A DNA stretch of 64,000 nucleotides. It comes from a virus. Numbering within the stretch: position 1 is the stretch's first letter; every line of letters begins with the position of its first letter. Of the stretch, positions 1 to 64,000 are shown in pieces. Position numbers and translations under genes: made by a program. The notes beneath the pieces were generated by a model. It searched no databases. It saw nothing but the letters and a program-made list of their open reading frames with translations, and had not been told where the DNA came from. The stretch is from the UHGV virus genome UHGV-0038496. One strand, written 5' to 3'.

Positions 1-157
1 AACCTGCAACCCGCTCGTAGAAACGTTGCATTGCACGGCACTGAATTGAATGAAGGAGCACTTCTTCCGCTGTATTGTCGATGAGTTCGCCCACTTCACG
101 GGCATCCAGTTCAACCTCTACAGCACGTTCAATGTGCTCTGTGCCTTTAACTTTCAT
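1..157 (-). CDS. hypothetical protein, partial (C-terminus lies beyond the window start)
   Basis: Minus-strand ORF starting at ATG about 155-157 (MKVKGTEHIERAVEV...) and running off the window edge; ATGA-type overlap with the 154..375 ORF. Confidence 0.35.
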   Translation of the reverse strand, partial: MKVKGTEHIERAVEVELDAREVGELIDNTAEEVLLHSIQCRAMQRFYERVAG

Positions 158-375
158 TCCTCTATCTCCTCGAATACAGCGTGAGTGTAAGTACCCACCA
201 CTTCCCACGTACCGTCAAGCTGTGGAGTTGTGTACCATGACTCACCATCATCGTCTATGACCATCAAATTACTAGCTATTTGAGGAGACTTCTGGAGTAC
301 GTAAGTACCACCTTCTGTAAACCAAAATGCTTTAGGGTTGACGAATTTAGCTTTTACTAAGATATAGTCTTCCAT
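154..375 (-). CDS. hypothetical small acidic protein
   Basis: 73-aa ORF in track; C-terminal DG.W.V.G...FEE pattern shared with the neighbouring 387..638 ORF. Confidence 0.4.
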   Translation of the reverse strand: MEDYILVKAKFVNPKAFWFTEGGTYVLQKSPQIASNLMVIDDDGESWYTTPQLDGTWEVVGTYTHAVFEEIEE

Positions 376-386
376 GGTAGTGCCCC

Positions 387-638
387 TTAAAGTTCTTCAA
401 ATTCTGCAATTAGTTCCAGACCTTCGACAGTCCACACACCGTCTTCCTGTTCGATTGCTGACCATTCAAACGGTACTCTTTCGTCTTTAACCAGGTAGAT
501 TCCTTCTTCACCTTCTTCCTCTGACAGGACGAGTACGTACTCATGGCCTTCAACAAATAAACCTTCCAGGTGTGGATAACCGTCATCTTCACCTGCTGCG
601 TAAACACATACTACTGGGATTACTTCACGTTCTGTCAT
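387..638 (-). CDS. hypothetical small acidic protein (weak paralogue of 154..375)
   Basis: 83-aa ORF in track; RBS-like AGGAGAG upstream of the ATG at 638. Confidence 0.45.
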   Translation of the reverse strand: MTEREVIPVVCVYAAGEDDGYPHLEGLFVEGHEYVLVLSEEEGEEGIYLVKDERVPFEWSAIEQEDGVWTVEGLELIAEFEEL

Positions 639-657
639 GGCTCACTCTCCTGATCGG

Positions 658-678
658 GGAGGGGAAGTATTCCCCTCC
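658..678 (-). other. GC-rich stem-loop without a U-tract, just upstream of an RBS
   Basis: 7-bp stem GGAGGGG/CCCCTCC with 7-nt loop between polymerase exon 2 stop and the RBS of the 387..638 gene. Confidence 0.35.
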
Positions 679-695
679 AGTATGTTATTGATTTA

Positions 696-1049
696 TCAAT
701 GGCATTCGCCCCACGAGTATCCCACCAGACCTTCACCTGAGATTTGGAAAGGTGCCTTCATGATGCGAGCTGCTTGGTGGAAGCACTTAACAACCATTTC
801 ACCAACCTTGCAATGAATCAACTGGCATTTGCCGTTTTCGTTTATGATTGGATCATACACGGTTTTACCGTTGCTGTCAACTACTTCTTCACCATTTTCA
901 TCTTTACGGGCTTTTTTGTATTTGTTGCCAGTAAAGATACGACCTTTTGCTTCCTCCTCTGCTTTGAATTTTTCCAGTTCTTCCAGAGTATCAAACTCAT
1001 AAACGGTCTTAAACATGCCGTTATCTGGAATTTCATACTGATATTCATC
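696..1049 (-). CDS. DNA polymerase, family A, exon 2 (C-terminal 117 aa)
   Basis: Reading frame opens after an in-frame stop at about 1125 and ends ...VGYSWGECH, like family A polymerase C-termini (T7 ...NWAICH, E. coli Pol I ...WDQAH, from memory); joining it to exon 1 gives LLVH|DEYQYEI, restoring motif C (HDE). The ORF track calls it as a separate GTG-initiated 118-aa ORF. Confidence 0.65.
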   Translation of the reverse strand, partial: DEYQYEIPDNGMFKTVYEFDTLEELEKFKAEEEAKGRIFTGNKYKKARKDENGEEVVDSNGKTVYDPIINENGKCQLIHCKVGEMVVKCFHQAARIMKAPFQISGEGLVGYSWGECH

Positions 1050-1971
1050 CACATGTTCAAGGAGTTCGTTACGCTCCCCCGCACCTTTACGTGCAAAGCC
1101 ACAAGATTTCTCCTGTGGGTCGGACTATCTCACGTTCCTAGATCAGCCACAGGAACCCTCCCATTTCGACCGCACTTGCTGGCCTACTCTACTCGCTTCT
1201 TCACATCAACCTGTGTTGACGCTATGCTTTCGATAGTCTCTGAACGCGACTACCAGGTGTAGTTTTTAGAGATGTGTTTCCACTGCCTTCTTTGCTTTAT
1301 GGCTCTGACTGTTCCATAAGGATACCCAAGATCCCTAATCTCGCACTGTCTCATACCACTTTGCAACAGTTCACAAATCTCTATCACCTCAGCTTCTGTT
1401 AGCACAGCGTTAGCGTTATACTCGCCTACTGGCCTAACTCTGAGGTCATTATCATAAGCGTGTTTGATATTTTTGCCTTGAGTTGTCCACTCCAGATTCC
1501 AGTATGCATTGTTGTACTTATTCCCATCTTTATGGTTCACATAGGTGAATTTTTCAGGATCAGGATTCGGTACAAAGCATTCAGCAACCAAGCGGTGAAC
1601 ACCTTTTGTACACTGCTTCCCATCAATGAACATGATTACGCAAAGGTAACCTCTACCGTTATCAAAACTGAACATTGTTGTGTGATCACGTTTAGATAAA
1701 GGTATTGTTCCGTCATCAAACACAGTGTATCCATGATAATCAAATGATCTAGCCATTTTAACTACACCTCTTTAGTCTTCGCTGCGGGTTGGCATATTGA
1801 GTTTTACCACATTTTGGCATAAAAGTCAACTTAGCGTTCCCGTCAATTAAAGAGGTTATTCGACATAGATTACTCTATGAAGCCACAATGATGTTTATGG
1901 TAATAGATGATTCTTCTGACACCTAGGTCATACCAAGTTTTATTATCTATTTTCAAGGTCATCAGGTTGCG
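1050..1971 (-). mobile_element. group I intron (about 0.92 kb) in the DNA polymerase gene, carrying an HNH ORF
   Basis: Conserved core elements read on the minus strand in canonical order: P-like AATTGACGGGAACGC (rc of 1834-1848), Q-like AACCCGCAGC (rc of 1781-1790), R-like GTTCAGAGACTATCG (rc of 1231-1245), S-like GAGATAGTCCGAC (rc of 1119-1131). Upstream exon ends in U (CAT), intron ends in G (GTG). Boundaries are predicted, not folded. Confidence 0.7.
1250..1756 (-). CDS. intron-encoded HNH homing endonuclease
   Basis: 168 aa with HNH_3-type motif VHRLVAECF...VNHKDGNKYNN..NLEW.T...N.KHA and a C-terminal HTH-like tail; RBS GAGGTG upstream; lies between the Q and R elements of the intron. 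Confidence 0.8.
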   Translation of the reverse strand: MARSFDYHGYTVFDDGTIPLSKRDHTTMFSFDNGRGYLCVIMFIDGKQCTKGVHRLVAECFVPNPDPEKFTYVNHKDGNKYNNAYWNLEWTTQGKNIKHAYDNDLRVRPVGEYNANAVLTEAEVIEICELLQSGMRQCEIRDLGYPYGTVRAIKQRRQWKHISKNYTW

Positions 1972-4329
1972 ATGAACCAATAAGCCTACCAGATCACACA
2001 ATGAAGCACCACCATTCTGCTGATATGCATTCAGCAAGGAGTGTTTAGAGCGTGTCCAGATGGCATGACCATCGAAAGCATAGATAAATTTCTTACCTGT
2101 CGCCTCCCAGAATTTCTCAAGTGCCTCTTTACGACCTTTCAGGCCGAAGTTGGTATCCCAGAATGCGTCAATTACTTGCTGACCAACCTCTGGCACAACG
2201 TCAAGCATATCCGCTACTTTATCCTTTTGAGCACCATACATCACGCCATAAGTGATTGGCTTACCATCACCACGGGAAACCTCTCTGCCCACAACTTTAG
2301 AGTAGGCTTTGGCGTTCAAAGCATGTGCGTCCCCTTCGCTTATGATCCTGTAATACGCCCCGTTGTCGAAATCGTAAGCACCCCATGCACCTATCAGCTG
2401 TTCAAGGTTGGAACCATCAACACCCAACTGATACTTACCTGGAGCAGGTTTCCAGAGACTACGCATCTCTTTACCCAGCACAACCTTTGGTGAAGGTTTA
2501 GGCTGGTTGGCACATATTTTATGTTTCTGTCGTCCGGTAGCAGTCAAACCGGAGCTTTCTGCTGGTAAGCGGTGATCGATCTGCAATCTCGGATGATTCA
2601 ACAATCCAGTATCAACCTTATCCTCTTTGATTGGGTCGAGTACTGACCTACGGTTACGCAATGACAGCCAGAACACAATGTCTTTTGCCATCTCTCCTTG
2701 CAATCTTGCCAGATTAGGACACAAATGCCCGAAGCTATCTTTCAGCTGTGGGGATGTTGGTAGCCCTCTGGCTTTACGCCGGAACTTGGCGAACACCTCC
2801 TGTTCAACCCTGGGGGAGTTCTTACGACTCATGAACTTCGCTTCTGAAATTTTGAATCGCGCATCCCTGTTCAGTTCACGAATGATCAGGGTACGATACT
2901 CGGATGTTTCCAGTTCATCCATGTACTCCCTTACTTTAGCATCAATTTCAGCATCCGGCAACTGTTTTTTGTGGTAGTCACGGGTTAAATCTTTCGTTCT
3001 CCACATTGTTGGTTGCCAGCCTACAGAGATCAGATAACGCTTGATATCCATCTGGTTATTCATTCTCATGGGCACCATGCAATCAGGCATTTTCTTATCC
3101 TGCAAATCCTTAATTGCCTGCTGCATCAAATCATCCGGCAGAGGTTTAGGTGCTTCCTCTGACCGTGCTGCCCTCAGAAAGTCTGCCTGTTTTTCAGGAT
3201 CAGTGCAACCTCTTTCCTCACACCATTTAACACCTGTAGCACTAACACTCCCATCTTTGTTGAAAGCCCGTTTAGGTGCAGGTTTGAAGTCAAAAGCTGC
3301 TTCATTAACCGGATACCCAAGTTTGTTCTTCAACCAGCTGTAGCCGTGTGAAGAGATACTACCATCTGTATTGAACGGTTTCTGTGGGAACTTAGGCTTC
3401 TGGGCCTCTGAAATTTCTTTCAGTGGCAGCTGTGGTTCCACACGATCAGCGATCTCTTTCATCATGTCATCGCATTTCTGACGTAAAGCTATCGCCCCAT
3501 CAATATCAAAGTAAACACCTTGTCTTGCTTGTAAGCCCATCAAGAAGTGCTGGAGCATACCACGACGCAGAGCATACTTCCAAGTGATTTGTTTGAATCC
3601 GCTGGGTTTCTCTTTGTCTGGATCATACATAAAGTTTTGCATGTCAGATTTGCCGTAGAATGTCCCTTTGGACTCGGCGATCAGTTCGTCCCAGAGCAAT
3701 TCCTGAATGATAACGTCTTCCCATACACGGTCTACGTATTTCCAGAGTGGAAGATTGCGCCAGTCATCAATCTTAACTTTCTGGTTGCCAAGTGCATAGC
3801 CCCAAGCCATCAACCCATGTGGACCTACAGCTTGACTTTTCTTAGTTACCGGATTGAATACCGCCTCTGGACAACCTTTCGGTAACGGGCGATCAGGCCA
3901 CAATATACGACTCATCGGCAAAGTATCAAACAGGTTAACCCTGTGACCGTTGATGGTCCCCATGCAATCTTTATCTTCGAACAGGTCGAAATGAATGCCT
4001 GATAATTTTTCAAATAGGATAAAATCGTAGTCAAAACAGTTGTGACCCACTAAAGCGGTTGGCGACCAATCAGAATGTCCTGTCAGCCACTCTTCCATAT
4101 ACCCAAAGTCAGCAACCCGCACCTGACAGTTTTTGTAAACTGTTTGTTTATTGAGAGCGAATTGTTTCGCTGTTTCTACATCTTCCTCGGAGTAATGAGT
4201 CCTGTCGTTTAGCGGCAGGAATAGTATGAAGTTGTTTTTATGATGTTGTTTGTACAATGTGCAATGATAGTAGAGGTCTTTTTCATCAAGCAACCCACTA
4301 CTTTCTGCGTCAAAAGCCCACAATGCCAT
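1972..4329 (-). CDS. DNA polymerase, family A (T7-like), exon 1 with 3'-5' exonuclease domain
   Basis: N-terminal exo motifs FDAESSGL and HNCFDYD; polymerase motif A VDGSNLEQLIGAW (T7 VDASGLELR); motif B R..GK.ITYGVMYG; the track ORF runs 34 codons into the intron to a stop at 1870 with no HDE motif; RBS AAGGAG before the ATG at 4329. Confidence 0.85.
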
Positions 4330-4345
4330 ATGTTCTCCTTATAAG

Positions 4346-4371
4346 GGGGAGTTGGCTGTACTGCTCTCCCC
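4346..4371 (-). other. GC-rich stem-loop without a U-tract, between primase-helicase and polymerase
   Basis: Stem GGGGAG/CTCCCC with 14-nt loop, immediately upstream of the polymerase RBS. Confidence 0.3.
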
Positions 4372-4386
4372 ACTCTCAGTTAAGCA

Positions 4387-6459
4387 TCAGAACGGACAAT
4401 CTTCATCCTCAGGGAACTCCTGTTGGATTACGCTTTGATCGTCCCCTCCATCATCCTCTTCTTCTCCTTCCGCGTCAACAGCTTTTGGTTGAGGTTTCAC
4501 ATCGGCGGTAACTTTACCTTCTGGAGTTTCCACAACAACATGCTCTTCATTGTCAAACATATCTTGCGGCCTCCAGACAATATCTCCATCTTTGTTCAGG
4601 AAGAAACCTGTCTCCTTATCCCACACCCAGTCGCTGGCATCGGAGAATTTACCAGTCTCAGGGTTCATAATCAGCACATCAGCTATGCCTAAGGTTTTAG
4701 CTGGCCTGTTTTTCAGGCTAACTAAACGAACACGCCCACGGGACCTGTCAGGCATCTCTTCTGCTTCTACCCCTATGACAACCCAACTGAGTTGCTCCAT
4801 CGATCCACTACCACGAAGGTTTTCTTTACGGACAGGATACCAGAACGGTAAAGCCCTGCCTTCTTTATCCTTCGGTGGGATAATCTCTGTGCGACGCAAG
4901 TGGGCAATCGCCAGGATGAACACATTAAATTGCTTACAGAACGCTGCAAGCTGTGTCATTGCAAGGTCTAACTCTTTGCGTTCATCTTTTACATTCAAAC
5001 CAGAGATAACCATCGACAGGTGATCCAGCACGATGTAACGACAATGATACAAGCACACCATCTGTTTCAGTTTTGTGATCAGGTCGTTTACAGGTATTGA
5101 ACCGAAGTGCCGGAATACCCTGATTTTGTCAGCATCAACCCAGGCTTTGTGGATATCAAAGTGCTCCTGCTCGGTTAGATACTTGCTTGGATCTTCCATG
5201 AAATTCTTGATATCGTATCCCAGCTGGTTAGCATACAGTGAGTTGATGGCTTCTTCTGGGTCTTCTTCCAGGTGAATCATACACAACCTGTCTTCTGGGT
5301 CGTAGTCATCAGCTTTAGCCACCGTAGGATCCATCAGGTATTTAGCTATCTGGTGCTCAATTTTCTTGGCTACCGTAGTCTTACCACCACCAGAAGGACC
5401 AGTCAGCATAACCAGTGTGCCTTTATGCAAACCTTTCAGCATTTTCTGTAGTTTAGGGAACTCTGCCCCAATATCAACCCCGTTGGTGGATTTTTTACGT
5501 AAATCTTCGATTGAGAAATCACTCAGGCCTGCTACAGCATCTGGCACGTATTTGATCGGGTTTTTGAACATATCGTGAATTTGATCATACTTTTTAGCCT
5601 GGAACAAATCACGGATATCTTTGTAACCCTCTGGATCATTTACTTCACTCGGATACTGCACATGGAAAACGTTGTCAGCCATCAGGAAAGCTGCAACATT
5701 GTGAGTGGCTTCAACACCTTTGGTGACATGTTTTAGCTTCTCAACATCGTTTGCAGCGTCGTTGTCGAAGGCCAGGACAATCTCATCAAAGCTACGAATG
5801 AACTTCTCGTTGTTGGCAAAAGCATCTACGGCATTCGCGCAACCACAGTTAAGCCCTACCACGTTGATTGTGGGAAAACCTTTAGCAGAACCACCATCCT
5901 GCACCGCTTTAATACCGTCAAGAACGCTTTGTGCCCACGCTTTAGCTTTTTTATTTGATGATGGATCTGTAGCTATTTTCCTCACCATCATCCATTCAGT
6001 CTGCCACGCAGCAATAACGTCGCCTTCACCTTCGCAGACAATGATTTTACGATGGTCCGAGCCTTCCCCAACCATTTTCTGACCAAAGAACTGGCTGTTG
6101 GCCTTAACAACAGAAACTACGGTAAAATGCCCCTTCTGCTCTTTTGGGATAGTCCAGTCACGTTTCTTGTAACCAGTCAGGTTGCCATACTTATCGTAAT
6201 ACGGAAAGTATGTAGCAACAATATCCACCCCGTTCTCTTCTGAAACTGCGGAACGGATCCCGAAGTATTTAGCAGCTTCTAAACCTATGTTTTGCTGCGG
6301 AACTTTCAGTATCTTTGTAGAAGCCAGAACACTTTCGACTGTTTCTTGCTCTTTCTCGTCTCTGTAATCTCTTCTCACACTCCCTCCGCTTCTCCATTTT
6401 GTTGCTTGTGGGTTAGGTTGACCAAACTTGGCATAAGCTGAACTAAAGAAATTACCCAT
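4387..6459 (-). CDS. DNA primase-helicase (T7 gp4-like; TOPRIM plus DnaB-like helicase)
   Basis: TOPRIM-like IIVCEGEGDVIAAW, Walker A MLTGPSGGGKTT, helicase motifs (VLDHLSMV, AIAHLRR); 690 aa. Confidence 0.85.
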   Translation of the reverse strand: MGNFFSSAYAKFGQPNPQATKWRSGGSVRRDYRDEKEQETVESVLASTKILKVPQQNIGLEAAKYFGIRSAVSEENGVDIVATYFPYYDKYGNLTGYKKRDWTIPKEQKGHFTVVSVVKANSQFFGQKMVGEGSDHRKIIVCEGEGDVIAAWQTEWMMVRKIATDPSSNKKAKAWAQSVLDGIKAVQDGGSAKGFPTINVVGLNCGCANAVDAFANNEKFIRSFDEIVLAFDNDAANDVEKLKHVTKGVEATHNVAAFLMADNVFHVQYPSEVNDPEGYKDIRDLFQAKKYDQIHDMFKNPIKYVPDAVAGLSDFSIEDLRKKSTNGVDIGAEFPKLQKMLKGLHKGTLVMLTGPSGGGKTTVAKKIEHQIAKYLMDPTVAKADDYDPEDRLCMIHLEEDPEEAINSLYANQLGYDIKNFMEDPSKYLTEQEHFDIHKAWVDADKIRVFRHFGSIPVNDLITKLKQMVCLYHCRYIVLDHLSMVISGLNVKDERKELDLAMTQLAAFCKQFNVFILAIAHLRRTEIIPPKDKEGRALPFWYPVRKENLRGSGSMEQLSWVVIGVEAEEMPDRSRGRVRLVSLKNRPAKTLGIADVLIMNPETGKFSDASDWVWDKETGFFLNKDGDIVWRPQDMFDNEEHVVVETPEGKVTADVKPQPKAVDAEGEEEDDGGDDQSVIQQEFPEDEDCPF

Positions 6460-7186
6460 TGAGTTTGCTCCTTACAACGGGTTCGTTGGCTTCAAATACT
6501 GCTAATGCCCAACCACGAGGTGTCAGGCTCCTGATCATTTTGGTACGAGGAGATTTTCCTCCCAGCTTGGTATGTTGGAAAGAATACCCATTTACATCAC
6601 AAATCTGCGGCACAGGTCGTTTCTCAGGGACAACAAAACCATTTCCGAACCATCCACAGGTTAGCTTCGGATAAGCATCCCTGGGCTTAATCAGGTCAGG
6701 GAACCACGGGTTCTGATCGTCTTCCGGCAGATAGCCACCATACTCATACGGATGGAACTTGTAGTCCGGTTTACGCCACATATTGGACATAACACCAACA
6801 GGGTTCTCCACATGCCACGGACAATTATACATGTTACCCAGCGTTTCTGCAATACGTGCATCTTTTACAGCATTGACCTGAATCAACGGATCTTTTTGTA
6901 GTTTTTTCTTGAAATGCGCTGCCCCAGATACCGCTAAGTGGGTACATGGTGGAAACGACAGGATGAAATCTGGTGCAGGATACATCCCCAGGGTTTCTTG
7001 TGGAAACCACGGGTCAATCCAGTAGTCGATGTACTGAATGTTAGGGTGTTCCTCTACTACCTCTGCATAGCTCCCGTGATCTGCCCCTTCTGCGTTGAAG
7101 CAGAAGCACAGATACCCTGCATCAGCCCAGGGTTTGACAGCAATATCAGAGCCATTGAATAATGCCCACACTACGCCTTGCTTCAT
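6452..7186 (-). CDS. hypothetical protein (about 244 aa)
   Basis: Track ORF 6452..7258 trimmed to the ATG at 7184-7186 (MKQGVVWALFNG...) because it has an RBS GGAGGG 9 nt upstream and the longer reading frame runs through a terminator hairpin. Confidence 0.5.
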   Translation of the reverse strand: MKQGVVWALFNGSDIAVKPWADAGYLCFCFNAEGADHGSYAEVVEEHPNIQYIDYWIDPWFPQETLGMYPAPDFILSFPPCTHLAVSGAAHFKKKLQKDPLIQVNAVKDARIAETLGNMYNCPWHVENPVGVMSNMWRKPDYKFHPYEYGGYLPEDDQNPWFPDLIKPRDAYPKLTCGWFGNGFVVPEKRPVPQICDVNGYSFQHTKLGGKSPRTKMIRSLTPRGWALAVFEANEPVVRSKLNG

Positions 7187-7212
7187 ACTATTTAGCCCTC
7201 CAAACACAAAAA

Positions 7213-7232
7213 CCCCGCCCTTTCGGGCAGGG
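7213..7232 (-). terminator. rho-independent terminator
   Basis: GC hairpin CCCCGCCC-TTTC-GGGCAGGG followed on the minus strand by TTTTTGTGTTTG; downstream of the 7239..7712 gene. Confidence 0.6.
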
Positions 7233-7238
7233 CTGTTA

Positions 7239-7712
7239 TTACTCGACGCGAATCCCAATTGTATACTCTGTTGAGACTAATGTCAAGTCTATGTTTAAAA
7301 TTTTATTCAGTTGTTCGAAATGTTCCTCTGTCAGATAAATCTTTTCAGAGGCTGTGCCAGTTAAATGATACTTCAGGAACCCAGGGTAATCGCTTATAGC
7401 GTAGCGTAGGCACCGCATTTCAGTTGGGTTGATGTAACCGTCATGCATCACCATCTGAGCTACGCCCAGTCCAGCATAGAAGCTCTGAGACTCTTTCAAG
7501 TAGTGCTCCCATACTGTTGTTTCTTTTTTAATCAATCCGAAGAACTTCTCTTCGACATAACGTTTGTTTTTAAGATATTTCAGAATCCTGTTACCAATCA
7601 CTGCAAGATCACGGAATTTAAGAGCAGCTTTTTGTAGCGTTTCCCGTGGTACTTCAATCAGGTCTTGTGCAGCAGGACCAATCTTCCAGAGATAGTCGCT
7701 TTCGTAAATCAT
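7239..7712 (-). CDS. hypothetical protein
   Basis: 157-aa ORF; overlaps neighbours in operon-like fashion. Confidence 0.5.
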   Translation of the reverse strand: MIYESDYLWKIGPAAQDLIEVPRETLQKAALKFRDLAVIGNRILKYLKNKRYVEEKFFGLIKKETTVWEHYLKESQSFYAGLGVAQMVMHDGYINPTEMRCLRYAISDYPGFLKYHLTGTASEKIYLTEEHFEQLNKILNIDLTLVSTEYTIGIRVE

Positions 7713-7990
7713 TTTTTAGCTACCCTCCTGCTTTGGTTTTTGATCCAGTCTGCTTCCAGTGTTTCCAGAACAAAATCGATATCAATATCTTCAAGTACTG
7801 GTGTCGGCGTAGGAACAATCTTAGCTTCATCTACGTTTTTAACCAGCGTGTAAATGATATTGCCCTGTGGTGTTATACACTGTCCTGTGATAACATAGCC
7901 TTCGTCAACGTATTTGCTTAAATCCTTTTCCATAGAATTAAGGCAGCTATCAATACACGGAACCCCGATAATCTTTACATCAGCAGCCAT
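7709..7990 (-). CDS. hypothetical protein
   Basis: 93-aa ORF; start/stop overlap with flanking genes. Confidence 0.45.
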   Translation of the reverse strand: MAADVKIIGVPCIDSCLNSMEKDLSKYVDEGYVITGQCITPQGNIIYTLVKNVDEAKIVPTPTPVLEDIDIDFVLETLEADWIKNQSRRVAKK

Positions 7991-8286
7991 CAGAAGCCTC
8001 CTGTTTCATCAGCAAACGAAGATAGCACATCCGCAGAGTGTAAGTGTTCTTTCAGAGCTTTGTGGGCTGCAAAGTTGATTTTATTACGTAAACCTTTAGG
8101 CAAAAGGAAGAACGGTAATTTGTTACCATCTTTGTAAACTTCAATCTCTACGATTTCGCGGAAGCCGTAGTAATCAATGTCTGATGCACGTTCATTGTAA
8201 TCTGGCAATTGGACTCGGCACAGGCATTCACATACATACTCTTCATGTGTGAAATCCAGATAGAAACTGTGTAATTTGTTAGCCAT
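7990..8286 (-). CDS. hypothetical protein (about 98 aa)
   Basis: Track ORF starts with GTG at 8313; likely start is ATG at 8284-8286 (MANKLHSF...) preceded by AAGGAGA. Confidence 0.45.
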   Translation of the reverse strand: MANKLHSFYLDFTHEEYVCECLCRVQLPDYNERASDIDYYGFREIVEIEVYKDGNKLPFFLLPKGLRNKINFAAHKALKEHLHSADVLSSFADETGGF

Positions 8287-8304
8287 GACTGTCTCCTTAG
8301 TAGT

Positions 8305-8322
8305 GGGGAGCACCTGCTCCCC
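8305..8322 (-). other. GC-rich stem-loop without a U-tract, upstream of an RBS
   Basis: GGGGAGC-ACCT-GCTCCCC hairpin between the 8353..8706 gene and the RBS of the 7990..8286 gene. Confidence 0.35.
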
Positions 8323-8352
8323 TTCATGCTTCTGATATTACCAAAGTTGGGA

Positions 8353-8706
8353 TTATATGTCAAGTTCTTCTACAACACGAAGAATCAATTCAAACGCAGT
8401 GCCGTCTGCGTCAACGCAATCCAAACCTTCGATAATGAAAGTTACAATGTCTTCCACACCCGTGTCTTCCCCGAAGTTAACAGTCAGGAATTGACCTACT
8501 TCGAAAACAGTATCAGAGAACACAAAAGCATGGTAAACATCATAATCTTCATTGTCTGCCACCAGCAGCAAATCGTGATTCTTATGACGTTGTGTGAAGT
8601 CGTGCACTGTTACATCTTGTGGTTCAGATGTATCAACATCAGCGACGTAATTAACAATATTAGCCAGCAGACTCATTATCGGCCTCCTTTTTAACCTTAG
8701 CTTCAA
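8353..8706 (-). CDS. hypothetical protein
   Basis: 117-aa acidic ORF; overlaps the helicase gene end. Confidence 0.45.
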   Translation of the reverse strand: MKLRLKRRPIMSLLANIVNYVADVDTSEPQDVTVHDFTQRHKNHDLLLVADNEDYDVYHAFVFSDTVFEVGQFLTVNFGEDTGVEDIVTFIIEGLDCVDADGTAFELILRVVEELDI

Positions 8707-10048
8707 GATCTTTTCTTACTTTTTCATCCAACCCAGGGAATGTATCGGCGTAAAACTGTATCACCCTTGGGTCTACGATAATATCACTTTCTCTAACAGG
8801 ACGCAAGAGGGTAATGCTCTGAATTTTCTTAGCACGGCTAAGAGCAACATAAGTCATTCCTGCCGCGAATGCACCTCTCTTACCTAAATCAAGGTTGTAA
8901 GCCTCCAGAGTAAGCCCCTGGCATTTATGGATTGTATAGGCATACCCAGATTTCAAAGGTAACTGTTCGAATGACCCTGTGGTTATTCTTTCAATCACTC
9001 TTTTCTTTTTACGGGTAGCCCAGTCAAATTTGATAGACGGTTTGTATTCGTAACTCTCCCATAACTTAGTAGGTACAGTAACAAGTGTACCATCATCCAG
9101 CTCAATGTCAACCTTATCTGTGTGAAATTCTAAAATTGTGCCACGGGATCCATTCACATAATGTGGAACTTTGTGTTTAGGATCAAGGTCGTTAGCAACA
9201 ATCATAACTTTCATGCCTACTTTCAGATACATAGTATCTTCCACTGGCAAGTGATTAGCAGGAAATCTGCCTTTCAAGACCCCCTTGTACATCTTTTCTT
9301 TGCCATTTACACGATCATAGAACTCCCTGTTTATCTCTTCCACCCTTTTGTTGGTTGAGCACAAAATAATGGCATCAGAAGGTTGACCACCATGATAGCA
9401 ACGGGAGTTTAGTTCCTTCACCACATCTTTGGTTCTGCGACCTTCTCGGACACAGTTTAACATTGTGGCAAACCTAATTGACTCCTGCCTGAATTGCTCC
9501 ACAAGGGCAACACATTTCAGGTTGAGGTCTTTCCAGGATTGTGTGTAGAAGCAAAGGTCAGTGTCCCAATATTTGTAGTAATCCTCTCTTTCTTGCATAG
9601 AGATAACAGGCTCTGCCTGGTAGAAATCCCCAAACATGATCACCTGTAAACCTCCGAAAGGTTCATTAGATTTACGAAGGTGTTGGAGTTTCTTATCCAT
9701 CTCCACAAACTTATCCGCACGAACCATAGACACTTCATCAATGACTAAGGTTCGTAGTGCTTTACTTTTGAGAGGTTTGGCTGTTTTAGAACGAATCTCT
9801 GTGAAATCTTCTGGGACAGTCACACCTGCTGACAGGTCAAAAGCCCTGTGTGCGGTAACACCGCCAGCGTTAAGTGCAGCTACCCCTGTTGGGGCAACAA
9901 CCATACAAGATTCGCCGAGTAAAGATTGTATGTCTTGCAAAAGATGAGTCTTACCAGTGCCACCTGGCCCACTGATATAGACATTTTCACCACATAACAC
10001 AGCGGCGAGAGCGGCATCCGTGCCAATCTCATAGGTTTGTTCTTCCAC
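8660..10048 (-). CDS. ATP-dependent DNA helicase, Dda/RecD/PIF1-like (SF1B)
   Basis: Walker A GPGGTGKTHLL, APTGVAA, and C-terminal AYTIHKCQGLT...ALSRA motifs typical of RecD/Dda helicases. Confidence 0.8.
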   Translation of the reverse strand: MEEQTYEIGTDAALAAVLCGENVYISGPGGTGKTHLLQDIQSLLGESCMVVAPTGVAALNAGGVTAHRAFDLSAGVTVPEDFTEIRSKTAKPLKSKALRTLVIDEVSMVRADKFVEMDKKLQHLRKSNEPFGGLQVIMFGDFYQAEPVISMQEREDYYKYWDTDLCFYTQSWKDLNLKCVALVEQFRQESIRFATMLNCVREGRRTKDVVKELNSRCYHGGQPSDAIILCSTNKRVEEINREFYDRVNGKEKMYKGVLKGRFPANHLPVEDTMYLKVGMKVMIVANDLDPKHKVPHYVNGSRGTILEFHTDKVDIELDDGTLVTVPTKLWESYEYKPSIKFDWATRKKKRVIERITTGSFEQLPLKSGYAYTIHKCQGLTLEAYNLDLGKRGAFAAGMTYVALSRAKKIQSITLLRPVRESDIIVDPRVIQFYADTFPGLDEKVRKDLEAKVKKEADNESAG

Positions 10049-10057
10049 TCTTCCTCC

Positions 10058-11341
10058 TTAGAAGAAGATCTCTTCTATTACGTTGCCATCACGGTCAACT
10101 ACATACTCATTCGGCATATCTTCCGTGCGTTTAACAGGAGCCGTGAGTATTTCGAAGCGGCAGCAACGGCATTTAGCAAAGTCGTAGTCATACGGCACAC
10201 TAACCACATCTGCTGGGTCAACAGCCACTTTAGTTAACACACCGTATCCTTTGGCATACTCAGCGCTTGCACAGTGCAGGCCGTGAGAGCAAGCCACCTT
10301 TGGGTTATCCTCTACAAAGTTACGAGGCATTGAGATAAAGCAGCCTTCGTATTGTGGGACTTTACCAGAATGGTAGTCTACACAGCTTCCGTCAGCCTTC
10401 TGAGTTACACCACGGAAACATTCTATACGACCATCAGGTAGAATGTCAATATCATTTGCCTGCATAAAGTTGTAGAGCATGTCTACAGACTTAGCAGACG
10501 GGTTACGAAGCAGACGGACCAGGAACTTGATGTAGCGTTCATCCAGAGTGCCTTCTGCCGCATCCTTTTCAATCCGTTTGGCGATAGTGGAAGTCAGGTG
10601 CACACCATAGTAGAAGAGTTCACCATCACGCATTACGAGGTGATTTTCCAGGTACACCACTTCAATACTTTCCTCTTCCTCTTTCTCCGCGTCCTTAATG
10701 AGCTGAATTGCACCATCGAAGTCGTTAGCACCAACTCTTGCAAACACTTCTTTGTAGAGTTCTTCGTTGTCCTCATCAGCTGTTACAGTGTAAGTCTCTT
10801 CACGAGTGATAATCTGGATCATGCTGCCGAAGATAACCACGACAGGTTCACCATCTGGCACTTTTGGCACCAGGTCATCAGCATTGTAAATCGCTTCATC
10901 ACTGGATGGTTCAACCTCTAAAGGTGAGGCATCACCGTAGTAAGTCGCTGCGTGTTCTGCTGGGGTGTAAACAAGGTTTTTAGGACTTGCATTTTCCCAG
11001 TGCAATACCCCTACTACATTGCCAGGGTATTTTACCACCCAACGCGGAACAGTCGCATAAGGGCCACGGTCGATGAGTGTGGAACCTTCCATGCAGTTTT
11101 CTTTGAACTTACGAGCCTCTCCACGAGAAGCAAACTCTGCATAGTAGTATTCCACTTCCAAAAATTCATTATCAATGTCGCAATTTTTCGGGGAATGTAC
11201 GTCTATCCACCATTCGCCATCGAGAAGATACGGTTTACCCACAGGAAAGCCACGGCTTTCATATTTTGCTTTTGCTACACGAGCATCGTTACGAGTTTTG
11301 TAAGTACGCACGTATACAGCTACGGTTGAACAGTCTGACAT
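10058..11341 (-). CDS. rIIB-like protein (tentative)
   Basis: 427-aa ORF immediately downstream of, and start/stop-overlapping with, the rIIA-like gene; assignment is by position only. Confidence 0.35.
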   Translation of the reverse strand: MSDCSTVAVYVRTYKTRNDARVAKAKYESRGFPVGKPYLLDGEWWIDVHSPKNCDIDNEFLEVEYYYAEFASRGEARKFKENCMEGSTLIDRGPYATVPRWVVKYPGNVVGVLHWENASPKNLVYTPAEHAATYYGDASPLEVEPSSDEAIYNADDLVPKVPDGEPVVVIFGSMIQIITREETYTVTADEDNEELYKEVFARVGANDFDGAIQLIKDAEKEEEESIEVVYLENHLVMRDGELFYYGVHLTSTIAKRIEKDAAEGTLDERYIKFLVRLLRNPSAKSVDMLYNFMQANDIDILPDGRIECFRGVTQKADGSCVDYHSGKVPQYEGCFISMPRNFVEDNPKVACSHGLHCASAEYAKGYGVLTKVAVDPADVVSVPYDYDFAKCRCCRFEILTAPVKRTEDMPNEYVVDRDGNVIEEIFF

Positions 11342-13353
11342 TATTCAGTCTCCTTCTTAGCTTTCATTAATTCAATATATTCAACAACTTCTGGTTTATC
11401 CCAGTAATCCCCCTGGATGCGTTTCAGCAACGGGTAGCGTTTGTATACACCATCCATGTAGCGACGAGCACATTTCACATGAAGGTTCACAAGATGATCT
11501 GCTCTGTCAGCCAGATCCCTATACTTCCACGAGTAGCATCCCATCCACATACGGACCTTATACTTGTTTTCTTTTACTTCTGGGTCAATGCACATTTTCA
11601 CACCGAGTTTTCCCAGTTGCATTTTATATTTTGTGTAACCTGTTGTGTTTGCAGCTTTCATCAAAAGCCAGTTCCAGGCATCCTGTTCCAGAACAGGTTT
11701 TGCATCAACCTCTGTGATAATTCTACAATCTTCTGTCACCCATGTCAAGCGACTTTCAGCAACCATGTAAACATCTTCATCCTGTGGGATACCAAAGGCT
11801 TCACGGAAGACCACCGGATCCTGTTGGTAGATGTTATTGTTTTCACCCAACCAACTGCGGCCTCTCTGGATATCACCATCATACGGGATGCAGTATTTTA
11901 TATCTTTAAAATCCTGCTTACTGATGCGTTCGCGGCAGAACCAACCGTGTTCATCCATCTTTTTGACATAATAGCCCGGTTGATACGTGCTCGCCTGGCA
12001 TTGGTCTTTTGGTGGCTTAGGTAGCTCAGACAGTAGATACAGCACGTCACTGTAGAACGGATCGTTCACATATTTAGCCAGCTCCTCTGACAGGTACGGG
12101 TCTTCCACATAGTAGACGTTGCGGCCTGTCTCATTAGCCAGATAGTTACATTTAATCCGGTTGAACTTACCGTTTGCGTCATTCAGTACCAGCTTACGGC
12201 CTGCTGAAAACTCTGAAGGGCCGTACATATCTCGTTTCAGAGAGTTAGCACCAATCCGAGTACCACCTACGAACACAGGCAACTCATTGATGACTGGGAC
12301 AGTACGACCTTGCATAATGGCTTTCCATTTAGCAGTCATGAACTTCCAGCCCACCAGACGCGAGAAGAAACCACCAGACTCTTTAATGATACGACGGGCT
12401 TCAACCCCAGAAGTGGCCTTATTCAGCAGCACTTCAATCTCTTCACCACGTTTACTGATACCTTCATCCACAAAGGCTTTCAGCTGTTCGAGGAACCCAC
12501 CATCATCATCACCCTCAATCGTCCATTCACGGCCAAGGTTGATATCGCAATCGCCAATCGGAATCTCTACCACCAGGCGCGGATAATCTACCAGAGATTC
12601 AAGATACTCTGAACGATAAGGTTGGTGACCCATCACAACACGGCTTTCCATAGAGCAAGTATTGCCGTGGTAGATGTACAGAGTCCATCCACCTTTTTTG
12701 TATGTGTAGTCAACGTTGCTTCTAAATTGCTCCAGCATCCGTGTGGTGATCGGATCCGACACCTCGAACGGAAACTTAGCATAGTTCAGGCATGAAGCTA
12801 TCGCATGGCGATACGCAGACACATCCCTTTTGCTCACAGGGAACCGGATTGTGATGCCGTTATGCTGCGTAGAAGGCTCGCTACGCGTCTTAGTGACTTT
12901 CGGTATACCTTTGTCCATAAAGACAAGATATTCGCTTCTTGTGCCGTTATAGACGCTTATAACGTTAAAGGCTTCTACCTTGCTCAGAGGTGCTTTTGAG
13001 CCAATGCCTTTGGCACCTACCAGCTCATTACTCTGGCGCTTAGTGGAGTCGCCCAACGTCATAAAAATTGTGCGTACAGTCTCTTCAGACATGCCGAGGC
13101 CTTCATCCTGCACAGAGAAGTAAGGCTCAAGGTCGGTTGGTGTATGGATCTTGATAGGCACATCTTTACGACCTGCTTCAACATGAGCATCCACAGCATT
13201 GAAGATAGGCTCACGACAGGAAGCGAGTAAAGGATCTTTGTAAATACCTTTGATAATCAGGCCAAACGTCTCCGCATTCAGCGCGATTGTCCCTGTGGTA
13301 ACTTCACTCTTACCGAGAATGTTTGCTTCTTTATGGTCACTTTTAATAATCAT
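11341..13353 (-). CDS. rIIA-like protein with N-terminal GHKL-type ATPase fold
   Basis: N-terminal MIIKSD..., then GHKL boxes NAVDAH, DEGLGM, GAKGIGSKA; 670 aa, similar in size to T4 rIIA (about 725 aa, from memory). Confidence 0.55.
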   Translation of the reverse strand: MIIKSDHKEANILGKSEVTTGTIALNAETFGLIIKGIYKDPLLASCREPIFNAVDAHVEAGRKDVPIKIHTPTDLEPYFSVQDEGLGMSEETVRTIFMTLGDSTKRQSNELVGAKGIGSKAPLSKVEAFNVISVYNGTRSEYLVFMDKGIPKVTKTRSEPSTQHNGITIRFPVSKRDVSAYRHAIASCLNYAKFPFEVSDPITTRMLEQFRSNVDYTYKKGGWTLYIYHGNTCSMESRVVMGHQPYRSEYLESLVDYPRLVVEIPIGDCDINLGREWTIEGDDDGGFLEQLKAFVDEGISKRGEEIEVLLNKATSGVEARRIIKESGGFFSRLVGWKFMTAKWKAIMQGRTVPVINELPVFVGGTRIGANSLKRDMYGPSEFSAGRKLVLNDANGKFNRIKCNYLANETGRNVYYVEDPYLSEELAKYVNDPFYSDVLYLLSELPKPPKDQCQASTYQPGYYVKKMDEHGWFCRERISKQDFKDIKYCIPYDGDIQRGRSWLGENNNIYQQDPVVFREAFGIPQDEDVYMVAESRLTWVTEDCRIITEVDAKPVLEQDAWNWLLMKAANTTGYTKYKMQLGKLGVKMCIDPEVKENKYKVRMWMGCYSWKYRDLADRADHLVNLHVKCARRYMDGVYKRYPLLKRIQGDYWDKPEVVEYIELMKAKKETE

Positions 13354-13375
13354 TGGTCAGGCCCCATAGCAGTTA

Positions 13376-13394
13376 GCCCCTCGGTAAGAGGGGC
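13376..13394 (-). other. GC-rich stem-loop without a U-tract
   Basis: GCCCCTC-GGTAA-GAGGGGC hairpin between the 13407..13775 gene and the rIIA-like start. Confidence 0.3.
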
Positions 13395-13406
13395 AAGTGT
13401 TGTGGA

Positions 13407-13775
13407 TTAATTGTCGTGGAGGAGTTCATCTTCCACTTCCCTGTAAATCTCCACGCATTCATCTTGATAGAAGAATGTCTTATCCTTAAGTTGCAGACCG
13501 AAGAGTTCAGCACTATCTTTGTGGCAAGCTCTCACCATCTCTGCAATGTCATAACGTAGCAGATCGTCATTTTCAAAGAAACCTGCTTTATCCTTAACGT
13601 AGATGAAGAAATACTCACTATCAGAACAAGTTAACATCAACTCATCCCAGATTTCATCACCTTCACGATCCTGAACTGTGATAACCCGTGTTGATCTGCA
13701 ATGATACTCTTCCTCTGGATGGTCTGTCAATACCACCAGGAAATTACCACGGCGTTTCTTACCTAATGCAGCCAT
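13407..13775 (-). CDS. hypothetical protein
   Basis: 122-aa ORF. Confidence 0.45.
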   Translation of the reverse strand: MAALGKKRRGNFLVVLTDHPEEEYHCRSTRVITVQDREGDEIWDELMLTCSDSEYFFIYVKDKAGFFENDDLLRYDIAEMVRACHKDSAELFGLQLKDKTFFYQDECVEIYREVEDELLHDN

Positions 13776-13785
13776 TGTGCACTCC

Positions 13786-14979
13786 TTAAGCCTTAGCTAA
13801 CAAGTCACGGAACTCTTCCCCAAACTGTTTGACGATAGTCATCAGGTTAGGGTATGCTTTAATCAGTTTAGCCATGATTTTCTCACGACCATGCTCTTTG
13901 TTCACCAGAATAGCATTGCCAAGTGCATTCGGGCTAATCATCGCTTTGAACACAGAGAATACGAAGTCTCTGTTGTCATTCTGGAAGTTGCTCCATAAAT
14001 ATTCCAGGAAGTTCGCAGCACTGCTAACCACTTCGTCATCATCGACTTCAATGTTAGCCATCATGTTGCGTAAGCCAATACAACCTTCTGAACCCAGAAT
14101 CCAGATGAGGTCTGGAGATTTCTGGCCTTTGAACTCTTTGACTGCCCCAGCAAAGATATCCCCAATCTCTGGCAGATTGCGTTTCTTCGTGTGGTAAGTC
14201 ATAATCTCCAGCATCATCGTGTGACCAATCGTCCCCTGTAACAGGACACGGGCTTCAGCTTCTGAAACCAGACGGCGATCAAGGTCCCACAGAATATCCG
14301 AAGCAGTTACCCATGAACGAGGTGTGGCGAATGCAGGACAGTTGCAGTCTGCCATTGCTTCGTAGTTCTCAATAGATGACGGCTGGCGTTTCAAATAACC
14401 GATCACAGAAGAATGCACACCTTGTGGGAATGCATAGTCTTCCAGGAAGACGTTGGCATCTGGGATAACTTCTACAATAGTTAAACGGTTTGCCAGAGGT
14501 GCTTCCAATACAGACAGCACTGCACCATCACCAGAACGGTTACCTGCACCTACAAACACCGCACCTTTCGGGAATTTGTAGCAACCGCATTTGTGGTCCA
14601 ACATGATCTGCATGGCTACTTTCTGGAGAAAATTATCTGCATGGTTCATTTCATCCAGCAGAATAATACCTTCCCAGTCTGGATCAGTAGGCCAGAAGCT
14701 CGGTGTGGCAAACACAGTGCGAGTTGTGCCATCTTCCTCTGTTACCGGAACAGGCAGGCCAGACAGGTCTGTTGGGTCTTTATCTGACAAACGAACATCG
14801 ATCAAGTTATCTTCCCGTTCTCCAAATAGTTTATCGGCAGTTTGCTTGATGACCTGGCTCTTACCAACACCAGGAGAACCCAGTATAAATAAAGATTTGC
14901 CGTGACGCTGGGCAAACTTGATCATAGCAGGCAACTCACGAACTGTAATCTGCCCACTTTCGAAAATGTTTCTTGACAT
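13786..14979 (-). CDS. AAA+ ATPase (MoxR/AAA_5-like)
   Basis: Walker A GSPGVGKSQ, Walker B ILLDEMNHA; 397 aa. Confidence 0.75.
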   Translation of the reverse strand: MSRNIFESGQITVRELPAMIKFAQRHGKSLFILGSPGVGKSQVIKQTADKLFGEREDNLIDVRLSDKDPTDLSGLPVPVTEEDGTTRTVFATPSFWPTDPDWEGIILLDEMNHADNFLQKVAMQIMLDHKCGCYKFPKGAVFVGAGNRSGDGAVLSVLEAPLANRLTIVEVIPDANVFLEDYAFPQGVHSSVIGYLKRQPSSIENYEAMADCNCPAFATPRSWVTASDILWDLDRRLVSEAEARVLLQGTIGHTMMLEIMTYHTKKRNLPEIGDIFAGAVKEFKGQKSPDLIWILGSEGCIGLRNMMANIEVDDDEVVSSAANFLEYLWSNFQNDNRDFVFSVFKAMISPNALGNAILVNKEHGREKIMAKLIKAYPNLMTIVKQFGEEFRDLLAKA

Positions 14980-15230
14980 TAGTAAAGCTCCTCTCTTGCT
15001 TCGTAAGTATGTTCAAAGTTTTCAAGTTCTGTCATTACATCGAAGACAGGGATGCCATACGCTATGTCGAAATTATAAGCCATTCTACCAGCTACAACTT
15101 CTTGTGGGTCAATTGCCCGATTAGCGTAGAAGTATGCAGGGGTGCACCTACGTGATCCACCCCTCATGCCGCTATGATAATACTTTTCGTAGTCCCTGTC
15201 AAAGTCTAATTCTCTATATTGGTTTGACAT
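14979..15230 (-). CDS. hypothetical protein
   Basis: 83-aa ORF; ATGA-type overlap with the ATPase gene. Confidence 0.4.
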   Translation of the reverse strand: MSNQYRELDFDRDYEKYYHSGMRGGSRRCTPAYFYANRAIDPQEVVAGRMAYNFDIAYGIPVFDVMTELENFEHTYEAREELY

Positions 15231-15245
15231 AGATCAACCTCCGTG

Positions 15246-15620
15246 TTAGAAAGTAGTTTTCACCCACAGATTGTGCCTGTCTGCCCAGTCATAAAGCTCA
15301 GACATGGCATAATCAAAATCTTCCATAGGTGTGATCAAAATATCAATTTCCTCATTGATATAAGCGTGGACCTCTTTACTAAACTCTTCCGGTGGGAGAA
15401 TTGCCAGGAAGTGCTCAACCACATCGTCAAGATCCCAGTCATATTCTGGGCAATCTGCGTTTAATTGCCGTGGGTAGAGTTCAGCTATTTTTCGGGCTAT
15501 CCGTTTGGCGAACTTGTGGACATTATTGCCAGTCCACTCCTGGATTGTACCATCTTCAAGTGGGAGTCCTTCCCACCAGTCAGACAGATCCAGCGTCTTA
15601 TTCCACCGTGCCATAGTCAT
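15246..15620 (-). CDS. hypothetical protein
   Basis: 124-aa ORF in an overlapping small-gene array. Confidence 0.45.
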   Translation of the reverse strand: MTMARWNKTLDLSDWWEGLPLEDGTIQEWTGNNVHKFAKRIARKIAELYPRQLNADCPEYDWDLDDVVEHFLAILPPEEFSKEVHAYINEEIDILITPMEDFDYAMSELYDWADRHNLWVKTTF

Positions 15621-15883
15621 TCTCCCACATCTACCGTTGTAGAGATGACCAGATTTTTAGGGCCAATATCCAGCTCTGCCAGAGGTTTAGAATCACCACC
15701 TGCATACAAAGCCTGGCACACTGTAGGCATCATATCTTCCGGGATATACTCTAACAGGTTAAGTGAGATGTAACCTTTATCTTCTTTCACGAAGTGGATG
15801 ATCATCAGATCGCCAGCTTCAAAGAGGCTACCATCAACTTTAACGTCTTCTGCATTCAGATAAACATTTACGATTGTTTTCAT
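15617..15883 (-). CDS. hypothetical protein
   Basis: 88-aa ORF with 4-nt overlaps on both sides. Confidence 0.45.
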   Translation of the reverse strand: MKTIVNVYLNAEDVKVDGSLFEAGDLMIIHFVKEDKGYISLNLLEYIPEDMMPTVCQALYAGGDSKPLAELDIGPKNLVISTTVDVGE

Positions 15884-16158
15884 TCTTCGATCTCCACTTC
15901 AAATTCTGCTACACATTCAGCTGGGTCGATAAAATCTTCTGCTTCGCAGATAGGTTGACCATACCCATACTTCAATAAATCTTCTACACCTTTTTTCTGT
16001 AGGTGAGCAATCTTCTTATCCAGATCTTCTGGCAAACACCCCATCAGGAAAGCTAAATCCTTCTCTGGGATACATACAGCCAGACACTCTCCAGCTGTCA
16101 TAAGAATTATTTCATCCAGAACCACAGGTTCCATATTACGCAGGACGACTATTTTCAT
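15880..16158 (-). CDS. hypothetical protein
   Basis: 92-aa ORF with 4-nt overlaps. Confidence 0.45.
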   Translation of the reverse strand: MKIVVLRNMEPVVLDEIILMTAGECLAVCIPEKDLAFLMGCLPEDLDKKIAHLQKKGVEDLLKYGYGQPICEAEDFIDPAECVAEFEVEIEE

Positions 16159-16433
16159 TCTCCAACCCCCAGAGCATATGCAGGAGCTTCTTCAAATGCC
16201 AGAACCAGACGATGATTGTGGCGTGGGTCCAGGAAGATTTTAGTTACCCGTAAGCACACAGTGTAACCGTCCATTGCTGCCACAACGTAGTCACCAGGAT
16301 ACGGCAGTTTATCACCAGGGTTAACGAATGCATGGCCCATAGCCAGTTCGTCATCTGTTGTGTGGTGCATTGCAAACCATACAGCATCTGCCTGTGCATC
16401 TTCACCTACGTGGAAAATCTGAGGTTTTTTCAT
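16155..16433 (-). CDS. hypothetical protein
   Basis: 92-aa ORF with overlaps. Confidence 0.45.
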   Translation of the reverse strand: MKKPQIFHVGEDAQADAVWFAMHHTTDDELAMGHAFVNPGDKLPYPGDYVVAAMDGYTVCLRVTKIFLDPRHNHRLVLAFEEAPAYALGVGE

Positions 16434-17326
16434 TAGAAGTCTCCTTCGTATTTAATCTTAGCTTCTTCATCCCACTTCAACATAGGACGAAGTAATTCTA
16501 ACTCATTACCCAGCAGGTTGTCAACCCATAATTGATCTTTTATTCCCATCGCTTCCATAACTTCAAGAGATTCAGGTGAGAATTTACCATCCTCCCCTTT
16601 GAATGACTCCAAAGTATCCGAGCTAACACGGGCATATTCCATACGGCTATCACGCTTCCGGTACTGGAACATCAGGAATTCCCCTGTTGTGTGATACTTG
16701 TTGATCAGCATAACAGGTTCCCCACCCAGAGCTGTGTATTCCCGTGACTTAATCTGCAACGGGGCGAAGTCACTTACACTCTGGTTACCAGTCATCCTGC
16801 TAGTTATTTTCCCATCGTAGCAGAAAACGTATGGCAAGTCAAGCAGGTCAATAGAAATATCTGAAGAGTAACATACACTCCTGCCGTTCAAACTATAATA
16901 AACATACACCATAAAAGGCTGCATGTCAAATGCTTTTGCAAGCATTTTGAAGAAACCTCTCTCTCCACCGATAATGCCGTTCATAAAATAAGGATGCTCT
17001 GCTATAGAGGCAAAGCCTTGTTGGAAACGGAACATGACACACCCAGCACGCTGCCACGATACAGCCTTATTGATCTCCATGCTGAAGCTACCCATAAAAT
17101 TATGGCCTGGCATATCTTCTTTAGTGAACATCCAGTGGAAATCATCAAACCCTGCACTATTGATCGTAGTGTTGATTGAGTTTGCTATTAAGTTGTAGAA
17201 CGGGTGGCAAGCTGTGAACAGTCTGCGACGATACAGGATACTCTCATACAAAGAAGAAAGTATTGTTCCCACATCTGTTGGGGCTTGACTCATAGGGTCA
17301 AATGGTGTAATATGATGCTCAAACAT
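16433..17326 (-). CDS. hypothetical protein (about 297 aa)
   Basis: Track ORF trimmed to ATG at 17324-17326 (MFEHHITPFD...) with RBS GAGAGGAA 7 nt upstream; the longer version would overlap the divergent promoter region. Confidence 0.5.
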   Translation of the reverse strand: MFEHHITPFDPMSQAPTDVGTILSSLYESILYRRRLFTACHPFYNLIANSINTTINSAGFDDFHWMFTKEDMPGHNFMGSFSMEINKAVSWQRAGCVMFRFQQGFASIAEHPYFMNGIIGGERGFFKMLAKAFDMQPFMVYVYYSLNGRSVCYSSDISIDLLDLPYVFCYDGKITSRMTGNQSVSDFAPLQIKSREYTALGGEPVMLINKYHTTGEFLMFQYRKRDSRMEYARVSSDTLESFKGEDGKFSPESLEVMEAMGIKDQLWVDNLLGNELELLRPMLKWDEEAKIKYEGDF

Positions 17327-17400
17327 GGAAAGGTTCCTCTCTTGTTCTGTTATTGGCGAAGAATAGATCAAGATGAACCAAAAGTCAACAACATTTTTAG

Positions 17401-17429
17401 TTGACAAGGGTAAAATTTCATGTTAATGT
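17401..17429 (+). promoter_or_regulatory. sigma70-like promoter (TTGACA, 17-nt spacer, TAATGT)
   Basis: -35 TTGACA at 17401-17406, -10 TAATGT at 17424-17429, about 35 nt upstream of the ATG at 17464. Confidence 0.45.
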
Positions 17430-17463
17430 TCGCCCTAAATACACACAAGCAAGGACATTTGCT

Positions 17464-18498
17464 ATGGCTAAAACAAACATTCAGTATCTGGAGGGCTGCT
17501 ATCAACCGTGGGAGTTGGAGAAGCTGAATAAAAAGTATAAACGTAAACAGGGTAATGCTAAGAAAAGGGGCATCATGTTTACGTTAACGTGGGAGGAATG
17601 GCTCTTTTTTGGGAAAAAATTATTAGGTGATGGGGTTTGTGACTACTCACTTATCCCATTCGACATGCATACAGATGAAAACGGGATAGGTAACCCGTTC
17701 TATCCTTCTCTCGAACGCATAGATTGTGAAGGTGCATACGCATTACACAATTGTTGTGTAGTGGGCACTCGTTGTAACGAGTTAAAAGACTCACTGGTTG
17801 ATCGTGCCAATGCGGTTCTCGTTAAGGATCGCCATGATCGTAAGATTGTCAAAAACATGATTCTCCATATGTCTGATGAACGAATGGAGGCCCTGAAAGA
17901 AGAATACTCTTTCGAAAACTTCATGCGCCAGTATGGCTCTGAAGAAGACAAAGCTGAACTCGGCCTGTTGGGTGGTGAAGAACTTTTGCAACAAATTGAA
18001 GCTAAGGAGGAAGAACCTATGACACCTGCACAGGAATTACGTGAGTTCATGGACAAACGTGCTGAAAAACATGTCAGGGACATTGCGAAAGAGCCTGTGG
18101 CTGAAGAAACGGCTGAAGTTGAAGAAGTACAAGCCGAAGTTGTTGAGGACCGTACAGACGCTCCTGAAGAGCCTAAACCGCTACCTCAGGCATTACCACC
18201 AGATGTGGCTGTTGCTCAGGCTTATGCTTTCTACTGCCAGGTCTTCTACGACATAGGTATGAAAGTGGATCTGACATTCGGACAGTTCAAACAAGTGTAC
18301 CAGAAAAAATGTTGTGCACTGACTGGTGAACGCCTGGGTGACGGACTTAAATCTATCCTGGTGGCTGATCGTGATAAAGGTTTTGTCAAAGGTAACTTCA
18401 TGGTAGTTACACCTGTGATGGAAAAAGCGATGACTGACCTCATGAAAACGACTAACATGACGATGGCAGAGCTTGCAAACATCTTCAAAAAGGTGTAA
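17464..18498 (+). CDS. hypothetical protein with two Cys-containing domains separated by an acidic linker
   Basis: Start moved to the ATG at 17464 (MAKTNIQYLEG...), which has an AAGGA RBS and sits downstream of the promoter; N- and C-terminal segments share a F.LT...KK..G.C pattern around an EEPVAEETAEVEEVQAEVVED linker. Confidence 0.5.
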   Translation: MAKTNIQYLEGCYQPWELEKLNKKYKRKQGNAKKRGIMFTLTWEEWLFFGKKLLGDGVCDYSLIPFDMHTDENGIGNPFYPSLERIDCEGAYALHNCCVVGTRCNELKDSLVDRANAVLVKDRHDRKIVKNMILHMSDERMEALKEEYSFENFMRQYGSEEDKAELGLLGGEELLQQIEAKEEEPMTPAQELREFMDKRAEKHVRDIAKEPVAEETAEVEEVQAEVVEDRTDAPEEPKPLPQALPPDVAVAQAYAFYCQVFYDIGMKVDLTFGQFKQVYQKKCCALTGERLGDGLKSILVADRDKGFVKGNFMVVTPVMEKAMTDLMKTTNMTMAELANIFKKV

Positions 18499-18517
18499 GA
18501 TAGTAGAAAATAACAAC

Positions 18518-18537
18518 GAGGGGGCTTTTGCCCCCTT
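18518..18537 (+). terminator. weak intrinsic terminator or attenuator
   Basis: GGGGGC-TTTT-GCCCCC hairpin followed by TTTGG; located between the 17464..18498 gene and the RBS GGAGGA of the next gene. Confidence 0.3.
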
Positions 18538-18549
18538 TGGAGGATCGTA

Positions 18550-20004
18550 GTGGACGCAAGAAGTTCAGAACTGATTTTAGCACAGAAACCAGAAGCTCTA
18601 CGTATGCTCCAGGGTGCTCGCATGTGGCTCATGGAAAGACTGAGCTTCTACGGTGTGCTCCTGTCAGGCTTACAATTTGTTGAGAACCACACATGGTGTG
18701 ACACTATTGCCACAGACCATAAGCGGATTTACTACAATCCAGAGTTCATCGTGGGTGTTTGTCAGGAACGCCGTGCTATCATTCTGCCTAAGTGCGATGA
18801 TAAAATGAAAGAACAGCTGGATGCTTTCTATGCACCTAAAACGCTTAAAGAGGTTGCTTTTCTCCTGTGTCATGAGATAGGTCACATCATTGCTGATCAC
18901 ATCAGCCGTGGTAAAGCCTTCTCTGATCACAACCTGTTTAACCAGGCTGCTGACCACGTTATTAATACGGGGCTGATGGAAGATTTAGCTGAACCGCCAT
19001 GTGCAATGTTCCCACACGGCATTCGCACACAGCTGAAAAAAGGCCAGCCGTTTGCATTCCTTGAGTATTGCTATTGTGATAAGAAATACCACGGGTGGAT
19101 AACTGAAAAAGTTTATGCAGACCTGGAAAAACAACAACAGCAGCAACAAGGTAAAGGACAAAGTGCCAGTGGTGGTGGTCTACGAGCCACAGATACTCAC
19201 ATGGGTGACGGACAAGGCCAGTCTGACAACCTCAGTGAAGCTATGGGCTACGAAAAAGGCAACCAGCCACCAATGACTCAGGCAGAGAGAGATGCAGCAA
19301 TGCAGGACTCTGGGGACATGATGGAAGCTGCTATGCAGGCGGCAGGTGGTGAAGGTCCGGCACAGGTGCGTGAGTGGATCAAAAATCGCAATAAGCCTAT
19401 TATCAACTATCTGGATGTGATTCGCCAGCGTATGTTGTCACACCGGAAAGCTGATATGACTTATCGCCGTCCGGCACGTCGCTCTGGTGCTTTAACTCAC
19501 ACATTACGTAACAAAGGGGCTATCAACAATCGCCAGTCTGTTATTCTCCCAGGTCGCAACCAGGAGAAAACGATTGACATAGTGGTTGCATTCGACGTAT
19601 CAGGCTCTATCTCTCAACGAACTCTGAAACGTATCACTTCAGAAATCGGTGGGTTGTGCAGCCTGTATAAAGAGTTCAAAGTTACAATGTTCTGTTGGTC
19701 AACAGAAGTTGGTGATGTTCAGGTATACACTCACCAGAATATTGCACAGATGCCTGACTACCAGATTAAGTCTACGTTCGGTACTCGCGCAGGCTGTGTG
19801 TTTGAATATCTGGATAAACATCTGTCTGATGTTCAGGATGTGATTATCTTTACTGACCTGTATCTTGAATCAGATTTTGAAAAAGAGGTTGACAGGAACA
19901 ACTGGGATAAGTATAATACGCTCTGGATCAGGACAGAAGGTGGTAACAAGAACTATACGCCATCTTTTGGCAGAACTATTGATTTGATTGAAAACGCTAA
20001 ATAG
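18550..20004 (+). CDS. putative zinc metallopeptidase-like plus von Willebrand factor A domain protein
   Basis: GTG start with RBS GGAGGA; HExxH motif LCHEIGHIIADH in the N-terminal half; vWA MIDAS-like VAFDVSGSIS in the C-terminal half; Q/G-rich low-complexity linker. Confidence 0.65.
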   Translation: MDARSSELILAQKPEALRMLQGARMWLMERLSFYGVLLSGLQFVENHTWCDTIATDHKRIYYNPEFIVGVCQERRAIILPKCDDKMKEQLDAFYAPKTLKEVAFLLCHEIGHIIADHISRGKAFSDHNLFNQAADHVINTGLMEDLAEPPCAMFPHGIRTQLKKGQPFAFLEYCYCDKKYHGWITEKVYADLEKQQQQQQGKGQSASGGGLRATDTHMGDGQGQSDNLSEAMGYEKGNQPPMTQAERDAAMQDSGDMMEAAMQAAGGEGPAQVREWIKNRNKPIINYLDVIRQRMLSHRKADMTYRRPARRSGALTHTLRNKGAINNRQSVILPGRNQEKTIDIVVAFDVSGSISQRTLKRITSEIGGLCSLYKEFKVTMFCWSTEVGDVQVYTHQNIAQMPDYQIKSTFGTRAGCVFEYLDKHLSDVQDVIIFTDLYLESDFEKEVDRNNWDKYNTLWIRTEGGNKNYTPSFGRTIDLIENAK

Positions 20005-20015
20005 GAGACACAGTT

Positions 20016-20267
20016 ATGGCAACATCTGTATCTTTAAGAGAGCTTGAACCTGTGGTCAAACCTCTCAGAAATTTTAAACCGGGCACGGTTGTAGAAATCC
20101 TGGTGGCAGCTGAAGCACGCAATGTGTTAATCATGGAGGATAACTCTTATGACGGTGGCATCTACACTGTAGACCTGGAAGACTTCTCTTTACAAATTAT
20201 GGACGGTGATTTATCTGCAACAGAAGTTAATGCAGAAATCGTCCTTTGCGGATACGCTCGTCATTAA
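20016..20267 (+). CDS. hypothetical protein
   Basis: 83-aa ORF following the previous gene by 11 nt. Confidence 0.45.
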   Translation: MATSVSLRELEPVVKPLRNFKPGTVVEILVAAEARNVLIMEDNSYDGGIYTVDLEDFSLQIMDGDLSATEVNAEIVLCGYARH

Positions 20268-20282
20268 CAGGGGGACCCAGCC

Positions 20283-20717
20283 ATGCTGACTAAACGCCAA
20301 TGCCAATCTTCGGGCGAAAAACAATGGAAGAAGGAGTGGTTTGGGGTAGAAGTATGCCAGCTTCGGCTGGGTACTTACCTTGACTACGTTTACTACCGTA
20401 ATAACTATGAGATTGTTCAGTACGAGGCCTTTTACACTAAACATCTGATAGAGATTAGCCGTAAGATTCAGGGGCCTGTGGGGACTAAAGAAGACTGGAA
20501 AGTCATCGTGCCGATGGATATGATCTCTGATCCGGCTCACCCAACAGATGATGAAAATATGATGGTCGAATTGATGTTAGGTCTTGACGACCTTGAAATT
20601 GCGATCTATCATATGTGTGTTGAGGCAGCTGCTGCTGACTTTGAAGAGAAGCTCGACGAGCAGGAATTACAAAGTCTTTTAACAGAAAAACTTAAAGAAT
20701 ATTTTACGGGGGATTGA
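20283..20717 (+). CDS. hypothetical protein
   Basis: 144-aa ORF. Confidence 0.45.
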   Translation: MLTKRQCQSSGEKQWKKEWFGVEVCQLRLGTYLDYVYYRNNYEIVQYEAFYTKHLIEISRKIQGPVGTKEDWKVIVPMDMISDPAHPTDDENMMVELMLGLDDLEIAIYHMCVEAAAADFEEKLDEQELQSLLTEKLKEYFTGD

Positions 20718-20718
20718 T

Positions 20719-20955
20719 ATGTTTGCTCGCAAGCCAGAAATGGATAAAGATGTGTTGGGTCACCTGATGCGTTGCCGTCTGGTATGGCAAGAAGCTCGTC
20801 AAGACCGTAAAGTCGTTGTAGTCAGTAACAGTGACGATCCATTCAAGAACTATCGTGAGATGATGGATCTGTACATCCGTCGTGGCCTTGTCAAAGTGGT
20901 TAAACTGGATGACCTGACTGAAGAAGACCTGGAAGGTACGGTGGTAGAACTATGA
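20719..20955 (+). CDS. hypothetical protein
   Basis: 78-aa ORF, 1-nt gap from the upstream gene. Confidence 0.45.
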   Translation: MFARKPEMDKDVLGHLMRCRLVWQEARQDRKVVVVSNSDDPFKNYREMMDLYIRRGLVKVVKLDDLTEEDLEGTVVEL

Positions 20956-21545
20956 GCAACGTAGAATTTTTTACTAACAATCTCCAGAGGGACCTGGATA
21001 CTTTTCTCGAATCTGAGTGGAATGACTACTGGGATAATTATTTTGCCAGTTCTCGCTTCAATGCCTTCAAGATGATATTCGAAAAGTATATCTTCCCAGT
21101 ACCACGGTACTACAGGGAAGAAACTTACACTACTAAGTGTAAAGTGATGATAAGGGCTTTGAAGAACAATGATCATCCCAGTGTAAGTGATCTTCGCAAC
21201 ATGGTCCACGATGTTGATGGTGAAATGCACGTCAGAATCTGGAGAAAACGCGAGAAGCACAAGAAAGAGCTACTACAGTTCGGAGTTGACCTCCTGACTA
21301 ACCGTAATGCTTGTGGCAATAACGGTGGCCCTTGCGTGATGGAAAAACGTGCACCAAAACTGTTGGATCGCTTACTGCGGGATCCGATGGGGATGGATAT
21401 GCTGCGTTTGAGCCTGTTCAAATACATCAAAAAGTGTGTGGATGGTGAGGGATGGGCAATGTCTGCCAAACACTACGGTGAGGATGATGACCCAAACGAA
21501 GGTATCAACCTTCTGCTTCAATTGTTGGAGGGTAATGATGAGTGA
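20952..21545 (+). CDS. hypothetical protein
   Basis: 197-aa ORF with ATGA overlap with the upstream gene. Confidence 0.45.
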   Translation: MSNVEFFTNNLQRDLDTFLESEWNDYWDNYFASSRFNAFKMIFEKYIFPVPRYYREETYTTKCKVMIRALKNNDHPSVSDLRNMVHDVDGEMHVRIWRKREKHKKELLQFGVDLLTNRNACGNNGGPCVMEKRAPKLLDRLLRDPMGMDMLRLSLFKYIKKCVDGEGWAMSAKHYGEDDDPNEGINLLLQLLEGNDE

Positions 21546-21981
21546 TCCATACAGCAAAGAGCAACTGAAAGCAGACTTCGGTAAAATCTTGATGGAAGAT
21601 GCTGACTGGTACTTCCACAAACAAGGTTGGTACGCCAAGTCAACAGCCGCGACAGGTAGTGTCGGTGTCAACATCGTGTGGAAGCTGATGGAAAACTTTG
21701 ATCAGACAGGGAACATTATCGCCCATATTAGTGAGAATCAGGTCCACATGAGCCGTGTGAGAATCCTGGAAGGCTTGCTGGAGTCTGGGGATAACAACAT
21801 CCAACACGCTAAAGCAGCTTTACAGGATGCCTACACAGAGATAATTATAGCGACCTTAAACCAACGCAGACGCTACGAGAAGGCTTTTATCCACCACTCG
21901 GCAGAGTATTTACTGTATGGCAGGATGGATGGTTATGGTCCACTTCTGGCGCTAAGAGATAAAAACTGCACCAGAGAATGA
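21538..21981 (+). CDS. hypothetical protein
   Basis: Track ORF 21436..21981 trimmed to ATG at 21538 (MSDPYSKEQ...) preceded by GGAGGG; the longer form would overlap about 100 nt of the upstream gene. Confidence 0.45.
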   Translation: MSDPYSKEQLKADFGKILMEDADWYFHKQGWYAKSTAATGSVGVNIVWKLMENFDQTGNIIAHISENQVHMSRVRILEGLLESGDNNIQHAKAALQDAYTEIIIATLNQRRRYEKAFIHHSAEYLLYGRMDGYGPLLALRDKNCTRE

Positions 21982-22148
21982 TGGAATCACCTTGTGGGCC
22001 AGGGGTTGTGGAATTGGTGCTGGCAGAATTTATCAGGCCGTACGTGGAAGAACAACCTCTTCACACAATGCCACCTGGACAATACGGTAAAGGTGAGTAT
22101 ATCAACGAACCAAGTAAACTGATTGATCTGATTTTGCAGTTTGACTAA
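21978..22148 (+). CDS. hypothetical small protein (56 aa)
   Basis: ORF below the track cutoff, read by hand (MMESPCGPGV...LILQFD); ATG overlaps the upstream stop. Confidence 0.3.
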   Translation: MMESPCGPGVVELVLAEFIRPYVEEQPLHTMPPGQYGKGEYINEPSKLIDLILQFD

Positions 22149-22168
22149 AAAAAGAAAGTAAAAATCCC

Positions 22169-22197
22169 TTGACATGGAATGATGGTTGTGTTAAGAT
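22169..22197 (+). promoter_or_regulatory. sigma70-like promoter (TTGACA, 17-nt spacer, TAAGAT)
   Basis: -35 TTGACA 22169-22174, -10 TAAGAT 22192-22197; the track ORF 22179..22403 starts inside this promoter, so its true start is taken as 22251. Confidence 0.5.
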
Positions 22198-22250
22198 GCT
22201 TCCATCAAATGAAGAGAAGCACAGTTCAACAGATAAATAAGGAGTCAGCC

Positions 22251-22403
22251 ATGAAATACAATATCGACAATTTAGCTTGTTTCAAAGAAGATTTTGCAGA
22301 TTCTATGGATCAGGCTTGTCCGGGTGAAATTCCTGTACAAGGTGCAGACAAAGATGAAGTAAAAGAGTTCTGCATTGATAATCTTGGCGCATTCGATAAA
22401 TAG
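22251..22403 (+). CDS. hypothetical small protein (50 aa)
   Basis: ATG at 22251 (MKYNIDNLACF...) with a strong RBS AAGGAG 7 nt upstream, downstream of the promoter. Confidence 0.5.
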   Translation: MKYNIDNLACFKEDFADSMDQACPGEIPVQGADKDEVKEFCIDNLGAFDK

Positions 22404-22414
22404 GGGGGTGGGTT

Positions 22415-22558
22415 ATGAAAATAAGACTCGAAGTTTTAGCACTGGTTGCAATGGGTTTGATAGTTCTGGGTGTTCATGCTATGGATGTTGATTGGGGCGC
22501 AGTAGCTGAGAGCATGGCTCAGGCACATCCGATGGGCCTGATGCAAATGAACTTCTAA
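22415..22558 (+). CDS. hypothetical small hydrophobic protein (47 aa)
   Basis: Hand-read ORF MKIRLEVLALVAMGLIVLGVHA... with G-rich RBS; followed directly by a terminator. Confidence 0.35.
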   Translation: MKIRLEVLALVAMGLIVLGVHAMDVDWGAVAESMAQAHPMGLMQMNF

Positions 22559-22566
22559 CTGTATAG

Positions 22567-22592
22567 GCCCCGCTTCGGCGGGGCTTATTTTT
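22567..22592 (+). terminator. rho-independent terminator
   Basis: GCCCCGC-TTCG-GCGGGGC hairpin followed by TTATTTTTGTCTTTT. Confidence 0.7.
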
Positions 22593-22629
22593 GTCTTTTC
22601 CACACAACTGATTGAGTGAAAGAAAACTG

Positions 22630-22658
22630 TTGACATGCCCCGTGCGTTGTGGTATAAA
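22630..22658 (+). promoter_or_regulatory. sigma70-like promoter (TTGACA, 17-nt spacer, TATAAA)
   Basis: -35 TTGACA 22630-22635, -10 TATAAA 22653-22658, upstream of the ATG at 22690. Confidence 0.55.
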
Positions 22659-22689
22659 TACTCCATCAACAGAACGAAGGACCACTACG

Positions 22690-22965
22690 ATGACTAAAGA
22701 ACAGTTACGCTACCTTGAATACGGCCTGTCGATGGTGCAGGAAGGTCTGTCTGCTGCATACCGCATGAATATGCAAGCCAAAGCTAACGATGCCCGTATC
22801 AACCAGATCCTGGATATGGACTTTGCCGAGTTCACAGTTCATGCCAAAGAGATCCCACAGCTGATAAAAGAAAATGAAGAACTGGATCGCAAGATTCATT
22901 GCATCATTGAAGCTGCGGAAAACACACATGCTTTTGCATACAAATTTTTGAAAAATAAGGAGTAG
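22690..22965 (+). CDS. hypothetical protein (91 aa)
   Basis: Start moved to ATG at 22690 (MTKEQLRYLEYG...) with RBS GAAGGA, downstream of the promoter. Confidence 0.5.
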   Translation: MTKEQLRYLEYGLSMVQEGLSAAYRMNMQAKANDARINQILDMDFAEFTVHAKEIPQLIKENEELDRKIHCIIEAAENTHAFAYKFLKNKE

Positions 22966-22968
22966 GCT

Positions 22969-23460
22969 ATGGATTCTGGCTACGATGACGGTAGTGGGGA
23001 TATTTTTGATTACAGCAGTTTAACCACTTCTCTGCCGTTTGAAACACGTAATGGCACGAAGATTGCTGCATTTGACTTCGATAATACGTTCAATGCAGAG
23101 CCTTTCATCTTCGCCTCATTTGTTGGCGCGTTGCAGAAGGCTGGTTGGTATTGCTGCTTTGTCACATTCCGGTTCCCTGAACAGGACAGCTGTGACATTC
23201 GAATGTGGGCTGAAAAGCTGGGTATGGATATCTTCTACACTTCTGGTGTACAGAAAGCAGCTTACATGGCTACGATGGGCATCTTCCCAGATATCTGGGT
23301 TGATGATAACCCAGCAGGTATCCCAGCTAAAAACCAACTGGAGTTCGCCAGGGATGAAGTGATGTATAAACGTAAAGCTAAACAGAATAACTGGCCTCTT
23401 GTTATAGAGGACTACCCAGAACCTGAAGCTGAACCAGAGGAGTACTTACATGAAAAATAA
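22969..23460 (+). CDS. putative HAD-superfamily phosphatase / nucleotidase-like protein
   Basis: Motif I-like AAFDFDNTF (DxDxT) near the N-terminus; 163 aa. Confidence 0.4.
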   Translation: MDSGYDDGSGDIFDYSSLTTSLPFETRNGTKIAAFDFDNTFNAEPFIFASFVGALQKAGWYCCFVTFRFPEQDSCDIRMWAEKLGMDIFYTSGVQKAAYMATMGIFPDIWVDDNPAGIPAKNQLEFARDEVMYKRKAKQNNWPLVIEDYPEPEAEPEEYLHEK

Positions 23461-23635
23461 AATCAGACAACTCTACCACTTCGTGATGTGGAGAGGTTTA
23501 CGTGCATGGGCTAAAGCTCATCGTCGCTTCTTCGGTTACGGTGATGCTTATATCCATCTACATCTGGCTGCTATTCAGCACCACGATGAATACATCGAAG
23601 CAATCGTTCTTGGGGACAGAGACTTCTTACATTGA
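23450..23635 (+). CDS. hypothetical protein
   Basis: 61-aa ORF overlapping the upstream gene end. Confidence 0.35.
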   Translation: MKNKIRQLYHFVMWRGLRAWAKAHRRFFGYGDAYIHLHLAAIQHHDEYIEAIVLGDRDFLH

Positions 23636-23646
23636 TAAAAATTTTG

Positions 23647-23674
23647 TTGACAGGGACGTTAAATTGTGTATAAT
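23647..23674 (+). promoter_or_regulatory. sigma70-like promoter (TTGACA, 16-nt spacer, TATAAT)
   Basis: -35 TTGACA 23647-23652; consensus -10 TATAAT 23669-23674 preceded by TG; about 35 nt upstream of the RBS GAGGAG and the ATG at 23708. Confidence 0.6.
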
Positions 23675-23707
23675 ACACCACATCAAAGAGAGATGAGGAG
23701 TGCAGAA

Positions 23708-23893
23708 ATGAGTAAACGTTATCCTTCAGACAATCCTTATGTTATCGCACTTGGTGCACTGTGTGTTATGCTTGTACTTGTTGCAGTGATTGTGGCAGAC
23801 TATCTGGACATTCAGCAGCAGATCGAGTGCATGAAGCTGTTAAAAGCTAAAGTTGCAGCATTCCAGGCAGATATTTTCAACATTACACACTGA
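23708..23893 (+). CDS. small membrane protein (one predicted transmembrane helix)
   Basis: MSKRYPSDNPYVIALGALCVMLVLVAVIVADYL...; hydrophobic helix; RBS GAGGAG. Confidence 0.5.
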   Translation: MSKRYPSDNPYVIALGALCVMLVLVAVIVADYLDIQQQIECMKLLKAKVAAFQADIFNITH

Positions 23894-23901
23894 GGCCGGA
23901 T

Positions 23902-24042
23902 ATGGACTTGTATTTCATGGTAGACTTAGCTCTGCAAGGTTTTCTTCCAGGTGTCTTCCTGGATGCTCCACCACTCTGGTTGGCCTTCTGGTTGATGATT
24001 GTGGTAGTGATTAACGGTATTCTGGATGCATGTAAAAAGTGA
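23902..24042 (+). CDS. small membrane protein (46 aa)
   Basis: Hand-read ORF MDLYFMVDLALQGFLPGVFLDAPPLWLAFWLMIVVVINGILDACKK; RBS GAGG. Confidence 0.4.
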   Translation: MDLYFMVDLALQGFLPGVFLDAPPLWLAFWLMIVVVINGILDACKK

Positions 24043-24051
24043 GGTGCCAAA

Positions 24052-24249
24052 ATGTCTCTGTATGATATTATTATGTTTATCTTTTGGTTAATTTTTATTG
24101 TTCTGCAAGCTGTAGCGGGTGTACGAGTAGCGGAAATGAAAGGCTACGAGAAGTGGTGGCAGAAACTGCTGGCATTCTTGTTTGCTCCGTACGCAATCAT
24201 CATGATTGTTTTGTTCCTAAAAGATAAAAAACATCCTTCTGAAGAATAA
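24052..24249 (+). CDS. small membrane protein (two predicted transmembrane helices)
   Basis: MSLYDIIMFIFWLIFIVLQAVAGV...LLAFLFAPYAIIMIVLFL...; RBS GAGGTG. Confidence 0.5.
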   Translation: MSLYDIIMFIFWLIFIVLQAVAGVRVAEMKGYEKWWQKLLAFLFAPYAIIMIVLFLKDKKHPSEE

Positions 24250-24282
24250 TCCTTCCTCTTAATCATCTCCTCAAACAAAAAA

Positions 24283-24301
24283 GGGGGCCATCAAGGCCCC
24301 C
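24283..24301. terminator. bidirectional rho-independent terminator at the convergence of plus-strand early genes and the minus-strand structural cluster
   Basis: Hairpin GGGGGCC-ATCAA-GGCCCCC flanked by an A-run on the plus strand (a U-run for the minus-strand transcript) and by AAATTGTTT on the plus side. Confidence 0.7.
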
Positions 24302-24327
24302 AAATTGTTTCCTCTGTTATTATGCTA

Positions 24328-27300
24328 TTACGCTTCCTTGAAGTTAAATCCCGCACGACAAGCTGTCTGAGAGATTCCTTGTACAGAAACAGAAAGCGAT
24401 ATGTAGGTTTTACCGTTTTCCATATCGTTCCAGTTGAGTTCATAACCGCACCAACCAGATTCACTCAGTGCAACCGTAGGAGAAGAATAACCGAATTTGG
24501 CTAATCTTGACGGGTCGCCTGTGTAAATCGTTAGCTGGCCTGACGGTACACCTTTAAGTTCTGGGATATACATACCACCAAAAACTCTCATCGGGTAACT
24601 TACCAGTGTCTGGTAGCTACACGGTTGAGCAGAGAATGTCTCCATATTGCTTGTACCGTAAGGTTGCGGATAAGCCCCGTCAGTCGGGTTACCTACCCAC
24701 GCCCTGTATTGCGGGTGAATCTCTTTAACCGTAATCGTGGTCGTCTTCGTGAAGACTGTTCCGTTAGTATCAGTACAGGAGTATGTGATAACAGCTGTAC
24801 CTACACCCACGAATTTAACCTGACCTGTATCAGTGGTGATCGTGACGGCATCCGGGTTATTCGTTGACCAGGACTCTGAAGCAGCAACTGCGCCATCAGG
24901 TTGCATAGTCGGTTTACGCATAACACCGCTACCACCTTTGATACCAATTCCGTTGAACGGGTTAGGCAGATCGCTCAAGCCTGTAATAACAGTACCGGAA
25001 CCACATTTCCAGTTATAGAGTTTACTAAAGGTATATGAACCTTCGCCGTAAGAAACTTTAGCTGTAATTGTGATAACCGCTGAACCGTTTTTCAGAGCGT
25101 TGATAGCGAATTTACGGTCAGTGAGTTTGGTAGCAACAAAGACTGTTGGATCACTTGAAGTAACCTCAAAGCTCAGACTTGCTGCACCACCAGGTAAGAA
25201 GTTGTCCGTAACGTAGAAGCCTGACTGCGTACCTGACTGGCTATAAGGATAAGTACCACGTTCCTGATAGGCATTCGTTGGAGAATAGAAGCCTTTCAGC
25301 AAGAACTCATAGGTCACGCTTGAACCAGCGGCCCATGTGTGGTTATTGTTCATTAAAGCCCAGCTGTCAGAGTTACTGAATCCATAAATGGAGACACTAC
25401 CTGATTTCGCAGTTACCCTCGGAGATATTTCCAAAGCACCTTTGGTGTAAGGGCCTGCCATATTATCTCTTAAAGTACTGGTTTCATCAGAAGCCTCAAC
25501 CATGGCGGTAAGTTTTGTACCAGCGGATTCTTTACCTGTTTCATCCGTCCAGCGAATTTCAACTGGAACACACCATGCACCAAGTTCAGCGTTCCCGTTA
25601 GGTATTGTACCATCAGTTGGAGTATGGTAAGTGTATGCAAGATCTTTTCTTACCACGAACTCAGCGAGGTTGCTGTAAGCAGAGTTTGCAGCAATTATTG
25701 CACCGTCCAGAGCTTTTTGCGGGTAAATCAGTATATATTCATCCGCAATCCAACTGGTGTTGGGCATACCCCACCATTTCTTATCGCTGTCTGGAGACAG
25801 TTCGCATCCTGTTCTAACATCCATATACTGAATCCGTTTCGTATATTCGATATTAGAATAAGTTTGTGCAACTCTAGGACCCAAAGCCCCCGAAGTTTTG
25901 TCATAAACCATCATAGATAGTGTGACAGGATCCGGGCGTGATATACCGAAGCATTCTACCAGTTTTTCTTTCGGTAATGCACAACAGTTGTCATTAGACG
26001 CATTGGTTGTGGTGTAAACCAATTTGTTATTACTGTCCCATACCTGCAACTGAATGTTGCCAGGTGTCCAGCTTGTGTACTTGGACATGTCGTCGAAGTA
26101 CAGGAACAAATCCCCATCTGCGTTCGTATTTGCATACGTGTTAGCTGAGGTTTTATTCCAACATGGTAAGGTGAACCAACGAGGAATCTGTTTCTGAATA
26201 AGATTACCGCCTATTGCCTGACAAATTTCTCTAGAGAGAACTTCACGGGCAAGAGGTTTGTAACCCCATTCGATCATTGACCCATTGTAACCTTCCACTT
26301 TGTAGGCATCTGAACCTTCCTGGAACAGGATACGAGTCACAGCTGAGTTATAAGAGTTTACAGGTTTAACTGCAAACTGAGAGTAAACCCTCATCCTCAT
26401 ATTCTGCCATTCTCTACCACCGATCTCCCATTGGTTGTCATAGCAACGCATCAGAGAGGTCCAGCAGATCGGAGCCATACGCAAGCCATCGCCGAATCCT
26501 TTTGTCTGGTCATTGAATATTTTCCAGAGGAAAATGTTTACTGACCACATGGCTCTGTGGAAGTTGAACCAGTTGACAGAACGAGCAGCGTTTTGAAGAG
26601 AAGTACCATCAAGATTAGGCCACACAGCATTAACCAGCATATCTTCTGTACCTGCATCCAGAACTACCCCTCTGATTCTCGGAACACGATTTGCACGGTC
26701 TGCTTCGCACCAATTCTTGATTAGCTGGAGTTGTCTACCATAAACCTCGGACTGATCGGTTTTCTCCAACATCACCTGTTTAACATGAACAATAGGATCA
26801 CCATAGTTACCGTTAATAGCCTCTGGTAGCATAGTCTGACCAAAGTCAAAACGGATACCACTCAAAGTGTTTCCACTGTCGGTTGCCCAATCAGCTACGG
26901 AGCTGAAGTCAAACTCAAACAGCCACCAGCCTGCACCTAACAGAATACGTCTGCATTTTGAGGTGTCTGTGCTGGTGATTTTCCGAACTTCCCTATACCC
27001 CTCGCTATTAATATTATAATAGCAATCAATGATGTAAGGTGATGTACCTGAAGCATTACCTGTAGGCACATTTTTACCGATCTGATCACAACTAACAACC
27101 AGTTTTACTTGCTGGAATCCTGAGGACATTGGTACTGACATAGCGGTAGCAGCCAGATCACCACGCGGATCGTGAACTTTCTCAATACAGATGAAACCAT
27201 CCAGAACACTTGAACCAGATGGTGTTACATTCTGCGGAATAAAGTTGCAGGTCTGGTTCATTTGAGTCCATGAACCTATCTCTTTATCCATCAGGTTGCA

Positions 27301-30159
27301 ACGGGCATCGCTGTAAAGCTCACCAGGCCCCCAGTAATACTGAGCATAGCAGTTAAAGAACCATCTTGTTCCATCATATTTGTTTTTATCCACCTGGACT
27401 TCGTTGGCCTGTTTCAGCAAGAATGTATGAGTCTCCGTGAAGATAGCAGGCAGTGTCTGGCATTGGCGAGGCACATAGCCTTGTCCGTTGTTGAACCATT
27501 GGTTACAGCAATAATCACGCAAATAATCGTAACTGCAATATTTGCTGTTAGCATCTTCACTATCGAACAGCGCCAGGTTAGTACCACCAGCACACATGAT
27601 ATATTCATTAACAAATTTATCACTGCGTACAGTTTTTGAATCGACTGTGAACCATTTGGCTTCTGGATCTGTATCCTTAACACGGGTATCTTTAATACAG
27701 ACGTAACACAGGTTAGTAACACCCAGTTTTTTCTGCATATCACGTTTCATACCAAGCATGAATTTGGTGGCACTGGCACCAGGTGTAACAGTGTAATACC
27801 AGTCAGCATCGTGTGCACCAACAACACGAGGATCCTCTTTGAACGCAGCAATGCTGTATGCTACGTTGTTAGCAGGATTAGCAGGTGTTACTTTCGCCTG
27901 AATATCCCCATAGCTGTTCTTAACAATCTCTACAGTGATATCCCCACCGCGTGGTGTACGGATAATCTTACGTGAAGTATCGGCAGAACCACCACCCAGG
28001 GTTAACCCGATATTCTGGTGAGTACCGTCATAGTATTCAATCGTTGATTCCCAACGTAAACCGAAGAAACCAGCATCGTAGCTGACGACTTTCAATGTGC
28101 GTGCACCTCCAGCAGGTTTTTGAGGCGTAGGCCACGGGTTAGCATGGTCGTGAACGTTCAGAGAAGTCCCATTCTGTTCATTGACCTGGTACATTTTACC
28201 ACCAGCACCGTTAGGGTTGTATTCCCACAATGCCTGATTAGCACCTATGTATTTGTACATCTCAGGGCGTTGGTCGTAAATTTCCTGAGTCACATCGTAG
28301 GTCACAGAACCTGCATCTTTTCTGTGCAATCTGATTTTGAATGCATCAGCGTTTTCAGTTGCAGGCTGTGCAGTATCCAGACCTAAGTAAGTCGTGCTAC
28401 CCAAAGATAAGGAACGGTTCAAACCTGTAGTGTACCATGCACTATCAGCTGGGATCATAGGTATGATCGTGTTCCAGTTAATGTTTCTGGTAAGATGTGT
28501 GTGAGTACCAGTTTTATCATGATAGGTGATTTTTACATGGTACAGACCACGACGATCAATGTTTTTGTTCTGTTGGGTAATAAGACAATCCCATAAACCG
28601 AATTCCGAATGGTTAGCATAAGCTGTATACAAAGGATCAGAAACAACTGTCTGTGCAGCATTGGTGATCTCAACTTTGTCGATAAACCACGTTGCACCCC
28701 TAGGCAGAGGTTTAACTCTCAGTTGAACTGTATCCCCAACATAGATGTTGTTAACAGGGTGTTCAGACCCCCATCCGTTGACTCTACTAACTTCTTCAAC
28801 CTCAAAACTGGATACCGGAACGTTCTTAATCCAGTTTGGGTCTACCTGTGTGAAACCTTGAGAACTAAGTTGACCACCGAACAGGTTATTGCAGCCTGCG
28901 AAGTTACCACGAGGAACACCAGACCACCAAAGTTTACCGTTCACCACGGTCAGTGTGCCCATGTAACCTTCACGGTTAATACCTTGGAAGTAAACATTCT
29001 CTGCCCAACTGACAGGTGTACGTTGCTCAACATATGCAGCTGTAGCAATCGCCTGTTTGTGTTGGAACTGTGCACGGGGGTTGGCTTCAGCAGAAGACCA
29101 GCCAACATCGTTACACAGGTTACGAGAGAAGCCTCTGTACTGTTTTGAACCATTATTGAAGAAGATACCATTGGTAGCGTGACCTCTTGCAATAATCACT
29201 TCGTGAGTGTAGGTAATGTTCAATGAACGCCAGGTTTTATCTCCCCAGGAATTCTGTCCATAAAATACGTATACAGGTAAGCCAGAACCGTCTGTGTGAA
29301 TACGTTCTGTAGCAACTATGGCCCCATTCGGACCACACATAAACCATTTGTAGGTTTCACTATTACCAAGCAGATTTGCCCATGTACCGTGCTCTGGTGG
29401 ATAAACCAGGGTAAGCTGACTGTTATTACGCAAGAAATCGTAACCAGCAACCCAATAGCCGTCTGGGCCACCATAGATCACAGAGTTATCATGAACTTCC
29501 AGATTCAATGCAGGGTTTTTCCACTGGCCTGTTACAGGATCCTGAGAAGTTTCGGCAATTTTAACAGGGTTAGCATGTTGGTTTTTATCCACATGCAAAG
29601 AACCGTAGGTGTTATTACCTGAACCATAGATATCCCAGATACCTTCACCTTCAGGTGCACCAATCACCCAGCAAGTGTTGTTCATACCGCCACAGACTTC
29701 GATTAGGCGCTCAGGATGCGTATCAAGCCCCAGAGTGGTCGTAATTTGTGAAGGTAATGCAGTCCACTTAGTTACACAAACATCGTTACCACCAGCCGCT
29801 GTGGAGCCGATAAGACCAGCTGTACAACCGATGTAAAAGAATTTATGATCGAAACTTTCAATCACAAAAGAACGGTCTGCTCTCCAGACATGGTTGATGT
29901 TACGGATCGACTCGTTCGGATAAATACATTCATTGCGGTTGCCTGTTCCGCATTCGCCATATTTGTTAGCGCCTGTCAGAACCAGTAAACCATCCGCATA
30001 AAGAATTGCCAGACTATTTACATATGCTACTGAGTTGCTTGTGCCATCACTTTTATCTATTGGATAGGACAGAACAGCAAGTTCCTTGATCCCATCCTTC
30101 GAGTCCAGATGGAAATTAGCAAGTTTTAACAGAGGAATTGGAAACATTGTGTTCTCCAT
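24328..30159 (-). CDS. very large tail fibre / adhesin-like structural protein (1943 aa)
   Basis: N-terminal region with RCC1-like repeats (LVLTGANKYGECGTG, YGSGNNTYGSL); C-terminal Ig-like segments (AVITITAKVSYGEG..., VTITTDTGQVKFVGVGTAVITYS...); RBS GGAGAA. Confidence 0.6.
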   Translation of the reverse strand: MENTMFPIPLLKLANFHLDSKDGIKELAVLSYPIDKSDGTSNSVAYVNSLAILYADGLLVLTGANKYGECGTGNRNECIYPNESIRNINHVWRADRSFVIESFDHKFFYIGCTAGLIGSTAAGGNDVCVTKWTALPSQITTTLGLDTHPERLIEVCGGMNNTCWVIGAPEGEGIWDIYGSGNNTYGSLHVDKNQHANPVKIAETSQDPVTGQWKNPALNLEVHDNSVIYGGPDGYWVAGYDFLRNNSQLTLVYPPEHGTWANLLGNSETYKWFMCGPNGAIVATERIHTDGSGLPVYVFYGQNSWGDKTWRSLNITYTHEVIIARGHATNGIFFNNGSKQYRGFSRNLCNDVGWSSAEANPRAQFQHKQAIATAAYVEQRTPVSWAENVYFQGINREGYMGTLTVVNGKLWWSGVPRGNFAGCNNLFGGQLSSQGFTQVDPNWIKNVPVSSFEVEEVSRVNGWGSEHPVNNIYVGDTVQLRVKPLPRGATWFIDKVEITNAAQTVVSDPLYTAYANHSEFGLWDCLITQQNKNIDRRGLYHVKITYHDKTGTHTHLTRNINWNTIIPMIPADSAWYTTGLNRSLSLGSTTYLGLDTAQPATENADAFKIRLHRKDAGSVTYDVTQEIYDQRPEMYKYIGANQALWEYNPNGAGGKMYQVNEQNGTSLNVHDHANPWPTPQKPAGGARTLKVVSYDAGFFGLRWESTIEYYDGTHQNIGLTLGGGSADTSRKIIRTPRGGDITVEIVKNSYGDIQAKVTPANPANNVAYSIAAFKEDPRVVGAHDADWYYTVTPGASATKFMLGMKRDMQKKLGVTNLCYVCIKDTRVKDTDPEAKWFTVDSKTVRSDKFVNEYIMCAGGTNLALFDSEDANSKYCSYDYLRDYCCNQWFNNGQGYVPRQCQTLPAIFTETHTFLLKQANEVQVDKNKYDGTRWFFNCYAQYYWGPGELYSDARCNLMDKEIGSWTQMNQTCNFIPQNVTPSGSSVLDGFICIEKVHDPRGDLAATAMSVPMSSGFQQVKLVVSCDQIGKNVPTGNASGTSPYIIDCYYNINSEGYREVRKITSTDTSKCRRILLGAGWWLFEFDFSSVADWATDSGNTLSGIRFDFGQTMLPEAINGNYGDPIVHVKQVMLEKTDQSEVYGRQLQLIKNWCEADRANRVPRIRGVVLDAGTEDMLVNAVWPNLDGTSLQNAARSVNWFNFHRAMWSVNIFLWKIFNDQTKGFGDGLRMAPICWTSLMRCYDNQWEIGGREWQNMRMRVYSQFAVKPVNSYNSAVTRILFQEGSDAYKVEGYNGSMIEWGYKPLAREVLSREICQAIGGNLIQKQIPRWFTLPCWNKTSANTYANTNADGDLFLYFDDMSKYTSWTPGNIQLQVWDSNNKLVYTTTNASNDNCCALPKEKLVECFGISRPDPVTLSMMVYDKTSGALGPRVAQTYSNIEYTKRIQYMDVRTGCELSPDSDKKWWGMPNTSWIADEYILIYPQKALDGAIIAANSAYSNLAEFVVRKDLAYTYHTPTDGTIPNGNAELGAWCVPVEIRWTDETGKESAGTKLTAMVEASDETSTLRDNMAGPYTKGALEISPRVTAKSGSVSIYGFSNSDSWALMNNNHTWAAGSSVTYEFLLKGFYSPTNAYQERGTYPYSQSGTQSGFYVTDNFLPGGAASLSFEVTSSDPTVFVATKLTDRKFAINALKNGSAVITITAKVSYGEGSYTFSKLYNWKCGSGTVITGLSDLPNPFNGIGIKGGSGVMRKPTMQPDGAVAASESWSTNNPDAVTITTDTGQVKFVGVGTAVITYSCTDTNGTVFTKTTTITVKEIHPQYRAWVGNPTDGAYPQPYGTSNMETFSAQPCSYQTLVSYPMRVFGGMYIPELKGVPSGQLTIYTGDPSRLAKFGYSSPTVALSESGWCGYELNWNDMENGKTYISLSVSVQGISQTACRAGFNFKEA

Positions 30160-30166
30160 ATAGTAA

Positions 30167-30188
30167 AGCCTCTCCCGCAGGAGAGGCT
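30167..30188 (-). other. GC-rich stem-loop between two tail genes
   Basis: 9-bp stem AGCCTCTCC/GGAGAGGCT with 4-nt loop, followed by TTACTATAT and the RBS of the 1943-aa gene; no strong U-tract. Confidence 0.35.
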
Positions 30189-30194
30189 AATTAA

Positions 30195-31949
30195 TTAACG
30201 TTGTGCAATAATAACGTCCACAATATCACCGAAACCTGGGTAGGTAAGTTGACAAAGTGTTACGCTACTGGCTTTGTTGTTAACTACAGGAGTTGCAGAC
30301 AGGATTGCATACTTATCACTGAATGTGACCTGATGCCCTGTAGCATCCTGACGGAAATAAATTACCACTGAGAACGGGTTAGGTTTATCTTCTTCCGAAG
30401 CTGCTGTAACACCAGGCCACGTTGCTACGTTCAGGTTGCCAGTAACTTCGACAACATACATGCTGGCATTGCCTGATGGGGTCCATGTTCCGGTAGCTCC
30501 AGCGATATCCTCAGATTCGAATTCTAGTTTGGTTGTGCGGATCTTCTCAATTGTGGTGCTACCACCAACGCTAAGGTTACCGTTGATACTAACGTTACCT
30601 GAGGCGTTCATGATCCCGCAGTTGAGAGTTTTACCCGTATAATCCGGCATCCAACCTGTTAATGTACCAGAGATTTGGAGGTTATGGATGTAGGTTGTTC
30701 CTGAACCTGCTGCGTTCAGGCTTACATCCCCATTAACTTGCAAATTGCGATTCACATTGCAATCGGTGAAGTTACCAGTATTGATGGTGGCAGTCGTACC
30801 ATTCAAGGTTGTAATTGCAGCTTTATTTGCAACAATACCGTTACCTTCAAAAGTAGCCTGCTGGTTAGATTTGAATGTGTCAGCAGACAAATCTTTAACC
30901 TTCGCATTACCCTGAATAACCACGGATCCACCAACCTGCAAGTCACCGTTGACACGGGCATCATTGGTTGTTTCCAGGTAGTTCGGGTAAATATCCAAAC
31001 CATCAACAGAGTGAACAATACCTTCAACTTTACCAAGTACTTTCAGGTCTTTGACCTGGGTTACACCGTCAACCGTCAGGGTGGGTTCCTGAACATCTTT
31101 TTGAGAATTACCACGAATATAAACGTAGTCAAAGTAGTTGTTACCACGACCATCAAAGTGAACAGTGTTGTTATCACTTACCGGAGCACCATTGTGGATC
31201 ACATCAGAGGTCAACAGGTGAGTCTCGATGTTGTAAGGATCCAGCATTGTAGAGGTCCAGTTAGTGTGGTTCTTGTCTGTCCAGTTAAAATTAATAGCGG
31301 AATCTCTACCTGTCAAGGTCAGCTCTTTGAAACGCCCAGCAAAGTCAGAAGCATTCAAGGGGCCACGTAAGGTCAAAGTACCGTTAATGACGGTATTGGT
31401 TAATTCTGATAAGCCACGAACAACCAGAGAACCAATTGTGACCTCCATACCAGCCATGGCTTCAAAAATGCTGTCTACATAGTCAACAACAAATGTGGTG
31501 TTGGCAATGGACAGAGATTTATCATTCATCGGCGGTGTCGGAACACGCGGATCACCCTGGAAGAGTGGGCTACTCAGTTTAGCATAAAATTCAGCAAGCA
31601 CGTTGGCATCGGTGTACAATCTCCACGCTGTGGATTTGGACGGATCGGATGGCAAACGTACTGGCGTAGATTTAGATGCTCCAGGAGCATACCACCATGT
31701 GATTTTTCCATCTGCTTTGTATTCGTAAATCTGGTTAAATACTGTGGTGGAAGAACCATATACCCACGGGATTGGTGGAGTTTTAAAATACAGGTTATCA
31801 AGTAATGCTTTGCGGATGGTAGGGATGGTTGTACCATCCTCTACCACAACTTCATCCACAGCAGTACCATTGACAACCAGATGGAGGCGCTCAGAGTCAA
31901 TTATGACCTGATCCACGGCCTCTTCAAAGTTTGTCATGTCTTGAGCCAC
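30195..31949 (-). CDS. tail fibre / tailspike-like protein (584 aa)
   Basis: Repetitive N/T/G/S-rich beta-type sequence; position within the fibre cluster. Confidence 0.45.
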   Translation of the reverse strand: MAQDMTNFEEAVDQVIIDSERLHLVVNGTAVDEVVVEDGTTIPTIRKALLDNLYFKTPPIPWVYGSSTTVFNQIYEYKADGKITWWYAPGASKSTPVRLPSDPSKSTAWRLYTDANVLAEFYAKLSSPLFQGDPRVPTPPMNDKSLSIANTTFVVDYVDSIFEAMAGMEVTIGSLVVRGLSELTNTVINGTLTLRGPLNASDFAGRFKELTLTGRDSAINFNWTDKNHTNWTSTMLDPYNIETHLLTSDVIHNGAPVSDNNTVHFDGRGNNYFDYVYIRGNSQKDVQEPTLTVDGVTQVKDLKVLGKVEGIVHSVDGLDIYPNYLETTNDARVNGDLQVGGSVVIQGNAKVKDLSADTFKSNQQATFEGNGIVANKAAITTLNGTTATINTGNFTDCNVNRNLQVNGDVSLNAAGSGTTYIHNLQISGTLTGWMPDYTGKTLNCGIMNASGNVSINGNLSVGGSTTIEKIRTTKLEFESEDIAGATGTWTPSGNASMYVVEVTGNLNVATWPGVTAASEEDKPNPFSVVIYFRQDATGHQVTFSDKYAILSATPVVNNKASSVTLCQLTYPGFGDIVDVIIAQR

Positions 31950-31958
31950 GTTATCTCC

Positions 31959-32273
31959 TTAAGCCTTCGGTTCTTCGTCTTTTTGATGATCAGGATGTTG
32001 GCATCCCCAACGAAGTGCAATAAACTTACTGATTAATTGTGGGCAAGCAACTGAAGGAGCATAGATCCATGCATACCATTCCGGCAGGGTATCGGTGTAC
32101 CCCATGTGCAGGAAGACGATAGTCATGGCAAGCATACCAATGTTGGACCACAACTTAGCCTGAGATACCTTATTGGGATCGTCCGGTGCTGCGACCAGCA
32201 TCCACAAAAAGGATTTGATTTTCTTGAACATCACCCCTTCTTTACAATGTCTGTACTGTGATCCATTGACCAT
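31959..32273 (-). CDS. hypothetical membrane protein
   Basis: 104-aa ORF with hydrophobic segments (FLWMLVAAP..., MLAMTIVFLHM); true start may be the internal MFKKIK. Confidence 0.4.
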   Translation of the reverse strand: MVNGSQYRHCKEGVMFKKIKSFLWMLVAAPDDPNKVSQAKLWSNIGMLAMTIVFLHMGYTDTLPEWYAWIYAPSVACPQLISKFIALRWGCQHPDHQKDEEPKA

Positions 32274-33306
32274 TTACCAGTTTCTGGAGTGGAGCGGCCC
32301 AATAGCCAGCACCACGCAATTGTTTCTTGTTACCATTCTGCCAACCACGCATTACGTAGCCAGCTCTTACACGGTTATCACCTGTACCGTCTATCAGCAT
32401 ACCTCCACAACGAACATCGGAGATAGCTGGTTGCGGTAGCGCTAATGTTAAGTTGCCGTTACCATCTGCTGTGGCACCGTTTACTGACCTGCAAACATGT
32501 CTTCCACCTACGACGTGATAATTACCACGGGTTGTGTGACTATCGCAGTTAAAACTGTTGGTATGAAGGTTACCACAAGAGGTCTGGCTTGATACAGAAG
32601 CTGTACTCCAGATACTAACAGTGTTACCGTTCATAGAACCAGCACGTAAGTTATCAGCAGCGATAATGTCACCTACTACGGACAATCTACCACGGTTTGG
32701 AGAGATAGCACACAGTTTCATCAGTGTGAACAGGCTACCACCTACAGGGTGGAATCTGTAGCGGAACCCTTCTGTACCTGTGTAGTAGGATGCTTCAAGG
32801 TCTGCTGTACCGTAGTTGTCGGACATACGAAAATCGAAATAGGTTTTATCCCCACCTTTATACCCAGGGGTATCTGCAATCGTGGAACAGTAAATCGCAC
32901 AAGTATCTGTATTGGCAGATGTGAAATTAATCCTTGTAACCCCTAAAGTCATGTTACCTTTCAAGGTATCCCCTGTCAGGTGAACATAACGGTCATCCAT
33001 CTCCGCTATTGTCAGGCAACCAAGATTTTCCCTTGCAGCAGCTTTGTCCGGTATCTCTGCCAGGTTGTTAGCAACTCGTAAAAAACGGTCATCCCACCCT
33101 GGGATGGCCTCTTCGTTCATGTATTTCAGCCAGTTACCAATCATGTTGAACTCAAAATTCATATGCTCAACAGCAATTTTCTGACTGAAGTCCCAACCCG
33201 CTAACCTCCGTTCATCATTGGGCTGGACCTTATTCAATTCTCGTGTGGTGTCAAGCAGTGCATCCTGATATGCCCACACCTCAAGTGGATAAGTCGGTTT
33301 TGGCAT
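32242..33306 (-). CDS. tail fibre protein, paralogue A (354 aa)
   Basis: N-terminus MPKPTYPLEVWA... and C-terminus ...RGAGYWAAPLQKLVNGQWITVQTL nearly identical to the 34345..35385 product; central region divergent. Confidence 0.65.
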   Translation of the reverse strand: MPKPTYPLEVWAYQDALLDTTRELNKVQPNDERRLAGWDFSQKIAVEHMNFEFNMIGNWLKYMNEEAIPGWDDRFLRVANNLAEIPDKAAARENLGCLTIAEMDDRYVHLTGDTLKGNMTLGVTRINFTSANTDTCAIYCSTIADTPGYKGGDKTYFDFRMSDNYGTADLEASYYTGTEGFRYRFHPVGGSLFTLMKLCAISPNRGRLSVVGDIIAADNLRAGSMNGNTVSIWSTASVSSQTSCGNLHTNSFNCDSHTTRGNYHVVGGRHVCRSVNGATADGNGNLTLALPQPAISDVRCGGMLIDGTGDNRVRAGYVMRGWQNGNKKQLRGAGYWAAPLQKLVNGQWITVQTL

Positions 33307-33335
33307 GTTTTCTCCTGACTAAAATTCTTGACATT

Positions 33336-33364
33336 ATTTTAGCACTAAACTCCTCAAAATGCAA
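33336..33364 (-). promoter_or_regulatory. sigma70-like promoter (TTGCAT, 17-nt spacer, TGC-TAAAAT)
   Basis: Read on the minus strand: TTGCAT, 17 nt, TAAAAT preceded by TGC; followed by RBS AGGAGAAAAC and the ATG at 33306. Confidence 0.45.
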
Positions 33365-33386
33365 CCAGAGGCTTCCTTGCCGTTGG

Positions 33387-33701
33387 TTATTTCTCCTTGT
33401 TACTCAGGAGAATCTGGATAATTTGTTGAATGTCGCTCCGCAATCCATTAACGTCACTTTTGACCTCTTTCCTTAACTCGTCAAGGTTATCTTGAATATC
33501 TTTAAGACGCTGGTTCAACACCGCGTCAAGTCTATCTTTTGTAACCATATTGCTTTTCACCAAAATAAGGTCCTTCTCTAAATCATCCAATCTTTTAGAG
33601 ACGGCTTTCCACTTTACGTGCCACTGACCAAAAATCCAGACACCTATCGGGACAATAACGCTCATGATTATCTCAAAAAGCGTACCAAAGTCCAGTTCCA
33701 C
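33387..33701 (-). CDS. hypothetical membrane-anchored coiled-coil protein
   Basis: N-terminal hydrophobic helix IIMSVIVPIGVWIFG then heptad-like charged sequence. Confidence 0.4.
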   Translation of the reverse strand: MELDFGTLFEIIMSVIVPIGVWIFGQWHVKWKAVSKRLDDLEKDLILVKSNMVTKDRLDAVLNQRLKDIQDNLDELRKEVKSDVNGLRSDIQQIIQILLSNKEK

Positions 33702-33710
33702 ATTACCTCC

Positions 33711-34328
33711 TTAGAAGGCTGGGCGATCAGGGATATGTATGTTAGGGGCTTTGTTTATATCAATCTCCAGTAGGTGAATCCTGTAAAGTTTCAGTTCCTT
33801 AACAAACTGCTCCTGTTCAGGAGATAGTATATAATCCAAGTCCAGCATGTCGCTGAAAGCTCCAAGCCTTGCTGTAGCCCATTGCAATTCTTCTTCAATG
33901 ATCTGCTGTGCAGCATCGATGTAAGGTTTGTTATCAACAACAAATTTCTCACCATCCCAGCGGTAGGCATTGATCATGTTCTCAATGTCTTCCGGGAACT
34001 CCTCTCGTTTACCGTGCAGGACTTGAAGACCATCACTGGGGAAAATACCTGCGGGATCTGTGGTTACAATTTTCAGTAAACCATCGGATTCTATAACTGC
34101 GAACAGGTATTCTACTCCAGATTCCTGGGCAATTTGCTGTAATTCTCGTGTCTGGGCGTACCAGTCACCGTGCTCATTGCGAAGGAAGTAAGCAGAATAA
34201 CGAGCGTAATCTTCAATCTCCTGCTCTGTTAATTCCAAGGTTTGTGGCTGATCTTCATCGAGAGCCAACACCATCGGGCGAGGCTCTTGCGGATCATACA
34301 GCTCAAAACCTGTAGCCATTTTGATCAT
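33711..34328 (-). CDS. putative tail fibre assembly / chaperone protein
   Basis: 205-aa acidic protein immediately downstream of a fibre gene; assignment by position and composition only. Confidence 0.3.
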   Translation of the reverse strand: MIKMATGFELYDPQEPRPMVLALDEDQPQTLELTEQEIEDYARYSAYFLRNEHGDWYAQTRELQQIAQESGVEYLFAVIESDGLLKIVTTDPAGIFPSDGLQVLHGKREEFPEDIENMINAYRWDGEKFVVDNKPYIDAAQQIIEEELQWATARLGAFSDMLDLDYILSPEQEQFVKELKLYRIHLLEIDINKAPNIHIPDRPAF

Positions 34329-34344
34329 AATATGTAACCCTCAA

Positions 34345-35385
34345 TTATAGTGTCTGAACGGTAATCCACTGTCCGTTAACAAGTTTCTGTAGCGGAGCTG
34401 CCCAGTAACCTGCACCACGGAGTTCTTTTTTGTTACCGTTAGCCCATCCTCTCATAACATAACCCGGACGTACCCTATTATTAGAAACCCCATCGATCAA
34501 CATACCGCCGCAGCGAATATCCTGAACGCCTGAAGCTGGGATACTGATAGTCAAGTTACCATTACCATCCGCGTTCACACCGTTGACTGAACGAACTACA
34601 TGGCGACCACCAACCACACAATACTGGCTACGGACTGTCATGTTATCGACGTTGGAACCACCGTTAGCATAGAAGCTACCTGTGGTCAACTGGCTCGATA
34701 CGCTGACGTTACCGAAGGAAGCTGTACCAGTAATGGTGACTGTGTTGGAACGCACGTTGTCCTGTGCTTCAATGTTACCAATGACTTTGAGAAGTGCACG
34801 GTTAACAGAGATAGCATTCAGATGCATCAGTGTAAACTCTGGGTTGATATCCGGTTGTGTAGGTTGGAATCTCCAACGGAAAGCATCAACTATGGAAGTA
34901 CCACCATCGTCGAATGAACCAACGTTATCCATCAAGCAGAAGTCTAACAAGGTTTTATCTGGACTGATTGTGGTTTCTATCCACGCCGCATCTGTTTCCG
35001 CTGCCGCAAAGTTAATGCGTTGCAATCCCAGAGGACCTGTCATTGTGTCACCAGTGATCTTGACGTAACGTGCGTCAGTCTCAGCTTTAGTAACAATGCC
35101 GAGGTTTTTACGGGCAATCTCTACATTCAAAAGATCGCTCAAGTTGTTGTCCTTAATAAGATAACGTCCTTCCATAGACGGGATCTGATCTTCGGAAATG
35201 TATTTGGCCCAGGTAGCCAGCATGTTGATGAGGTAGTTCAACTCTTCACATGATGGTTTCTGCCCTTTATCCCAACCTTTTCTCCAGAGATCGTCAATAG
35301 GACGCATCTTATTCTGTTTATGGGAGTTGGGGAGGATTTGATCCTCCGCAGCCCATATCTCTAAAGGAAAACTAGGTTTAGCCAT
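34345..35385 (-). CDS. tail fibre protein, paralogue B (346 aa)
   Basis: Shares N-terminal (MAKPSFPLEIWA...) and C-terminal (...RGAGYWAAPLQKLVNGQWITVQTL) blocks with the 32242..33306 product. Confidence 0.65.
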   Translation of the reverse strand: MAKPSFPLEIWAAEDQILPNSHKQNKMRPIDDLWRKGWDKGQKPSCEELNYLINMLATWAKYISEDQIPSMEGRYLIKDNNLSDLLNVEIARKNLGIVTKAETDARYVKITGDTMTGPLGLQRINFAAAETDAAWIETTISPDKTLLDFCLMDNVGSFDDGGTSIVDAFRWRFQPTQPDINPEFTLMHLNAISVNRALLKVIGNIEAQDNVRSNTVTITGTASFGNVSVSSQLTTGSFYANGGSNVDNMTVRSQYCVVGGRHVVRSVNGVNADGNGNLTISIPASGVQDIRCGGMLIDGVSNNRVRPGYVMRGWANGNKKELRGAGYWAAPLQKLVNGQWITVQTL

Positions 35386-35398
35386 TTATTTCTCCTGA

Positions 35399-37477
35399 TT
35401 ATGAAAGGTCTGGTGGTGTCACATCTTCTGTGTAGCTTTTAAGGGCTGTCTGCCCCATGTGAACAACAGTTGACTCTTTCGCACTGAATGTGATACTATC
35501 ATTCATAAGTTGAGGATAAGCCCATACGTACTGCTGTACTTCTGGGTAATGATACTCAGTGGTGCAGATATTACCACAGATCATTCTCCACAAAAATTCC
35601 TGATAGTTCTTCTCTGGGTCATAGCCATACACCGGAGCTAAATCTTTACCTGGTACAAACCCTGCGAGGTAGTGGATTTCGTTCCTGTTCCACCCCAAGG
35701 TTTTACGAGGATGTTCGATAGCTTCGAATGAACGTTCTATTTTCCCATTCATAACCCAATCATAGCATTCTGAACAGAAGAAGTCAAGTACTCCTGACTC
35801 TTTCTTGTACTCATCCGGCAGGTTAAGTTTTTCCATCACTGTACCAACAATGGTGGGATAGAAAACAAGGACTGTAACCTGAGCGCCAGGGAATGCTGCT
35901 TTAATTCCGGCAGAGATTGTTGCAATTCTCTGACCGAATTTTTTACGACAGAATGCGATGTACCTGTCATAAACACCACCAGTTAATGGTTTGTCAATGG
36001 TGCCCATGTCAAGTGCATACTCTCCTGTTTCCCTGTAGAACAGCTCTTTTGTGGTGTAGTCGTAAATACAAGGCTTGCGAGAGTCTGTATTGTACCACCA
36101 CCACGGTTCGCCAATCTGCATAATAACAGGAAGGTTTTTACTTTTCAAGATCTGAGCGAAGTTTTTAAAGACGCTCAGCAGGAATGTCATACCCCCTTCG
36201 ATACAAGGCGATAACAGGTAGCTGCAAGGTGTATACCCTGTCTTAGCGTAGCTATCGTCCCATTCGCGTTGAGTCCATTCCAGAGGACAGGCATCACTAT
36301 AAAGCTCCATGCTGACAGAGAACATTGCATCAGTGAATCCGTAACGAGTCAAATTGTAAGCAAAGTCATCATGCCATGCTTTGGCAGCTTTGTTCAGAGT
36401 ACCTGATCTGTCGATTTCCCATTTGTGAGTTGAGCTTCCCCATGAGTAATTATAATAGTGACTCATACCGCAATAGTGGTTGATTCTACCACGGTAGCCA
36501 AGTTTCTGGAGGTTGTAAAGAACACGCGCTGGGGAAACATTCCACATATCATCGTATGCAGTGCAAGCCCTTAAATCGTGACCTTCTACAGTCAGATCAT
36601 TAAGCTGCATGTATTTCCAGCCAGTGTCCGGCTCCAGCATATCAATGCGAAGTTCACAGTCAACATTAGTTGTGCGAACGTCTGTGCTGTTGGCAACATA
36701 ATCCTTAGGCATTAACGGGATCAGGATCTTGCGAACCTGACGAGGGTCAACTGCCACCAAGTAATTATTTTTGTCAACACCCAGACAATCCTCAAAATTG
36801 AGGTGAATATCTGCTGTGGTTTTATCAGCAGAAATGTTAGAAGCATAGTCCGACATACGGACGTAAACTATTGTACCATCAACAAGAGTGATAGTAATTG
36901 TGGCCTGACCTGGGGTTGTAAAGTCAAGAGCGTTGGTGAACTTGACCCTGAACCACAGCTTGGTATTACGCATCTCATAATGATCATCATATCCTACACC
37001 AAAATGGTCGTATGTGTCAACTGTTTCCCAGATTGCTCCAGACATACCCCCCATCGTACGTGAAGTCATTGTGACAATCACTGTGGAGTTGTCTGACTTG
37101 ATCGATGTACTCTCAGTCGGCTGGCAATTTGTTACCCAGTAGCGTGGGTGGAACATTCGTTCTTCTCGTGTTCCCCATTCAAGTCTGCTCAAATCTTCTC
37201 GTGAAATGATCGTGCATTTTGCTTGTTTGGTCCCAATTACCGTCCCCTGTGAGGGGGTATGGAACTGCATATAGAAGCTACGAGGCAGTCTGTTAGGTTT
37301 TTTATCCACAATATTAACAGGGATATCCACAAAAGCAGAATCCACTGGGATGATCGCCTTGCCTTCGACGTGAGTGTAATCACGCCCAGGCACAGCGGTA
37401 TCTGCCAGGGTGTTATACATAAATTCTGCCTGGAGTGTGGTGTAATCCCTGTAAGTTCTGAATACAGCGGTTGCCAT
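35399..37477 (-). CDS. large tail-associated protein (692 aa), possibly enzymatic
   Basis: Location between baseplate and fibre genes; Trp/Tyr-rich central region (GEPWWWY); no family assigned. Confidence 0.4.
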   Translation of the reverse strand: MATAVFRTYRDYTTLQAEFMYNTLADTAVPGRDYTHVEGKAIIPVDSAFVDIPVNIVDKKPNRLPRSFYMQFHTPSQGTVIGTKQAKCTIISREDLSRLEWGTREERMFHPRYWVTNCQPTESTSIKSDNSTVIVTMTSRTMGGMSGAIWETVDTYDHFGVGYDDHYEMRNTKLWFRVKFTNALDFTTPGQATITITLVDGTIVYVRMSDYASNISADKTTADIHLNFEDCLGVDKNNYLVAVDPRQVRKILIPLMPKDYVANSTDVRTTNVDCELRIDMLEPDTGWKYMQLNDLTVEGHDLRACTAYDDMWNVSPARVLYNLQKLGYRGRINHYCGMSHYYNYSWGSSTHKWEIDRSGTLNKAAKAWHDDFAYNLTRYGFTDAMFSVSMELYSDACPLEWTQREWDDSYAKTGYTPCSYLLSPCIEGGMTFLLSVFKNFAQILKSKNLPVIMQIGEPWWWYNTDSRKPCIYDYTTKELFYRETGEYALDMGTIDKPLTGGVYDRYIAFCRKKFGQRIATISAGIKAAFPGAQVTVLVFYPTIVGTVMEKLNLPDEYKKESGVLDFFCSECYDWVMNGKIERSFEAIEHPRKTLGWNRNEIHYLAGFVPGKDLAPVYGYDPEKNYQEFLWRMICGNICTTEYHYPEVQQYVWAYPQLMNDSITFSAKESTVVHMGQTALKSYTEDVTPPDLS

Positions 37478-38166
37478 TAAGCCTCCGTAACGATAGTTGC
37501 GTCAACAACAATATTTTCACACCAAACAGTGGTGGAACCCCAATCAGGCCGTTCATCCGGTACATAAACCAGAGTAGCAATACCGTCTACCCCGAACTGC
37601 TCATCGTCCCAGACTGATCCAAATCCAGCAGCTGTATCATCTCCAGCAAAACCAAATGCCCTGCCCTGTGATTCTGTCAATCTCAGGTGAGTTGGCAGCG
37701 GCATCATATCAAGGATCTGATCAACTGCCTGACTAATGTCGAAGCAAGTTTTCCTGACGTTAATGTCGAATCGGAAGTTGTCCCCAGCCCATGTATCGAA
37801 ATTGTTTCTGCCCAGCAGCTGTTGTAGCGTAGAGATCACATCCTCACGCGTACCACCACGGGACAAAGATGCCTGTTGAATAATAAGTGTAGCACGATAG
37901 TCTGCATCTTGCAAGCCATTTCTTTTTATGCCAAACTGCTTACCAATCTCATCAAAATATTTACCGCTGGCATTGTTAAGTAGACGGCCTTCTGCAAGAG
38001 CAACTAACATCTCATCAACAGTCTGCAACCTTTTAAGGTAGATAGACAGGAACGTTGTCAGGTCTTCTTTCTCTCTCAGAAAATCGCCGGGGAGGTAATC
38101 CAGACCTCCCTCAACGAAATCTGGCAGAGTGTGAATGTGGTTAACATCTATTTTCTTCTCTGCCAT
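37477..38166 (-). CDS. putative baseplate protein (P2 gpI-like position)
   Basis: 229-aa ORF directly downstream of the baseplate J-like gene; assignment by gene order. Confidence 0.3.
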   Translation of the reverse strand: MAEKKIDVNHIHTLPDFVEGGLDYLPGDFLREKEDLTTFLSIYLKRLQTVDEMLVALAEGRLLNNASGKYFDEIGKQFGIKRNGLQDADYRATLIIQQASLSRGGTREDVISTLQQLLGRNNFDTWAGDNFRFDINVRKTCFDISQAVDQILDMMPLPTHLRLTESQGRAFGFAGDDTAAGFGSVWDDEQFGVDGIATLVYVPDERPDWGSTTVWCENIVVDATIVTEA

Positions 38167-38175
38167 AACTCCACC

Positions 38176-39666
38176 TTAAATGATTTGCTGGAATGTGATG
38201 TTGTTTTCATCAAGGTCAAACACCTCTGACATTGCAGCTGTAATGTCAGTAGCTGTATAAGCCTCATCTGAAGCACCAATCGGTTTCACATGGATGCTCA
38301 ATTTGTTAAAACGACCGATACTAACAGCAGCAGAAGCAGCACCTACAAGCTGAATGTTGTAAAGCGTATCTGCAATATCGAGGCCGTTAACAACTGCCAT
38401 CATGGCATCTATGATTGATTCTTTTTCGGTAGCAGAAAGTGCCACACCGGAATACGTTACCTTAACGTCCAGACGGTAAGTATTTGCTTTGGAGTAGTAA
38501 ATTCTTTCCACCTGACCATCTGAGGTGTTGATATCGTAGAACAGGTTACCGTAAGTCCTGTTCGTACAAGCAACCGTATCATACAGAGCCTGACAAATAT
38601 CAGCAGTGGAGCCACCAAACACAACCACCTGGAACTTATAAGGCGGGATGCCTAAGTTGTTAGTCTTATCTGTGTTGTTGGTGAATACCCTGACTTTACT
38701 TACCCCAGCCACATTGTGAATCGCACTCAGGATCGCAGGACGAGTAGCTTTAGCAGTTACCGTGTTGGTGCTTGTAGCTCTCAGGCGATACTCAGCGTCT
38801 GTCTCTACGTTTGTACCTTCGTTGAACATCTCTCTGTTGGTGAGGGAGATGAAACCACTAGGTGTCGGAGAGATCGTGGTAACAGTGTTTGCTTCACGGG
38901 ACATTTCACCTGCTTCAGAAGCGATGACTTCCAGCACGACTGTACGTTCACCAACAATCGGAGAAATACGGAAGTCAACTTTACTGTTCAGGCCTACACG
39001 TTCAAGAGTGGCATCATAGCCAATCCACAACGTACCTGTGGACATATCCACTTGAATCAAATCTTCGTTCAAAAGCGTGGAGTTGTCAACAATAAATTGC
39101 TTGATCTCACCATAGAAACTAACAAGGTCTGTGGAATCCAGTGCCTTATCAGTAAGAATCATGGTTTTGGTAAAAATAGTGCCATCAACCTGATTGGTCA
39201 TCTGGAATATGTATTTACCAATTCTGAGATCCGGTGCTGTTATCTTGTGAGCAATTATGTTGCCTGCTACCTGTGCATTACTTGCGAGTTTGAAGTTACC
39301 ACTGTCAATGCTATAAGTTTCTGTGTCGTAAATCATATTATAAGGGACAGTACTGTTGATTGTCAACTGGCACTGACCAGAAGCCTTAGTACGCCCTCTA
39401 CGATAAACACCTTGTCTCCCCAGTAATTCATCAAGGTAGATGCCTTCTGCCCCGTACAGCGTCTGGGAGGCGTATACAGCAGCCATCATGAGGATTAACT
39501 GGTATTCACGTTCGTTAAAGATTGTGGTGAGCTTGTCAGCAACCGAGTTGCTCTGGACGTTGAAATTATCCCCGAACGCCCTGATCAAGCTCTGCTTAGT
39601 TTCAACGATCAAATCGTTAAGTGTGGGCAATATAAACCCAGCATCTGTTAAACCATATTTAGCCAT
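38176..39666 (-). CDS. putative baseplate J-like protein
   Basis: Track ORF trimmed to ATG at 39664-39666 (MAKYGLTDAG...) with RBS GAGAGGAAAT, downstream of a terminator-promoter pair; size and position match baseplate wedge proteins. Confidence 0.4.
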   Translation of the reverse strand: MAKYGLTDAGFILPTLNDLIVETKQSLIRAFGDNFNVQSNSVADKLTTIFNEREYQLILMMAAVYASQTLYGAEGIYLDELLGRQGVYRRGRTKASGQCQLTINSTVPYNMIYDTETYSIDSGNFKLASNAQVAGNIIAHKITAPDLRIGKYIFQMTNQVDGTIFTKTMILTDKALDSTDLVSFYGEIKQFIVDNSTLLNEDLIQVDMSTGTLWIGYDATLERVGLNSKVDFRISPIVGERTVVLEVIASEAGEMSREANTVTTISPTPSGFISLTNREMFNEGTNVETDAEYRLRATSTNTVTAKATRPAILSAIHNVAGVSKVRVFTNNTDKTNNLGIPPYKFQVVVFGGSTADICQALYDTVACTNRTYGNLFYDINTSDGQVERIYYSKANTYRLDVKVTYSGVALSATEKESIIDAMMAVVNGLDIADTLYNIQLVGAASAAVSIGRFNKLSIHVKPIGASDEAYTATDITAAMSEVFDLDENNITFQQII

Positions 39667-39700
39667 ATTTCCTCTCAGTTGGGAGAAACCCTTGTGACCT

Positions 39701-39729
39701 ATTTTACCAAAAAACAGCAAAATAGTCAA
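39701..39729 (-). promoter_or_regulatory. sigma70-like promoter (TTGACT, 17-nt spacer, TGG-TAAAAT)
   Basis: Read on the minus strand: TTGACT (rc of 39724-39729), 17 nt, TGG then TAAAAT (rc of 39701-39706). Confidence 0.5.
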
Positions 39730-39745
39730 TTACAGATACAAAAAA

Positions 39746-39761
39746 CCCCGCCGAAGCGGGG
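39746..39761 (-). terminator. rho-independent terminator
   Basis: CCCCGC-CGAA-GCGGGG hairpin followed on the minus strand by TTTTTTGTATCTG; downstream of the 39787..40233 gene. Confidence 0.7.
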
Positions 39762-39786
39762 TAATGTATCAGGAGAAACTTGAATT

Positions 39787-40233
39787 TTATTCTTCCTTGT
39801 TACGCAGTTTTTCAACCACCTGTGTAAGCTCTGCAAGGCTTTTCTCAAGTTCTTGCAAACTTGACACTTGTTGTTCCAGCTCAGCAATCCTGTTCTGTGC
39901 TTCAATCAGTTTAGCTTCCTGCTCTGCAATCAGTAATTGTTCTGTGCTTGGCTCTACAAGCTCTGGTTCTTCCATTTCCAGAGATAGAGGCATAATTGCA
40001 GCTTCCATTGCTTCATCAAAATAATCCACCAAAGCCCATTCTTCCAGCTCAAAATCGAAAATTGCCATCTGGCCTTCAGGAATTACATCCGGCGGGGCAA
40101 TTGTTGTGCACAGTGCAGGCAATCCGGTGTGAGGTGGAATTTGGATATCCACTTCGTTCACGAAGGCAAATGTGTCATTTGTCACATTGTAAACGTGAAC
40201 AACTTGCATTTCATCTGACATTTCAAAAGCCAT
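39787..40233 (-). CDS. putative tail fibre assembly protein
   Basis: Start moved to ATG at 40231-40233 (MAFEMSDEMQ...) with RBS GAGGG; N-terminal domain then C-terminal coiled coil; sits directly after the 1635-aa fibre gene. Confidence 0.4.
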   Translation of the reverse strand: MAFEMSDEMQVVHVYNVTNDTFAFVNEVDIQIPPHTGLPALCTTIAPPDVIPEGQMAIFDFELEEWALVDYFDEAMEAAIMPLSLEMEEPELVEPSTEQLLIAEQEAKLIEAQNRIAELEQQVSSLQELEKSLAELTQVVEKLRNKEE

Positions 40234-40280
40234 AGTTTTAACCCTCATGATTGAAGCGTTTGTTAATCTCTGCAACAGCA

Positions 40281-40311
40281 GAGAGGATTAACGTTTTCAT
40301 GCAATCCTCTC
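40281..40311 (-). other. intergenic stem-loop (9-bp stem, 13-nt loop)
   Basis: GAGAGGATT...AATCCTCTC inverted repeat immediately after the fibre stop codon; no U-tract on the coding strand. Confidence 0.35.
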
Positions 40312-40318
40312 TTTTCTG

Positions 40319-43300
40319 TTACGCTAAACGCACAATATAGTTAAATGCAACGTTCTTAACGGTGTTTTCCGTATTACCCGCAGCATTAACCGTGATTGTG
40401 TGGCTGTGTGCACCAATACCAACTGTATGACTGTGTGAGCCGATACCTACGGAGTGGGTGTGAGTACCATTCCCGTCGATAGATCCACTCAGTGAGTGTG
40501 TGTGGGCACCATCCCAAGAAGTTTTAGCCGCCCTCGACACAGCTGTTTTACCAGTAAACGAGCTACTGGTAAGTTTCCACAAAGTCTGTGAACCCTCAGT
40601 AGTGTAACCATCCTGGAAAGTACTAGCACCTGCACCATCCTGGACCTGACAACCGGAACGAGCGTGTTGGTGAGAACCACCAGAACCAACGCTACCCTTG
40701 AGACTGTGACCGTGCCAGCCACTTTCGCCAGTAGTTTTACTACCATAGTTGAAACCAGAAGTGGTTTTAGTACCAAGATCCACACTGTTGGAACTTGCAC
40801 CGTGGGTGTGTGATTTGATACCGTCAGCTTCGGTTGACAGAACATCACGACCAGTGGCTGGTTTACCTTTAATGGTCTGACCACGCATGTCAGGGAGAAC
40901 CCCGCTCGGATACGCAGCAGCCAGTTTAGGATAAGCAGCTTTGTCGAATCCCTGACCAGCCATGATAGCATAACCAGAAGGTGCTGTGTCAGTAGGCCAC
41001 GGTAGCGGAACACCAACCGGAACTCCTGTTTCAGCAAGGTTAACACCATCCATAGTCAGGAACTGGTTTGCTGTAACAATATTACCAGTAATGTTACCGT
41101 TTACTGAGAAATATTTATGCAAGTTATCTTCAGCTGTACCACAGTGGAATACCCAATCGGAAACACCCTGCTCGATATCGGTAGTATCTAAGATTTGGAA
41201 TTCCAAAACGTTCTTACGAGTACTTCCGTTACCCCAATAGTACAATCTGCCGTTATTAGCAGGTAAATTGGAGTTGTTGCTAGGATTGTCAGAACCACCA
41301 ACATGAATGAGCAACTCTTTATCTGTTTCGTCAACATTACGATTCGAGCGTAACTGGATAGCTTTACCAGAATCGTGCCGCCAAACTTCCCACATGTAAG
41401 TTGACCCAGTTCTATCCATGTTACCAACACGGGTATATCTGTCACCAAAACGTGTGATGTACTCCTGTACGCAGCCTTTCGGATTGTTTGCATTGTTCTG
41501 GTAAACAATCAGAGTACCAGCGTACGGTGCTGGGTAATGCCTTTCAGTTGTACAGTCAGCATCTTTTGGTTGGTGGTAAATACCCTCACGAGTACCATCG
41601 TAAGTGTTCAGGTCTGTAGCGTCAAGGCCTACACCTTTATGAGTTAAGATCCTGTTCCATGGTCTGTGATAACCAGCTTCAATGGATCTTGTATACATCT
41701 GGTCAAGGCGACCAGCCATCTGGAAAGCATAGTTTCCAGAGAATGATACAGATATACCACCAACAACCATTGAACCTTCAGGCCCGTTGGTGCTGCCAGC
41801 CATCACTTTGCACGGATTGTTAGCCCCGAACTGGTTGTTCCAGTCACCACTTGTATGGCATACAAAACCACTAGGTGAGTGGAGAGTACCGTCAGCATTA
41901 AAGTTCCAGAATTTATGAGCAGAACCTGTCATATCCCGGACAATAACCTGACCACCAGAACCTGCTGCACGGAATTCAGCCTGACCTAAGTTACCGCATT
42001 TAGAGGTGAACGTACAGTTGATTAAATCTTCTGTACCCTCGGATCTTGTCAGGAAGCCTGCGTTAGATTCAAGAGCTTTACGGGTTGTCTGGCTACCTGG
42101 GCAGATGTATTTCAGACCATTGAACCAGAGTTCTGTTTCACCCATCTCTGTTTTGTTCTGCAAGAACCATTTTTCTCTGGAACCACGATACATCCATTGG
42201 TTACAGTAGAAACCGCTTACACCACCTGTAAAGTCGAAGAGTGCACGCGTGTTGGTTATGCCGTCACCCAATAATGCCTCTTTAAGGCTGGTGATACCTG
42301 CTTTGTATACAACCCCATCGTTATTTTCCGTAGGAGTACCGGATACAAAGTCGTTAGCATAAGTACGAACATCTGTTACTACAGAACTTGCATAAACATA
42401 GACAGGGAACGCTTTTTCATGGACATAGATGGCAGCATATTGCTGATTGCCACGAGTAGGAACAAGCAACCCCAAAATGGACGCTTCATTCTGGTAAAAG
42501 TTGATAATACCGTAGGCAGAATCACCTCTGTCTGTCCAACCACCAGTGCGATACCAACATCTCAGGGTGGAACAGTTCATAGGTTCACTACCCATCGCAG
42601 ATCTGGTATGAATGAGGAGGTCTGTACCAATTGTACCGTTTACCGAAGGTGTGTTGATAATAACAGGATAATATTTATCCTCTTCCGCACCATCAGGTTT
42701 CTGAATTACGAAAGGTGTCGTGTTTACAGCAGAACCACCTGTACCAGTGCTGCTACCACCGCCTTCACCACCGGAGATACCTATGCGTTCTAACCATGCT
42801 TTAACTTCGGTATCAGATACACAGCCTGTACCACCTTTTTCTACTGGGAGTACACCTGTGATCTTATCATCGGTTAAACCAACAGAATCCATTTTACCTA
42901 AAGCACGACCACCGAGGTTAGTCCATGCAGTGGCTGGATCTTTGGCACCAGTACCACCATTGGCAATAGGAAGTGGGATAGTACCTAGACCTTTAGAAGA
43001 ATAACATCCCCAAGCGTCACCACCAGTATTTACGTACAAATACGCAGTACCTGCTTTATTACAAAGCTGAGTCTCACCACCAGTTGTCTGAGTCAGACGA
43101 TCAACCGAAAGGTTGACACGAGCATCAGCAACGGTTCTCGCACCTGTACCGCCTTGGGAGATACTCAAAGGTTGCCAGTTACCAATTTTAGGGTTAAATG
43201 CCCCCCACTGACCGTCAGCATCAACCTGTAAGTAGCAGCCGTTAGCTTGAACGTCAGTAGAACAAACGATAGTCCTTGTATCGGTGGAACGGATGAAGCG

Positions 43301-45226
43301 GGTTAACTTCAAGCTAGTTTTCAAACCGTCGAGACTGTTTGCACCTGTACCACCTTTAGCCACAGGCAGCACACCAGTGATCTTGCCATCTGTCAACGCA
43401 ATGCTATCAAGTTTACCCAGAGCTTTACCACCCAAGTTAGCCCATGCGGTGTTCGCATCTCTTGCACCAGTACCACCCTGACCGATTGCCAGCGGGATGT
43501 AAGAGCTGTTGGCAATATCATAAGCACCCCAGAGTTTACCCTCTGTAATGATCAGTTTGGCAGTGTTTGTTGGGTTGTTGACGGCAGTTTCAGAACCTGC
43601 CTGTACAAGTCTGTTAACCTGTAAAGTATTACGGGTTGTATTCAGATCACGTACAGTAAAGGTGTTACAAGCAACAGTATACGGAACTTCAAAGTTACCG
43701 TCCTCGTTGAAACCCAGGTATCTGTGAATCTGGTTACCTTCTGGACCTTTTTTCAGGTGCAGGGTTAACCATGTTTTATTATCGTTACGGACTTCTGAGT
43801 AAATACGGAAACCGTGTTCTTCTGTCGTACCGTTAGCTTTGTATTTAGTACCATTCAGAATACCTGAAGGACCAACGTTGTTACTTACAGCTCTCAGATA
43901 CAGATTGCTAAAACTGGGTGAATTACCTGCACCAATCCCTATCCACTCACGGAAGCCGTTCGTGTTCACAGGTCTTGACCAGGTTACCCATTGCTGCCAG
44001 GTTTTTTCACCTGCATTATACCAGCGAGAATAATAGGTATCTTCGGTGTTGAACGGATGATATTCCTGACGGCAACCATCTCCCCCGTTCACGTTGTTCT
44101 GCAATACAATCAGTACACCTGCCTGTTGGCAAGGATAACCGTTAGCAGCAGTAGCAAGAGCTGACACTGGTTGATAGTAAACACCAGCTTCATTACCTTT
44201 CAGGTTATTGATATTGAAATTAGCTTCCAGTGCAGTATGGGATCTGTGGAATACCGCAAAGTTACGACGGAACGAAGCAGCATCACGAACACCTGTACCA
44301 CCCTGTTCTACACCCAGAGGTTGCCAGTTATTAGCAGTAGGGTTGTAATACCCCCAACGACCAGAAGTATCCAGTTGCAGGTACGGGACATTACCAATGT
44401 CTTCACCAGAGAAAATAGCCGTACGAGACGGATTAGTCTGGTCAAAACGGTTGAATTCAGATTTTAATGCATGTCTGTGGCATACCGCTTTGTGAGTTTC
44501 TTTGGAAACACGGATGGTGTAGATCGCACCAGTTTTGCCACCCTGCATAATAGCTTCGTACACGTTGGAAGTGGAGGTTTCCGCAACTTTCGATACGAAA
44601 CCATTTAAAGTGCCTTCACCTCTTGCAACATCAGGGAACTGAACAGTTGCTTTTTCATCCATTACGATGTGGCCTGCATAGCCTTCGAGGTAGTTAGCAT
44701 TTGATACAACAGTTACCCTTTCGAAGCTCAGGCCGTTCAGCACACGTACAGCTTCAAAAGCAGCATCAATAGCTTCATCCATAGTATCCTGAATGGTTCT
44801 ACCATCTTCAGTCAATACCAGGGAAGCACCGATTGTGGAACCTAACTCGTCACGTAAAGACGGGTCAGTGTAAACCGACCATGCACCATCAGTTACGCCA
44901 CCATCTTCGTAGGGACTTGACAATGAAGGTACAGTATGCGGGTATCCACCTGTCCAGCGTAAGTATAAATCTTCTTCCTCGTAGTAGCAGAAGTCCATCG
45001 GACCATTCAGGGTGCCACCGTCATGGAAGTTGACAACGTGGGAGAGAGTCGGATCACCTGCCATCAGATCTTTCACTGAAGTTCTGCGGGTGAGGTCTGG
45101 TTGCTGAACGATCAGATAGTCTTCTTCTTTGTTGACTTCTGTGGTTACAGGCAAAGACTCAATCCTGACAAGTTTCACATCTGCCATTGTTTCTCCTGTT
45201 AGGAGGGCCGAAGCCCTCCAGATCAA
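40319..45226 (-). CDS. giant tail fibre protein (1635 aa) with internal repeats and C-terminal His-X-His array
   Basis: Repeated modules around GGTG (QGGTGARD..., ANGGTGAKD..., GVLPV.KGGTG); C-terminal HTHSLSG...[23 protein letters not shown]...[11 protein letters not shown]. Confidence 0.7.
42826..43500 (-). repeat. tandemly duplicated coding modules within the giant fibre gene
   Basis: Two roughly 60-codon blocks (about 42826-43010 and 43306-43500) encode near-identical peptides (...[25 protein letters not shown]...); also seen as mirrored plus-strand shadow ORFs in the track. Confidence 0.5.
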
Positions 45227-47829
45227 ATATACAAGTTGCGATATTGAGCGTAAAGGCCCAGACCTCTCAGTATTTCACCGGAGTGGAAACCTACAGGATC
45301 TGAGTTAGCCCAACAGCCGTTAAGGATATTAGTGCCATTGACAAAATAATGTCTCTGTAAGTCATTCATGCAGGCTTCAACTACTGGGTCAATCTGTGCC
45401 CATGTGTAACCTGCCAAACCTGCATAACAACAACCAGCTAACCATTCAGCGGTGATCCATTGTCTGTCACCTCTGTCCTGATTGGAATAGCCACCTGTCG
45501 TACTGAAATCTGTGGGTAATCTGCCACCATTCGCTGACTGGAATCTGTTCAGGAAAGCAATCCATTTCTGGCAATACTGTTCCAGACGTTCATCCACAGG
45601 TTTTTTATTTTTCTTCAATTCGTAAAGTGCTCTGCAACCAGCAAGGAATGCTCTGCTTTGCATTTTAGAATTGTCCAGCATCATGAACCCACCAATCAGG
45701 CTACCTTTCTGCCAGTTGTAAGCTGTGTAGACAGGACCTTCTGTGCGAAATACGACTGAATATTGCTGCTGAGCATCATACAGGAATTTAACACAGTTAG
45801 TAAGCTCTGCAAGATCTGTAGGTTCTTCACCCATACAGAATACCGCAGGGTACTGTTCGCCAGCTACCGGATAGGCAGGTCTTTCTTCCAGCAAATAATT
45901 GTCTGGATCAGCAACCTTACCTGTAGGCCATGCCCCTGGTGCATAGTTCAGGCTGTCAAATTTGTAATCTGCGACATAGCAATCACCAAGTTTAGCAGTT
46001 GCTGCCACACGGGATGCGAGATGCATTGAGAATCTTACGATGTAAACATCACCTACAAAGTTAAAGAACTCTGGTAAATTGTTTACACAATATAGATTGA
46101 AAATGCCATCGCCAATCTTAGTAGTTGCCAGCTTAATGGTGATCTGAGTCACCTCTTTCAGGTTGGCAAAGAACGGTTTCACTTCATCAGCAGTGTGATT
46201 AGGCTGCGTAGTTTCAAGCAGAAAATCACCAATTGACAAGTTTTCAGTGACCCAGTTTGCACCTGTGCCATGTAGATCAGTATACCATAACCAGCCATCT
46301 TTATCAAGGAAATTAATCCTGACAATATCTGCTGTGCATTGATAAGTAATGGAACGCAGTGCTCTCGTGCCATTAAAATCAAAAACAACCTGACCGCTTG
46401 AGATATTCAACGAAGCGTAGTTATCGCTGTGGCCTAGCAAGGTACTGGAGTAGCCCATGCTCAGAACAGCACCACCACTGGCTGTTAATCTTTCTTCTTT
46501 TGGCAGAAGATAGGATTCACCGAACTCTGGAGATACCCTTACGAAGTCGCGGATCTCAAAAGTGTTGGTCTGCATACCTGTTCCACCGAACGGAACACCA
46601 ACACGGTACTCTATGTTTTTACCATAACCATCATCAATGGTGAAATATGGCTGGAACAGAACATTATCACCACCGAATTCGATTACTATGGCAGAATCCC
46701 TGTTCACTTTATACGTAAGACCGCGTTGAACAACTTCACAAGGTTTACGTGCCCCCATACCAATGTTGATATAACCTTCGGCATCACGGGTGAGTGTAGG
46801 TCTGTTACCTGTGATTGTCACATTACCATCTGCAAAAGGCGCTCTAATCTCCGTGGTGCGTCTGCAAATCATATCATAGGCATTTGGGTTACAGTACGCT
46901 AATAGCTCGCTGTGGGCCTTCTTATAGGCCTCAAAATACTTGCTTTCGTAAGTGATCGAATAAAGTGCATAGCAAGCATCACACCACATTGCCAGTGCGT
47001 CAACAGGTTCTGGCTGATCAGGTGCTGTCACGTTGCATGGAGAAGTGATCACCGGATCATAGCGTTTGATCTCTTTACCGCCCTGTGCAACAGGTAGACG
47101 TACTGCATAGTTTAATTTGTGTGTGCCGTTAACCGAAGTGCTGGCTAACTGAACAGTACCGTACTCAGAAGCAGCATGTCCTGTATCAGCGATAGTGCCG
47201 TTGGCCCAGTAACGATTACCATCCCAGGCTATGTACCAATCAACAGGGTATTTCGTACCAGATGCATACCAGTTCGGAGCAGCATCTGTACCTGCATACA
47301 CATCAGAATTCATAGAATTACGACCTAAAGCACCATCGTAGGCCATAACTGCAACATCAAGATACTCACCCCAGGTAGGTGAGCCAGAGGGAATTTTAGC
47401 TCTCCCTTTGCTGAAAGAGATGTTCACCCCTTTAAAACCACCATGTTGTGGAATACCGTCATCTGTTAATGGGTAGTGGGAAATACGATTGCATTTTCCT
47501 TCTACTGCAAAGTTACCTGTTAAATGTTTATCATAAGCATCCCAGCAGGCTTTTGCTCTGGCTAACCAGAACTCATCCTCTGTTGCTCTGTATACCTCTA
47601 CGTAACCCAGGATCAACACAGCCTGAGCCTCTGGAGTCGTCCAGTCATTGTTGATAGTGGAACCCTTCCAACCGCTGGCGATCAGATGTTCAGGATCAAC
47701 AAGAAAGTTCTGACTATTCGGGCTAACTGTAAGGCCAGTGTTTTTATCGAGGCACGTCCTGTGCCCCTCTATCATCTGGTATACGTTATCAATGCCGTGT
47801 TGAATACGCATATTACCTAGCTCCTGCAA
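45223..47829 (-). CDS. large tail / baseplate-associated protein (868 aa)
   Basis: Position in the structural operon, overlapping the giant fibre gene start; no family assigned. Confidence 0.4.
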
Positions 47830-48481
47830 TGATTAGTGAGCCGTACCACGTTAATCCGTTATCATACGTCTCAAGTTTAAAAATGTCTGTAGCACCCTGG
47901 GTAAAGGTAAGAATAGGTTTTCTACCAAATGCCCAACGGATGTTATCAGGCCAGTAAATTTTACTGCCACCTGCGGTCTGTGTGACTACAACCGTAACAG
48001 AACGTGCTGTACCTTCAACACCTTCTGTCTCATTGTCAAAGACTAATGTGGTGTCAGTAGTCAGGCGAACAATGAAAGTATCTGCAACTTTAAGGTCAAG
48101 TTCCAGTGTACCACCAATGGCACCATAGTCAATTATGCCACCAGAAGCAGTTACCGGAAGTTCACCGAAGACTGCCCATGCACCAGCTCTCACACCACCA
48201 GCTCCTTCCAACGTGGAGTCCGGCAGGATTACTTTCGGATACTCGCCGTTCCAGGTGTAGTAGCGGTTAGTCTCAGTATCATAGGCAAGGTCTTTTTTGC
48301 TATCTAAATGACCACCTTCGTTAAAATAGACAATCTTCGCAATGCCGATATCATTCAGCATATCATTAATTTTGGCCTTACGTGTGCCATCTGACTGGTT
48401 GACAACTAAGAAGTCATCTGTCAATACTGTAGACACATCATCAAGGTCTGGGATAGGAATTGTAGGATAAGCTACAGCCAT
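47813..48481 (-). CDS. hypothetical tail / baseplate protein
   Basis: 222-aa ORF in the structural operon. Confidence 0.4.
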   Translation of the reverse strand: MAVAYPTIPIPDLDDVSTVLTDDFLVVNQSDGTRKAKINDMLNDIGIAKIVYFNEGGHLDSKKDLAYDTETNRYYTWNGEYPKVILPDSTLEGAGGVRAGAWAVFGELPVTASGGIIDYGAIGGTLELDLKVADTFIVRLTTDTTLVFDNETEGVEGTARSVTVVVTQTAGGSKIYWPDNIRWAFGRKPILTFTQGATDIFKLETYDNGLTWYGSLIIAGAR

Positions 48482-48491
48482 AAGATCTCCA

Positions 48492-49256
48492 TTAGTTCAC
48501 ATCAATACCACGGTCAGATTGGTTAGCGATAGCTTCGCCATCTGTTGTCGAAATAACACCAGAAAATTCACGTTCATCAACAACAGTTTTGAAATTGTTT
48601 CTGTTGATCGTTTGATCAGCATCCGTAAGCAGCAGGTCTTTGTTCTGTGCAAGCAGAGAACCAACTGGGATTGGGTTTTCCATTTCAGGACCAGACCATT
48701 CGCTCCACCATGTAGCATCACCAGTACGCGGTAGACGGAAGTTGATCAGATAGTAAAGTTTGTTAGCCCACTTGATCCAACCATCGTCATCACACAGGGA
48801 TGTAGAGCCAGCTTCTGGTTGTGGGTATTCAAACTGGTCGAAGCCTATGAATGCAATCCTGACGATCTCATTCTCTTTGGTAACCACCTCAAAGAATGCC
48901 TGATAGGTACGGGATCTGCGATCCATTGTGGATTCGAAGTTAATAATGTTCAAAACATCCGGTTCTTCACGGGCAATGGAACGAATCTTGTTATCAAGAA
49001 TGGTTTTCATTACCTTTTTGCCAATGTAATCGAGATATGGGAAACCGAACGTCTCGTCCCAATACCACGACCCTTTCCATGTGTTGAACCTCATCCAAAG
49101 CCTTTGTCGTAGGCTTATCTGGTTTGACTCTATCACCTGAAGACCAGAACGTATGTCCAGGTCCCCCGTAACAGGGTCCATTAAGAAATCTGAATACAGT
49201 GTTGACATTTCTTCTCCTGTTAACCGGGTGTAGAAGTGCGACCGCCATGAGGACAA
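48492..49256 (-). CDS. hypothetical tail / baseplate protein
   Basis: 254-aa ORF in the structural operon. Confidence 0.4.
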   Translation of the reverse strand: MSSWRSHFYTRLTGEEMSTLYSDFLMDPVTGDLDIRSGLQVIESNQISLRQRLWMRFNTWKGSWYWDETFGFPYLDYIGKKVMKTILDNKIRSIAREEPDVLNIINFESTMDRRSRTYQAFFEVVTKENEIVRIAFIGFDQFEYPQPEAGSTSLCDDDGWIKWANKLYYLINFRLPRTGDATWWSEWSGPEMENPIPVGSLLAQNKDLLLTDADQTINRNNFKTVVDEREFSGVISTTDGEAIANQSDRGIDVN

Positions 49257-49903
49257 GCATAAGTGTGGGCTTTGTATTCCTGATAGAAACTATCAAGGTC
49301 AACGCCGTTGGCAGTGATCATTCTCCCTTCAGGAGTGACCTTTGCCCCATTCATCACGATGTTACCATCTGTCTTAGCAGTCAGGCTTGCTGCCCCGTTG
49401 TTGAAGCTAAACTCACCAGATTGATCCACAACCAAAGTACCAGCCGGAGTCTGCAATGTAAAGTCTCCGTTCGGTGTCATTGTGAAATGCACTTGGTCAT
49501 TATACAGCTCAACGTTCTCCGGGTCAATAGGCATTGCATTACCATCTGAATGGACAGAAGTAATCGCCCATCCAGGGAACAGGCCATGAGTTTGCATATC
49601 GTCGTTGTTGTTCTCATTACGTTCAGAGAACTGCAAACCAACGATATCCCCAGGCTTGATTGGTAACGTCAGCCTTGCCTTACCACCATTGGCAGATACC
49701 ATTTGAAGCGGAACATCGTAAATCAGTGGAAAGCGATCCACATCGTCATCTTCAAAATATGTCTCAGCCAGAGGCTGGACAGAAGCAGAAGGAATGGAGT
49801 AGTCCACAGAGACAACTCTTGCTCTCACAGAAGTGTGAAAGCCTCGCATCGTCTCCTCGATGAAACTACGAAACGCTGCATCTTTTCTGGCAAGTGTTCC
49901 CAT
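49220..49903 (-). CDS. putative baseplate spike / assembly protein V-like
   Basis: 227 aa with a beta-rich repetitive C-terminal half, in the position of P2 gpV / Mu gp45-type spikes. Confidence 0.4.
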   Translation of the reverse strand: MGTLARKDAAFRSFIEETMRGFHTSVRARVVSVDYSIPSASVQPLAETYFEDDDVDRFPLIYDVPLQMVSANGGKARLTLPIKPGDIVGLQFSERNENNNDDMQTHGLFPGWAITSVHSDGNAMPIDPENVELYNDQVHFTMTPNGDFTLQTPAGTLVVDQSGEFSFNNGAASLTAKTDGNIVMNGAKVTPEGRMITANGVDLDSFYQEYKAHTYACPHGGRTSTPG

Positions 49904-50568
49904 TATTCCTCCTGACTGTCATCAACTAGTAGAGAATCTCTGTAAGAAATTGCGTCAGATAGGTCTTTAAACTGCCTTCTTCTCTTCCCCGGAACTTGAA
50001 CTCTCCACCTGCCACGTTCTTTAGCAAAACGGATATATTTTTCTCCAGACAGATTATCAGACCTTGCTCTTACCTTAATCTTAGGTGCTATACCTGAGGC
50101 AATATCCTCCTCCGCTCGTTCCCTGGCCTCCACAGCTTCTTCAAAAGTATCAAAACTTCCAAGGCTATATTTATGGTTACCATGCACTACCGCTGCTTTC
50201 CACTTGTGCTTAGTATTGCAATAGTGGACACCCGCGACACCTGAAGTGTTATTAATATTTAAATTTTTTCTTTTAATACAAGAGGTGTTCACAGCAGGTG
50301 TGACCAGCTCTAAATTCTCAATGCGGTCATCCCCCCGAATGCCGTTTATGTGGTTAATAACCAACCCTTCTGGGATAGGGCCATTGAACATTTCCCAGAC
50401 AACCCTATGTCTGTAGAAACGTTCATGACCTACACCAACATGCCAGTACCCGTGCCCCGAATCGCACCCAACTTTTGCCCCTGTGTAATGCCCGTTGCGG
50501 CTGGTTTTCCAGAACAACTCCCCATCTACATATAGAAAATGCTCATGAAAATTAATCATCGCTTCCAT
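49903..50568 (-). CDS. free-standing HNH homing endonuclease with AP2-type DNA-binding domain
   Basis: HNH_3 motif LVINHINGIRGDDRIENLELVTPAVN; AP2-like SGVAGVHYCNTKHKWKAAVVHGNHKYSLGSFDTFEEAVEARERA; likely start is the second ATG at 50559 (RBS GAGGA); overlaps both neighbours. Confidence 0.75.
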   Translation of the reverse strand: MEAMINFHEHFLYVDGELFWKTSRNGHYTGAKVGCDSGHGYWHVGVGHERFYRHRVVWEMFNGPIPEGLVINHINGIRGDDRIENLELVTPAVNTSCIKRKNLNINNTSGVAGVHYCNTKHKWKAAVVHGNHKYSLGSFDTFEEAVEARERAEEDIASGIAPKIKVRARSDNLSGEKYIRFAKERGRWRVQVPGKRRRQFKDLSDAISYRDSLLVDDSQEE

Positions 50569-51601
50569 CCTCTATAACACCAGCGTAACACTCCCCAAGG
50601 CCCAATTCTGTAATCCAATCACCTCCTTCAACTTGCCCTTTGTGGTGAACTGTAATCACTTTGTAGAAGCCTGTGTACCGTCTACTTTTCAGGTAGATTG
50701 TTGATTCAGGGATAATTGCACCATTCAGCACCGTGGTCACCGTCAGGCCAACATCCTCTTTTGGATTTTTCTTTTTCTTTTTCTTACCAGTTACACCAGC
50801 TTGTTCATCTGTGATCGGGCTTTTACCTTCTTTGCCACCACCTTTGGCAGCAGCTTTTGCTTTACGTTTTTTAGCAGGTTCTGGGTTCTTAGGTGTGGGA
50901 GAACCGTGCATACCAGTCTCTGCACTGATCTCGTAGACTGAATCTTTAAACCGTTTACCAGTCTTAGTCCAGTAGACTGCGCCATCCTGAACGCTGAAAT
51001 TAGAGTTGGTAAGACGTGCAAACTTCCTAAGGTTCTCAGCCGTGTTGCCGGAGAAAGCCATAGAATATTGCAAAGTCTGATTCCCGAACTTAACCACACG
51101 TCCACGGGGCAGGTTCATATCGTTCAAAAGATCATTCAACACCGTATCCATCGGAGTACCTTTGGCATACGATCTTGTTGTCTGGCATTTGATAATGTTC
51201 TCTGTACCATCACCGAAGATCAGTTTAGTCTTACGGGTTGGACCATCCCACGTATCTTCCACAAACTCAACTGTGCCGGAGAAGATAACCTGGTTATCGT
51301 TATCATAGCCTGCTTCAAGCAGAACAGCAACGGCATCTGCTTGATGGGCATCAAGATAGTTCACTGTATCATCTGACAAGTTGTAGACAATCACATAGCC
51401 TTTGTTTGGCTCTTTGGAATTATCTTTCTGCAAATCAAACTCGATGTTGGCGAATCCGGTATCGGAGCTGATCTCATAGACACCGGAATCTGATTCACTA
51501 CGCTTTTGAACTGCTTTCGGGATATCCACCTTCGTTTTCCCTTTAGCGACCACACATCTACCGAAGAGTAATCGCCAGGTTCTGTGTCTGTACTCAGCCA
51601 T
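50552..51601 (-). CDS. putative baseplate hub / tail protein with poly-Lys tract
   Basis: 349 aa; position after tape measure and two small tail genes; internal KKRKAKAAAKGGGKEGK...GKKKKKKNPKED. Confidence 0.4.
   Translation of the reverse strand: MAEYRHRTWRLLFGRCVVAKGKTKVDIPKAVQKRSESDSGVYEISSDTGFANIEFDLQKDNSKEPNKGYVIVYNLSDDTVNYLDAHQADAVAVLLEAGYDNDNQVIFSGTVEFVEDTWDGPTRKTKLIFGDGTENIIKCQTTRSYAKGTPMDTVLNDLLNDMNLPRGRVVKFGNQTLQYSMAFSGNTAENLRKFARLTNSNFSVQDGAVYWTKTGKRFKDSVYEISAETGMHGSPTPKNPEPAKKRKAKAAAKGGGKEGKSPITDEQAGVTGKKKKKKNPKEDVGLTVTTVLNGAIIPESTIYLKSRRYTGFYKVITVHHKGQVEGGDWITELGLGECYAGVIEDGSDD
50755..50780 (-). repeat. homopolymer-rich simple repeat (CTTTTT)n encoding a poly-lysine tract
   Basis: Plus strand tttttctttttctttttctt inside the hub-like gene. 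Confidence 0.6.
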
Positions 51602-51604
51602 AAA

Positions 51605-51982
51605 TTACTCCATGTAGATTTCATCGTAGAGGCTTGCAGGTGTACCGTACACCAGTTGCAGCTCAGAACGTGCACCCATATTATAGCGACCACAGCGGCC
51701 CCAGAAAAGCTGATCCTTAAAACTCAGGACTATCAGCTTACCTTTTGGTAAGTCATCCCTGTAATGTAGGCCATCGAGAATGTCCTGGCAGGCGCAAACT
51801 TTTCGGCATACCAGAGGATCATCCCCTAATGCACCGAGAGATAACCACCAGGATTCATCCCTCTCATTCCATTGCAGTCGCATTTCGTAGGTTTCATTAT
51901 CAAGCACAACACGCATAGTTTGGTCTGCATATCCATCAATGTCCCACGTAAACGTGATGACACATACTTCTTTGATTTCCAT
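51605..51982 (-). CDS. hypothetical tail protein
   Basis: 125-aa ORF in the structural operon. Confidence 0.4.
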   Translation of the reverse strand: MEIKEVCVITFTWDIDGYADQTMRVVLDNETYEMRLQWNERDESWWLSLGALGDDPLVCRKVCACQDILDGLHYRDDLPKGKLIVLSFKDQLFWGRCGRYNMGARSELQLVYGTPASLYDEIYME

Positions 51983-51990
51983 ACGCCACC

Positions 51991-52875
51991 TTATTTGTTG
52001 TCATGCATGTAGTTATTTTGCTCAGAAGGAACGATTGTAGAGTTACCACCATATTCCTGACGATAGGCTTCCTGAACAGTCATACCAGAGTTTTTTAGCT
52101 GGATGTTTTTCTGTCCGTCCCACTTCTGTTTAGCATTGGTGTATGTCGTATCTGCATACGGACTGGCATTAGCAGAGTTACCAACGTTACTGTCCTTCGT
52201 GCAATCGTTAACCGCACCTTTCTGTTTTGATTTATCAACCTTTTTAGGATTTGTGTAGACAGTAGCATTGACCATCTTGTTGAGGACGAAAGTTCTGAAC
52301 TCTGTCAGCTCAACATCGAACACCAAAGCAGCACCTTCACCTGTGCTTTTCTTCGCACTACATTTGGTAACTATGTAGTTTTCAAGGATAGCTTCCTCGG
52401 TTACCAACGTAACCAATTGTCTTCTCTTGATAACTTCACCCATTGCCTGTAATGCAGCTTCAGGCCTTGCAGAGTCTGCTGGTCTTTGTGGGTCAGTGTT
52501 TCTGTCAATGTAGTTTTGTTCGTACACTATGTGTGGTGAAGTATTCACCCTACCTGTGAAGGAGAATACTGCATCCTTGATCACTGCGTGATCCGAAATC
52601 GTAACACGGTCTTCGACCGCAAACTGTGTTTTATCAACACTTCTGTCGAAAGTATAATTCTCAATCTGGTCAAATATGATAGCGATATCGTTGGTGAAGT
52701 TTTTACCCTTCAACTCAATGTTACGACCACCATAATTCAAGCCGCTGATGAACAAAGTAAACTGTACGTCCTCTGTCTCTTTCTCAGCTTCTTCTGCCTT
52801 CTCTGACCTGACCAGCTGAGGTTTATATAGGTCTTTTTCATCGACCACTTTTTCTACACCGGGTGTATATGGCAT
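51991..52875 (-). CDS. hypothetical tail protein
   Basis: 294-aa ORF; RBS GGAGAGG; first gene after the terminator-promoter pair downstream of the tape measure gene. Confidence 0.45.
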   Translation of the reverse strand: MPYTPGVEKVVDEKDLYKPQLVRSEKAEEAEKETEDVQFTLFISGLNYGGRNIELKGKNFTNDIAIIFDQIENYTFDRSVDKTQFAVEDRVTISDHAVIKDAVFSFTGRVNTSPHIVYEQNYIDRNTDPQRPADSARPEAALQAMGEVIKRRQLVTLVTEEAILENYIVTKCSAKKSTGEGAALVFDVELTEFRTFVLNKMVNATVYTNPKKVDKSKQKGAVNDCTKDSNVGNSANASPYADTTYTNAKQKWDGQKNIQLKNSGMTVQEAYRQEYGGNSTIVPSEQNNYMHDNK

Positions 52876-52909
52876 AACCTCTCCAGTTGCTAGTAGTCAC
52901 CATTTCATA

Positions 52910-52938
52910 ATTATACCATAGAAATGGGGTTTTTACAA
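52910..52938 (-). promoter_or_regulatory. sigma70-like promoter with extended -10 (TTGTAA, 17-nt spacer, TGG-TATAAT)
   Basis: Read on the minus strand: TTGTAA (rc of 52933-52938), 17 nt, TGGTATAAT (TATAAT = rc of 52910-52915). Confidence 0.55.
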
Positions 52939-52954
52939 GTTACATAAAAGAAAA

Positions 52955-52971
52955 GGGGCCGCGAAGGCCCC
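52955..52971 (-). terminator. rho-independent terminator after the tape measure gene
   Basis: GGGGCC-GCGAA-GGCCCC hairpin followed on the minus strand by TTTTCTTTTATG. Confidence 0.7.
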
Positions 52972-52979
52972 TTGAAAGG

Positions 52980-54088
52980 TTAGTTAGTAGGACTTGCAAA
53001 CAGGTTAATATCTTTCCAATTTTCCCATTCAAATCTTGCATCCAGCATTTCTTCGAACTGAGCAGCGTCAAACTCGATTGTAATTTTACCCTCACCAACT
53101 TCCAGAGGAATTGGAGGAATTTCGAAGGATGGTAACGGATCCAAAGGTGTACTTGGAGTTGGATTAGCTCTGTAGGTAATCGGGTTAAGCATACGGTAAT
53201 CCAGGCCAAGGAAAGATGAAATGCCGTTAACACCATCGACAAGCCACTGCGGATGTTTGGTCACGTCAGTTTCCTGGTGGTAGTTTTGCATCCAATCATC
53301 CAACATACCAGCACCTTCGTACCCCATGTAGCCCAGAGCTAATGGTCCTTTCCATTTCCACAGTCCACCAAGTAACCGTGCAAACAATCCTTTCTTAGCC
53401 ATGGCTGCTGCACCACCCGCAGCTGCACCACCTGCGGCGGCACCACCGAGAGCACCTGCAACACCTCCGGCAGCTTTAATCATACCCAGGGTTGCGGCAA
53501 CAGCTTTGACGATTCTCAGCAATTTCCATACGGCGTTAACAACAACTAAGATGGAGAAAGCATAGCCTACCCATTTAGCTTTGCTGAATGTTTCATCAAC
53601 AGTGTCACTTGTATCTTTGACTTCTTTTTTCAGCAGACCAAAGTGGTCTTTGACTTGCAACCACCAGATACGGATACTGACAATCGTGTTGTTCAATTCA
53701 CCAACAATGTCGTTCAGACCCTGGATAAATCCAGATACAAACTCACCAGCCTGCATGATCATTGGGGTGAATGTTTCTCCTGTGCGGATCAGGGTGTAAT
53801 AAAACTCGGTGAGTTCATCTGACCATGTGGTGAACAGTTTTTGTTTAGTCAATTCGATGAAAGTTTTCAAACGGTTTTCAGCCAGAACGTTAGATTTCTG
53901 CATACGTTCATAACCAGCAGCTGACGCTTCGTTCATGTACTTAGCAACGTATTTCATCATTTTGGCTGTTTTGACCTGGCCTTTCTGCATCATGTCCATG
54001 AATTGTTCCATAGACAGCTCAGACAGGTTGAAAGCCTCTTTTGTTGCTTTAATGAACGGCTCGTAAGCACCTGGCATTGCTTCAGCTA
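52980..54088 (-). CDS. tail tape measure protein, exon 2
   Basis: Track ORF is TTG-initiated with an in-frame stop just upstream at 54108-54110; contains a Gly/Ala-rich hydrophobic segment (GGVAGALGGAAAGGAAAGGAAAMAKKG) typical of tape measure proteins; predicted 3' splice site after G at 54089. Confidence 0.6.
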
Positions 54089-54917
54089 CCAATGTCCAGA
54101 CAGTTCGCTACGCTGTCCCGGTGTGCTAAGACACCCGCCACACATTTCTGTGTGGAGCAGACTATATCTTCTCTGGATAACCAGAGCCAACCATTTCAGA
54201 GGCGCTTGCCTCTTACACCGCTACACTCATCACGGTTAGTCGTTGAGCACATAACTTATAAATCTTTCAGCAGTTTAGACCATGCTTTCTTAGTCTTGAT
54301 TCGAACAATTGCTGATCTGCAAGCACCAAATTCTTCCATCAAATCTGTTGTATTCTCAAACCGCCTGTTATAAATTTCGATAACCTCTTCTGCTGTGAGC
54401 TTATGATTGGCATTTGACTCACCAGAGGCATCATTCAGGCCATTTGCAAAAGCATGTTTCTGATTGCCAGATCGAGTAACATACTCCAGATTATCTTTAT
54501 GGTTGTTTGCTTTATTACCGTCCTTATGGTTAACTTCCATCCCAGGTTGTGGAGGTTCACCAAGGAAAGTAAGGGCAACTATTCTGTGAACAAGATACAA
54601 CACACATTTGCCGTTTACCCGAAAGTAAACGCGTTTGTAACCATTGTGTATTGTCTGCTCAGTCAACTGCTTCCGTGTGTTTCTTCTTGTAGAGAATATT
54701 GCACCGTCCTCTCTACAGAAGTACCCATCGTGACCAGGAACTGGTCGGATTTCTAAGTTACTTCGCTGCGGATTATCCATTGTTACATCCTCCAAACTTT
54801 TTACCATACCCCGAGTAGTTACTTCGGGCCATAAACATGTTACCACATTTATTTGGTATTTGGAAGGCTTTAGGAGCTTCCCGCAATTAGGTTGGTTTTA
54901 TAACAGCTAGTATGTCA
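54089..54917 (-). mobile_element. group I intron (about 0.83 kb) in the tape measure gene, carrying an HNH ORF
   Basis: Read on the minus strand: P-like AATTGCGGGAAGC (rc of 54876-54888), Q AATCCGCAGC (rc of 54765-54774), R-like TCAACGACTAA (rc of 54236-54246), S AAGATATAGTCT (rc of 54159-54170). Candidate P1: exon AACAGU pairs with intron GCUGUU, with U-G at the splice site. Intron 3' end GGACAUUGG is homologous to the polymerase intron 3' end GAACAUGUG. Boundaries predicted only. Confidence 0.65.
54256..54780 (-). CDS. intron-encoded HNH homing endonuclease (paralogue of the 1250..1756 product)
   Basis: HNH_3 motif VHRIVALTF...VNHKDGNKANNHKDNLEYVT...NQKHA; shared LTAEEVIEI block; start taken as ATG at 54778-54780 with RBS GGAGGA (track ORF extends upstream to 54846). 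Confidence 0.8.
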   Translation of the reverse strand: MDNPQRSNLEIRPVPGHDGYFCREDGAIFSTRRNTRKQLTEQTIHNGYKRVYFRVNGKCVLYLVHRIVALTFLGEPPQPGMEVNHKDGNKANNHKDNLEYVTRSGNQKHAFANGLNDASGESNANHKLTAEEVIEIYNRRFENTTDLMEEFGACRSAIVRIKTKKAWSKLLKDL

Positions 54918-56142
54918 ACTGTTGTTTTAGTTCCTCAGACATTACCTGTCCTTTACCAAGCATTTGCTGTATCGCCATAATACCACGCTGATATTTTACT
55001 TCATCAGCACCATATGACGCAGCATATTGCGAATAAGCAGAGAACAGATCACGGACTTCCTGCCCTGTCATTTGGTTTTTGGCGTTTACTGCCATTTGAG
55101 AGTAGCCTTGCAGACCTGATTTCAGGTCGAAGCCTAATCTCATAGCTTCACCTTGTACGAATGCAACTTCCGAGTTAGCTTTCGTAGGATCACCCATAAC
55201 GTTGGTAAGAGCAGCACTCGCACCTTCCATCATGTGACCGGATTTGTTAACACTGACAATTGCAGAGAATGCGGTGTACGCTTTAGTCAAATCCATGACT
55301 GTTGTTCTTAATTTATTAAAAGCGGTGCTCAGAGTCATGGTTCCAGCAGCAGCATTAGCAAACCCCTTCTGCATTGCAGCGATCTGGGCGTTGAAAGTTG
55401 ACTTACCTATCAACCCTTTTGCATATTGCTGTTCAACCTGACGGTAGCCACCTAACATATCCCTAAAATTAGCCCCATAACGAGCTGTCAGACGCGTTGA
55501 CATGTTGGTAAGGTGTGTTAGCCTATCCATACCCACATTATTGCGTTTGGGCGTTCCTGAGCTGCCATTTTGCTTGTGCCATCTGTTCATTGCAGCAGTC
55601 TGGGCACGAACAAGTGCTGGGTTGGAAGCTACACCACCCATGTTGGGGTTACCTGGGATATATCTGAAGGTATTTGCTCTGGACAGAGCACGGGGTGAGA
55701 CTGGTTTGTTGGAGAAGTAGGAACTACCTAAGCCACCACTTTTCTTAGCCAGTTTGGATTGTTCCTGATAGAATTTACGCATTCTCACCAATTCAGGATC
55801 TTTGGCAGTCATCTGACCGACAACCTGTTTCCTTCTGGCGTTCTCACGTTTTTCTATCGCAGATCGTACAGCAGCTTCACGTTTAGCCTGGGATACAGCT
55901 TCCTGATGCATACGGCGTTGCTGTTGCAACTGTTTATTCTGTACCCTCTGAACAATCTGACCAGTCTTCTCCATCGATGCTTGCCAGGCTTTCAGAGGAT
56001 TCCCCTTTCCCAAAGAATCGCCCAGCTTTGTAAACTCCCTGCCTAATCCTTTAATTCTTTCAATAGCTTTTTTATAGCTATTGTTATCGATCTCAAATGT
56101 AATTCGGTTTGTGGTTGTGGCAACCACTTTGTTACCAGCCAT
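54918..56142 (-). CDS. tail tape measure protein, exon 1
   Basis: Long alpha-helical, Q/A/K-rich N-terminal region; RBS AGGAGAG before ATG at 56142; the track ORF continues three codons into the intron to a TAG at 54907. Confidence 0.6.
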
Positions 56143-56167
56143 ATTCTCTCCTGGTTAGTAATAAAAA

Positions 56168-56196
56168 AGGGCCGGATCCTTTCGGAACCAGCCCTT
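56168..56196 (-). terminator. rho-independent terminator (probably partial) upstream of the tape measure gene
   Basis: Long hairpin AGGGCTGGTTCC-GAAA-GGATCCGGCCCT followed on the minus strand by TTTTTTATT; no promoter between it and the tape measure start. Confidence 0.6.
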
Positions 56197-56200
56197 TGCT

Positions 56201-56446
56201 TTAACGTCTACGTTTCGCTTTTGCCTGGGCTATCCTGGCTTCTTGCTCTCTCTCAAACTCTTTGTTTTGAACACCGTCAAGGAACTCTTCTATGTCAAGA
56301 TACTCACACAACATCAAGAAGTAGTCCATGTCGGCGCTGTTGAGAGATTCATAGTTCTCACCACGAAACCCTTTCAACACTTTACACCACAGGAAATCGA
56401 ACCAGCTAAGTGAGCTATGCTTCCTTGCCCACTCGCTGGCCTGCAA
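56201..56446 (-). CDS. hypothetical protein (tail assembly region)
   Basis: 81-aa ORF between the chaperone-like gene and tape measure. Confidence 0.4.
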   Translation of the reverse strand: MQASEWARKHSSLSWFDFLWCKVLKGFRGENYESLNSADMDYFLMLCEYLDIEEFLDGVQNKEFEREQEARIAQAKAKRRR

Positions 56447-56457
56447 TACGACTTTGC

Positions 56458-56922
56458 TTATTCCTGAGTTTCCTGGTCCAGACTGTTGATCTGATGCGCC
56501 ATTTGCAATCCCTGCAACATCGCCATCAGGCCGTCTAAACCTTCTTGCGTGAAAAAAGATCCGTAGTTAACCTCCAGCACTTTACCAGCCAGTTTGAGCA
56601 TTGCAAACAGGTTGCCAGCGAAGAGTGCATCTATGTCTACTTTATCCACGCCATCAACGACAACATCTGCGAACAGGATATCGAACAGTTCGTCAATCGA
56701 TTTATCGTCAAGTTGTTCGAATAAGTACACCAGTGCGGTTGGTAACACTTCTGCGAGGTTTTTACCACCGTTCAACAATTCACCACCAATGGCTCCCATC
56801 GGCACTGCAATAATCCTGCCAATTTTAGGAAGGTTATGCATTGCCTGGCGTGGTCCCCAGTGATTTATAATGAAGTTGTGTCCGACTAAATCTATTTCTG
56901 TAGTAGGTCTGAAGTTTGGCAT
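56458..56922 (-). CDS. putative tail assembly chaperone
   Basis: 154-aa ORF in the position typical of tail chaperones, upstream of tape measure; RBS AAGGG. Confidence 0.35.
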   Translation of the reverse strand: MPNFRPTTEIDLVGHNFIINHWGPRQAMHNLPKIGRIIAVPMGAIGGELLNGGKNLAEVLPTALVYLFEQLDDKSIDELFDILFADVVVDGVDKVDIDALFAGNLFAMLKLAGKVLEVNYGSFFTQEGLDGLMAMLQGLQMAHQINSLDQETQE

Positions 56923-56969
56923 TTCTCGTTACCCTTAAAGTTAGTTGTCATGCGTTATCGCATAGATTT

Positions 56970-56998
56970 ATTATAGCATTGTACTCACTTTTTGTCAA
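56970..56998 (-). promoter_or_regulatory. consensus sigma70 promoter (TTGACA, 17-nt spacer, TGC-TATAAT) followed by a short inverted repeat
   Basis: Read on the minus strand: TTGACA (rc of 56993-56998), 17 nt, TATAAT (rc of 56970-56975) preceded by TGC; the hairpin ATGCG-ATAA-CGCAT lies at about +5 to +20. Confidence 0.6.
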
Positions 56999-57008
56999 TG
57001 CAAACAGA

Positions 57009-57026
57009 AAGCCTCCGAAGAGGCTT
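57009..57026 (-). terminator. rho-independent terminator overlapping the nuclease stop codon
   Basis: AAGCCTC-CGAA-GAGGCTT hairpin followed on the minus strand by TTTCTGTTTG. Confidence 0.55.
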
Positions 57027-58563
57027 ATAACCACTTAGCTCTCCATACCCATTTAATCTTACCACTATCCCACAACCGGATAGCCCCAACCAAATCTTCT
57101 ATCTCCCGCTCTGTACGAGGATCAATAGACTTATCTGGGTTGAAGTCTACATCAGATCTGCCAATCTCCTCCAGACGTTTAGGAATCAATCGACGTTGCC
57201 AGTGTGGTTTCGGACGCAAACCATTAGCAGGGTGGAATACTCTGTAGTCAGGTTTGCCATACGTTTCAGCAACAAATCCCAACACTTCATAAACCCCACC
57301 AGCGAAGTAGTCATTCATACTGAATGAACTAACCTCTTCTGGATTATTCTCCCTGATAAACGTTTTAAACAGTCTAGATGCCCCACCACGAACAGAACAG
57401 CTTGATGCAAATCTTGATAACTCCCATGTTGCCTTAGTCGTACCGTTAGCTCTGGCCTGACCTCTCGTAGTTTTACCGTAGCCGAAGCTCATGATTGCTA
57501 CAATTTCACCTTCTTTCGTTTTCAGAGCCAGATTGATAGGGTTAGGAGAATGGCCCTGCGGGTGGTAAGCGTCGTAAAACTCTTTGCACTCTATTGATTT
57601 TAGATGCACAACTTCACACTCCCTGGCATTTACTTTACGCTCACCATTACACCCCAAAGCATGAGCCAGCAACTGGCTGAACACTTTCTGGTTGTTATCC
57701 CAATCATAGTCCGTGATCTGGATCAGGCGAATACCTTTCTCTTTACAGGCTAACCACTTGTTGTAATGGTAGTCTTTAGACTTATGATTATCACCATGCC
57801 AGAAGACACCGTTAACTTCAATCGCCACACGTTTTGATGGGACAAAGATATCTAACTCTTTGCCATCATCCAAGATAGTGCGGTTAGACTGCTCCGCGTC
57901 TGGACAGATAGATTTTACAAAGTCAAAGACAGATCCTTCCACTTTAGAAGTCAATTTTGCACAATGCCTGCACCCATGACCTCTGTGAATGTGTTCTTTC
58001 ACAGGCTGTTGGAACTCTGATCCACATTTTGTGCATTCAATATTGAGAATGCCTTTCTTCCTTTCATCATAAAACATACTTTTGTAAACGTATTTATCTT
58101 TGTGGACCTCTTTAGCTTGTTCCACAACTTCTTCAAAAGAGTTTCTGCTTTTTCTACCACGAGTCATGTTAGCACAACGAGGGCAGCCCTGTCCTCTCAA
58201 ATGTTTGCTAGGTTTTTGTGAGAACACGCCGTGGTCAGGGCAAATAATGTTCACATTTGTCACTCTATCTTTATACACAACCTCAGAGTAATCGTAACGA
58301 TCACCATGTTTTTCTTTGGCCTTTTCGATAAATTCTTCCCTGTTTCCACGTTTACGCTCAAGGTAACATTCTTTGCACCCCTCCCCTTTTCTGTGAGCAT
58401 TCGCTTCTACCGAAAACACGCCATGTTTTTTGCAAATAATGTTAACTTTTTCTCTGCTACCTTTGTACTCAGTTTGACTGTAATCATACATTTCTTCAAA
58501 CTCAGGGTTTTCTTTGAAGACGGCTGTTAGCCATTCTTCTTTTGTATAACCTTTTCCAGCCAT
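57025..58563 (-). CDS. putative homing-type endonuclease: three tandem zinc-ribbon-like repeats plus Vsr-like PD-(D/E)xK nuclease domain
   Basis: Three roughly 45-aa repeats (Y.YS...Y......NIICP.HGVF......H..G.GC..C); nuclease-like block DIFVPSKRVAIEVNGVFWHGDNH resembling the FVDGCFWHGH core of Vsr (from memory); start set at ATG 58561-58563 (MAGKGYTKEEW...) with RBS AGGAG. Confidence 0.65.
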   Translation of the reverse strand: MAGKGYTKEEWLTAVFKENPEFEEMYDYSQTEYKGSREKVNIICKKHGVFSVEANAHRKGEGCKECYLERKRGNREEFIEKAKEKHGDRYDYSEVVYKDRVTNVNIICPDHGVFSQKPSKHLRGQGCPRCANMTRGRKSRNSFEEVVEQAKEVHKDKYVYKSMFYDERKKGILNIECTKCGSEFQQPVKEHIHRGHGCRHCAKLTSKVEGSVFDFVKSICPDAEQSNRTILDDGKELDIFVPSKRVAIEVNGVFWHGDNHKSKDYHYNKWLACKEKGIRLIQITDYDWDNNQKVFSQLLAHALGCNGERKVNARECEVVHLKSIECKEFYDAYHPQGHSPNPINLALKTKEGEIVAIMSFGYGKTTRGQARANGTTKATWELSRFASSCSVRGGASRLFKTFIRENNPEEVSSFSMNDYFAGGVYEVLGFVAETYGKPDYRVFHPANGLRPKPHWQRRLIPKRLEEIGRSDVDFNPDKSIDPRTEREIEDLVGAIRLWDSGKIKWVWRAKWL

Positions 58564-58596
58564 CGAAAAACTCCTAGTAGTTTTAAACACAGGGGA

Positions 58597-58626
58597 ACTA
58601 TACCACAAAACATTAGCTTTTGTCAA
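58597..58626 (-). promoter_or_regulatory. sigma70-like promoter with extended -10 (TTGACA, 18-nt spacer, TGG-TATAGT)
   Basis: Read on the minus strand: TTGACA (rc of 58621-58626), 18 nt, GTGGTATAGT (TATAGT = rc of 58597-58602); about 30 nt upstream of the nuclease RBS. Confidence 0.55.
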
Positions 58627-58642
58627 ACCCTATAAACAAGAA

Positions 58643-58662
58643 AGGCCACCCGAAGGTGGCCT
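58643..58662 (-). terminator. rho-independent terminator after the tail tube gene
   Basis: AGGCCACC-CGAA-GGTGGCCT hairpin followed on the minus strand by TTTCTTGTTTATAG. Confidence 0.7.
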
Positions 58663-58668
58663 GTAACA

Positions 58669-59142
58669 TTAAATGATACCAGTTAAACCTGCAAGTCCCA
58701 TCATTGCAGATTCAATGTTATCTTTGTTCAACCAGCAATCCAGTACGCCGATTTCCCAGTCCAGTTGTGCAACTTCTGTACCGTAGGTCAGGTCAGGTTG
58801 CTTCTGGATCCAACCGATTGTGGAAATACCAGGACCCTGGCTACCTTCCAGCAGAACAGGGAAGAATACAAGCCCTGTGATAGATGCTTGTTTCTGCCAG
58901 TCTGACAGGTAGGCGTTCCATGCTGCTGTGTTCTGGAGAGATACAGTCATTACACCAGATTGGTTACGGGATAATGCTGCACTCATTTCACCATCCACGC
59001 CTACATGCGGGTAGATGTTATCTTCGTTACGAGAGACAACGATTTTGGTGTCTGCCGCAAAACCTGATACACGCTGACCCATCAAATAAAGTTTTACTTT
59101 TTTCGGGTCATATGCATAGGGTGTTAAAATATCTGTGACCAT
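58669..59142 (-). CDS. putative tail tube protein
   Basis: 157-aa ORF immediately downstream of the sheath gene, with RBS AGGAGGG; gene order sheath-tube typical of contractile tails. Confidence 0.55.
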   Translation of the reverse strand: MVTDILTPYAYDPKKVKLYLMGQRVSGFAADTKIVVSRNEDNIYPHVGVDGEMSAALSRNQSGVMTVSLQNTAAWNAYLSDWQKQASITGLVFFPVLLEGSQGPGISTIGWIQKQPDLTYGTEVAQLDWEIGVLDCWLNKDNIESAMMGLAGLTGII

Positions 59143-59153
59143 TTACCCTCCTG

Positions 59154-60539
59154 TTACGCAGTCATTGCCTGGGCATTCGTGCTGGTTGTACCAGTTTTAT
59201 CCAGCAATACATTGATGCGGATTTTCACGAAGTGCAGAGCATTGTTGTAAACCATTTCTACTTTAACACCTTCCAGGGTACGAGCAGCCAGCTGGTTAGC
59301 AGGGATGGTAGCACGTTTTGGAACAGTGATAATCGGATCGTAGAATACGCTGTTTTCTTCATCATACCCAGTCAGGATAGCACCGTTACGGATACCAACG
59401 TTGATCGGGTCGTTCATCAGAACAGATTTAATAACAGGCAGGTCGTCATCAGACATTTTCATGCTCATGCCCATGTTGGATCTGCGATGCATGTAGCCAA
59501 ACATAGATTCTTCGGAACGGAATTTGATCCAGTGGGAGAATCTGATTACGTCAGCATATTGGCCTGAAGCGCATTTACCTTCCCAGAAGCAACCAACACC
59601 GTTGATCATTCTGTAGAAGTTCAGGTTGTTGTCCCACAATGCCATTCTCTGACCGACACCCATGTTCGGAGGAGTGATACCTGGCATTTTTTTCAGGTGT
59701 AAGCTGTCACCATAAGACGGGTCATTGGATGCCATTGCACCGATGATACCACCTTCTGGGAAGTCCATGTTAGCACGAGGATCCCACATACCTAAAGTAT
59801 CAAGCTGGAGCTGTTTGAGAGCATAACCAATACCACTTTCTACACCCATTGCATCTTGATCAGCAGTGGAGTAAACGTGAAGTTTGTAGTTAGCTTGTGC
59901 CCATTTTGCAAGAGCTGTGATAGCAGTAACGCTGTGGTCTTCGGAGCACAGGAAATACCAGTTACTGTTTTCATCATTAATGTCATCAACGACTGTCTGA
60001 GGAGTTTCACTGGATTTATTTTCAATTTTGAAATCGCCAGCACCGTAGCCAACGGTAGCACCTTTGATGGTAACTTTACCGGAGTTAGCTTTAGCAGTTA
60101 CACTGGCACCTGACAAGATTTCATCACCAGTAATAGCTGTAGCCAAAGCCTCAGCGATTGTGGAAGCAGCAGTACCACCACCAACTGGAATGACTATGGC
60201 GCGATCATAATTAGGGATTGCTACGTTTACGATAACTTGGGATTCAGCTGGGAATACGCCACCAACAAAGTCAACAACAGTTTCTGTTGCAGCCTGACGA
60301 CCGATGACGATGTATTGCGGCGGGAACTCACCACCGAAAGCGTTAGAAGCGAAGGTGTGAGCAGCACTGCCTGGTGCAAAACCATCGTCAACTAACTGAT
60401 CGAGTTCAGCGTAAACGCGAGCGCGTTCAGTAAAATTATTGTGGATGGCAATAAACAAGGGAGTTTCGAAGCCTACTGTGTCAATCGGCTGTGTACCCAG
60501 GTTTACTTGCACATCGACAACTTTATCATTGTAAGGCAT
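59154..60539 (-). CDS. putative tail sheath protein
   Basis: About 461 aa (track ORF is GTG-initiated at 60566; ATG at 60537-60539 has RBS AAGAGGAAA); size, composition and position upstream of the tube gene. Confidence 0.6.
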   Translation of the reverse strand: MPYNDKVVDVQVNLGTQPIDTVGFETPLFIAIHNNFTERARVYAELDQLVDDGFAPGSAAHTFASNAFGGEFPPQYIVIGRQAATETVVDFVGGVFPAESQVIVNVAIPNYDRAIVIPVGGGTAASTIAEALATAITGDEILSGASVTAKANSGKVTIKGATVGYGAGDFKIENKSSETPQTVVDDINDENSNWYFLCSEDHSVTAITALAKWAQANYKLHVYSTADQDAMGVESGIGYALKQLQLDTLGMWDPRANMDFPEGGIIGAMASNDPSYGDSLHLKKMPGITPPNMGVGQRMALWDNNLNFYRMINGVGCFWEGKCASGQYADVIRFSHWIKFRSEESMFGYMHRRSNMGMSMKMSDDDLPVIKSVLMNDPINVGIRNGAILTGYDEENSVFYDPIITVPKRATIPANQLAARTLEGVKVEMVYNNALHFVKIRINVLLDKTGTTSTNAQAMTA

Positions 60540-60611
60540 TTGTTTCCTCTTCAATATCTTGTGCACAGGATATTAACAAGCAGCATAATCATTACGCTGC
60601 ATGGAGAACGA

Positions 60612-61160
60612 TTACTGACCAGGGTCGATAACCGCTTGACTGTCATCAGCAGGGTGGAGAACATGAAGCTCAGCTTCGATGCCCTGAAGATCTTCGAACG
60701 CTGCCATGTCAGTCTCAATAAACCTGACGTTAAACGTCATCATTACTGTGGCTCTTACCTCATATGCTTGCTTATTCATCGGGACTCGCAGAGGTGAGAT
60801 TGTAGAGGCCGAAGAATAGGCGTACATAGAACCACCAGGAAAGAATTTATCGTAAAACATCGGAAGGTTTATTGCTTGCAATAATCTGGACAATGCTGCA
60901 TATGCTTTACCACGGTAGGCAGTTAACATATAGGTAACTGTGTAATTGTGGGTAACGTAAGCAACACCCTCTTCGGTCTGGAACTCGTTATCTTCCCAGA
61001 TGTGAGGTTGGATACCCATCGTTTCAAGAAGGATAAACTCACCATCTGGTTTTGGAATGATCTCCTGATCACCCATGATGACACGTCTGCCTGTGGCAAC
61101 TCTTGCCATCTTAGCGACAATTTCCTCCAGATCATTAAAAACTTTTTCAAACTCTTCCAT
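60612..61160 (-). CDS. hypothetical neck / tail completion protein
   Basis: 182-aa ORF upstream of the sheath gene. Confidence 0.35.
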   Translation of the reverse strand: MEEFEKVFNDLEEIVAKMARVATGRRVIMGDQEIIPKPDGEFILLETMGIQPHIWEDNEFQTEEGVAYVTHNYTVTYMLTAYRGKAYAALSRLLQAINLPMFYDKFFPGGSMYAYSSASTISPLRVPMNKQAYEVRATVMMTFNVRFIETDMAAFEDLQGIEAELHVLHPADDSQAVIDPGQ

Positions 61161-61597
61161 CAGATTGTGTCTCCTTCGTTATTTGTGGGTTCTTCCACAA
61201 CATAGGAGCGGTATCTTTCCACACCTGACGTATGATACTGATCGCATTTCAGAACAGTGAACCATGTTAATTCACCATGCAGGTTAGGCAACTGAATCTG
61301 ATCTGCAAGCTGGTATTCCCCTTCATTTGGGCTACGCAGACGTACAGAGGAATAAACCGTATACGCTTCGTATTGTCTACCACCTTCGGGGTTAATTTGC
61401 GAGGAGTAGTCTTTAGCCGCACGGCCTGTTAAAGGCTGCATAACGCATTCTAAAACATCGAACTCTTCTATCTCAAGCTCAACACCTTTGTTAGCAAAAG
61501 GGCTGTTATCGATGCGTTTAAGCGTTCTGTGACGACCTTTGAAAGTCTTCCTAGGAATTAATTTATTTTTACCAATCAATCTGTAGCCTACAGCCAT
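61160..61597 (-). CDS. hypothetical neck / tail protein
   Basis: 145-aa ORF with start/stop overlap. Confidence 0.35.
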   Translation of the reverse strand: MAVGYRLIGKNKLIPRKTFKGRHRTLKRIDNSPFANKGVELEIEEFDVLECVMQPLTGRAAKDYSSQINPEGGRQYEAYTVYSSVRLRSPNEGEYQLADQIQLPNLHGELTWFTVLKCDQYHTSGVERYRSYVVEEPTNNEGDTI

Positions 61598-61607
61598 TCA
61601 ACCTCCA

Positions 61608-62075
61608 TTAGTCTTTTAATTGTCCGATCTTGAAGGTTGCCGACTCAAGCAACACATCGTAATGACGCATAGCTTCGTTAAAGCCTTTTTCTTGCGCCCA
61701 TTGTTCGCTTACCGTTGGATTGCTGAACATTCCCGCCTCGATAACGAACTTGATGGCCTCGGCCCCGCCTTTACCGATTTGCTTCAGGACAGTATCTGGA
61801 CTTGCCCCGCGCGATAAAGCACGAAGCAGTCGTTCCATCTGCTTGGGGAGTTCCGCATTGTAAAATACGAAAGCTGTTTCCATGAAATTACGAACCGGAA
61901 GACCATTCCAGCCAAAGTTATGAATTGCAGCCAGTGTTGCCATATTCAGGCCGGAGTAATGTTCTTCGTCGTAAAATCCATAGGAGATAGTTTTACTTTC
62001 CAGCTTAATGAGTTCCCTGTGGAACCTTTCAAGCTGCTTAAAATTGGTTTTAGAAGTGCATTTTATTCTAAGCAC
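61608..62075 (-). CDS. hypothetical head-tail joining protein
   Basis: 155-aa ORF (GTG start in track) directly downstream of a promoter. Confidence 0.35.
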   Translation of the reverse strand: MLRIKCTSKTNFKQLERFHRELIKLESKTISYGFYDEEHYSGLNMATLAAIHNFGWNGLPVRNFMETAFVFYNAELPKQMERLLRALSRGASPDTVLKQIGKGGAEAIKFVIEAGMFSNPTVSEQWAQEKGFNEAMRHYDVLLESATFKIGQLKD

Positions 62076-62093
62076 TTTGCCCCCAATAGATAA

Positions 62094-62122
62094 ATTATAC
62101 CACAGGCTGCAACAATTTTCAA
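62094..62122 (-). promoter_or_regulatory. sigma70-like promoter with extended -10 (TTGAAA, 17-nt spacer, TGG-TATAAT)
   Basis: Read on the minus strand: TTGAAA (rc of 62117-62122), 17 nt, TGGTATAAT (TATAAT = rc of 62094-62099). Confidence 0.5.
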
Positions 62123-62137
62123 TACTAATTTAGCAAA

Positions 62138-62800
62138 TTACCTGCGAGATGGGTATCTTTTTGGTTGTCCAGGTGAACCACTCATAGGTGTGATACCAGA
62201 AACATCAAAGCCACAAACACTGTTACTATGACGTTTAACTCTCTGGAACTCATCTTCACGAACACCACCGATGATAACCAGTCTACCACAGGAATCCAGT
62301 TCAGAGTCAACATAGTCTGGGTTAGCAACCAACCAGTCAAGGAAGTCTCTCCAGCCCTGCCATGTGGTCTGGCCTATGCGAACTTCAACACTTTCATCAC
62401 CGATTTTTTCCATACGGGAACTAATGCTGGACTCACCGCTCGCAACTTCCTGGACCATCAGCCAGCGAACAGCTTGTACCATTGCATCGTATTTGACATT
62501 CGGCAATCTTTCTGGATGATTTTCCAGATCATGTCTCATTACTGCCATTTCAACAAACAAGGCCAGAGTTTCAGGTGGTAACACCTCTTTTGATACATTG
62601 CCCAGCAGGATACGAATAAATGCTGACAACGAATCTTCTCGACCGAACTCAGGATCAATATCATCATCTGGTACAGTTGGCAATTCCGGCTCCGGTTCTG
62701 TTGGTTCTTCAGGTTCAACTGGATCTACTGGTGCTTCGCCTTCACCAGTGCCAGGATCTTGAGAAGTAGGGACTACCTCTTCTTCTTCATACCACGCCAT
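62138..62800 (-). CDS. hypothetical head / neck protein with acidic Pro/Glu-rich N-terminus
   Basis: Start set at ATG 62798-62800 (MAWYEEEEVV...) with RBS GAAGGAGA; track ORF starts at an upstream GTG. Confidence 0.4.
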   Translation of the reverse strand: MAWYEEEEVVPTSQDPGTGEGEAPVDPVEPEEPTEPEPELPTVPDDDIDPEFGREDSLSAFIRILLGNVSKEVLPPETLALFVEMAVMRHDLENHPERLPNVKYDAMVQAVRWLMVQEVASGESSISSRMEKIGDESVEVRIGQTTWQGWRDFLDWLVANPDYVDSELDSCGRLVIIGGVREDEFQRVKRHSNSVCGFDVSGITPMSGSPGQPKRYPSRR

Positions 62801-62833
62801 TCTGTCTCCTTCAAGGATTATGGACACTTAATT

Positions 62834-62862
62834 ATTATACCATGATGACTACAAATTAGCAA
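62834..62862 (-). promoter_or_regulatory. sigma70-like promoter with extended -10 (TTGCTA, 17-nt spacer, TGG-TATAAT)
   Basis: Read on the minus strand: TTGCTA (rc of 62857-62862), 17 nt, CATGGTATAAT (TATAAT = rc of 62834-62839); the -35 overlaps the last codons of the HNH gene. Confidence 0.5.
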
Positions 62863-63548
62863 TGTAGCCATTCAAGAGGCTCAGTAAGCTCCATTTTGTT
62901 ATGTTTTTCAAGATTCATTGCTGCTGGGATAAGCTGCCAGTTCATATGCCAGTGTAAACCACCTTTAGACAGTGGAATCATATGGTCTACGTGCCACTCT
63001 ATCCCAGTTTCTTCCTTACGGATTTCTGCAAGCTCAAACATCTCTTGCAGTACAAAATCATCAAAATCTGAATACCATTTTGGTATAGCGTGCCGTTTTA
63101 TCTCATTTCTGCGAATAGTTGCATTAAGAAACAAATGTTTATTTCGACGATAAGATGCTGCCCTGCGAGCTTTCATCTTCTCTGGGTTAGCCTTCTCCCT
63201 ACGCCTCCTGTTCTCACAGATTCTATCCTTGTTTTTAGCATAGCGTTGTTTATCGTACTCTCTTGCCTTTTCAACATCAGCAGCACGTTTCGCTTTGACC
63301 TTCTCTTTTATCTCTTCACCTTTCCTGGCATAATACTTTTTAGCACGTTGCTTGTGCTCTTCCAACAACTTCTCCCTATTATCAGCATAGTTCTGTCTGT
63401 CTTTCTCGCGGCTGCATTCCAAACATGCTCCGTTAACTGTTAATCTTTCACAAATGTGACCATGTTTGCAAGGCTTACCAGTAAAATAGCGCACCATTCC
63501 ACGTTCTTTAGCAATACTTCTTTGAATGATGTGTAAGTAAAGTTCCAT
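62856..63548 (-). CDS. free-standing HNH endonuclease with N-terminal Cys-rich zinc ribbon and basic coiled region
   Basis: Classic HNH core EWHVDHMIPLSKGGLHWHMNWQLIPAAMNLEKHNK; N-terminal CKHGHICERLTVNGACLEC; K/R-rich linker; RBS GGGGGTG. Confidence 0.75.
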   Translation of the reverse strand: MELYLHIIQRSIAKERGMVRYFTGKPCKHGHICERLTVNGACLECSREKDRQNYADNREKLLEEHKQRAKKYYARKGEEIKEKVKAKRAADVEKAREYDKQRYAKNKDRICENRRRREKANPEKMKARRAASYRRNKHLFLNATIRRNEIKRHAIPKWYSDFDDFVLQEMFELAEIRKEETGIEWHVDHMIPLSKGGLHWHMNWQLIPAAMNLEKHNKMELTEPLEWLHC

Positions 63549-63602
63549 AACACCCCCTATCTCATTTCAAAGAAAGTATAACACAACTGAATATAAAAAT
63601 AA

Positions 63603-63630
63603 AGCCCCAGACCCGAAAAGGTGTGGGGCT
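63603..63630 (-). terminator. rho-independent terminator
   Basis: AGCCCCA...TGGGGCT hairpin followed on the minus strand by TTTATTTTTATAT; downstream of the partial gene at 63653..64000. Confidence 0.6.
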
Positions 63631-63652
63631 AGTAGTGGTGTAATTTTTAATT

Positions 63653-64000
63653 TTACGCTCTAAGAGCTGCTTCGAAATCTTTCATCATGTTGGCGAAAGT
63701 TTTATTTCGAGCTAAGCTCACACCGTATTGTTTAGCGAATGCTTCAAGAGCCACTTTAGAGCCACTCTTGTCTGCTTCGTCTTCTAAAGCAGCAGCTTGC
63801 TGTAGGATGGCATCGACGCTATCGGGAGCAGCTTCTTCCATACTCATTGTCATTATAGCTGGCTCCGCATCCTGTGATTCAGCAGGCGCTGGAGTTTCAG
63901 TTTCACCACTGTCTTCTACAGGCGGTTCAGGTTCTTTCGGTTGTTCCGGTTCTGGCTCAGGATCAGGCTCTGGCGCTGCTGTAGAGATCAGACCTAAATT
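63653..64000 (-). CDS. hypothetical structural protein, partial (N-terminus beyond the window end)
   Basis: Continuous minus-strand reading frame from the window edge through a Pro/Glu-rich segment (PEPDPEPEPEQPKEPEPP) into the 66-aa track ORF ending ...FEAALRA. Confidence 0.45.
   Translation of the reverse strand, partial: NLGLISTAAPEPDPEPEPEQPKEPEPPVEDSGETETPAPAESQDAEPAIMTMSMEEAAPDSVDAILQQAAALEDEADKSGSKVALEAFAKQYGVSLARNKTFANMMKDFEAALRA

Follow-up and report, generated by a model that had tools for sequence, protein, structure and literature searches.

The locus at positions 10058-13353 of the window (the whole stretch of 64,000 nt of viral genome UHGV-0038496 that was analysed) raises the question of whether two adjacent open reading frames (ORFs) form an rIIA-rIIB pair, a resemblance that an earlier note on this DNA had suggested. 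The rII locus is historically famous as the classic gene pair that enables large phages to multiply in bacteria with suicide-type defences. Taken together, the analyses indicate that the locus is very probably a genuine though divergent rIIA-rIIB module, carried by an uncultivated myovirus of ~140 kb whose nearest relatives in culture are rV5-like phages (Vequintavirinae).

The ORF listing of the window contains, on the minus strand, an ORF of 670 aa at 11341-13353 and one of 427 aa at 10058-11341, which confirms the earlier description of a 670-aa ORF starting with MIIK and an overlapping 427-aa ORF downstream. The genes and the signals at their junction are as follows:

11341..13353, minus strand: rIIA gene, 670 aa, with stop TAA at 11341-11343 (ORF, phrog_612 and BLASTP)
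10058..11341, minus strand: rIIB gene, 427 aa, with stop TAA at 10058-10060 (ORF, PHROG RIIB, BLASTP and PF26926)
11339..11343, minus strand: TAATG stop/start overlap of rIIA and rIIB (read from the sequence)
11350..11355, minus strand: AAGGAG, the rIIB ribosome-binding site, within the 3' end of rIIA (read from the sequence)

The overlap is a single base, through which the rIIA stop codon TAA and the rIIB ATG are joined as TAATG, and this junction is unchanged in L005, a related metagenomic phage. The AAGGAG Shine-Dalgarno motif precedes the rIIB ATG by 8 nt, and the two genes are probably translationally coupled. Both ORFs are long and under purifying selection, with dN/dS values of 0.085 for rIIA and 0.29 for rIIB against an 88-95% identical relative, and they therefore represent real genes rather than chance ORFs. 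Rfam and tRNA scans found no Rfam families or tRNAs in the whole window, promoter and terminator scans returned counts no higher than those of shuffled controls, and a hairpin upstream of rIIA showed no significant stability (z -1.5). Plus-strand ORFs in the interval, such as 11479-12024 and 12161-12586, are antisense shadows of rIIA and rIIB.

The 670-aa protein, which begins MIIKSDHKE, matches phrog_612 ('RIIA lysis inhibitor') over almost its entire length (residues 1-667 against profile positions 1-723 of 725, E 2.9e-103), and phrog_612 is likewise the best PHROG family of T4 rIIA. BLASTP against T4 rIIA returned E 9e-20 with 27% identity, confined to residues 1-189 (approximately the first 200), so that the proposed rIIA identity is borne out by both searches. 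In the C-terminal part, BLASTP detected no pairwise similarity to T4 rIIA. Beyond ~200 residues it is the PHROG profile that ties the protein to T4 rIIA, and residues 192-670 (479 aa, without the GHKL domain) match this profile by themselves at positions 205-723 (E 7.5e-20). In addition, a tblastn search yielded rIIA matches in 2,645 phage records, widely annotated as rIIA, and precomputed annotation records PF13589 and PF26926 on identical proteins in ENA contig k141_617802. The three GHKL boxes reported earlier, NAVDAH, DEGLGM and GAKGIGSKA, were all located (aa 52, 83 and 113, respectively), and the features of rIIA are arranged as follows:

12784..13275, minus strand: GHKL (Bergerat-fold) ATP-binding domain, aa ~27-190
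13189..13212, minus strand: GHKL motif I, E48-x3-N52-x2-D55 (EPIFNAVD), with E48, N52 and D55 invariant in 67 homologues
13183-13200, minus strand: NAVDAH, the box named by the earlier reader, from aa 52
13090..13107, minus strand: GHKL motif II, DEGLGM (DxGxG), at aa 83, with D83 and G85 invariant in 67 homologues
12991..13017, minus strand: GHKL motif III and ATP-lid glycines, GAKGIGSKA, at aa 113, with G113, G116 and G118 invariant in 67 homologues
12499..12768, minus strand: second domain, transducer-like, aa ~196-285 (structural alignment)
11344..12495, minus strand: rIIA-specific C-terminal region (helical, α/β, helical), aa 287-670 (phrog_612 match)

Every nucleotide-binding motif of the GHKL domain is intact. 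In structural alignment, the second domain overlays the transducer domain found in ATPases of the gyrase/Hsp90/MutL/MORC type, and none of the solved structural relatives of rIIA aligns past about residue 330. Searches of the rIIA and rIIB sequences against PDB chains returned nothing at E values up to 1, and no rII structure has been solved. No transmembrane segment was predicted in rIIA or rIIB (maximum 19-residue Kyte-Doolittle means of 0.9 and 1.24), and the membrane association reported for the T4 rII proteins is therefore unexplained by sequence here.

For the 427-aa partner, whose rIIB identity the earlier note had left unverified, several searches converge on the rIIB family. BLASTP against T4 rIIB gave E 9e-34 with 31% identity over 251 aa, and PHROG searches returned phrog_609, phrog_3803 and phrog_36818, all 'RIIB', with a best E of 5e-55 (phrog_609). 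Pfam PF26926 (Phage_T4_rIIB) is on record as precomputed annotation for the exact 427-aa protein and is present in all 120 of the 120 listed homologues; the Pfam scan of the protein, run with a model set without PF26926, gave no match. In a structure search of BFVD, all 31 significant matches belong to the rIIB family (E 7e-38 to 1e-7). Twenty of the matches have names; 18 of these are listed as rIIB or under a synonymous name ('protector from prophage-induced early lysis', 'lysis inhibitor' or 'membrane integrity protector') and one more is the 1,049-aa 'RIIA-RIIB' fusion of RB43; one rIIB-family match bears the label 'Transposase'. A tblastn search further identified 2,709 phage records with an rIIB match, widely annotated as rIIB. 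The protein is organised into three parts:

10061..10852, minus strand: conserved rIIB core, aa 164-427
10853..11011, minus strand: disordered, fast-evolving linker, aa 111-163 (AF2 pLDDT 24-30)
11009..11326, minus strand: tandem β-α-β-β modules, aa 6-51 and 60-111 (hhalign and AF2 secondary structure)

Within the core, a CHCC zinc site (C351, H356, C391 and C394) was rejected as a family-wide feature, since Met and Thr replace two of its Cys residues in T4.

The N-terminal modules are repeats of each other (hhalign probability 92%, E 5e-7), with R17, A20, R21, G31 and W44 invariant in module 1 and F70, R73, E75, A76, R77, F79, D91, R100, W101 and V103 invariant in module 2. Neither PHROG nor Pfam gave a match to them, and phmmer with rIIB residues 1-110 against 1.84 billion representatives found only its own cluster; the repeat module is too divergent for a single-sequence search. 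The linker that follows is indel-rich in alignments and has a dN/dS of 2.5, calculated on few sites. Residues 1-154 of the window rIIB gave no helix-turn-helix (HTH) match, whereas residues 7-50 of T4 rIIB do give HTH matches. With β-α-β-β modules predicted in its place here, the HTH is not a family-wide feature of rIIB, and functions that depend on the T4 HTH are therefore not transferable to the window protein. The missing HTH bears on the architecture of rIIB, not on the membership of its core.

By homology, an anti-exclusion function is the probable role of the window pair. The rII modules of T4, MM02, EdH4, SUSP1 and N4, with mutual identities of <40%, counter RexAB, and rII knock-downs in five diverse phages caused no defect on hosts without Rex (PMC11879866). 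T4 rII insertions were depleted only with RexAB present (bioRxiv 10.1101/2025.11.20.689424), rIIA/B of Bas63 has been implicated against QatABCD (PMC11482910), and a bacterial gasdermin system is triggered by RIIB (bioRxiv 10.1101/2023.05.28.542683). By analogy with other rII modules, the window genes would be dispensable on naive hosts and would block abortive-infection systems that kill by membrane depolarisation (λ RexAB and possibly QatABCD), allowing the phage to finish replication. Some defences (CARD/gasdermin systems) may, as in T6, sense the rIIB protein and so turn it into a liability. At the molecular level, rIIA would be a dimerising clamp operated by ATP, as in other ATPases that combine GHKL and transducer domains, and the rIIA and rIIB products may function jointly in a complex; in RB43-type phages both are encoded as one fused polypeptide. 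For any rII protein, no demonstration of an ATP-driven clamp or of an rIIA-rIIB complex was found in the accessible literature.

An alternative scenario accepts descent from rIIA/rIIB but places the primary role in regulating phage DNA transactions or transcription, with rIIB as a specific transcription factor, rIIA as a DNA-clamping GHKL ATPase and Rex protection as a by-product. T4 rIIB orthologues were classed as specific transcription factors by Iyer et al. 2021 (PMC7824862); T4 rIIB has an N-terminal HTH, most GHKL-plus-transducer ATPases work on DNA or chromatin, and the module adjoins helicase and replication genes in both the window phage and its relatives. The HTH is, however, absent from the window rIIB and from all of its rV5-, 4MG- and PVP-SE1-type relatives, and HTH-mediated DNA binding therefore cannot be a conserved function of the family. 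This lack of conservation casts doubt on the transcription-factor view of rIIB and, together with the unimpaired growth of the five knock-down phages on Rex-free hosts (PMC11879866), makes a primarily regulatory role improbable.

The different front end of rIIB could have a role of its own. A tentative and rather doubtful proposal is that rIIB is a modular adaptor, in which the C-terminal core works with rIIA and a swappable N-terminal targeting domain picks the host structure or defence to be engaged. The N-termini would then differ by lineage, being an HTH in T4, tandem RNP/SPOR-like β-α-β-β repeats in rV5/4MG-type phages, TPR repeats in P0073 and rIIA itself in RB43. If so, the repeats would bind a ligand other than that of T4 rIIB (a nucleic acid, a cell-envelope precursor or a defence protein), and the window lineage would have a different anti-defence spectrum. 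Considerably less probable is the idea that the repeats are a true SPOR (peptidoglycan-binding) domain, through which rIIB of this lineage acts on or senses the cell wall. A marginal Pfam match to SPOR (PF05036) does occur in the rIIB N-terminus of one relative, but the window rIIB itself gives none, CutA and generic ferredoxin-like folds outscore SPOR for its N-terminus, and hhalign comparisons with the SPOR domains of E. coli FtsN, DamX, DedD and RlpA were not significant. Moreover, rIIB has neither a signal peptide nor a transmembrane segment and should therefore be cytoplasmic.

The gene neighbourhood places the module among related metagenomic phages of ~140 kb, in which the order AAA ATPase, 122-aa ORF, rIIA, rIIB and Dda/Pif1 helicase recurs. 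Synteny is kept in L004, L005 and L006; rIIA is directly followed by rIIB in L004 and L005, and a 124-aa ORF lies between them in L006. Megablast of the 4.5-kb region against phage genomes gave only four short matches of 73-76%, so that no cultured phage is close at the DNA level. The window phage is a separate, so far uncultivated lineage, known from metagenomic contigs of ~128-145 kb. The earlier comparison with the rIIA-then-rIIB arrangement of T4-like phages stands for the gene order, but the phage itself is most similar to rV5-like phages (Vequintavirinae) rather than T4-like.

The rII module is widespread, with matches in >2,600 phage records, and belongs to the counter-defence repertoire, acting against RexAB and perhaps QatABCD while also being able to trigger other defences, for example gasdermin systems. 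A further divergent copy is in itself a small addition, and the general picture of the rII mechanism is unchanged by the window locus. The locus does confirm the invariant parts of the module, namely the GHKL catalytic residues and the rIIB core, and identical proteins in public metagenome assemblies, now labelled hypothetical, can be named rIIA and rIIB.

The weakest alternative, in which the 670-aa protein is a DNA-manipulating GHKL enzyme unrelated to rII (a topoisomerase ATPase subunit or a MutL-, MORC- or Hsp90-like protein) and the 427-aa ORF an unrelated neighbour, is effectively refuted as a membership claim: the topoisomerase, MutL and Hsp90 models that the earlier note had named as possible better matches fall far under their cut-offs (NCBIfam scores of 15-26 bits against cut-offs of 274-550 bits; Hsp90 26 against 455, topoisomerase VI-B 18 against 274, BbrUII 17.6 against 550), structural alignments show only 10-17% sequence identity, Pfam gives no Toprim, MutL C-terminal or Hsp90 middle/C-terminal domain match, the whole protein including its non-GHKL C-terminus matches the rIIA profile, and the partner is unambiguously rIIB.

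Compared with known systems, the GHKL-plus-transducer ATPases (Hsp90/TRAP1, GyrB/ParE/topoisomerase II, MutL and MORC) also differ from the window rIIA in their downstream domains; the likeness concerns a likely mechanism, an ATP-driven clamp, and not membership. The fused RIIA-RIIB of RB43-type phages (UniProt Q56C47, 1,049 aa) shares the rIIB core fold (Foldseek E 3.5e-18), and in the PHROG 609 profile, which represents this type of fusion, positions 31-188 match the GHKL part of the window rIIA and positions 819-1046 match the window rIIB. RB43 has one fused polypeptide, whereas the two window proteins are linked only by the TAATG overlap of their genes. The closest cultured relatives are rV5-like phages (Vequintavirus: rV5_ev158, V18, phiWec193, isim and naam), whose rIIA is 52-53% identical over 100% of the length, with one annotated as 'rIIA lysis inhibitor', and whose rIIB is 45% identical over 97-99% of the length. 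They share the two-repeat rIIB N-terminus and a Dda-like helicase gene after rIIB, and 4MG/PVP-SE1-type relatives likewise have an rIIB with two tandem β-α-β-β modules and a disordered linker, without an HTH. However, protein identity to the rV5-like phages is only about 45-53%, and just short stretches of the DNA are similar (73-76%).

T4 (rIIA, NP_049616; rIIB, NP_049889) resembles the window locus in having rIIA then rIIB on one strand and directly adjacent, in the MII... start of rIIA, in the GHKL motifs ExxxNxxD, DxGxG and GxxGxG, and in PHROG families 612 and 609 as best matches. In contrast, T4 rIIB has 312 aa rather than 427 aa, an 11-nt gap (record coordinates) separates the T4 genes in place of the 1-nt overlap, and gene 60/topoisomerase and denB are the T4 neighbours instead of an AAA ATPase and a Dda/Pif1 helicase. 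T4 rIIB also begins with an HTH (aa ~10-50), whereas the window protein begins with two β-α-β-β modules and a disordered linker of ~50 aa, and this different front-end domain is the only unusual detail of an otherwise ordinary divergent rIIA/rIIB pair.

Two long ORFs, both on the minus strand, lie exactly where an earlier note had placed a GHKL-fold protein and a partner proposed as an rIIA/rIIB pair, and the 670-aa protein contains all three GHKL motifs that it had named. The features of the locus are as follows:

11341-13353, minus strand: rIIA ORF, 670 aa, starting MIIKSDHKE
rIIA residue 52: NAVDAH motif
rIIA residue 83: DEGLGM motif
rIIA residue 113: GAKGIGSKA motif
10058-11341, minus strand: rIIB ORF, 427 aa
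11339-11343: TAATG, the fused rIIA stop and rIIB start, sharing one base
8 nt upstream of the rIIB ATG, within rIIA: AAGGAG, ribosome-binding site for rIIB
10853-11011, minus strand: rIIB linker (aa 111-163), predicted disordered (pLDDT <30) and indel-rich
13407-14979, minus strand: 397-aa MoxR-like AAA ATPase (phrog_1297, E 6e-103) and 122-aa protein (phrog_12370)

The reported overlap of the two ORFs is present, with an extent of a single base (TAATG). Comparison with L005, an 88-95% identical metagenomic relative, revealed purifying selection on both rIIA (dN/dS 0.085) and rIIB (dN/dS 0.29), and the plus-strand ORFs within the interval are antisense shadows. Neither Rfam families nor tRNAs were detected across the entire window. 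Between the 122-aa ORF and rIIA, a perfect 7-bp GC-rich hairpin (13376-13394, minus strand; GCCCCTC-TTACC-GAGGGGC) is not followed by a T-run; it is kept in L005 and not in the rV5-like metagenomic contig L006, and its folding energy is not significantly more favourable than that of shuffled sequence (z -1.5).

For the identity of the 670-aa protein, Pfam returned only a generic GHKL domain (PF13589, residues 50-148, 39.9 bits vs a cut-off of 25). In PHROGs, phrog_612 ("RIIA lysis inhibitor") spans the protein (residues 1-667 vs profile positions 1-723 of 725, E 2.9e-103), and this is also the best family of authentic T4 rIIA (NC_000866). With the GHKL domain left out, residues 192-670 retain a match to phrog_612 positions 205-723 (E 7.5e-20), and thus the assignment does not depend on the ATPase fold alone. 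BLASTP aligned T4 rIIA with the first ~190 residues (27% identity, E 9e-20), and tblastn matched 2,645 phage records, led by rV5-type coliphages that are 52-53% identical from end to end; one of these is annotated "rIIA lysis inhibitor". These matches together identify the protein as rIIA. A better fit to another GHKL family was not found, as NCBIfam models for Hsp90, topoisomerase VI-B, BbrUII-type restriction enzyme and histidine kinase reached only 15-26 bits vs cut-offs of 274-550.

The downstream protein is identified as rIIB by concordant sequence, profile and fold comparisons. T4 rIIB (residues 66-304) aligns with its residues 153-399 (31% identity, E 9e-34, BLASTP), and five PHROG RIIB families (609, 3803, 36818, 2886 and 11221) match it with E values of 5e-55 to 4e-22, phrog_609 being the best family of T4 rIIB too. 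A Pfam scan using the local copy gave no match; PF26926 (Phage_T4_rIIB) is precomputed on an identical protein from ENA contig k141_617802 (140.7 kb) and is present in all 120 listed homologues. Matches were found in 2,709 phage records by tblastn. When the AF2 model (pLDDT 75) was compared to BFVD with Foldseek, all 31 matches at E <=1e-7 belonged to the rIIB family; the named ones are labelled rIIB or given an equivalent title ("protector from prophage-induced early lysis", "lysis inhibitor", "membrane integrity protector"), except for one "Transposase". Among them is the 1,049-aa "RIIA-RIIB" fusion protein of RB43 (Q56C47). This natural fusion explains why phrog_609 (1,055 positions) matches both the GHKL part of rIIA (positions 31-188) and rIIB (819-1046), and it lends support to a joint action of the two proteins.

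An alignment of 67 rIIA homologues, with identity down to ~17%, revealed invariant Bergerat-fold ATP-binding residues, namely E48, N52 and D55 (ExxxNxxD), D83 and G85 (DxGxG), and G113, G116 and G118, as well as invariant Y38, R47, S103, K105, G166, Y246, R275 and E276. The ATP-binding residues of this rIIA are intact. Its architecture is common to gyrase/Hsp90/MutL/MORC-type ATPases (identity 10-17%), and this likeness suggests that rIIA may be an ATP-operated dimerising clamp; no solved structural relative was found past residue ~330. In T4, MM02, EdH4, SUSP1 and N4, whose rII modules share <40% identity with one another, rII knock-downs have no ill effect on naive E. coli and lower plating on RexAB hosts (PMC11879866), and T4 rII insertions are depleted only with RexAB present (bioRxiv 10.1101/2025.11.20.689424). 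Bas63 rIIA/B is implicated against QatABCD (PMC11482910). RIIB of T6 activates a bacterial gasdermin system on its own, and phages evade that system by losing rIIB (bioRxiv 10.1101/2023.05.28.542683). We infer that rIIA and rIIB would be made in coupled amounts and form a complex in which rIIA may serve as the ATP-driven clamp, and which would block membrane-depolarising abortive infection. The analyses support the identity of the genes and their domain architecture, the stop/start overlap with a ribosome-binding site inside rIIA, purifying selection on both genes, and the conservation of synteny.

The phage is a myovirus encoding several tail-fibre genes, a tail sheath, a family A DNA polymerase and a primase-helicase. 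It is rV5-like rather than T4-like, the one adjustment to the earlier note, which is correct in both observation and rIIA/rIIB interpretation. At the DNA level no close cultured relative was found, just four short matches (73-76%), two of which fall in genes annotated rIIA in coliphages isim and naam. The order AAA ATPase (397 aa), 122-aa ORF, rIIA, rIIB and Dda/Pif1-type helicase (462 aa) is repeated in related 126-141 kb contigs, and phage V18 likewise has a Dda-like helicase gene after rIIB. The AAA ATPase and 122-aa pair also lies upstream of rIIA in the metagenomic relatives L004, L005 and L006. In L006 (Logan ERR6997038_58; region 1630-3986), a Hydrolase_2 (SleB-like) gene intervenes directly upstream of rIIA, rIIA is called as two ORFs of 407 aa (GHKL domain) and 254 aa, and an extra 124-aa ORF separates it from rIIB; this arrangement may reflect a split or a frameshift in rIIA, or else a fault of the assembly. 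Contig k141_617802 (ERZ27287477; 140,706 bp) carries the rIIA-rIIB region with an identical rIIB and equal surrounding gene sizes. About 65 rIIB protein clusters at 81-96% identity, from contigs up to ~145 kb, were also observed. This points to an abundant uncultivated phage lineage. Elsewhere, a 533-aa HNH/homing-endonuclease gene (57025-58626, minus strand; phrog_559, E 3e-103) is embedded among genes for the tail, flanked by the tail sheath (59154-60566) on one side and the tape-measure region on the other, and the ORF at 52980-54092 matches the C-terminal half alone of a tape-measure profile.

The N-terminus of T4 rIIB is a helix-turn-helix (HTH matches to residues 7-50 are weak but consistent), whereas this rIIB starts with two tandem β-α-β-β modules of ~45 residues each (β7-14, α17-29, β38-40 and β43-51; β61-70, α73-83, β88-91 and β101-111 in the AF2 model), an architecture shared with rV5-, 4MG-, PVP-SE1- and GAP31-type rIIB. 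The modules are mutually related (hhalign probability 92%, E 5e-7), with R17, A20, R21, G31 and W44 invariant in the first and F70, R73, E75, A76, R77, F79, D91, R100, W101 and V103 in the second. A SPOR-like domain was suspected on mixed evidence; however, this rIIB has no SPOR match, export signal or transmembrane segment, CutA-like folds outscore SPOR, and comparison with four E. coli SPOR domains was not significant. The modules are left as a generic RNP/ferredoxin-like repeat. The linker that follows has dN > dS (dN/dS 2.5), based on few sites only, and its length differs among close relatives (proteins of 405-427 aa). In P0073, a 498-aa homologue from a 3.3-kb ENA contig, N-terminal TPR repeats are fused to the rIIB core (66% identity over 48% of the query); because they sit on the same core, the N-terminus looks interchangeable. 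That this lineage lacks the HTH speaks against transcriptional control through such a motif as the conserved function. Replacement of the HTH by tandem repeats fits rIIB as a modular adaptor, a role we consider rather improbable.

Collectively, the pair is a divergent rIIA/rIIB of a kind already well known, and identical proteins are already present, without names, in public metagenome assemblies. The sole feature of mild novelty is that tandem β-α-β-β repeats stand in place of the T4 rIIB HTH.

Follow-up and report, generated by a model that had tools for sequence, protein, structure and literature searches.

Previously described phage modules and the rV5-like locus

Gene pairs encoding a MoxR-type ATPase and a vWA protein have already been annotated or described in phages, including rV5 (ORF4, "MoxR ATPase"), N4 (gp24 and gp25), and jumbo phages (Iyer et al. 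2021, PMC7824862). N4 gp24 (an AAA ATPase) and gp25 (a vWFA protein) are encoded by middle-class transcripts and represent 2 of the 14 core genes of N4-like phages (Schitoviridae) (PMC4193335, PMC2784036). In group 2.2 jumbo phages, a MoxR-vWA pair with an N-terminal metallopeptidase was assigned to virion assembly (Iyer et al. 2021, PMC7824862). Bacteria harbor MoxR-vWA "ternary" conflict systems, whose vWA protein can carry a fused effector domain (Kaur et al. 2020, PMC7159879). We found no experimental function for any phage member of the pair in the searchable literature.

Here, we describe a pair of this type in a 64,000-nt stretch (the window) of the virus genome UHGV-0038496. The window belongs to an rV5-like myophage, with a genome size of ~137 to 140 kb as judged from close relatives. 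Megablast detected no DNA similarity between it and any INPHARED record, and it thus comes from a new lineage or a genus-level relative. The window ATPase and vWA proteins were 73% and 62% identical to ORF4 and ORF12, respectively, of rV5 (Vequintavirus, DQ832317), and the two phages share the divergent layout of the pair and its flanks (rIIA, the Srd-like ORF11, and promoter P11). No SleB-like gene separates rIIA from the ATPase gene in the window, as one does in rV5, and ORF12 is split by a frameshift in the rV5 record, unlike the window vWA open reading frame (ORF).

Both proteins were also homologous to N4 gp24 and gp25 (hhalign E values of 2.7e-39 and 4.5e-49, respectively; probability of 100%), and gp25 has the same Pfam architecture as the window vWA protein. 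The order ATPase ... rIIA-rIIB ... helicase is common to the window and N4 (gp24-gp25-...-rIIA-rIIB-...-helicase). However, the N4 genes are adjacent, co-directional middle genes read by phage RNAP II, whereas the window genes are divergent, are 3.5 kb apart, and are preceded by sigma-70-type promoters. The jumbo phage pair likewise matches the window pair in architecture, with Atu_ph07 and Rak2-like phages being among the tblastn matches of the window protein, but the window pair lies in an early/middle-type region of a genome of ~137 to 140 kb rather than in a jumbo phage module assigned to virion assembly. Nothing in the window is categorically new. Its two genes almost certainly function together, but they represent a local copy of a widespread phage gene pair, here in a derived, split arrangement.

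A divergent MoxR-type ATPase

The ATPase gene (13786..14979, minus strand; 397 amino acids [aa], ATG start) encodes the full set of catalytic motifs, i.e., Walker A, Walker B, sensor-1 Asn, arginine finger, and sensor-2 Arg. As computed from the ORF start, the Walker A codons (G33-S-P-G-V-G-K39-S40) are at 14860..14883 and the Walker B codons (D108-E109) are at 14653..14658. In an alignment of 40 homologues, G36, K39, and D108-E109 were invariant; G33, G38, and S40 were at least 90% conserved; and N146, R147, N163-R164, and P219-R220 were either invariant or at least 90% conserved. Individual arginines were assigned to the finger or to sensor 2 by inference.

The fold of the ATPase was nearest those of the MoxR/CbbQ/NorQ/midasin/dynein modules. 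Beta-hairpins are inserted both in helix 2 and ahead of sensor 1, and the nearest solved folds included CbbQ, a MoxR protein, and NorQ. Its C-terminal helical region is longer than that of the N4 homologue in the alignment. The window ATPase itself did not reach the Pfam gathering thresholds (bpMoxR, 16.4 bits, cutoff of 27; AAA_14, 16.9 bits, cutoff of 27), but homologues matched at E values of 1e-38 to 1e-43 did (e.g., P0117: AAA_3, 33.9 versus 27; AAA_5, 28.3 versus 22). Its membership is therefore transitive, as that of a divergent subfamily, and it is through homologues, a profile search, and fold comparison that we place the ATPase in the MoxR/AAA_5/midasin-dynein clade. The initial annotation had proposed the same MoxR assignment, with the proviso that a dynein-like match would place the protein in an unrelated family. 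This proviso does not hold, because the AAA modules of dynein and midasin belong to the AAA_5 clade of MoxR, and dynein-like matches do not refute a MoxR reading.

A zincin-like peptidase fused to a vWA domain

The second gene (18550..20004, plus strand; 484 aa) starts with GTG and is preceded by GGAGGA at 18539-18544. Its product passed the Pfam cutoffs, with DUF2201_N (110.7 bits, cutoff of 23.2) followed by DUF2201 (42.4 bits, cutoff of 26.4). We thus read the protein, from its domain matches and motifs, as a DUF2201_N domain (putative metallopeptidase, HExxH zincin) joined to a DUF2201 vWA domain with a complete MIDAS. The HExxH motif and a further conserved His (H108-E109-I-G-H112-I-I-A-D-H117) are encoded at 18871..18900. 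Among 46 diverse homologues, H112 was invariant; H108, E109, and H117 were at least 90% conserved; and D135 was conserved as well. The MIDAS set (D349-x-S351-G352-S353 ... G411-T412 ... T435-D436) is encoded at 19594..19608 (D349-V-S351-G352-S353), 19783-19785 (T412), and 19855-19857 (D436), and residues D349, S351, G352, S353, T412, and D436 were invariant in the same 46 homologues, in which G411 and T435 were either invariant or at least 90% conserved.

Profile comparison matched the protein to the MIDAS segment of the integrin alpha-X I domain (E value of 4e-4) and, near the HExxH helix, weakly to the minigluzincin MJ1213 and M48/BepA (E values of 0.03 to 0.5). The phage vWA domain is minimal (~140 aa). 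Members of the rV5 clade carry two clade-specific insertions (approximately residues 66 to 98 and 146 to 176) and a disordered Q/G-rich linker (residues 203 to 225). The combination of HExxH and MIDAS motifs in one protein was correctly recognized at the outset, but the fusion, then regarded as the less usual part, proved to be the family norm: both domains were present in 71 of the 72 homologues found and in a family of about 15,000 representatives after clustering at 50% identity. The HExxH, MIDAS, Walker, and sensor residues of the pair are retained in homologues that are only 22 to 30% identical.

Gene organization around a divergent control region

The two genes lie on opposite strands with 3,570 nt between their start codons, and they flank a 137-nt divergent intergenic region (17327..17463), where the coding strand switches and the GC skew changes sign. 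This region contains back-to-back -35 elements, TTGACA at 17401-17406 (plus) and TTGACT at 17388-17383 (minus), and this pair of elements (GTCAAC ... GTTGACA, 17384-17406) is also conserved around the annotated rV5 promoter P11. A promoter scan revealed no enrichment of promoter-like sites in the region (18 versus 13.7 ± 3.7 expected by chance). The divergent promoter region suggested initially is thus supported by conservation with rV5, not by the scan.

On the minus strand, an 83-aa ORF (14979..15230; phrog_13164, 1.1e-22) equivalent to rV5 ORF5 precedes the ATPase gene, and the overlap of its stop codon with the ATPase start (TAATG) suggests translational coupling. A sigma-70-like site (TTGACA-17-TATCAT, 15174..15202, minus; 11/12 matches) lies within this ORF, ~200 nt upstream of the ATPase start, and its rV5 counterpart is TTGACA-17-TATTAT. 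Downstream of the ATPase gene on the same strand (8660..13353) are rIIA (11341-13353), rIIB (10058-11341), and a Dda-like helicase gene (8660-10048), all identified with PHROGs, in the same order as in N4. On the plus strand, an Srd-like (anti-sigma-like) gene (17464..18498; phrog_3118, 5.9e-87; phrog_1400 "Srd anti-sigma factor," 1.8e-14), syntenic with rV5 ORF11, heads the rightward unit containing the vWA gene. Its start is likely ATG 17464, which has AAGGA 8 nt upstream, rather than TTG 17401. A GC-rich hairpin (GGGGGC-TTTT-GCCCCC, 18520..18535) between the Srd-like and vWA genes is followed by only TTT on the plus strand and is a candidate attenuator or a candidate terminator for the minus strand. 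Given the sigma-70-type promoters, the label "early region" is plausible.

Both ORFs are real genes under strong purifying selection (dN/dS of 0.03 to 0.05 for each, relative to the closest relatives at a dS of ~0.3).

Conserved linkage of the two genes

The expectation that the ATPase would be accompanied by a vWA partner was borne out by gene neighborhoods. An ATPase gene was located within 10 kb of the vWA gene in 75 of the 80 IMG/VR loci carrying the latter; in four of the five exceptions, the sequence ends <700 nt upstream of the vWA gene. In 66 of the 80 loci, the ATPase gene preceded the vWA gene on the same strand, mostly within ~1.3 kb. The pair is adjacent in N4, in large environmental phage contigs, and in isolates PYO2, EC1-UPM, ZQ2, GAP32, and phiA009. 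The ATPase gene is also immediately upstream of the vWA gene in 57 of 67 loci on bacterial chromosomes. Overall, about 800 of 50,697 sequenced phage genomes (~1.6%) carried the pair, including podo-, myo-, and jumbo phages. Among the 80 IMG/VR loci, an opposite-strand split (3.5 to 5.1 kb apart) was confined to the rV5-like clade. The split, inverted pair is a derived rearrangement of this clade, and the ancestral state is adjacent.

The split raises the question of whether the two proteins have become functionally uncoupled, each acting with a different partner or a host partner. The separation and divergent orientation in every rV5-like locus examined would fit such a loss, as would one IMG/VR locus (L072) with a vWA gene and no ATPase gene within 9.9 kb on either side. 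However, rV5 and all nine rV5-like IMG/VR loci retain both genes, the two genes flank one shared control region, their catalytic and MIDAS residues are all intact under the purifying selection noted above, and no other vWA or MoxR candidate was present among the ORFs examined at 8.6 to 23.5 kb. We regard uncoupling as very improbable, and the ATPase and the vWA-zincin very probably constitute one coupled MoxR-like module homologous to N4 gp24/gp25.

Possible role of the module

If the pair works like the solved MoxR/vWA pairs, for example NorQ-NorD, the ATPase would form a hexameric ring onto which the vWA domain would dock, and the MIDAS site would grip an acidic residue on one particular target protein. 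In NorQD, the VWA domain inserts a finger into the AAA pore, and a linker undergoes remodeling (PMC13036017). In the phage pair, ATP hydrolysis may similarly remodel the adaptor or the target, allowing the fused metallopeptidase to cleave the target. The pair would then act as an adaptor-gated, ATP-dependent, site-specific protease rather than as a bulk unfoldase. NorD is among the top structural matches of the vWA protein. For most MoxR/vWA pairs that have been characterized, the activity is metal insertion or enzyme maturation rather than proteolysis, an observation that counts against cleavage.

That precedent also favors a different role, i.e., a metal insertion or enzyme activation factor for a phage-encoded or host enzyme of DNA or nucleotide metabolism, comparable to NorQD, CbbQO, and the chelatases, in which the HExxH motif handles a metal. 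Metal insertion or enzyme reactivation is the main activity among characterized pairs (PMC9976466, PMC13036017); NorD, BatB, and MIDAS domains were the top fold matches of the vWA protein; and the pair recurs beside ThyA, DHFR, dCTP deaminase, and radical-SAM genes across phages. The conserved HExxH with its glutamate is nevertheless the signature of a hydrolytic zincin; no metalloenzyme neighbor is common to all lineages; and neither protein had a Pfam or NCBIfam match to CobS/CobT, BchD/I, NorD, or CbbO-specific domains. Unlike the window protein, the vWA partners in NorQ-NorD, CbbQ-CbbO, RavA-ViaA, and midasin contain no zincin (identity of 10 to 18%), and unlike the cellular chaperone pairs, the window pair has no identifiable cognate metalloenzyme. 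We judge a metal insertion role to be unlikely.

The ternary conflict systems share the MoxR-vWA couple with the window. However, no third component (VMAP, iSTAND, FtsH, or beta-propeller) was detected among the neighbors examined, the bpMoxR match of the window ATPase was subthreshold, and there was no significant PADLOC match.

Regarding timing, we infer that the module is made before the late genes, here by transcription from the sigma-70-type promoters on either side of the divergent control region. Its target would most likely be not the virion but an early- or middle-phase protein or complex, for example one involved in host takeover, replication, or nucleotide metabolism. The N4 pair is surrounded by genes for dCTP deaminase, ThyA, rIIA/B, helicase, and DNA polymerase, and in environmental phages, the neighbors include FEN, ThyA/Thy1, DHFR, and a QueE-like protein. 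As a rule, the order of phage genes is weak evidence for function or timing.

These neighborhoods bear directly on the published proposal that the module is a virion assembly chaperone for a head or tail structure, with the fused peptidase processing structural proteins (Iyer et al. 2021, PMC7824862, section 3.4.5). As chaperones, MoxR proteins generally act in assembly or maturation, and the MoxR/vWA pair p618/p892 of Acidianus two-tailed virus has been cited in connection with tail development (PMC7824862, PMC7911831). A 32-kDa virion protein of N4 is encoded a few genes upstream of the pair. In N4-like roseophages, some virion proteins are encoded close to the gp24/gp25 homologues, in a mid-phase "second structural module" (PMC4193335), which counts against a nonvirion target. 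On the other hand, the pair is found among early/middle replication and nucleotide metabolism genes, not in the late structural block, in three unrelated phage lineages; the N4 transcripts are middle class (PMC4193335); the carrier phages differ in morphology; and the pair is a stable chromosomal operon in sulfur-oxidizing bacteria, with no phage genes in the bacterial neighborhoods as assessed by gene clustering. Virion assembly is accordingly an improbable role, less so than metal insertion. Together with these neighborhood data, the split locus provides a testable argument for a module acting before virion assembly.

The combination of a cleavage mechanism with a pre-late, nonvirion target is a tentative proposal, somewhat short of an even chance. 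Taken as a whole and as a compromise over its parts, the account of a coupled module with this mechanism and target is slightly favored as the best explanation. Its broadest form, in which gp24/gp25-type modules are widespread ATP-gated, MIDAS-targeted endoproteases that cut one conserved host or phage protein in the pre-late phase, is speculative and on present evidence unlikely. Under the endoprotease reading, the target could be a host factor cut for takeover or a defense protein, and the ancestral linkage of the module with the rIIA/rIIB and replication helicase genes (N4 and rV5-like phages) could reflect a shared pathway. If true, this reading would provide a function for the two N4-like core genes and for a module carried by ~1.6% of sequenced phage genomes. 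The question is directly testable, as genetically tractable Escherichia coli phages exist, such as N4 and the rV5-like phage EdH4 (CRISPRi-ART and Cas13 editing).

Family placement of the two proteins

The ATPase gene (13786..14979, minus strand) encodes 397 aa from an ATG start, and the gene for the vWA protein (18550..20004, plus strand) encodes 484 aa from a GTG start preceded by a GGAGGA ribosome-binding site (18539-18544, plus strand), at the coordinates and on the strands given in the initial annotation. Relative to the closest metagenomic relatives, both genes showed dN/dS values of 0.03 to 0.05 at a dS of ~0.3; the value for the vWA gene comes from a single comparison (loci L006 and L007 were left out because of indels), and the rIIA and Srd genes were likewise left out. 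Because such values reflect strong purifying selection, the two ORFs are real genes and not chance ORFs.

Direct Pfam scores of the ATPase were below the cutoff of 27 bits (bpMoxR, 16.4 bits; AAA_14, 16.9 bits). Single-sequence searches of the PDB yielded only generic P-loop matches for the ATPase and none for the vWA protein, so profiles and fold comparison were needed. Homologs of the ATPase retrieved at E values of 1e-38 to 1e-43 carried AAA_3, AAA_5, and AAA domains, and a profile built on 40 homologs matched midasin AAA modules in the PDB at 2e-18. Three Arg positions, along with Walker A, Walker B, and sensor 1, were invariant or nearly so across these homologs, and the predicted model had paired strands at the positions expected for the helix-2 and pre-sensor-1 hairpins of the MoxR/AAA_5 clade. 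The initial description of a MoxR-like AAA+ protein thus held, with the direct Pfam matches remaining subthreshold. Since the AAA_5 clade includes MoxR as well as dynein and midasin modules, matches to the latter two do not place the protein in an unrelated family. Judged from these comparisons, the ATPase belongs to a divergent subfamily of the MoxR/AAA_5 group and has an additional helical C-terminal region of ~150 residues. In Salmonella phage SSBI34, one of its homologs (P0050) carries the name "ribosomal protein uS19," which also looks like a misannotation.

The vWA protein matched DUF2201_N ("putative metallopeptidase"; 110.7 bits), followed by DUF2201 ("VWA-like"; 42.4 bits), and both domains were present in all but one of the 72 homologs from a word-indexed search. 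Across 46 homologs, down to 22 to 30% identity, the HExxH residues H108, E109, and H112, together with H117 and D135, and a complete MIDAS (D349-x-S351-G-S353, T412, and D436) were invariant or at least 90% conserved, which agrees with the HExxH and MIDAS-vWA motifs first noticed in the sequence. The N-terminal domain matched no solved structure; weak profile matches around the HExxH helix were to minigluzincin and M48 peptidases (E values of 0.03 to 0.5). In the rV5 clade, the peptidase domain contains two insertions, and residues 203 to 225 form a disordered Q/G-rich linker. The peptidase-vWA fusion had been considered the less usual part of the pair; it proved to be standard in a very large family, for which an exhaustive profile search recovered 14,984 cluster representatives (50% identity) at E values of ≤1e-30 and 26,271 at ≤1e-10, mostly full-length proteins of 380 to 490 aa.

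Many GenBank records name the vWA gene "HNH endonuclease," "anti-sigma factor," or "DNA repair ATPase," and phrog_1314, which matched the vWA protein at 1.6e-112, is labeled "HNH endonuclease." Pfam detected no HNH domain in the vWA protein, only DUF2201_N and DUF2201, and the "HNH endonuclease" name looks like a propagated misannotation.

Linkage of the pair in phages and bacteria

The ATPase gene was located within 10 kb of the vWA gene in 75 of 80 IMG/VR loci. Four of the five loci lacking it ended <700 nt upstream of the vWA gene; the fifth (L072, IMGVR_UViG_3300002092_001378) was the sole viral locus in which no ATPase was detectable although 9.9 kb flanked the vWA-peptidase gene on both sides. 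This absence may reflect loss, relocation to >10 kb away, or use of a host ATPase. Among loci with the ATPase, the 66 that are not rV5-like had it upstream on the same strand, with a gap mostly of <1.3 kb and often of <150 nt, whereas in the nine rV5-like loci it was on the opposite strand, 3.5 to 5.1 kb away. Adjacent genes were also found on environmental phage contigs of 118 to 270 kb and in isolates of other families (N4-like PYO2, EC1-UPM, and ZQ2; jumbo phage GAP32; Aeromonas phage phiA009). On the chromosomes of sulfur-oxidizing Beta- and Gammaproteobacteria, the ATPase gene directly preceded the vWA gene in 57 of 67 loci, in a sample biased to relatives of one Sulfuricella protein that gives no measure of the overall bacterial distribution. 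The co-occurrence of the ATPase with a vWA partner was therefore confirmed in viral loci, phage isolates, and bacteria. Because the pair is adjacent and on the same strand in other phages and in bacteria, the divergent, separated layout in the window is a derived one, in which an ancestral two-gene operon has been rearranged with both halves kept intact.

The bacterial AAA_5-DUF2201 unit was seen in Sulfuricella, Thiodiazotropha, Chromatiales, and Thiocapsa (bacterial loci L091 to L170; e.g., L103, 5464-9218). Upstream of it there is often an Smr-domain gene with an uncharacterized 186-aa ORF, and downstream a BepA-like M48 peptidase gene; one Sulfuricella metagenome-assembled genome has a 124-aa ORF between the two genes. 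In a search for a conserved third component, the genes neighboring the pair were clustered across 80 viral and 80 bacterial loci; the recurrent small ORFs belonged to no known family, and none was common to phages and bacteria. After the ATPase, the commonest neighbor of the vWA gene in the viral loci (L006 to L085) encoded a 229-aa protein (phrog_15894) with a Lys-rich coiled-coil tail and no Pfam match, on the same strand and ~1 kb downstream in 58 loci (e.g., L067, 8273-8962). A reading of the pair as a defense system was rejected, as an NCBIfam search gave no match and PADLOC no significant one.

Relationship to N4 and rV5

Profile-profile comparison identified the ATPase as homologous to N4 gp24 (E value, 2.7e-39) and the vWA protein as homologous to gp25 (4.5e-49), itself a near-prototype of the DUF2201_N and DUF2201 families (3e-87 and 1e-46). 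The gp24 and gp25 genes adjoin each other in N4, where they are middle transcripts, and belong to the 14-gene core of N4-like phages (PMC4193335, PMC2784036). In tblastn searches, 809 phage records matched the window ATPase, 445 the window vWA protein, and 680 N4 gp25; the excess of ATPase-only records consists largely of N4-like phages, in which the vWA gene has diverged too far to be matched by the window query.

The pair in the window is surrounded by rIIA, rIIB, a Dda-like helicase gene, and an Srd-like gene. Its minus-strand order (ATPase, one ORF, rIIA, rIIB, and Dda-like helicase) resembles that of N4 (gp24, gp25, dCTP deaminase ... ThyA ... rIIA, rIIB ... helicase, DNA polymerase). The succession of ATPase, rIIA-rIIB, and Dda-like helicase is thus common to an rV5-like myophage (window, 8660-14979, minus strand) and the podophage N4 (L086, 3939-16277), which suggests an old replication/early block that included the MoxR/vWA pair. 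The rII genes were absent from the recurrent neighbors in environmental loci.

The 6.2-kb region had no megablast match in INPHARED (50,697 phage records), so the window phage is akin to known phages only at the protein level. The best protein matches were rV5-like Escherichia coli myophages (Vequintavirus; 73% identity for the ATPase and 62% for the vWA protein), and near-identical copies (95 to 98%) were found on IMG/VR contigs of 118 to 141 kb. rV5 (DQ832317) is syntenic with the window: rIIA ... ORF3, ORF4 ("MoxR ATPase"), ORF5 to ORF10, a divergent promoter, the Srd-like ORF11, and ORF12. The original rV5 record gives the vWA gene (L001, 3891-5349, on the minus strand of that locus) as ORF12 and ORF13, split by a frameshift near residue 413, by the MIDAS Thr. 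The gene is a single intact ORF in all other relatives, including rV5_ev146, and the frameshift probably arose from a sequencing error or by mutation in the laboratory. Sixteen unannotated MG0656xx records labeled as Campylobacter jejuni phages ("Campylobacter phage C12, C2, A142 ...") also matched the two window proteins at 73% and 62%. These are the identity levels of the E. coli rV5-like phages, whose genome size (~137 to 141 kb) they share, and the Campylobacter host labels look doubtful.

Possible function and timing

The module is known, widespread, and already described, and the window adds another member. ORF4 was named MoxR ATPase in the 2006 rV5 annotation, and AAA/vWA pairs are recorded in replication/accessory modules of archaeal viruses (PMC7911831). 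Family placement and linkage together support the initial interpretation of a MoxR-type ATPase with a vWA partner: the two genes are intact and co-inherited, and their ATPase, zincin, and MIDAS residues are conserved. By analogy with NorQD, CbbQO, and RavA-ViaA (PMC13036017), the ATPase would assemble as a hexamer onto which the vWA domain would dock, the MIDAS would bind an acidic residue of the target, and ATP hydrolysis would remodel the adaptor or the target. As the zincin motif of the adaptor is conserved and hydrolytic, ATP-gated, site-specific cleavage of the bound target would be the simplest output.

Drawing an analogy to Acidianus two-tailed virus, Iyer et al. (PMC7824862) proposed that the pair takes part in the assembly and processing of virions, and some virion proteins are indeed encoded near the gp24/gp25 homologs of N4-like roseophages. 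However, in three lineages (N4, environmental large phages, and the window) the pair lies amid early/middle replication, nucleotide-metabolism, and host-takeover genes; neighbors in the environmental large phages include FEN, ThyA/Thy1, DHFR, and a QueE-like gene. A virion-specific role is also hard to reconcile with the chromosomal pair in bacteria, where neighbor clustering found no phage genes. For these two reasons, we favor over the assembly proposal a module that would act before the late phase on a non-virion target of the host or phage. Our confidence is only moderate, since gene order is weak evidence, the timing is deduced, and the roseophage arrangement points the other way. A literature search found no experimental study or function for any phage member, yet the pair occurs broadly and is core in N4-like phages, which makes it of interest; E. 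coli phages amenable to genetic manipulation carry the module.

Divergent region between the two genes

The start codons of the ATPase and vWA genes are separated by 3,570 nt, with transcription diverging. Between them, the strand switches at a 137-nt intergenic region, from the 5' limit of the leftward genes (~17326) to the ATG of the rightward unit (17464), and the sign of the GC skew flips there. A promoter and terminator scan of the region gave no enrichment over shuffled sequences, so promoter sites were used only if conserved with rV5. One such site is a predicted sigma-70-type promoter upstream of the ATPase gene (TTGACA-17-TATCAT). Another is a near-palindrome, GTCAAC-N11-GTTGAC(A) (17384-17406, both strands), which provides back-to-back -35 boxes for the two divergent units, in the region that has P11 annotated in rV5; a regulator might also use it as an operator. 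Between the Srd-like and vWA genes lies a perfect GC hairpin (GGGGGC TTTT GCCCCC; 18520-18535). On the plus strand it is followed by just TTT and then the ribosome-binding site of the vWA gene, and on the minus strand by a T-rich tail; it may act as an attenuator or, for convergent read-through, as a terminator. Within the 3' end of the vWA gene, a consensus sigma-70 promoter sequence (TTGACA-17-TATAAT, 12 of 12 matches; 19889-19917) lies ~100 nt 5' of the next ORF (20016).

What the first reader, a model, noticed from the sequence alone, without database searches (positions are those of the whole stretch)
17464..18498. Early protein with an internally duplicated Cys-containing module and an acidic linker
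N-terminal (KKRGIMFTLTWEEWLFFGKKLLGDGVCDY...RIDCEGAYALHNCCVVGTRCN) and C-terminal (KVDLTFGQFKQVYQKKCCALTGERLGDG...) segments share a pattern, separated by EEPVAEETAEVEEVQAEVVEDRTDAPEEP. It is the first gene after a divergent promoter, a position often held by host-takeover or anti-defence factors. I cannot assign a family.
Basis: seen in the sequence. Interest (0 to 1): 0.4.

Follow-up and report, generated by a model that had tools for sequence, protein, structure and literature searches.

The report
Srd-like phage protein, duplicated nuclease fold
This is the counterpart of gene 11 of coliphage rV5, a relative of the phage T4 host-takeover protein Srd, built from two copies of a small nuclease-like fold joined by an acidic flexible linker; it is a real but already catalogued kind of phage gene.

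Summary
The 344-aa ORF at 17464-18498(+) is real. The gene order around it matches rV5-like (Vequintavirinae) myophages, and it is the ortholog of rV5 gp11 (62% aa identity), published as a T4 Srd homolog.

- The internal duplication is invisible to pairwise alignment (z=1.9) but clear with profiles (N vs C module, hhalign 97.7%, E=1.9e-12). Both modules also match the same stretch of T4 Srd.
- The linker is acidic and predicted disordered.
- The gene is the first one downstream of conserved back-to-back sigma70-type promoters.

The N module keeps PacI's catalytic pattern (E84-R85, Y92, N96, N105, K108), nearly invariant across 123 diverse relatives. The C module is a degenerate copy. Only one Cys per module is conserved, so there is no Cys4 zinc site.

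The most likely role is early host takeover acting on nucleic acid. By analogy with Srd this would be stimulation of RNase E-dependent host mRNA decay. Intrinsic nuclease or nicking activity of the N module is not excluded. The 'anti-sigma factor' label has no support here.

Verdict: new member of a known kind, modest interest.

The parts
17464..18498 (+). CDS of 344 aa plus TAA stop; ortholog of rV5 gp11 (Srd family)
   Evidence: Translation; same gene call on the source contig; 62% aa identity to Vequintavirus proteins, 237 phage records matched; phrog_3118 E=4.7e-87.
17506..17805 (+). N-terminal PacI-like His-Me finger module (aa 15-114): helix, helix, beta-hairpin, helix
   Evidence: AF2 pLDDT about 90. 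The N-module profile matches PacI residues 32-123: hmmsearch of PDB puts PacI top at E=0.053; hhalign 95.4%, E=1.9e-8. It matches T4 Srd 8-92 at E=3.7e-21.
17707..17787 (+). Catalytic-type motif S82-L-E84-R85-I-D87..Y92..N96..N105..K108, corresponding to PacI D92-R93..Y100..N104..N113..K116
   Evidence: In 123 diverse relatives: E84 is E111/D12, R85 123/123, Y92 123/123 (never F), N96 123/123, N105 is N119/H4, K108 120/123. Correspondence to PacI from the alignments.
17824..18087 (+). Helical middle segment (aa 121-208), net acidic
   Evidence: AF2 helices 123-135, 138-147, 150-157, 160-165, 171-182, 188-208 at moderate to low confidence; pI 4.9; its first part aligns with T4 Srd up to residue 133.
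18088..18198 (+). Acidic, predicted disordered linker (aa 209-245; EPVAEETAEVEEVQAEVVEDRTDAPEEP...)
   Evidence: pLDDT 26-32; pI 4.05, net charge -9; length and sequence vary among homologs.
18199..18495 (+). C-terminal degenerate PacI-like module (aa 246-344)
17401..17429 (+). Sigma70-type promoter candidate for this gene: TTGACA, 17 nt, TG-extended TAATGT
   Evidence: Read from the sequence; below the scanner's -10 threshold. Equivalent TTGACA-17-TACGAT in rV5 and an annotated promoter TTGACA..GATAAT in PVP-SE1. Conserved block in the alignment.
17360..17388 (-). Divergent sigma70-type promoter candidate for the minus-strand operon (TTGACT-17-TATTCT)
   Evidence: Promoter scan. The -35 box is conserved with rV5. 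Kropinski et al. report bidirectional promoters between rV5 genes 10 and 11 (PMC3606486).
17451..17455 (+). Shine-Dalgarno-like AAGGA, 8 nt upstream of the ATG
   Evidence: Sequence.
18519..18536 (.). GC-rich hairpin (GGGGGC-TTTT-GCCCCC) between this gene and the next
   Evidence: Terminator scan and sequence. On the plus strand only TTT follows it, so it is at best a weak terminator or an RNA-stabilising hairpin.

Best explanation
The ORF encodes the ortholog of coliphage rV5 gp11, a member of the family of phage T4 Srd.

Anatomy (shown):
- Two tandem, zinc-less copies of a PacI-like beta-beta-alpha-metal (His-Me finger/HNH) domain.
- Between them, a helical segment and an acidic disordered stretch of about 40 residues.
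- The N-terminal copy keeps the PacI-type active-site pattern: a carboxylate-Arg pair E84-R85, Tyr92 in the loop, Asn96, the metal-ligand position Asn105, and Lys108.
- The C-terminal copy keeps only fold-defining residues.

Expression (inferred from sequence and from conservation in rV5 and PVP-SE1): the gene is read by unmodified host RNA polymerase from a promoter with a perfect -35 box, as the first gene of one arm of a divergent early promoter pair.

Function (inferred by homology; not testable here): an early host-takeover factor acting on host nucleic-acid metabolism. Like T4 Srd, it would bind the catalytic N-terminal half of host RNase E and speed up host mRNA decay, with the finger modules providing RNA or protein contacts. 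Only one of the two fingers has an intact catalytic pattern, so any intrinsic cleavage would hit a single strand (nicking or RNA cleavage), not both strands as the PacI homodimer does.
For: Family and orthology:
- Gene order matches rV5 (rIIA .. MoxR ATPase .. 300-aa protein on the minus strand, then this gene and a DUF2201/VWA protein on the plus strand).
- 62% aa identity to Vequintavirus proteins, 237 phage records.
- phrog_3118 4.7e-87 and phrog_1400 'Srd' 1.4e-14.
- BLASTP to T4 Srd 1e-6 and 8e-5; hhalign 94%; N-module HMM against Srd 3.7e-21.
- rV5 gp11 is published as an Srd homolog (PMC3606486).

Duplication: hhalign E=1.9e-12. The C-module HMM hits the single Srd module at 1.7e-10.

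Active-site pattern: near-invariance across 123 relatives. The only substitutions are E to D at position 84 and N to H at position 105, which are what metal ligands tolerate, and Tyr92 is never Phe.

Srd function: stimulation of RNase E via its N-terminal half, as cited in PMC13232886, PMC4980113 and PMC7430671.

Early promoter.

Host range: all phage hits infect Proteobacteria (Escherichia, Klebsiella, Vibrio, Salmonella, Aeromonas and others; the 'Campylobacter' records are 135-143 kb genomes whose copy matches this protein as closely as the Escherichia rV5-like phages do). From general knowledge, these hosts have RNase E.
Against: - The link to RNase E rests on one characterised relative that shares only about 27% identity over about 90 residues.
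- T4 Srd has a single finger module and a different C-terminal half, so the part of Srd that contacts RNase E may not be shared. I could not read Qi et al. 2015 to check.
- Near-invariance of a nuclease-type catalytic pattern is not obviously needed for a pure protein-protein activator.
- PacI's His42 and both of its Cys4 zinc sites are absent, so catalysis is also unproven.
- No interaction, expression-timing or activity data exist for this protein or for rV5 gp11.
- The relative placement of the two modules in the AF2 model is uncertain (pTM 0.54; the five models range from pLDDT 72 down to 46).
Confidence: 0.5

Rival explanations
1. It is itself an active nuclease. The N module would be a PacI-type, tyrosine-assisted one-metal His-Me finger that nicks DNA or cuts RNA. 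The dead C module would act as the second half of a single-chain pseudo-dimer for substrate binding. Host mRNA or DNA would then be attacked directly, and RNase E would only finish the job.
For: - The PacI catalytic positions are all kept and nearly invariant in 123 relatives. Tyr92 is never Phe, and position 105 is only ever N or H, the classic HNH/HNN alternation (alignments).
- In the degenerate C module the same positions drift to hydrophobic residues, which shows what relaxed constraint looks like in this fold.
- PacI uses Asp and Asn as metal ligands and a Tyr as general base (PMC4081073). That Tyr follows the D-R motif (PMC11529989).
- More distant relatives carry two intact modules in tandem (P0125, P0141, P0165), as expected for a single-chain version of a dimeric nuclease.
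Against: - PacI His42 is replaced by Ile37, and both Cys4 zinc sites, which are structural elements of PacI, are missing.
- The secondary sources read here describe T4 Srd only as stimulating RNase E and binding its N-terminal half; none reports an intrinsic activity.
- Conserved polar residues could serve nucleic-acid or protein binding instead of catalysis.
Confidence: 0.25
2. It is a catalytically inert DNA-binding regulator, a His-Me finger reused as a DNA-binding domain as in SMAD MH1. It would bind host or phage DNA as a pseudo-dimer and help switch transcription from early to later classes.
For: - His-Me fingers that lost catalysis but kept DNA binding are known (PMC5714182).
- The general-base His is absent.
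- It is the first early gene in phages for which no T4-type late-transcription proteins (gp33, gp45, gp55) were found. Kropinski et al. speculated that gp11 is part of an early/late switch (PMC3606486).
Against: - Metal-ligand-type residues stay invariant, which is unlike the 'completely devolved' catalytic regions reported for the SMAD MH1 domain (PMC3384342).
- There is no helix-turn-helix or other specificity domain.
- The experimental data reported for T4 Srd point to RNA decay, not transcription.
Confidence: 0.12
3. It is an anti-sigma factor or sigma decoy, as most database records label it: it would mimic sigma70/sigmaS and bind core RNA polymerase.
For: Only the historical annotation of T4 Srd ('postulated decoy of sigma factors RpoD and RpoS'), copied into rV5-like records.
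Against: - No sigma-factor Pfam domain at E<=1.
- The only functional data cited for Srd concern RNase E.
Confidence: 0.04
4. It is a mobile homing HNH endonuclease, or an anti-defence DNA mimic working through the acidic linker.
For: - 'HNH endonuclease' labels in RefSeq and PHROGs.
- The HNH-type fold.
- An acidic stretch with net charge about -17 over aa 121-245.
Against: - The gene sits at a fixed position in the same gene order across rV5, PVP-SE1 and this phage, and 190 of 237 matching records cover at least 80% of it. Mobile endonucleases are distributed sporadically.
- The acidic stretch is predicted disordered, rich in insertions and deletions, and not acidic in the wider family (median net charge -2).
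- No PADLOC hit.
Confidence: 0.04

Closest known systems
Escherichia phage rV5 gp11 and its Vequintavirinae orthologs (annotated 'anti-sigma factor', 'HNH endonuclease' or 'anti-termination')
   Same: Same length class, about 62% aa identity over 98-99% of the protein, same two-module-plus-acidic-linker layout, same neighbours (MoxR ATPase operon on one side, DUF2201/VWA protein on the other) and the same back-to-back promoters.
   Different: Diverged enough that there is no megablast DNA match. The linker differs in sequence and length. The source is a 140.7-kb metagenome contig, not an isolated phage.
Bacteriophage T4 Srd (NP_049634), a stimulator of host RNase E
   Same: Srd's N-terminal 90 residues are homologous to both modules here and carry the same SLER[IF]D..GY..N..N motif. 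Both are phage genes outside the structural gene blocks. My statement that srd is an early gene comes from general knowledge of T4, not from a tool result.
   Different: T4 Srd has one finger module followed by an unrelated helical C-terminal half; no second module was detected. It has no acidic linker. Identity is only about 27%. RNase E binding is untested for the present protein.
Restriction endonuclease PacI (PDB 3m7k/3ldy), His-Me finger 'group 20' of Jablonska et al. 2017
   Different: PacI is a 142-aa homodimer with two Cys4 zinc sites and an active-site His42. Here there is one chain with two unequal copies, no Cys4 site, and Ile at the His42 position. There is no evidence of sequence-specific DNA cleavage.
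T4 endonuclease VII / canonical HNH nucleases (Pfam Endonuclease_7, HNH)
   Different: The general-base His is replaced by Arg85, there is no CxxC..CxxC zinc site, and there is no Pfam match at all.

Membership tests
Srd family (T4 Srd / rV5 gp11; PHROGs 1400 and 3118) | Significant sequence similarity to T4 Srd's N-terminal region and to the family profiles | tested here: met
   phrog_3118 4.7e-87 and phrog_1400 1.4e-14; BLASTP to T4 Srd 1e-6; hhalign 94%; HMM 3.7e-21.
Srd family (T4 Srd / rV5 gp11; PHROGs 1400 and 3118) | Orthology with rV5 gp11: same genomic position and neighbours | tested here: met
   Gene order matches rV5_ev147 and PVP-SE1. The conserved divergent promoter block is shown for rV5_ev147.
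Srd family (T4 Srd / rV5 gp11; PHROGs 1400 and 3118) | Binds the N-terminal catalytic half of RNase E and accelerates host mRNA decay (the only experimentally defined property) | not testable with these tools
   Known only for T4 Srd (Qi et al. 2015). No assay or complex prediction was available here.
Srd family (T4 Srd / rV5 gp11; PHROGs 1400 and 3118) | Overall architecture like T4 Srd (one module plus a helical tail) | tested here: not met
   The present protein has two modules. T4 Srd shows no second module with either HMM. The two-module form is the phrog_3118 subfamily.
PacI-like His-Me finger (group 20) | Beta-beta-alpha-metal fold closest to PacI | tested here: met
   [not shown]
PacI-like His-Me finger (group 20) | D-R motif, loop Tyr as general base, metal-ligand Asn at the start of the helix | tested here: met
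   Met in the N module: E84-R85, Y92, N105, nearly invariant. Not met in the C module, where the Tyr position is F/V/I/L and the Asn position is M/V/I/L.
PacI-like His-Me finger (group 20) | Two structural Cys4 zinc sites and active-site His42 | tested here: not met
   Only C59 (N module) and C284 (C module) are conserved. PacI C66, C109 and C112 align to S/T62, G101 and the variable residue 104. His42 aligns to Ile37.
PacI-like His-Me finger (group 20) | Sequence-specific double-strand DNA cleavage as a homodimer | not testable with these tools
   No biochemical data. The tandem unequal modules argue against symmetric double-strand cleavage (inference).
Anti-sigma factor / sigma decoy | Sigma-like or known anti-sigma domain | tested here: not met
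   [not shown]
Mobile HNH homing endonuclease | Canonical H-N-H/N catalytic motif and sporadic, insertion-like distribution | tested here: not met
   The His is replaced by Arg85 in 123 of 123 sequences. The gene keeps a fixed position in the shared gene order in three lineages.

The most novel reading that the evidence does not exclude
Srd-family proteins, including T4 Srd itself, would not be mere activators of RNase E. They would be zinc-less, tyrosine-dependent PacI-type nucleases. In the rV5-like form, a single chain carries one live and one dead finger, a built-in asymmetric pseudo-dimer that makes the first cut in host RNA or nicks host DNA. RNase E would then act on the products. This would redefine the mechanism of early host mRNA shut-off in T4-like and rV5-like phages. 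It would also define a large nuclease domain family with no Pfam model (at least 2379 cluster representatives).
Probability: 0.2. Interest if true: 0.6.

Novelty: new member of a known kind. Interest (0 to 1): 0.3.

Why it matters
The gene is a divergent copy of a protein already catalogued in more than 200 phage genomes, so its existence is not news.

Three points are useful:
- The common labels 'anti-sigma factor', 'anti-termination' and 'type II restriction endonuclease' have no support here. The protein is a tandem PacI-like His-Me finger.
- The N module keeps a nuclease-type catalytic pattern with striking invariance. This raises a testable question about how Srd-family proteins, the only known phage activators of RNase E, actually work.
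- This large domain family, T4 Srd included, has no Pfam model.

If the intact finger proves catalytic, the model for early host mRNA decay in T4-like and rV5-like phages would need revision.

Tried and rejected
Searches and comparisons that gave nothing:
- Pairwise Smith-Waterman of the N half against the C half: not significant (z=1.9). This only means that single sequences cannot show the duplication.
- hhalign with the 11-sequence alignment: E=0.16, too shallow.
- Pfam, NCBIfam and PADLOC on the whole protein and on each part: no meaningful hit.
- Pfam on 33 N modules, on six distant relatives and on T4 Srd: nothing.
- phmmer of the protein against PDB sequences: nothing.
- C-module profile against PDB sequences and against the PacI sequence (E=0.25): nothing. 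Only the predicted structure links the C module to PacI.
- Megablast of the locus against phage genomes: no match.
- Search for a second module in T4 Srd: none found.

Ideas considered and dropped:
- A Cys4/zinc module: rejected, because only one Cys per module is conserved.
- The acidic linker as a conserved functional element or DNA mimic: rejected as a family feature.
- A polynucleotide kinase in the same operon as support for an RNA-decay role. The window has a 61% ortholog of the rV5 protein with that label, but the protein has no Pfam match and looks like a HAD-type phosphatase. I give it no weight.

Limits:
- Qi et al. 2015 (Srd) and Shen et al. 2010 (PacI) are not held in the library. 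Their content is cited only through other papers.
- I could not extract model coordinates, so there is no direct N/C superposition and no check of inter-module contacts.

Full report
**What is there**

The interval 17464-18498(+) is an uninterrupted 344-codon ORF. AAGGA lies 8 nt upstream of the ATG. The same start is used by the gene call on the source contig, a 140.7-kb ENA metagenome contig, and by the closest database homologs. The longer TTG-initiated ORF listed mechanically (17401) begins exactly at a TTGACA -35 box and is not credible as a start.

**Genomic setting**

The window has no near-identical DNA in the phage collection. At the protein level the ORF matches 237 phage records, and 190 of them cover at least 80% of it. 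The best matches are at about 62% identity in Vequintavirus (rV5-like) genomes of 135-143 kb.

Gene order is the same as in rV5. On the minus strand: rIIA, then a MoxR-type ATPase, several small genes and a 300-aa protein. On the plus strand: this gene followed by a DUF2201 metallopeptidase/VWA protein. The ORF is therefore the ortholog of rV5 gp11.

Kropinski et al. described gp11 as a probable homolog of T4 Srd. [quoted passage not shown]

In the window, the 136-bp gap between the minus-strand ATG (17327) and this ATG contains two promoter candidates:
- TTGACT-17-TATTCT on the minus strand.
- TTGACA(17401-17406)-17-TAATGT preceded by TG on the plus strand. The scanner missed this one only because its -10 hexamer scores 3 of 6.

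The two back-to-back -35 boxes form the best conserved block when the gap is aligned with rV5. PVP-SE1 has an annotated TTGACA promoter at the same place. Early, host-polymerase-dependent expression is thus a reasonable inference, but it has not been shown.

**The duplication**

A direct alignment of the two ends of the protein is not significant (z=1.9). Nor is a profile comparison built from 11 close homologs (E=0.16), although that comparison already finds the right register.

An exhaustive profile search returned 2379 cluster representatives at E<=1e-3. Most of the best 150 are proteins of 230-310 aa with two matched stretches. From 123 of them I extracted N and C modules and compared the two profiles. 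The result is 97.7% probability, E=1.9e-12, over 81 aligned columns, covering aa 20-114 and 249-329.

Further independent lines:
- BLASTP against T4 Srd gives two significant segments that land on the same part of Srd: aa 17-108 on Srd 7-88 (E=1e-6) and aa 269-315 on Srd 30-80 (E=8e-5).
- The isolated C module hits the same positions of phrog_1400 as the N module does.
- An HMM of C modules hits T4 Srd 23-85 at 1.7e-10.
- The predicted secondary-structure order is identical in both modules.

The duplication is real. It is also old, because it is shared by diverse relatives that include homologs in Aeromonas and Vibrio phages.

**The linker**

Residues 121-208 are predicted helical with moderate to low confidence. 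Residues 209-245 are predicted disordered (pLDDT 26-32). The whole stretch is acidic: aa 141-255 has 32 D/E against 12 K/R, and aa 209-245 has pI 4.05.

Among homologs this is the region with the most insertions, deletions and substitutions. Across the wider family the linker is 43-140 residues long with a median net charge of -2. Strong acidity (net -20 to -26) is therefore a trait of the rV5-like clade, not of the family.

**The fold**

AlphaFold2 gives a confident N module (pLDDT about 90). The C module reaches about 83 in the full-length model and 93.8 when modelled alone.

At the sequence level, a profile of 33 N modules finds PacI as the top PDB hit (E=0.053). The 123-sequence N profile aligns to PacI residues 36-120 at 95.4% probability, E=1.9e-8.

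In the viral structure library the matches are phage 'anti-sigma factor' or Srd proteins, plus giant-virus HNH or zinc-finger proteins. This fits the mostly viral 'group 20' that Jablonska et al. built around PacI (PMC5714182).

No Pfam model matches this protein, its modules, six distant relatives or T4 Srd.

**Active-site reading**

PacI is the His-Me finger that lacks the general-base histidine. Its metal is held by an Asp and an Asn, and a tyrosine is positioned as the general base (PMC4081073). That Tyr follows the D-R motif (PMC11529989).

In the alignments, the N module corresponds to PacI as follows:

| This protein | PacI |
|---|---|
| E84-R85 | D92-R93 |
| Y92 | Y100 |
| N96 | N104 |
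| N105 | N113 |
| K108 | K116 |

Across 123 diverse two-module relatives these positions are almost invariant:
- Position 84 is E in 111 and D in 12.
- R85, Y92 and N96 are each present in 123 of 123.
- Position 105 is N in 119 and H in 4.
- K108 is present in 120.

The substitutions that do occur (E/D, N/H) are the ones metal ligands tolerate, and Tyr92 is never Phe. In the C module the matching positions have drifted: the Tyr position is F/V/I/L and the Asn position is M/V/I/L. Only C284, D302, N311 and a few helix residues persist there.

Against a straightforward PacI-type enzyme:
- PacI's His42 aligns with Ile37.
- Both Cys4 zinc sites are gone. One Cys per module is conserved (C59, C284) and the others vary.

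More distant relatives carry two intact modules in tandem (for example P0125, P0141 and P0165). A single-chain pseudo-dimer of a normally dimeric nuclease therefore seems to be a recurring design. The rV5/Srd-like branch has let the second site decay.

**How it most likely works**

Shown:
- Family membership.
- The two-finger anatomy.
- The conserved catalytic-type pattern in the N finger.
- The conserved promoter context.

Inferred:
- T4 Srd is the only studied member. It is reported to bind the N-terminal half of RNase E and speed up host mRNA decay (Qi et al. 2015, as cited). On that basis the most economical function is early host shut-off through RNA decay.
- The intact finger suggests that the protein binds, and possibly cuts, nucleic acid itself. 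With only one competent site per chain, it would nick or cut single strands rather than make PacI-like double-strand breaks.

I put about 0.5 on the Srd-like host-takeover reading, with the anatomy part near 0.9. I put about 0.25 on intrinsic nuclease activity as the primary mechanism, about 0.12 on an inert DNA-binding regulator, and very little on the anti-sigma, homing-endonuclease or DNA-mimic readings.

**Comparison with what is known, and novelty**

The protein is a new, fairly divergent member of a known and widely annotated family (rV5 gp11 / Srd). The HNH-type fold is already hinted at by RefSeq and PHROG labels.

In the searched literature I found no explicit description of three things (one search found only two unrelated papers):
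- The tandem duplication.
- PacI as the closest structure.
- The conservation of a PacI-type catalytic pattern in Srd-family proteins.

These are refinements, not a new kind of system. The interest is modest. Its main value is a testable question about the Srd mechanism and a correction of misleading annotations.

Noticed in passing
window 18550-20004 (+) and 13786-14979 (-): The next gene encodes a DUF2201 putative metallopeptidase plus VWA-like domain (Pfam 1.3e-31 and 9.3e-11). A MoxR-type AAA ATPase sits about 2.5 kb away on the other strand. This MoxR/VWA pair is conserved in rV5 and PVP-SE1 and has no assigned role in the phage. PHROG 1314 and RefSeq label the DUF2201 protein 'HNH endonuclease', which looks like a propagated annotation error.
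   Followed up: partly
window about 19130-19210 (aa 194-220 of the 18550-20004 protein): There is a poly-Gln/Gly-rich low-complexity insert (EKQQQQQQGKGQSASGGG) between the metallopeptidase-like and VWA-like parts.
   Followed up: no
L001 6737-6802 (rV5_ev147) and window 17401-17463: The long 346-aa form of rV5 gp11 annotated in many records starts at ATG-TTG-ACA. This places the promoter's -35 box (TTGACA) inside the coding sequence, so the 325-aa form starting MNLEKYY is probably the true product. The same trap exists in the window, where the TTG ORF start at 17401 is the -35 box itself.
   Followed up: partly
window 18519-18536: A perfect GC-rich hairpin (GGGGGC-TTTT-GCCCCC) lies between the Srd-like gene and the DUF2201 gene. 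On the plus strand it is followed only by TTT and then by the next gene's GGAGG. On the minus strand it scores as a terminator-like site. It could be a weak or bidirectional terminator, or an RNA-stability element.
   Followed up: no
window 22969-23460 (+): This ORF is a 61% ortholog of the rV5 protein annotated 'polynucleotide kinase'. It carries a DFDxT motif typical of HAD phosphatases and has no Pfam hit, so the kinase label is doubtful. It lies in the same transcription unit as the Srd-like gene.
   Followed up: partly
window 16433-17327 (-): The first gene of the opposite arm of the divergent promoter (297 aa) has no Pfam match and only a PHROG of unknown function (phrog_12338, 8.6e-22). 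It is conserved in rV5 (gene 10).
   Followed up: no
phage collection records MG0656xx ('Campylobacter phage A14x, C7, C12'): Sixteen records named as Campylobacter phages are 135-143 kb genomes. Their copy of this gene matches the query as closely as the Escherichia rV5-like phages do (61-62% identity). They look like E. coli rV5-like phages filed under the wrong host name.
   Followed up: no
whole window: No tRNA genes were found in the 64-kb window (ARAGORN). Cumulative GC skew changes direction near 17-18 kb, matching the switch of coding strand at the divergent promoter. There are very large minus-strand ORFs at 24328-30159 (1943 aa) and 40319-45226 (1635 aa). The first occupies the place where rV5 has a 'structural protein with Ig domain'.
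   Followed up: no
[not shown]
   Followed up: no
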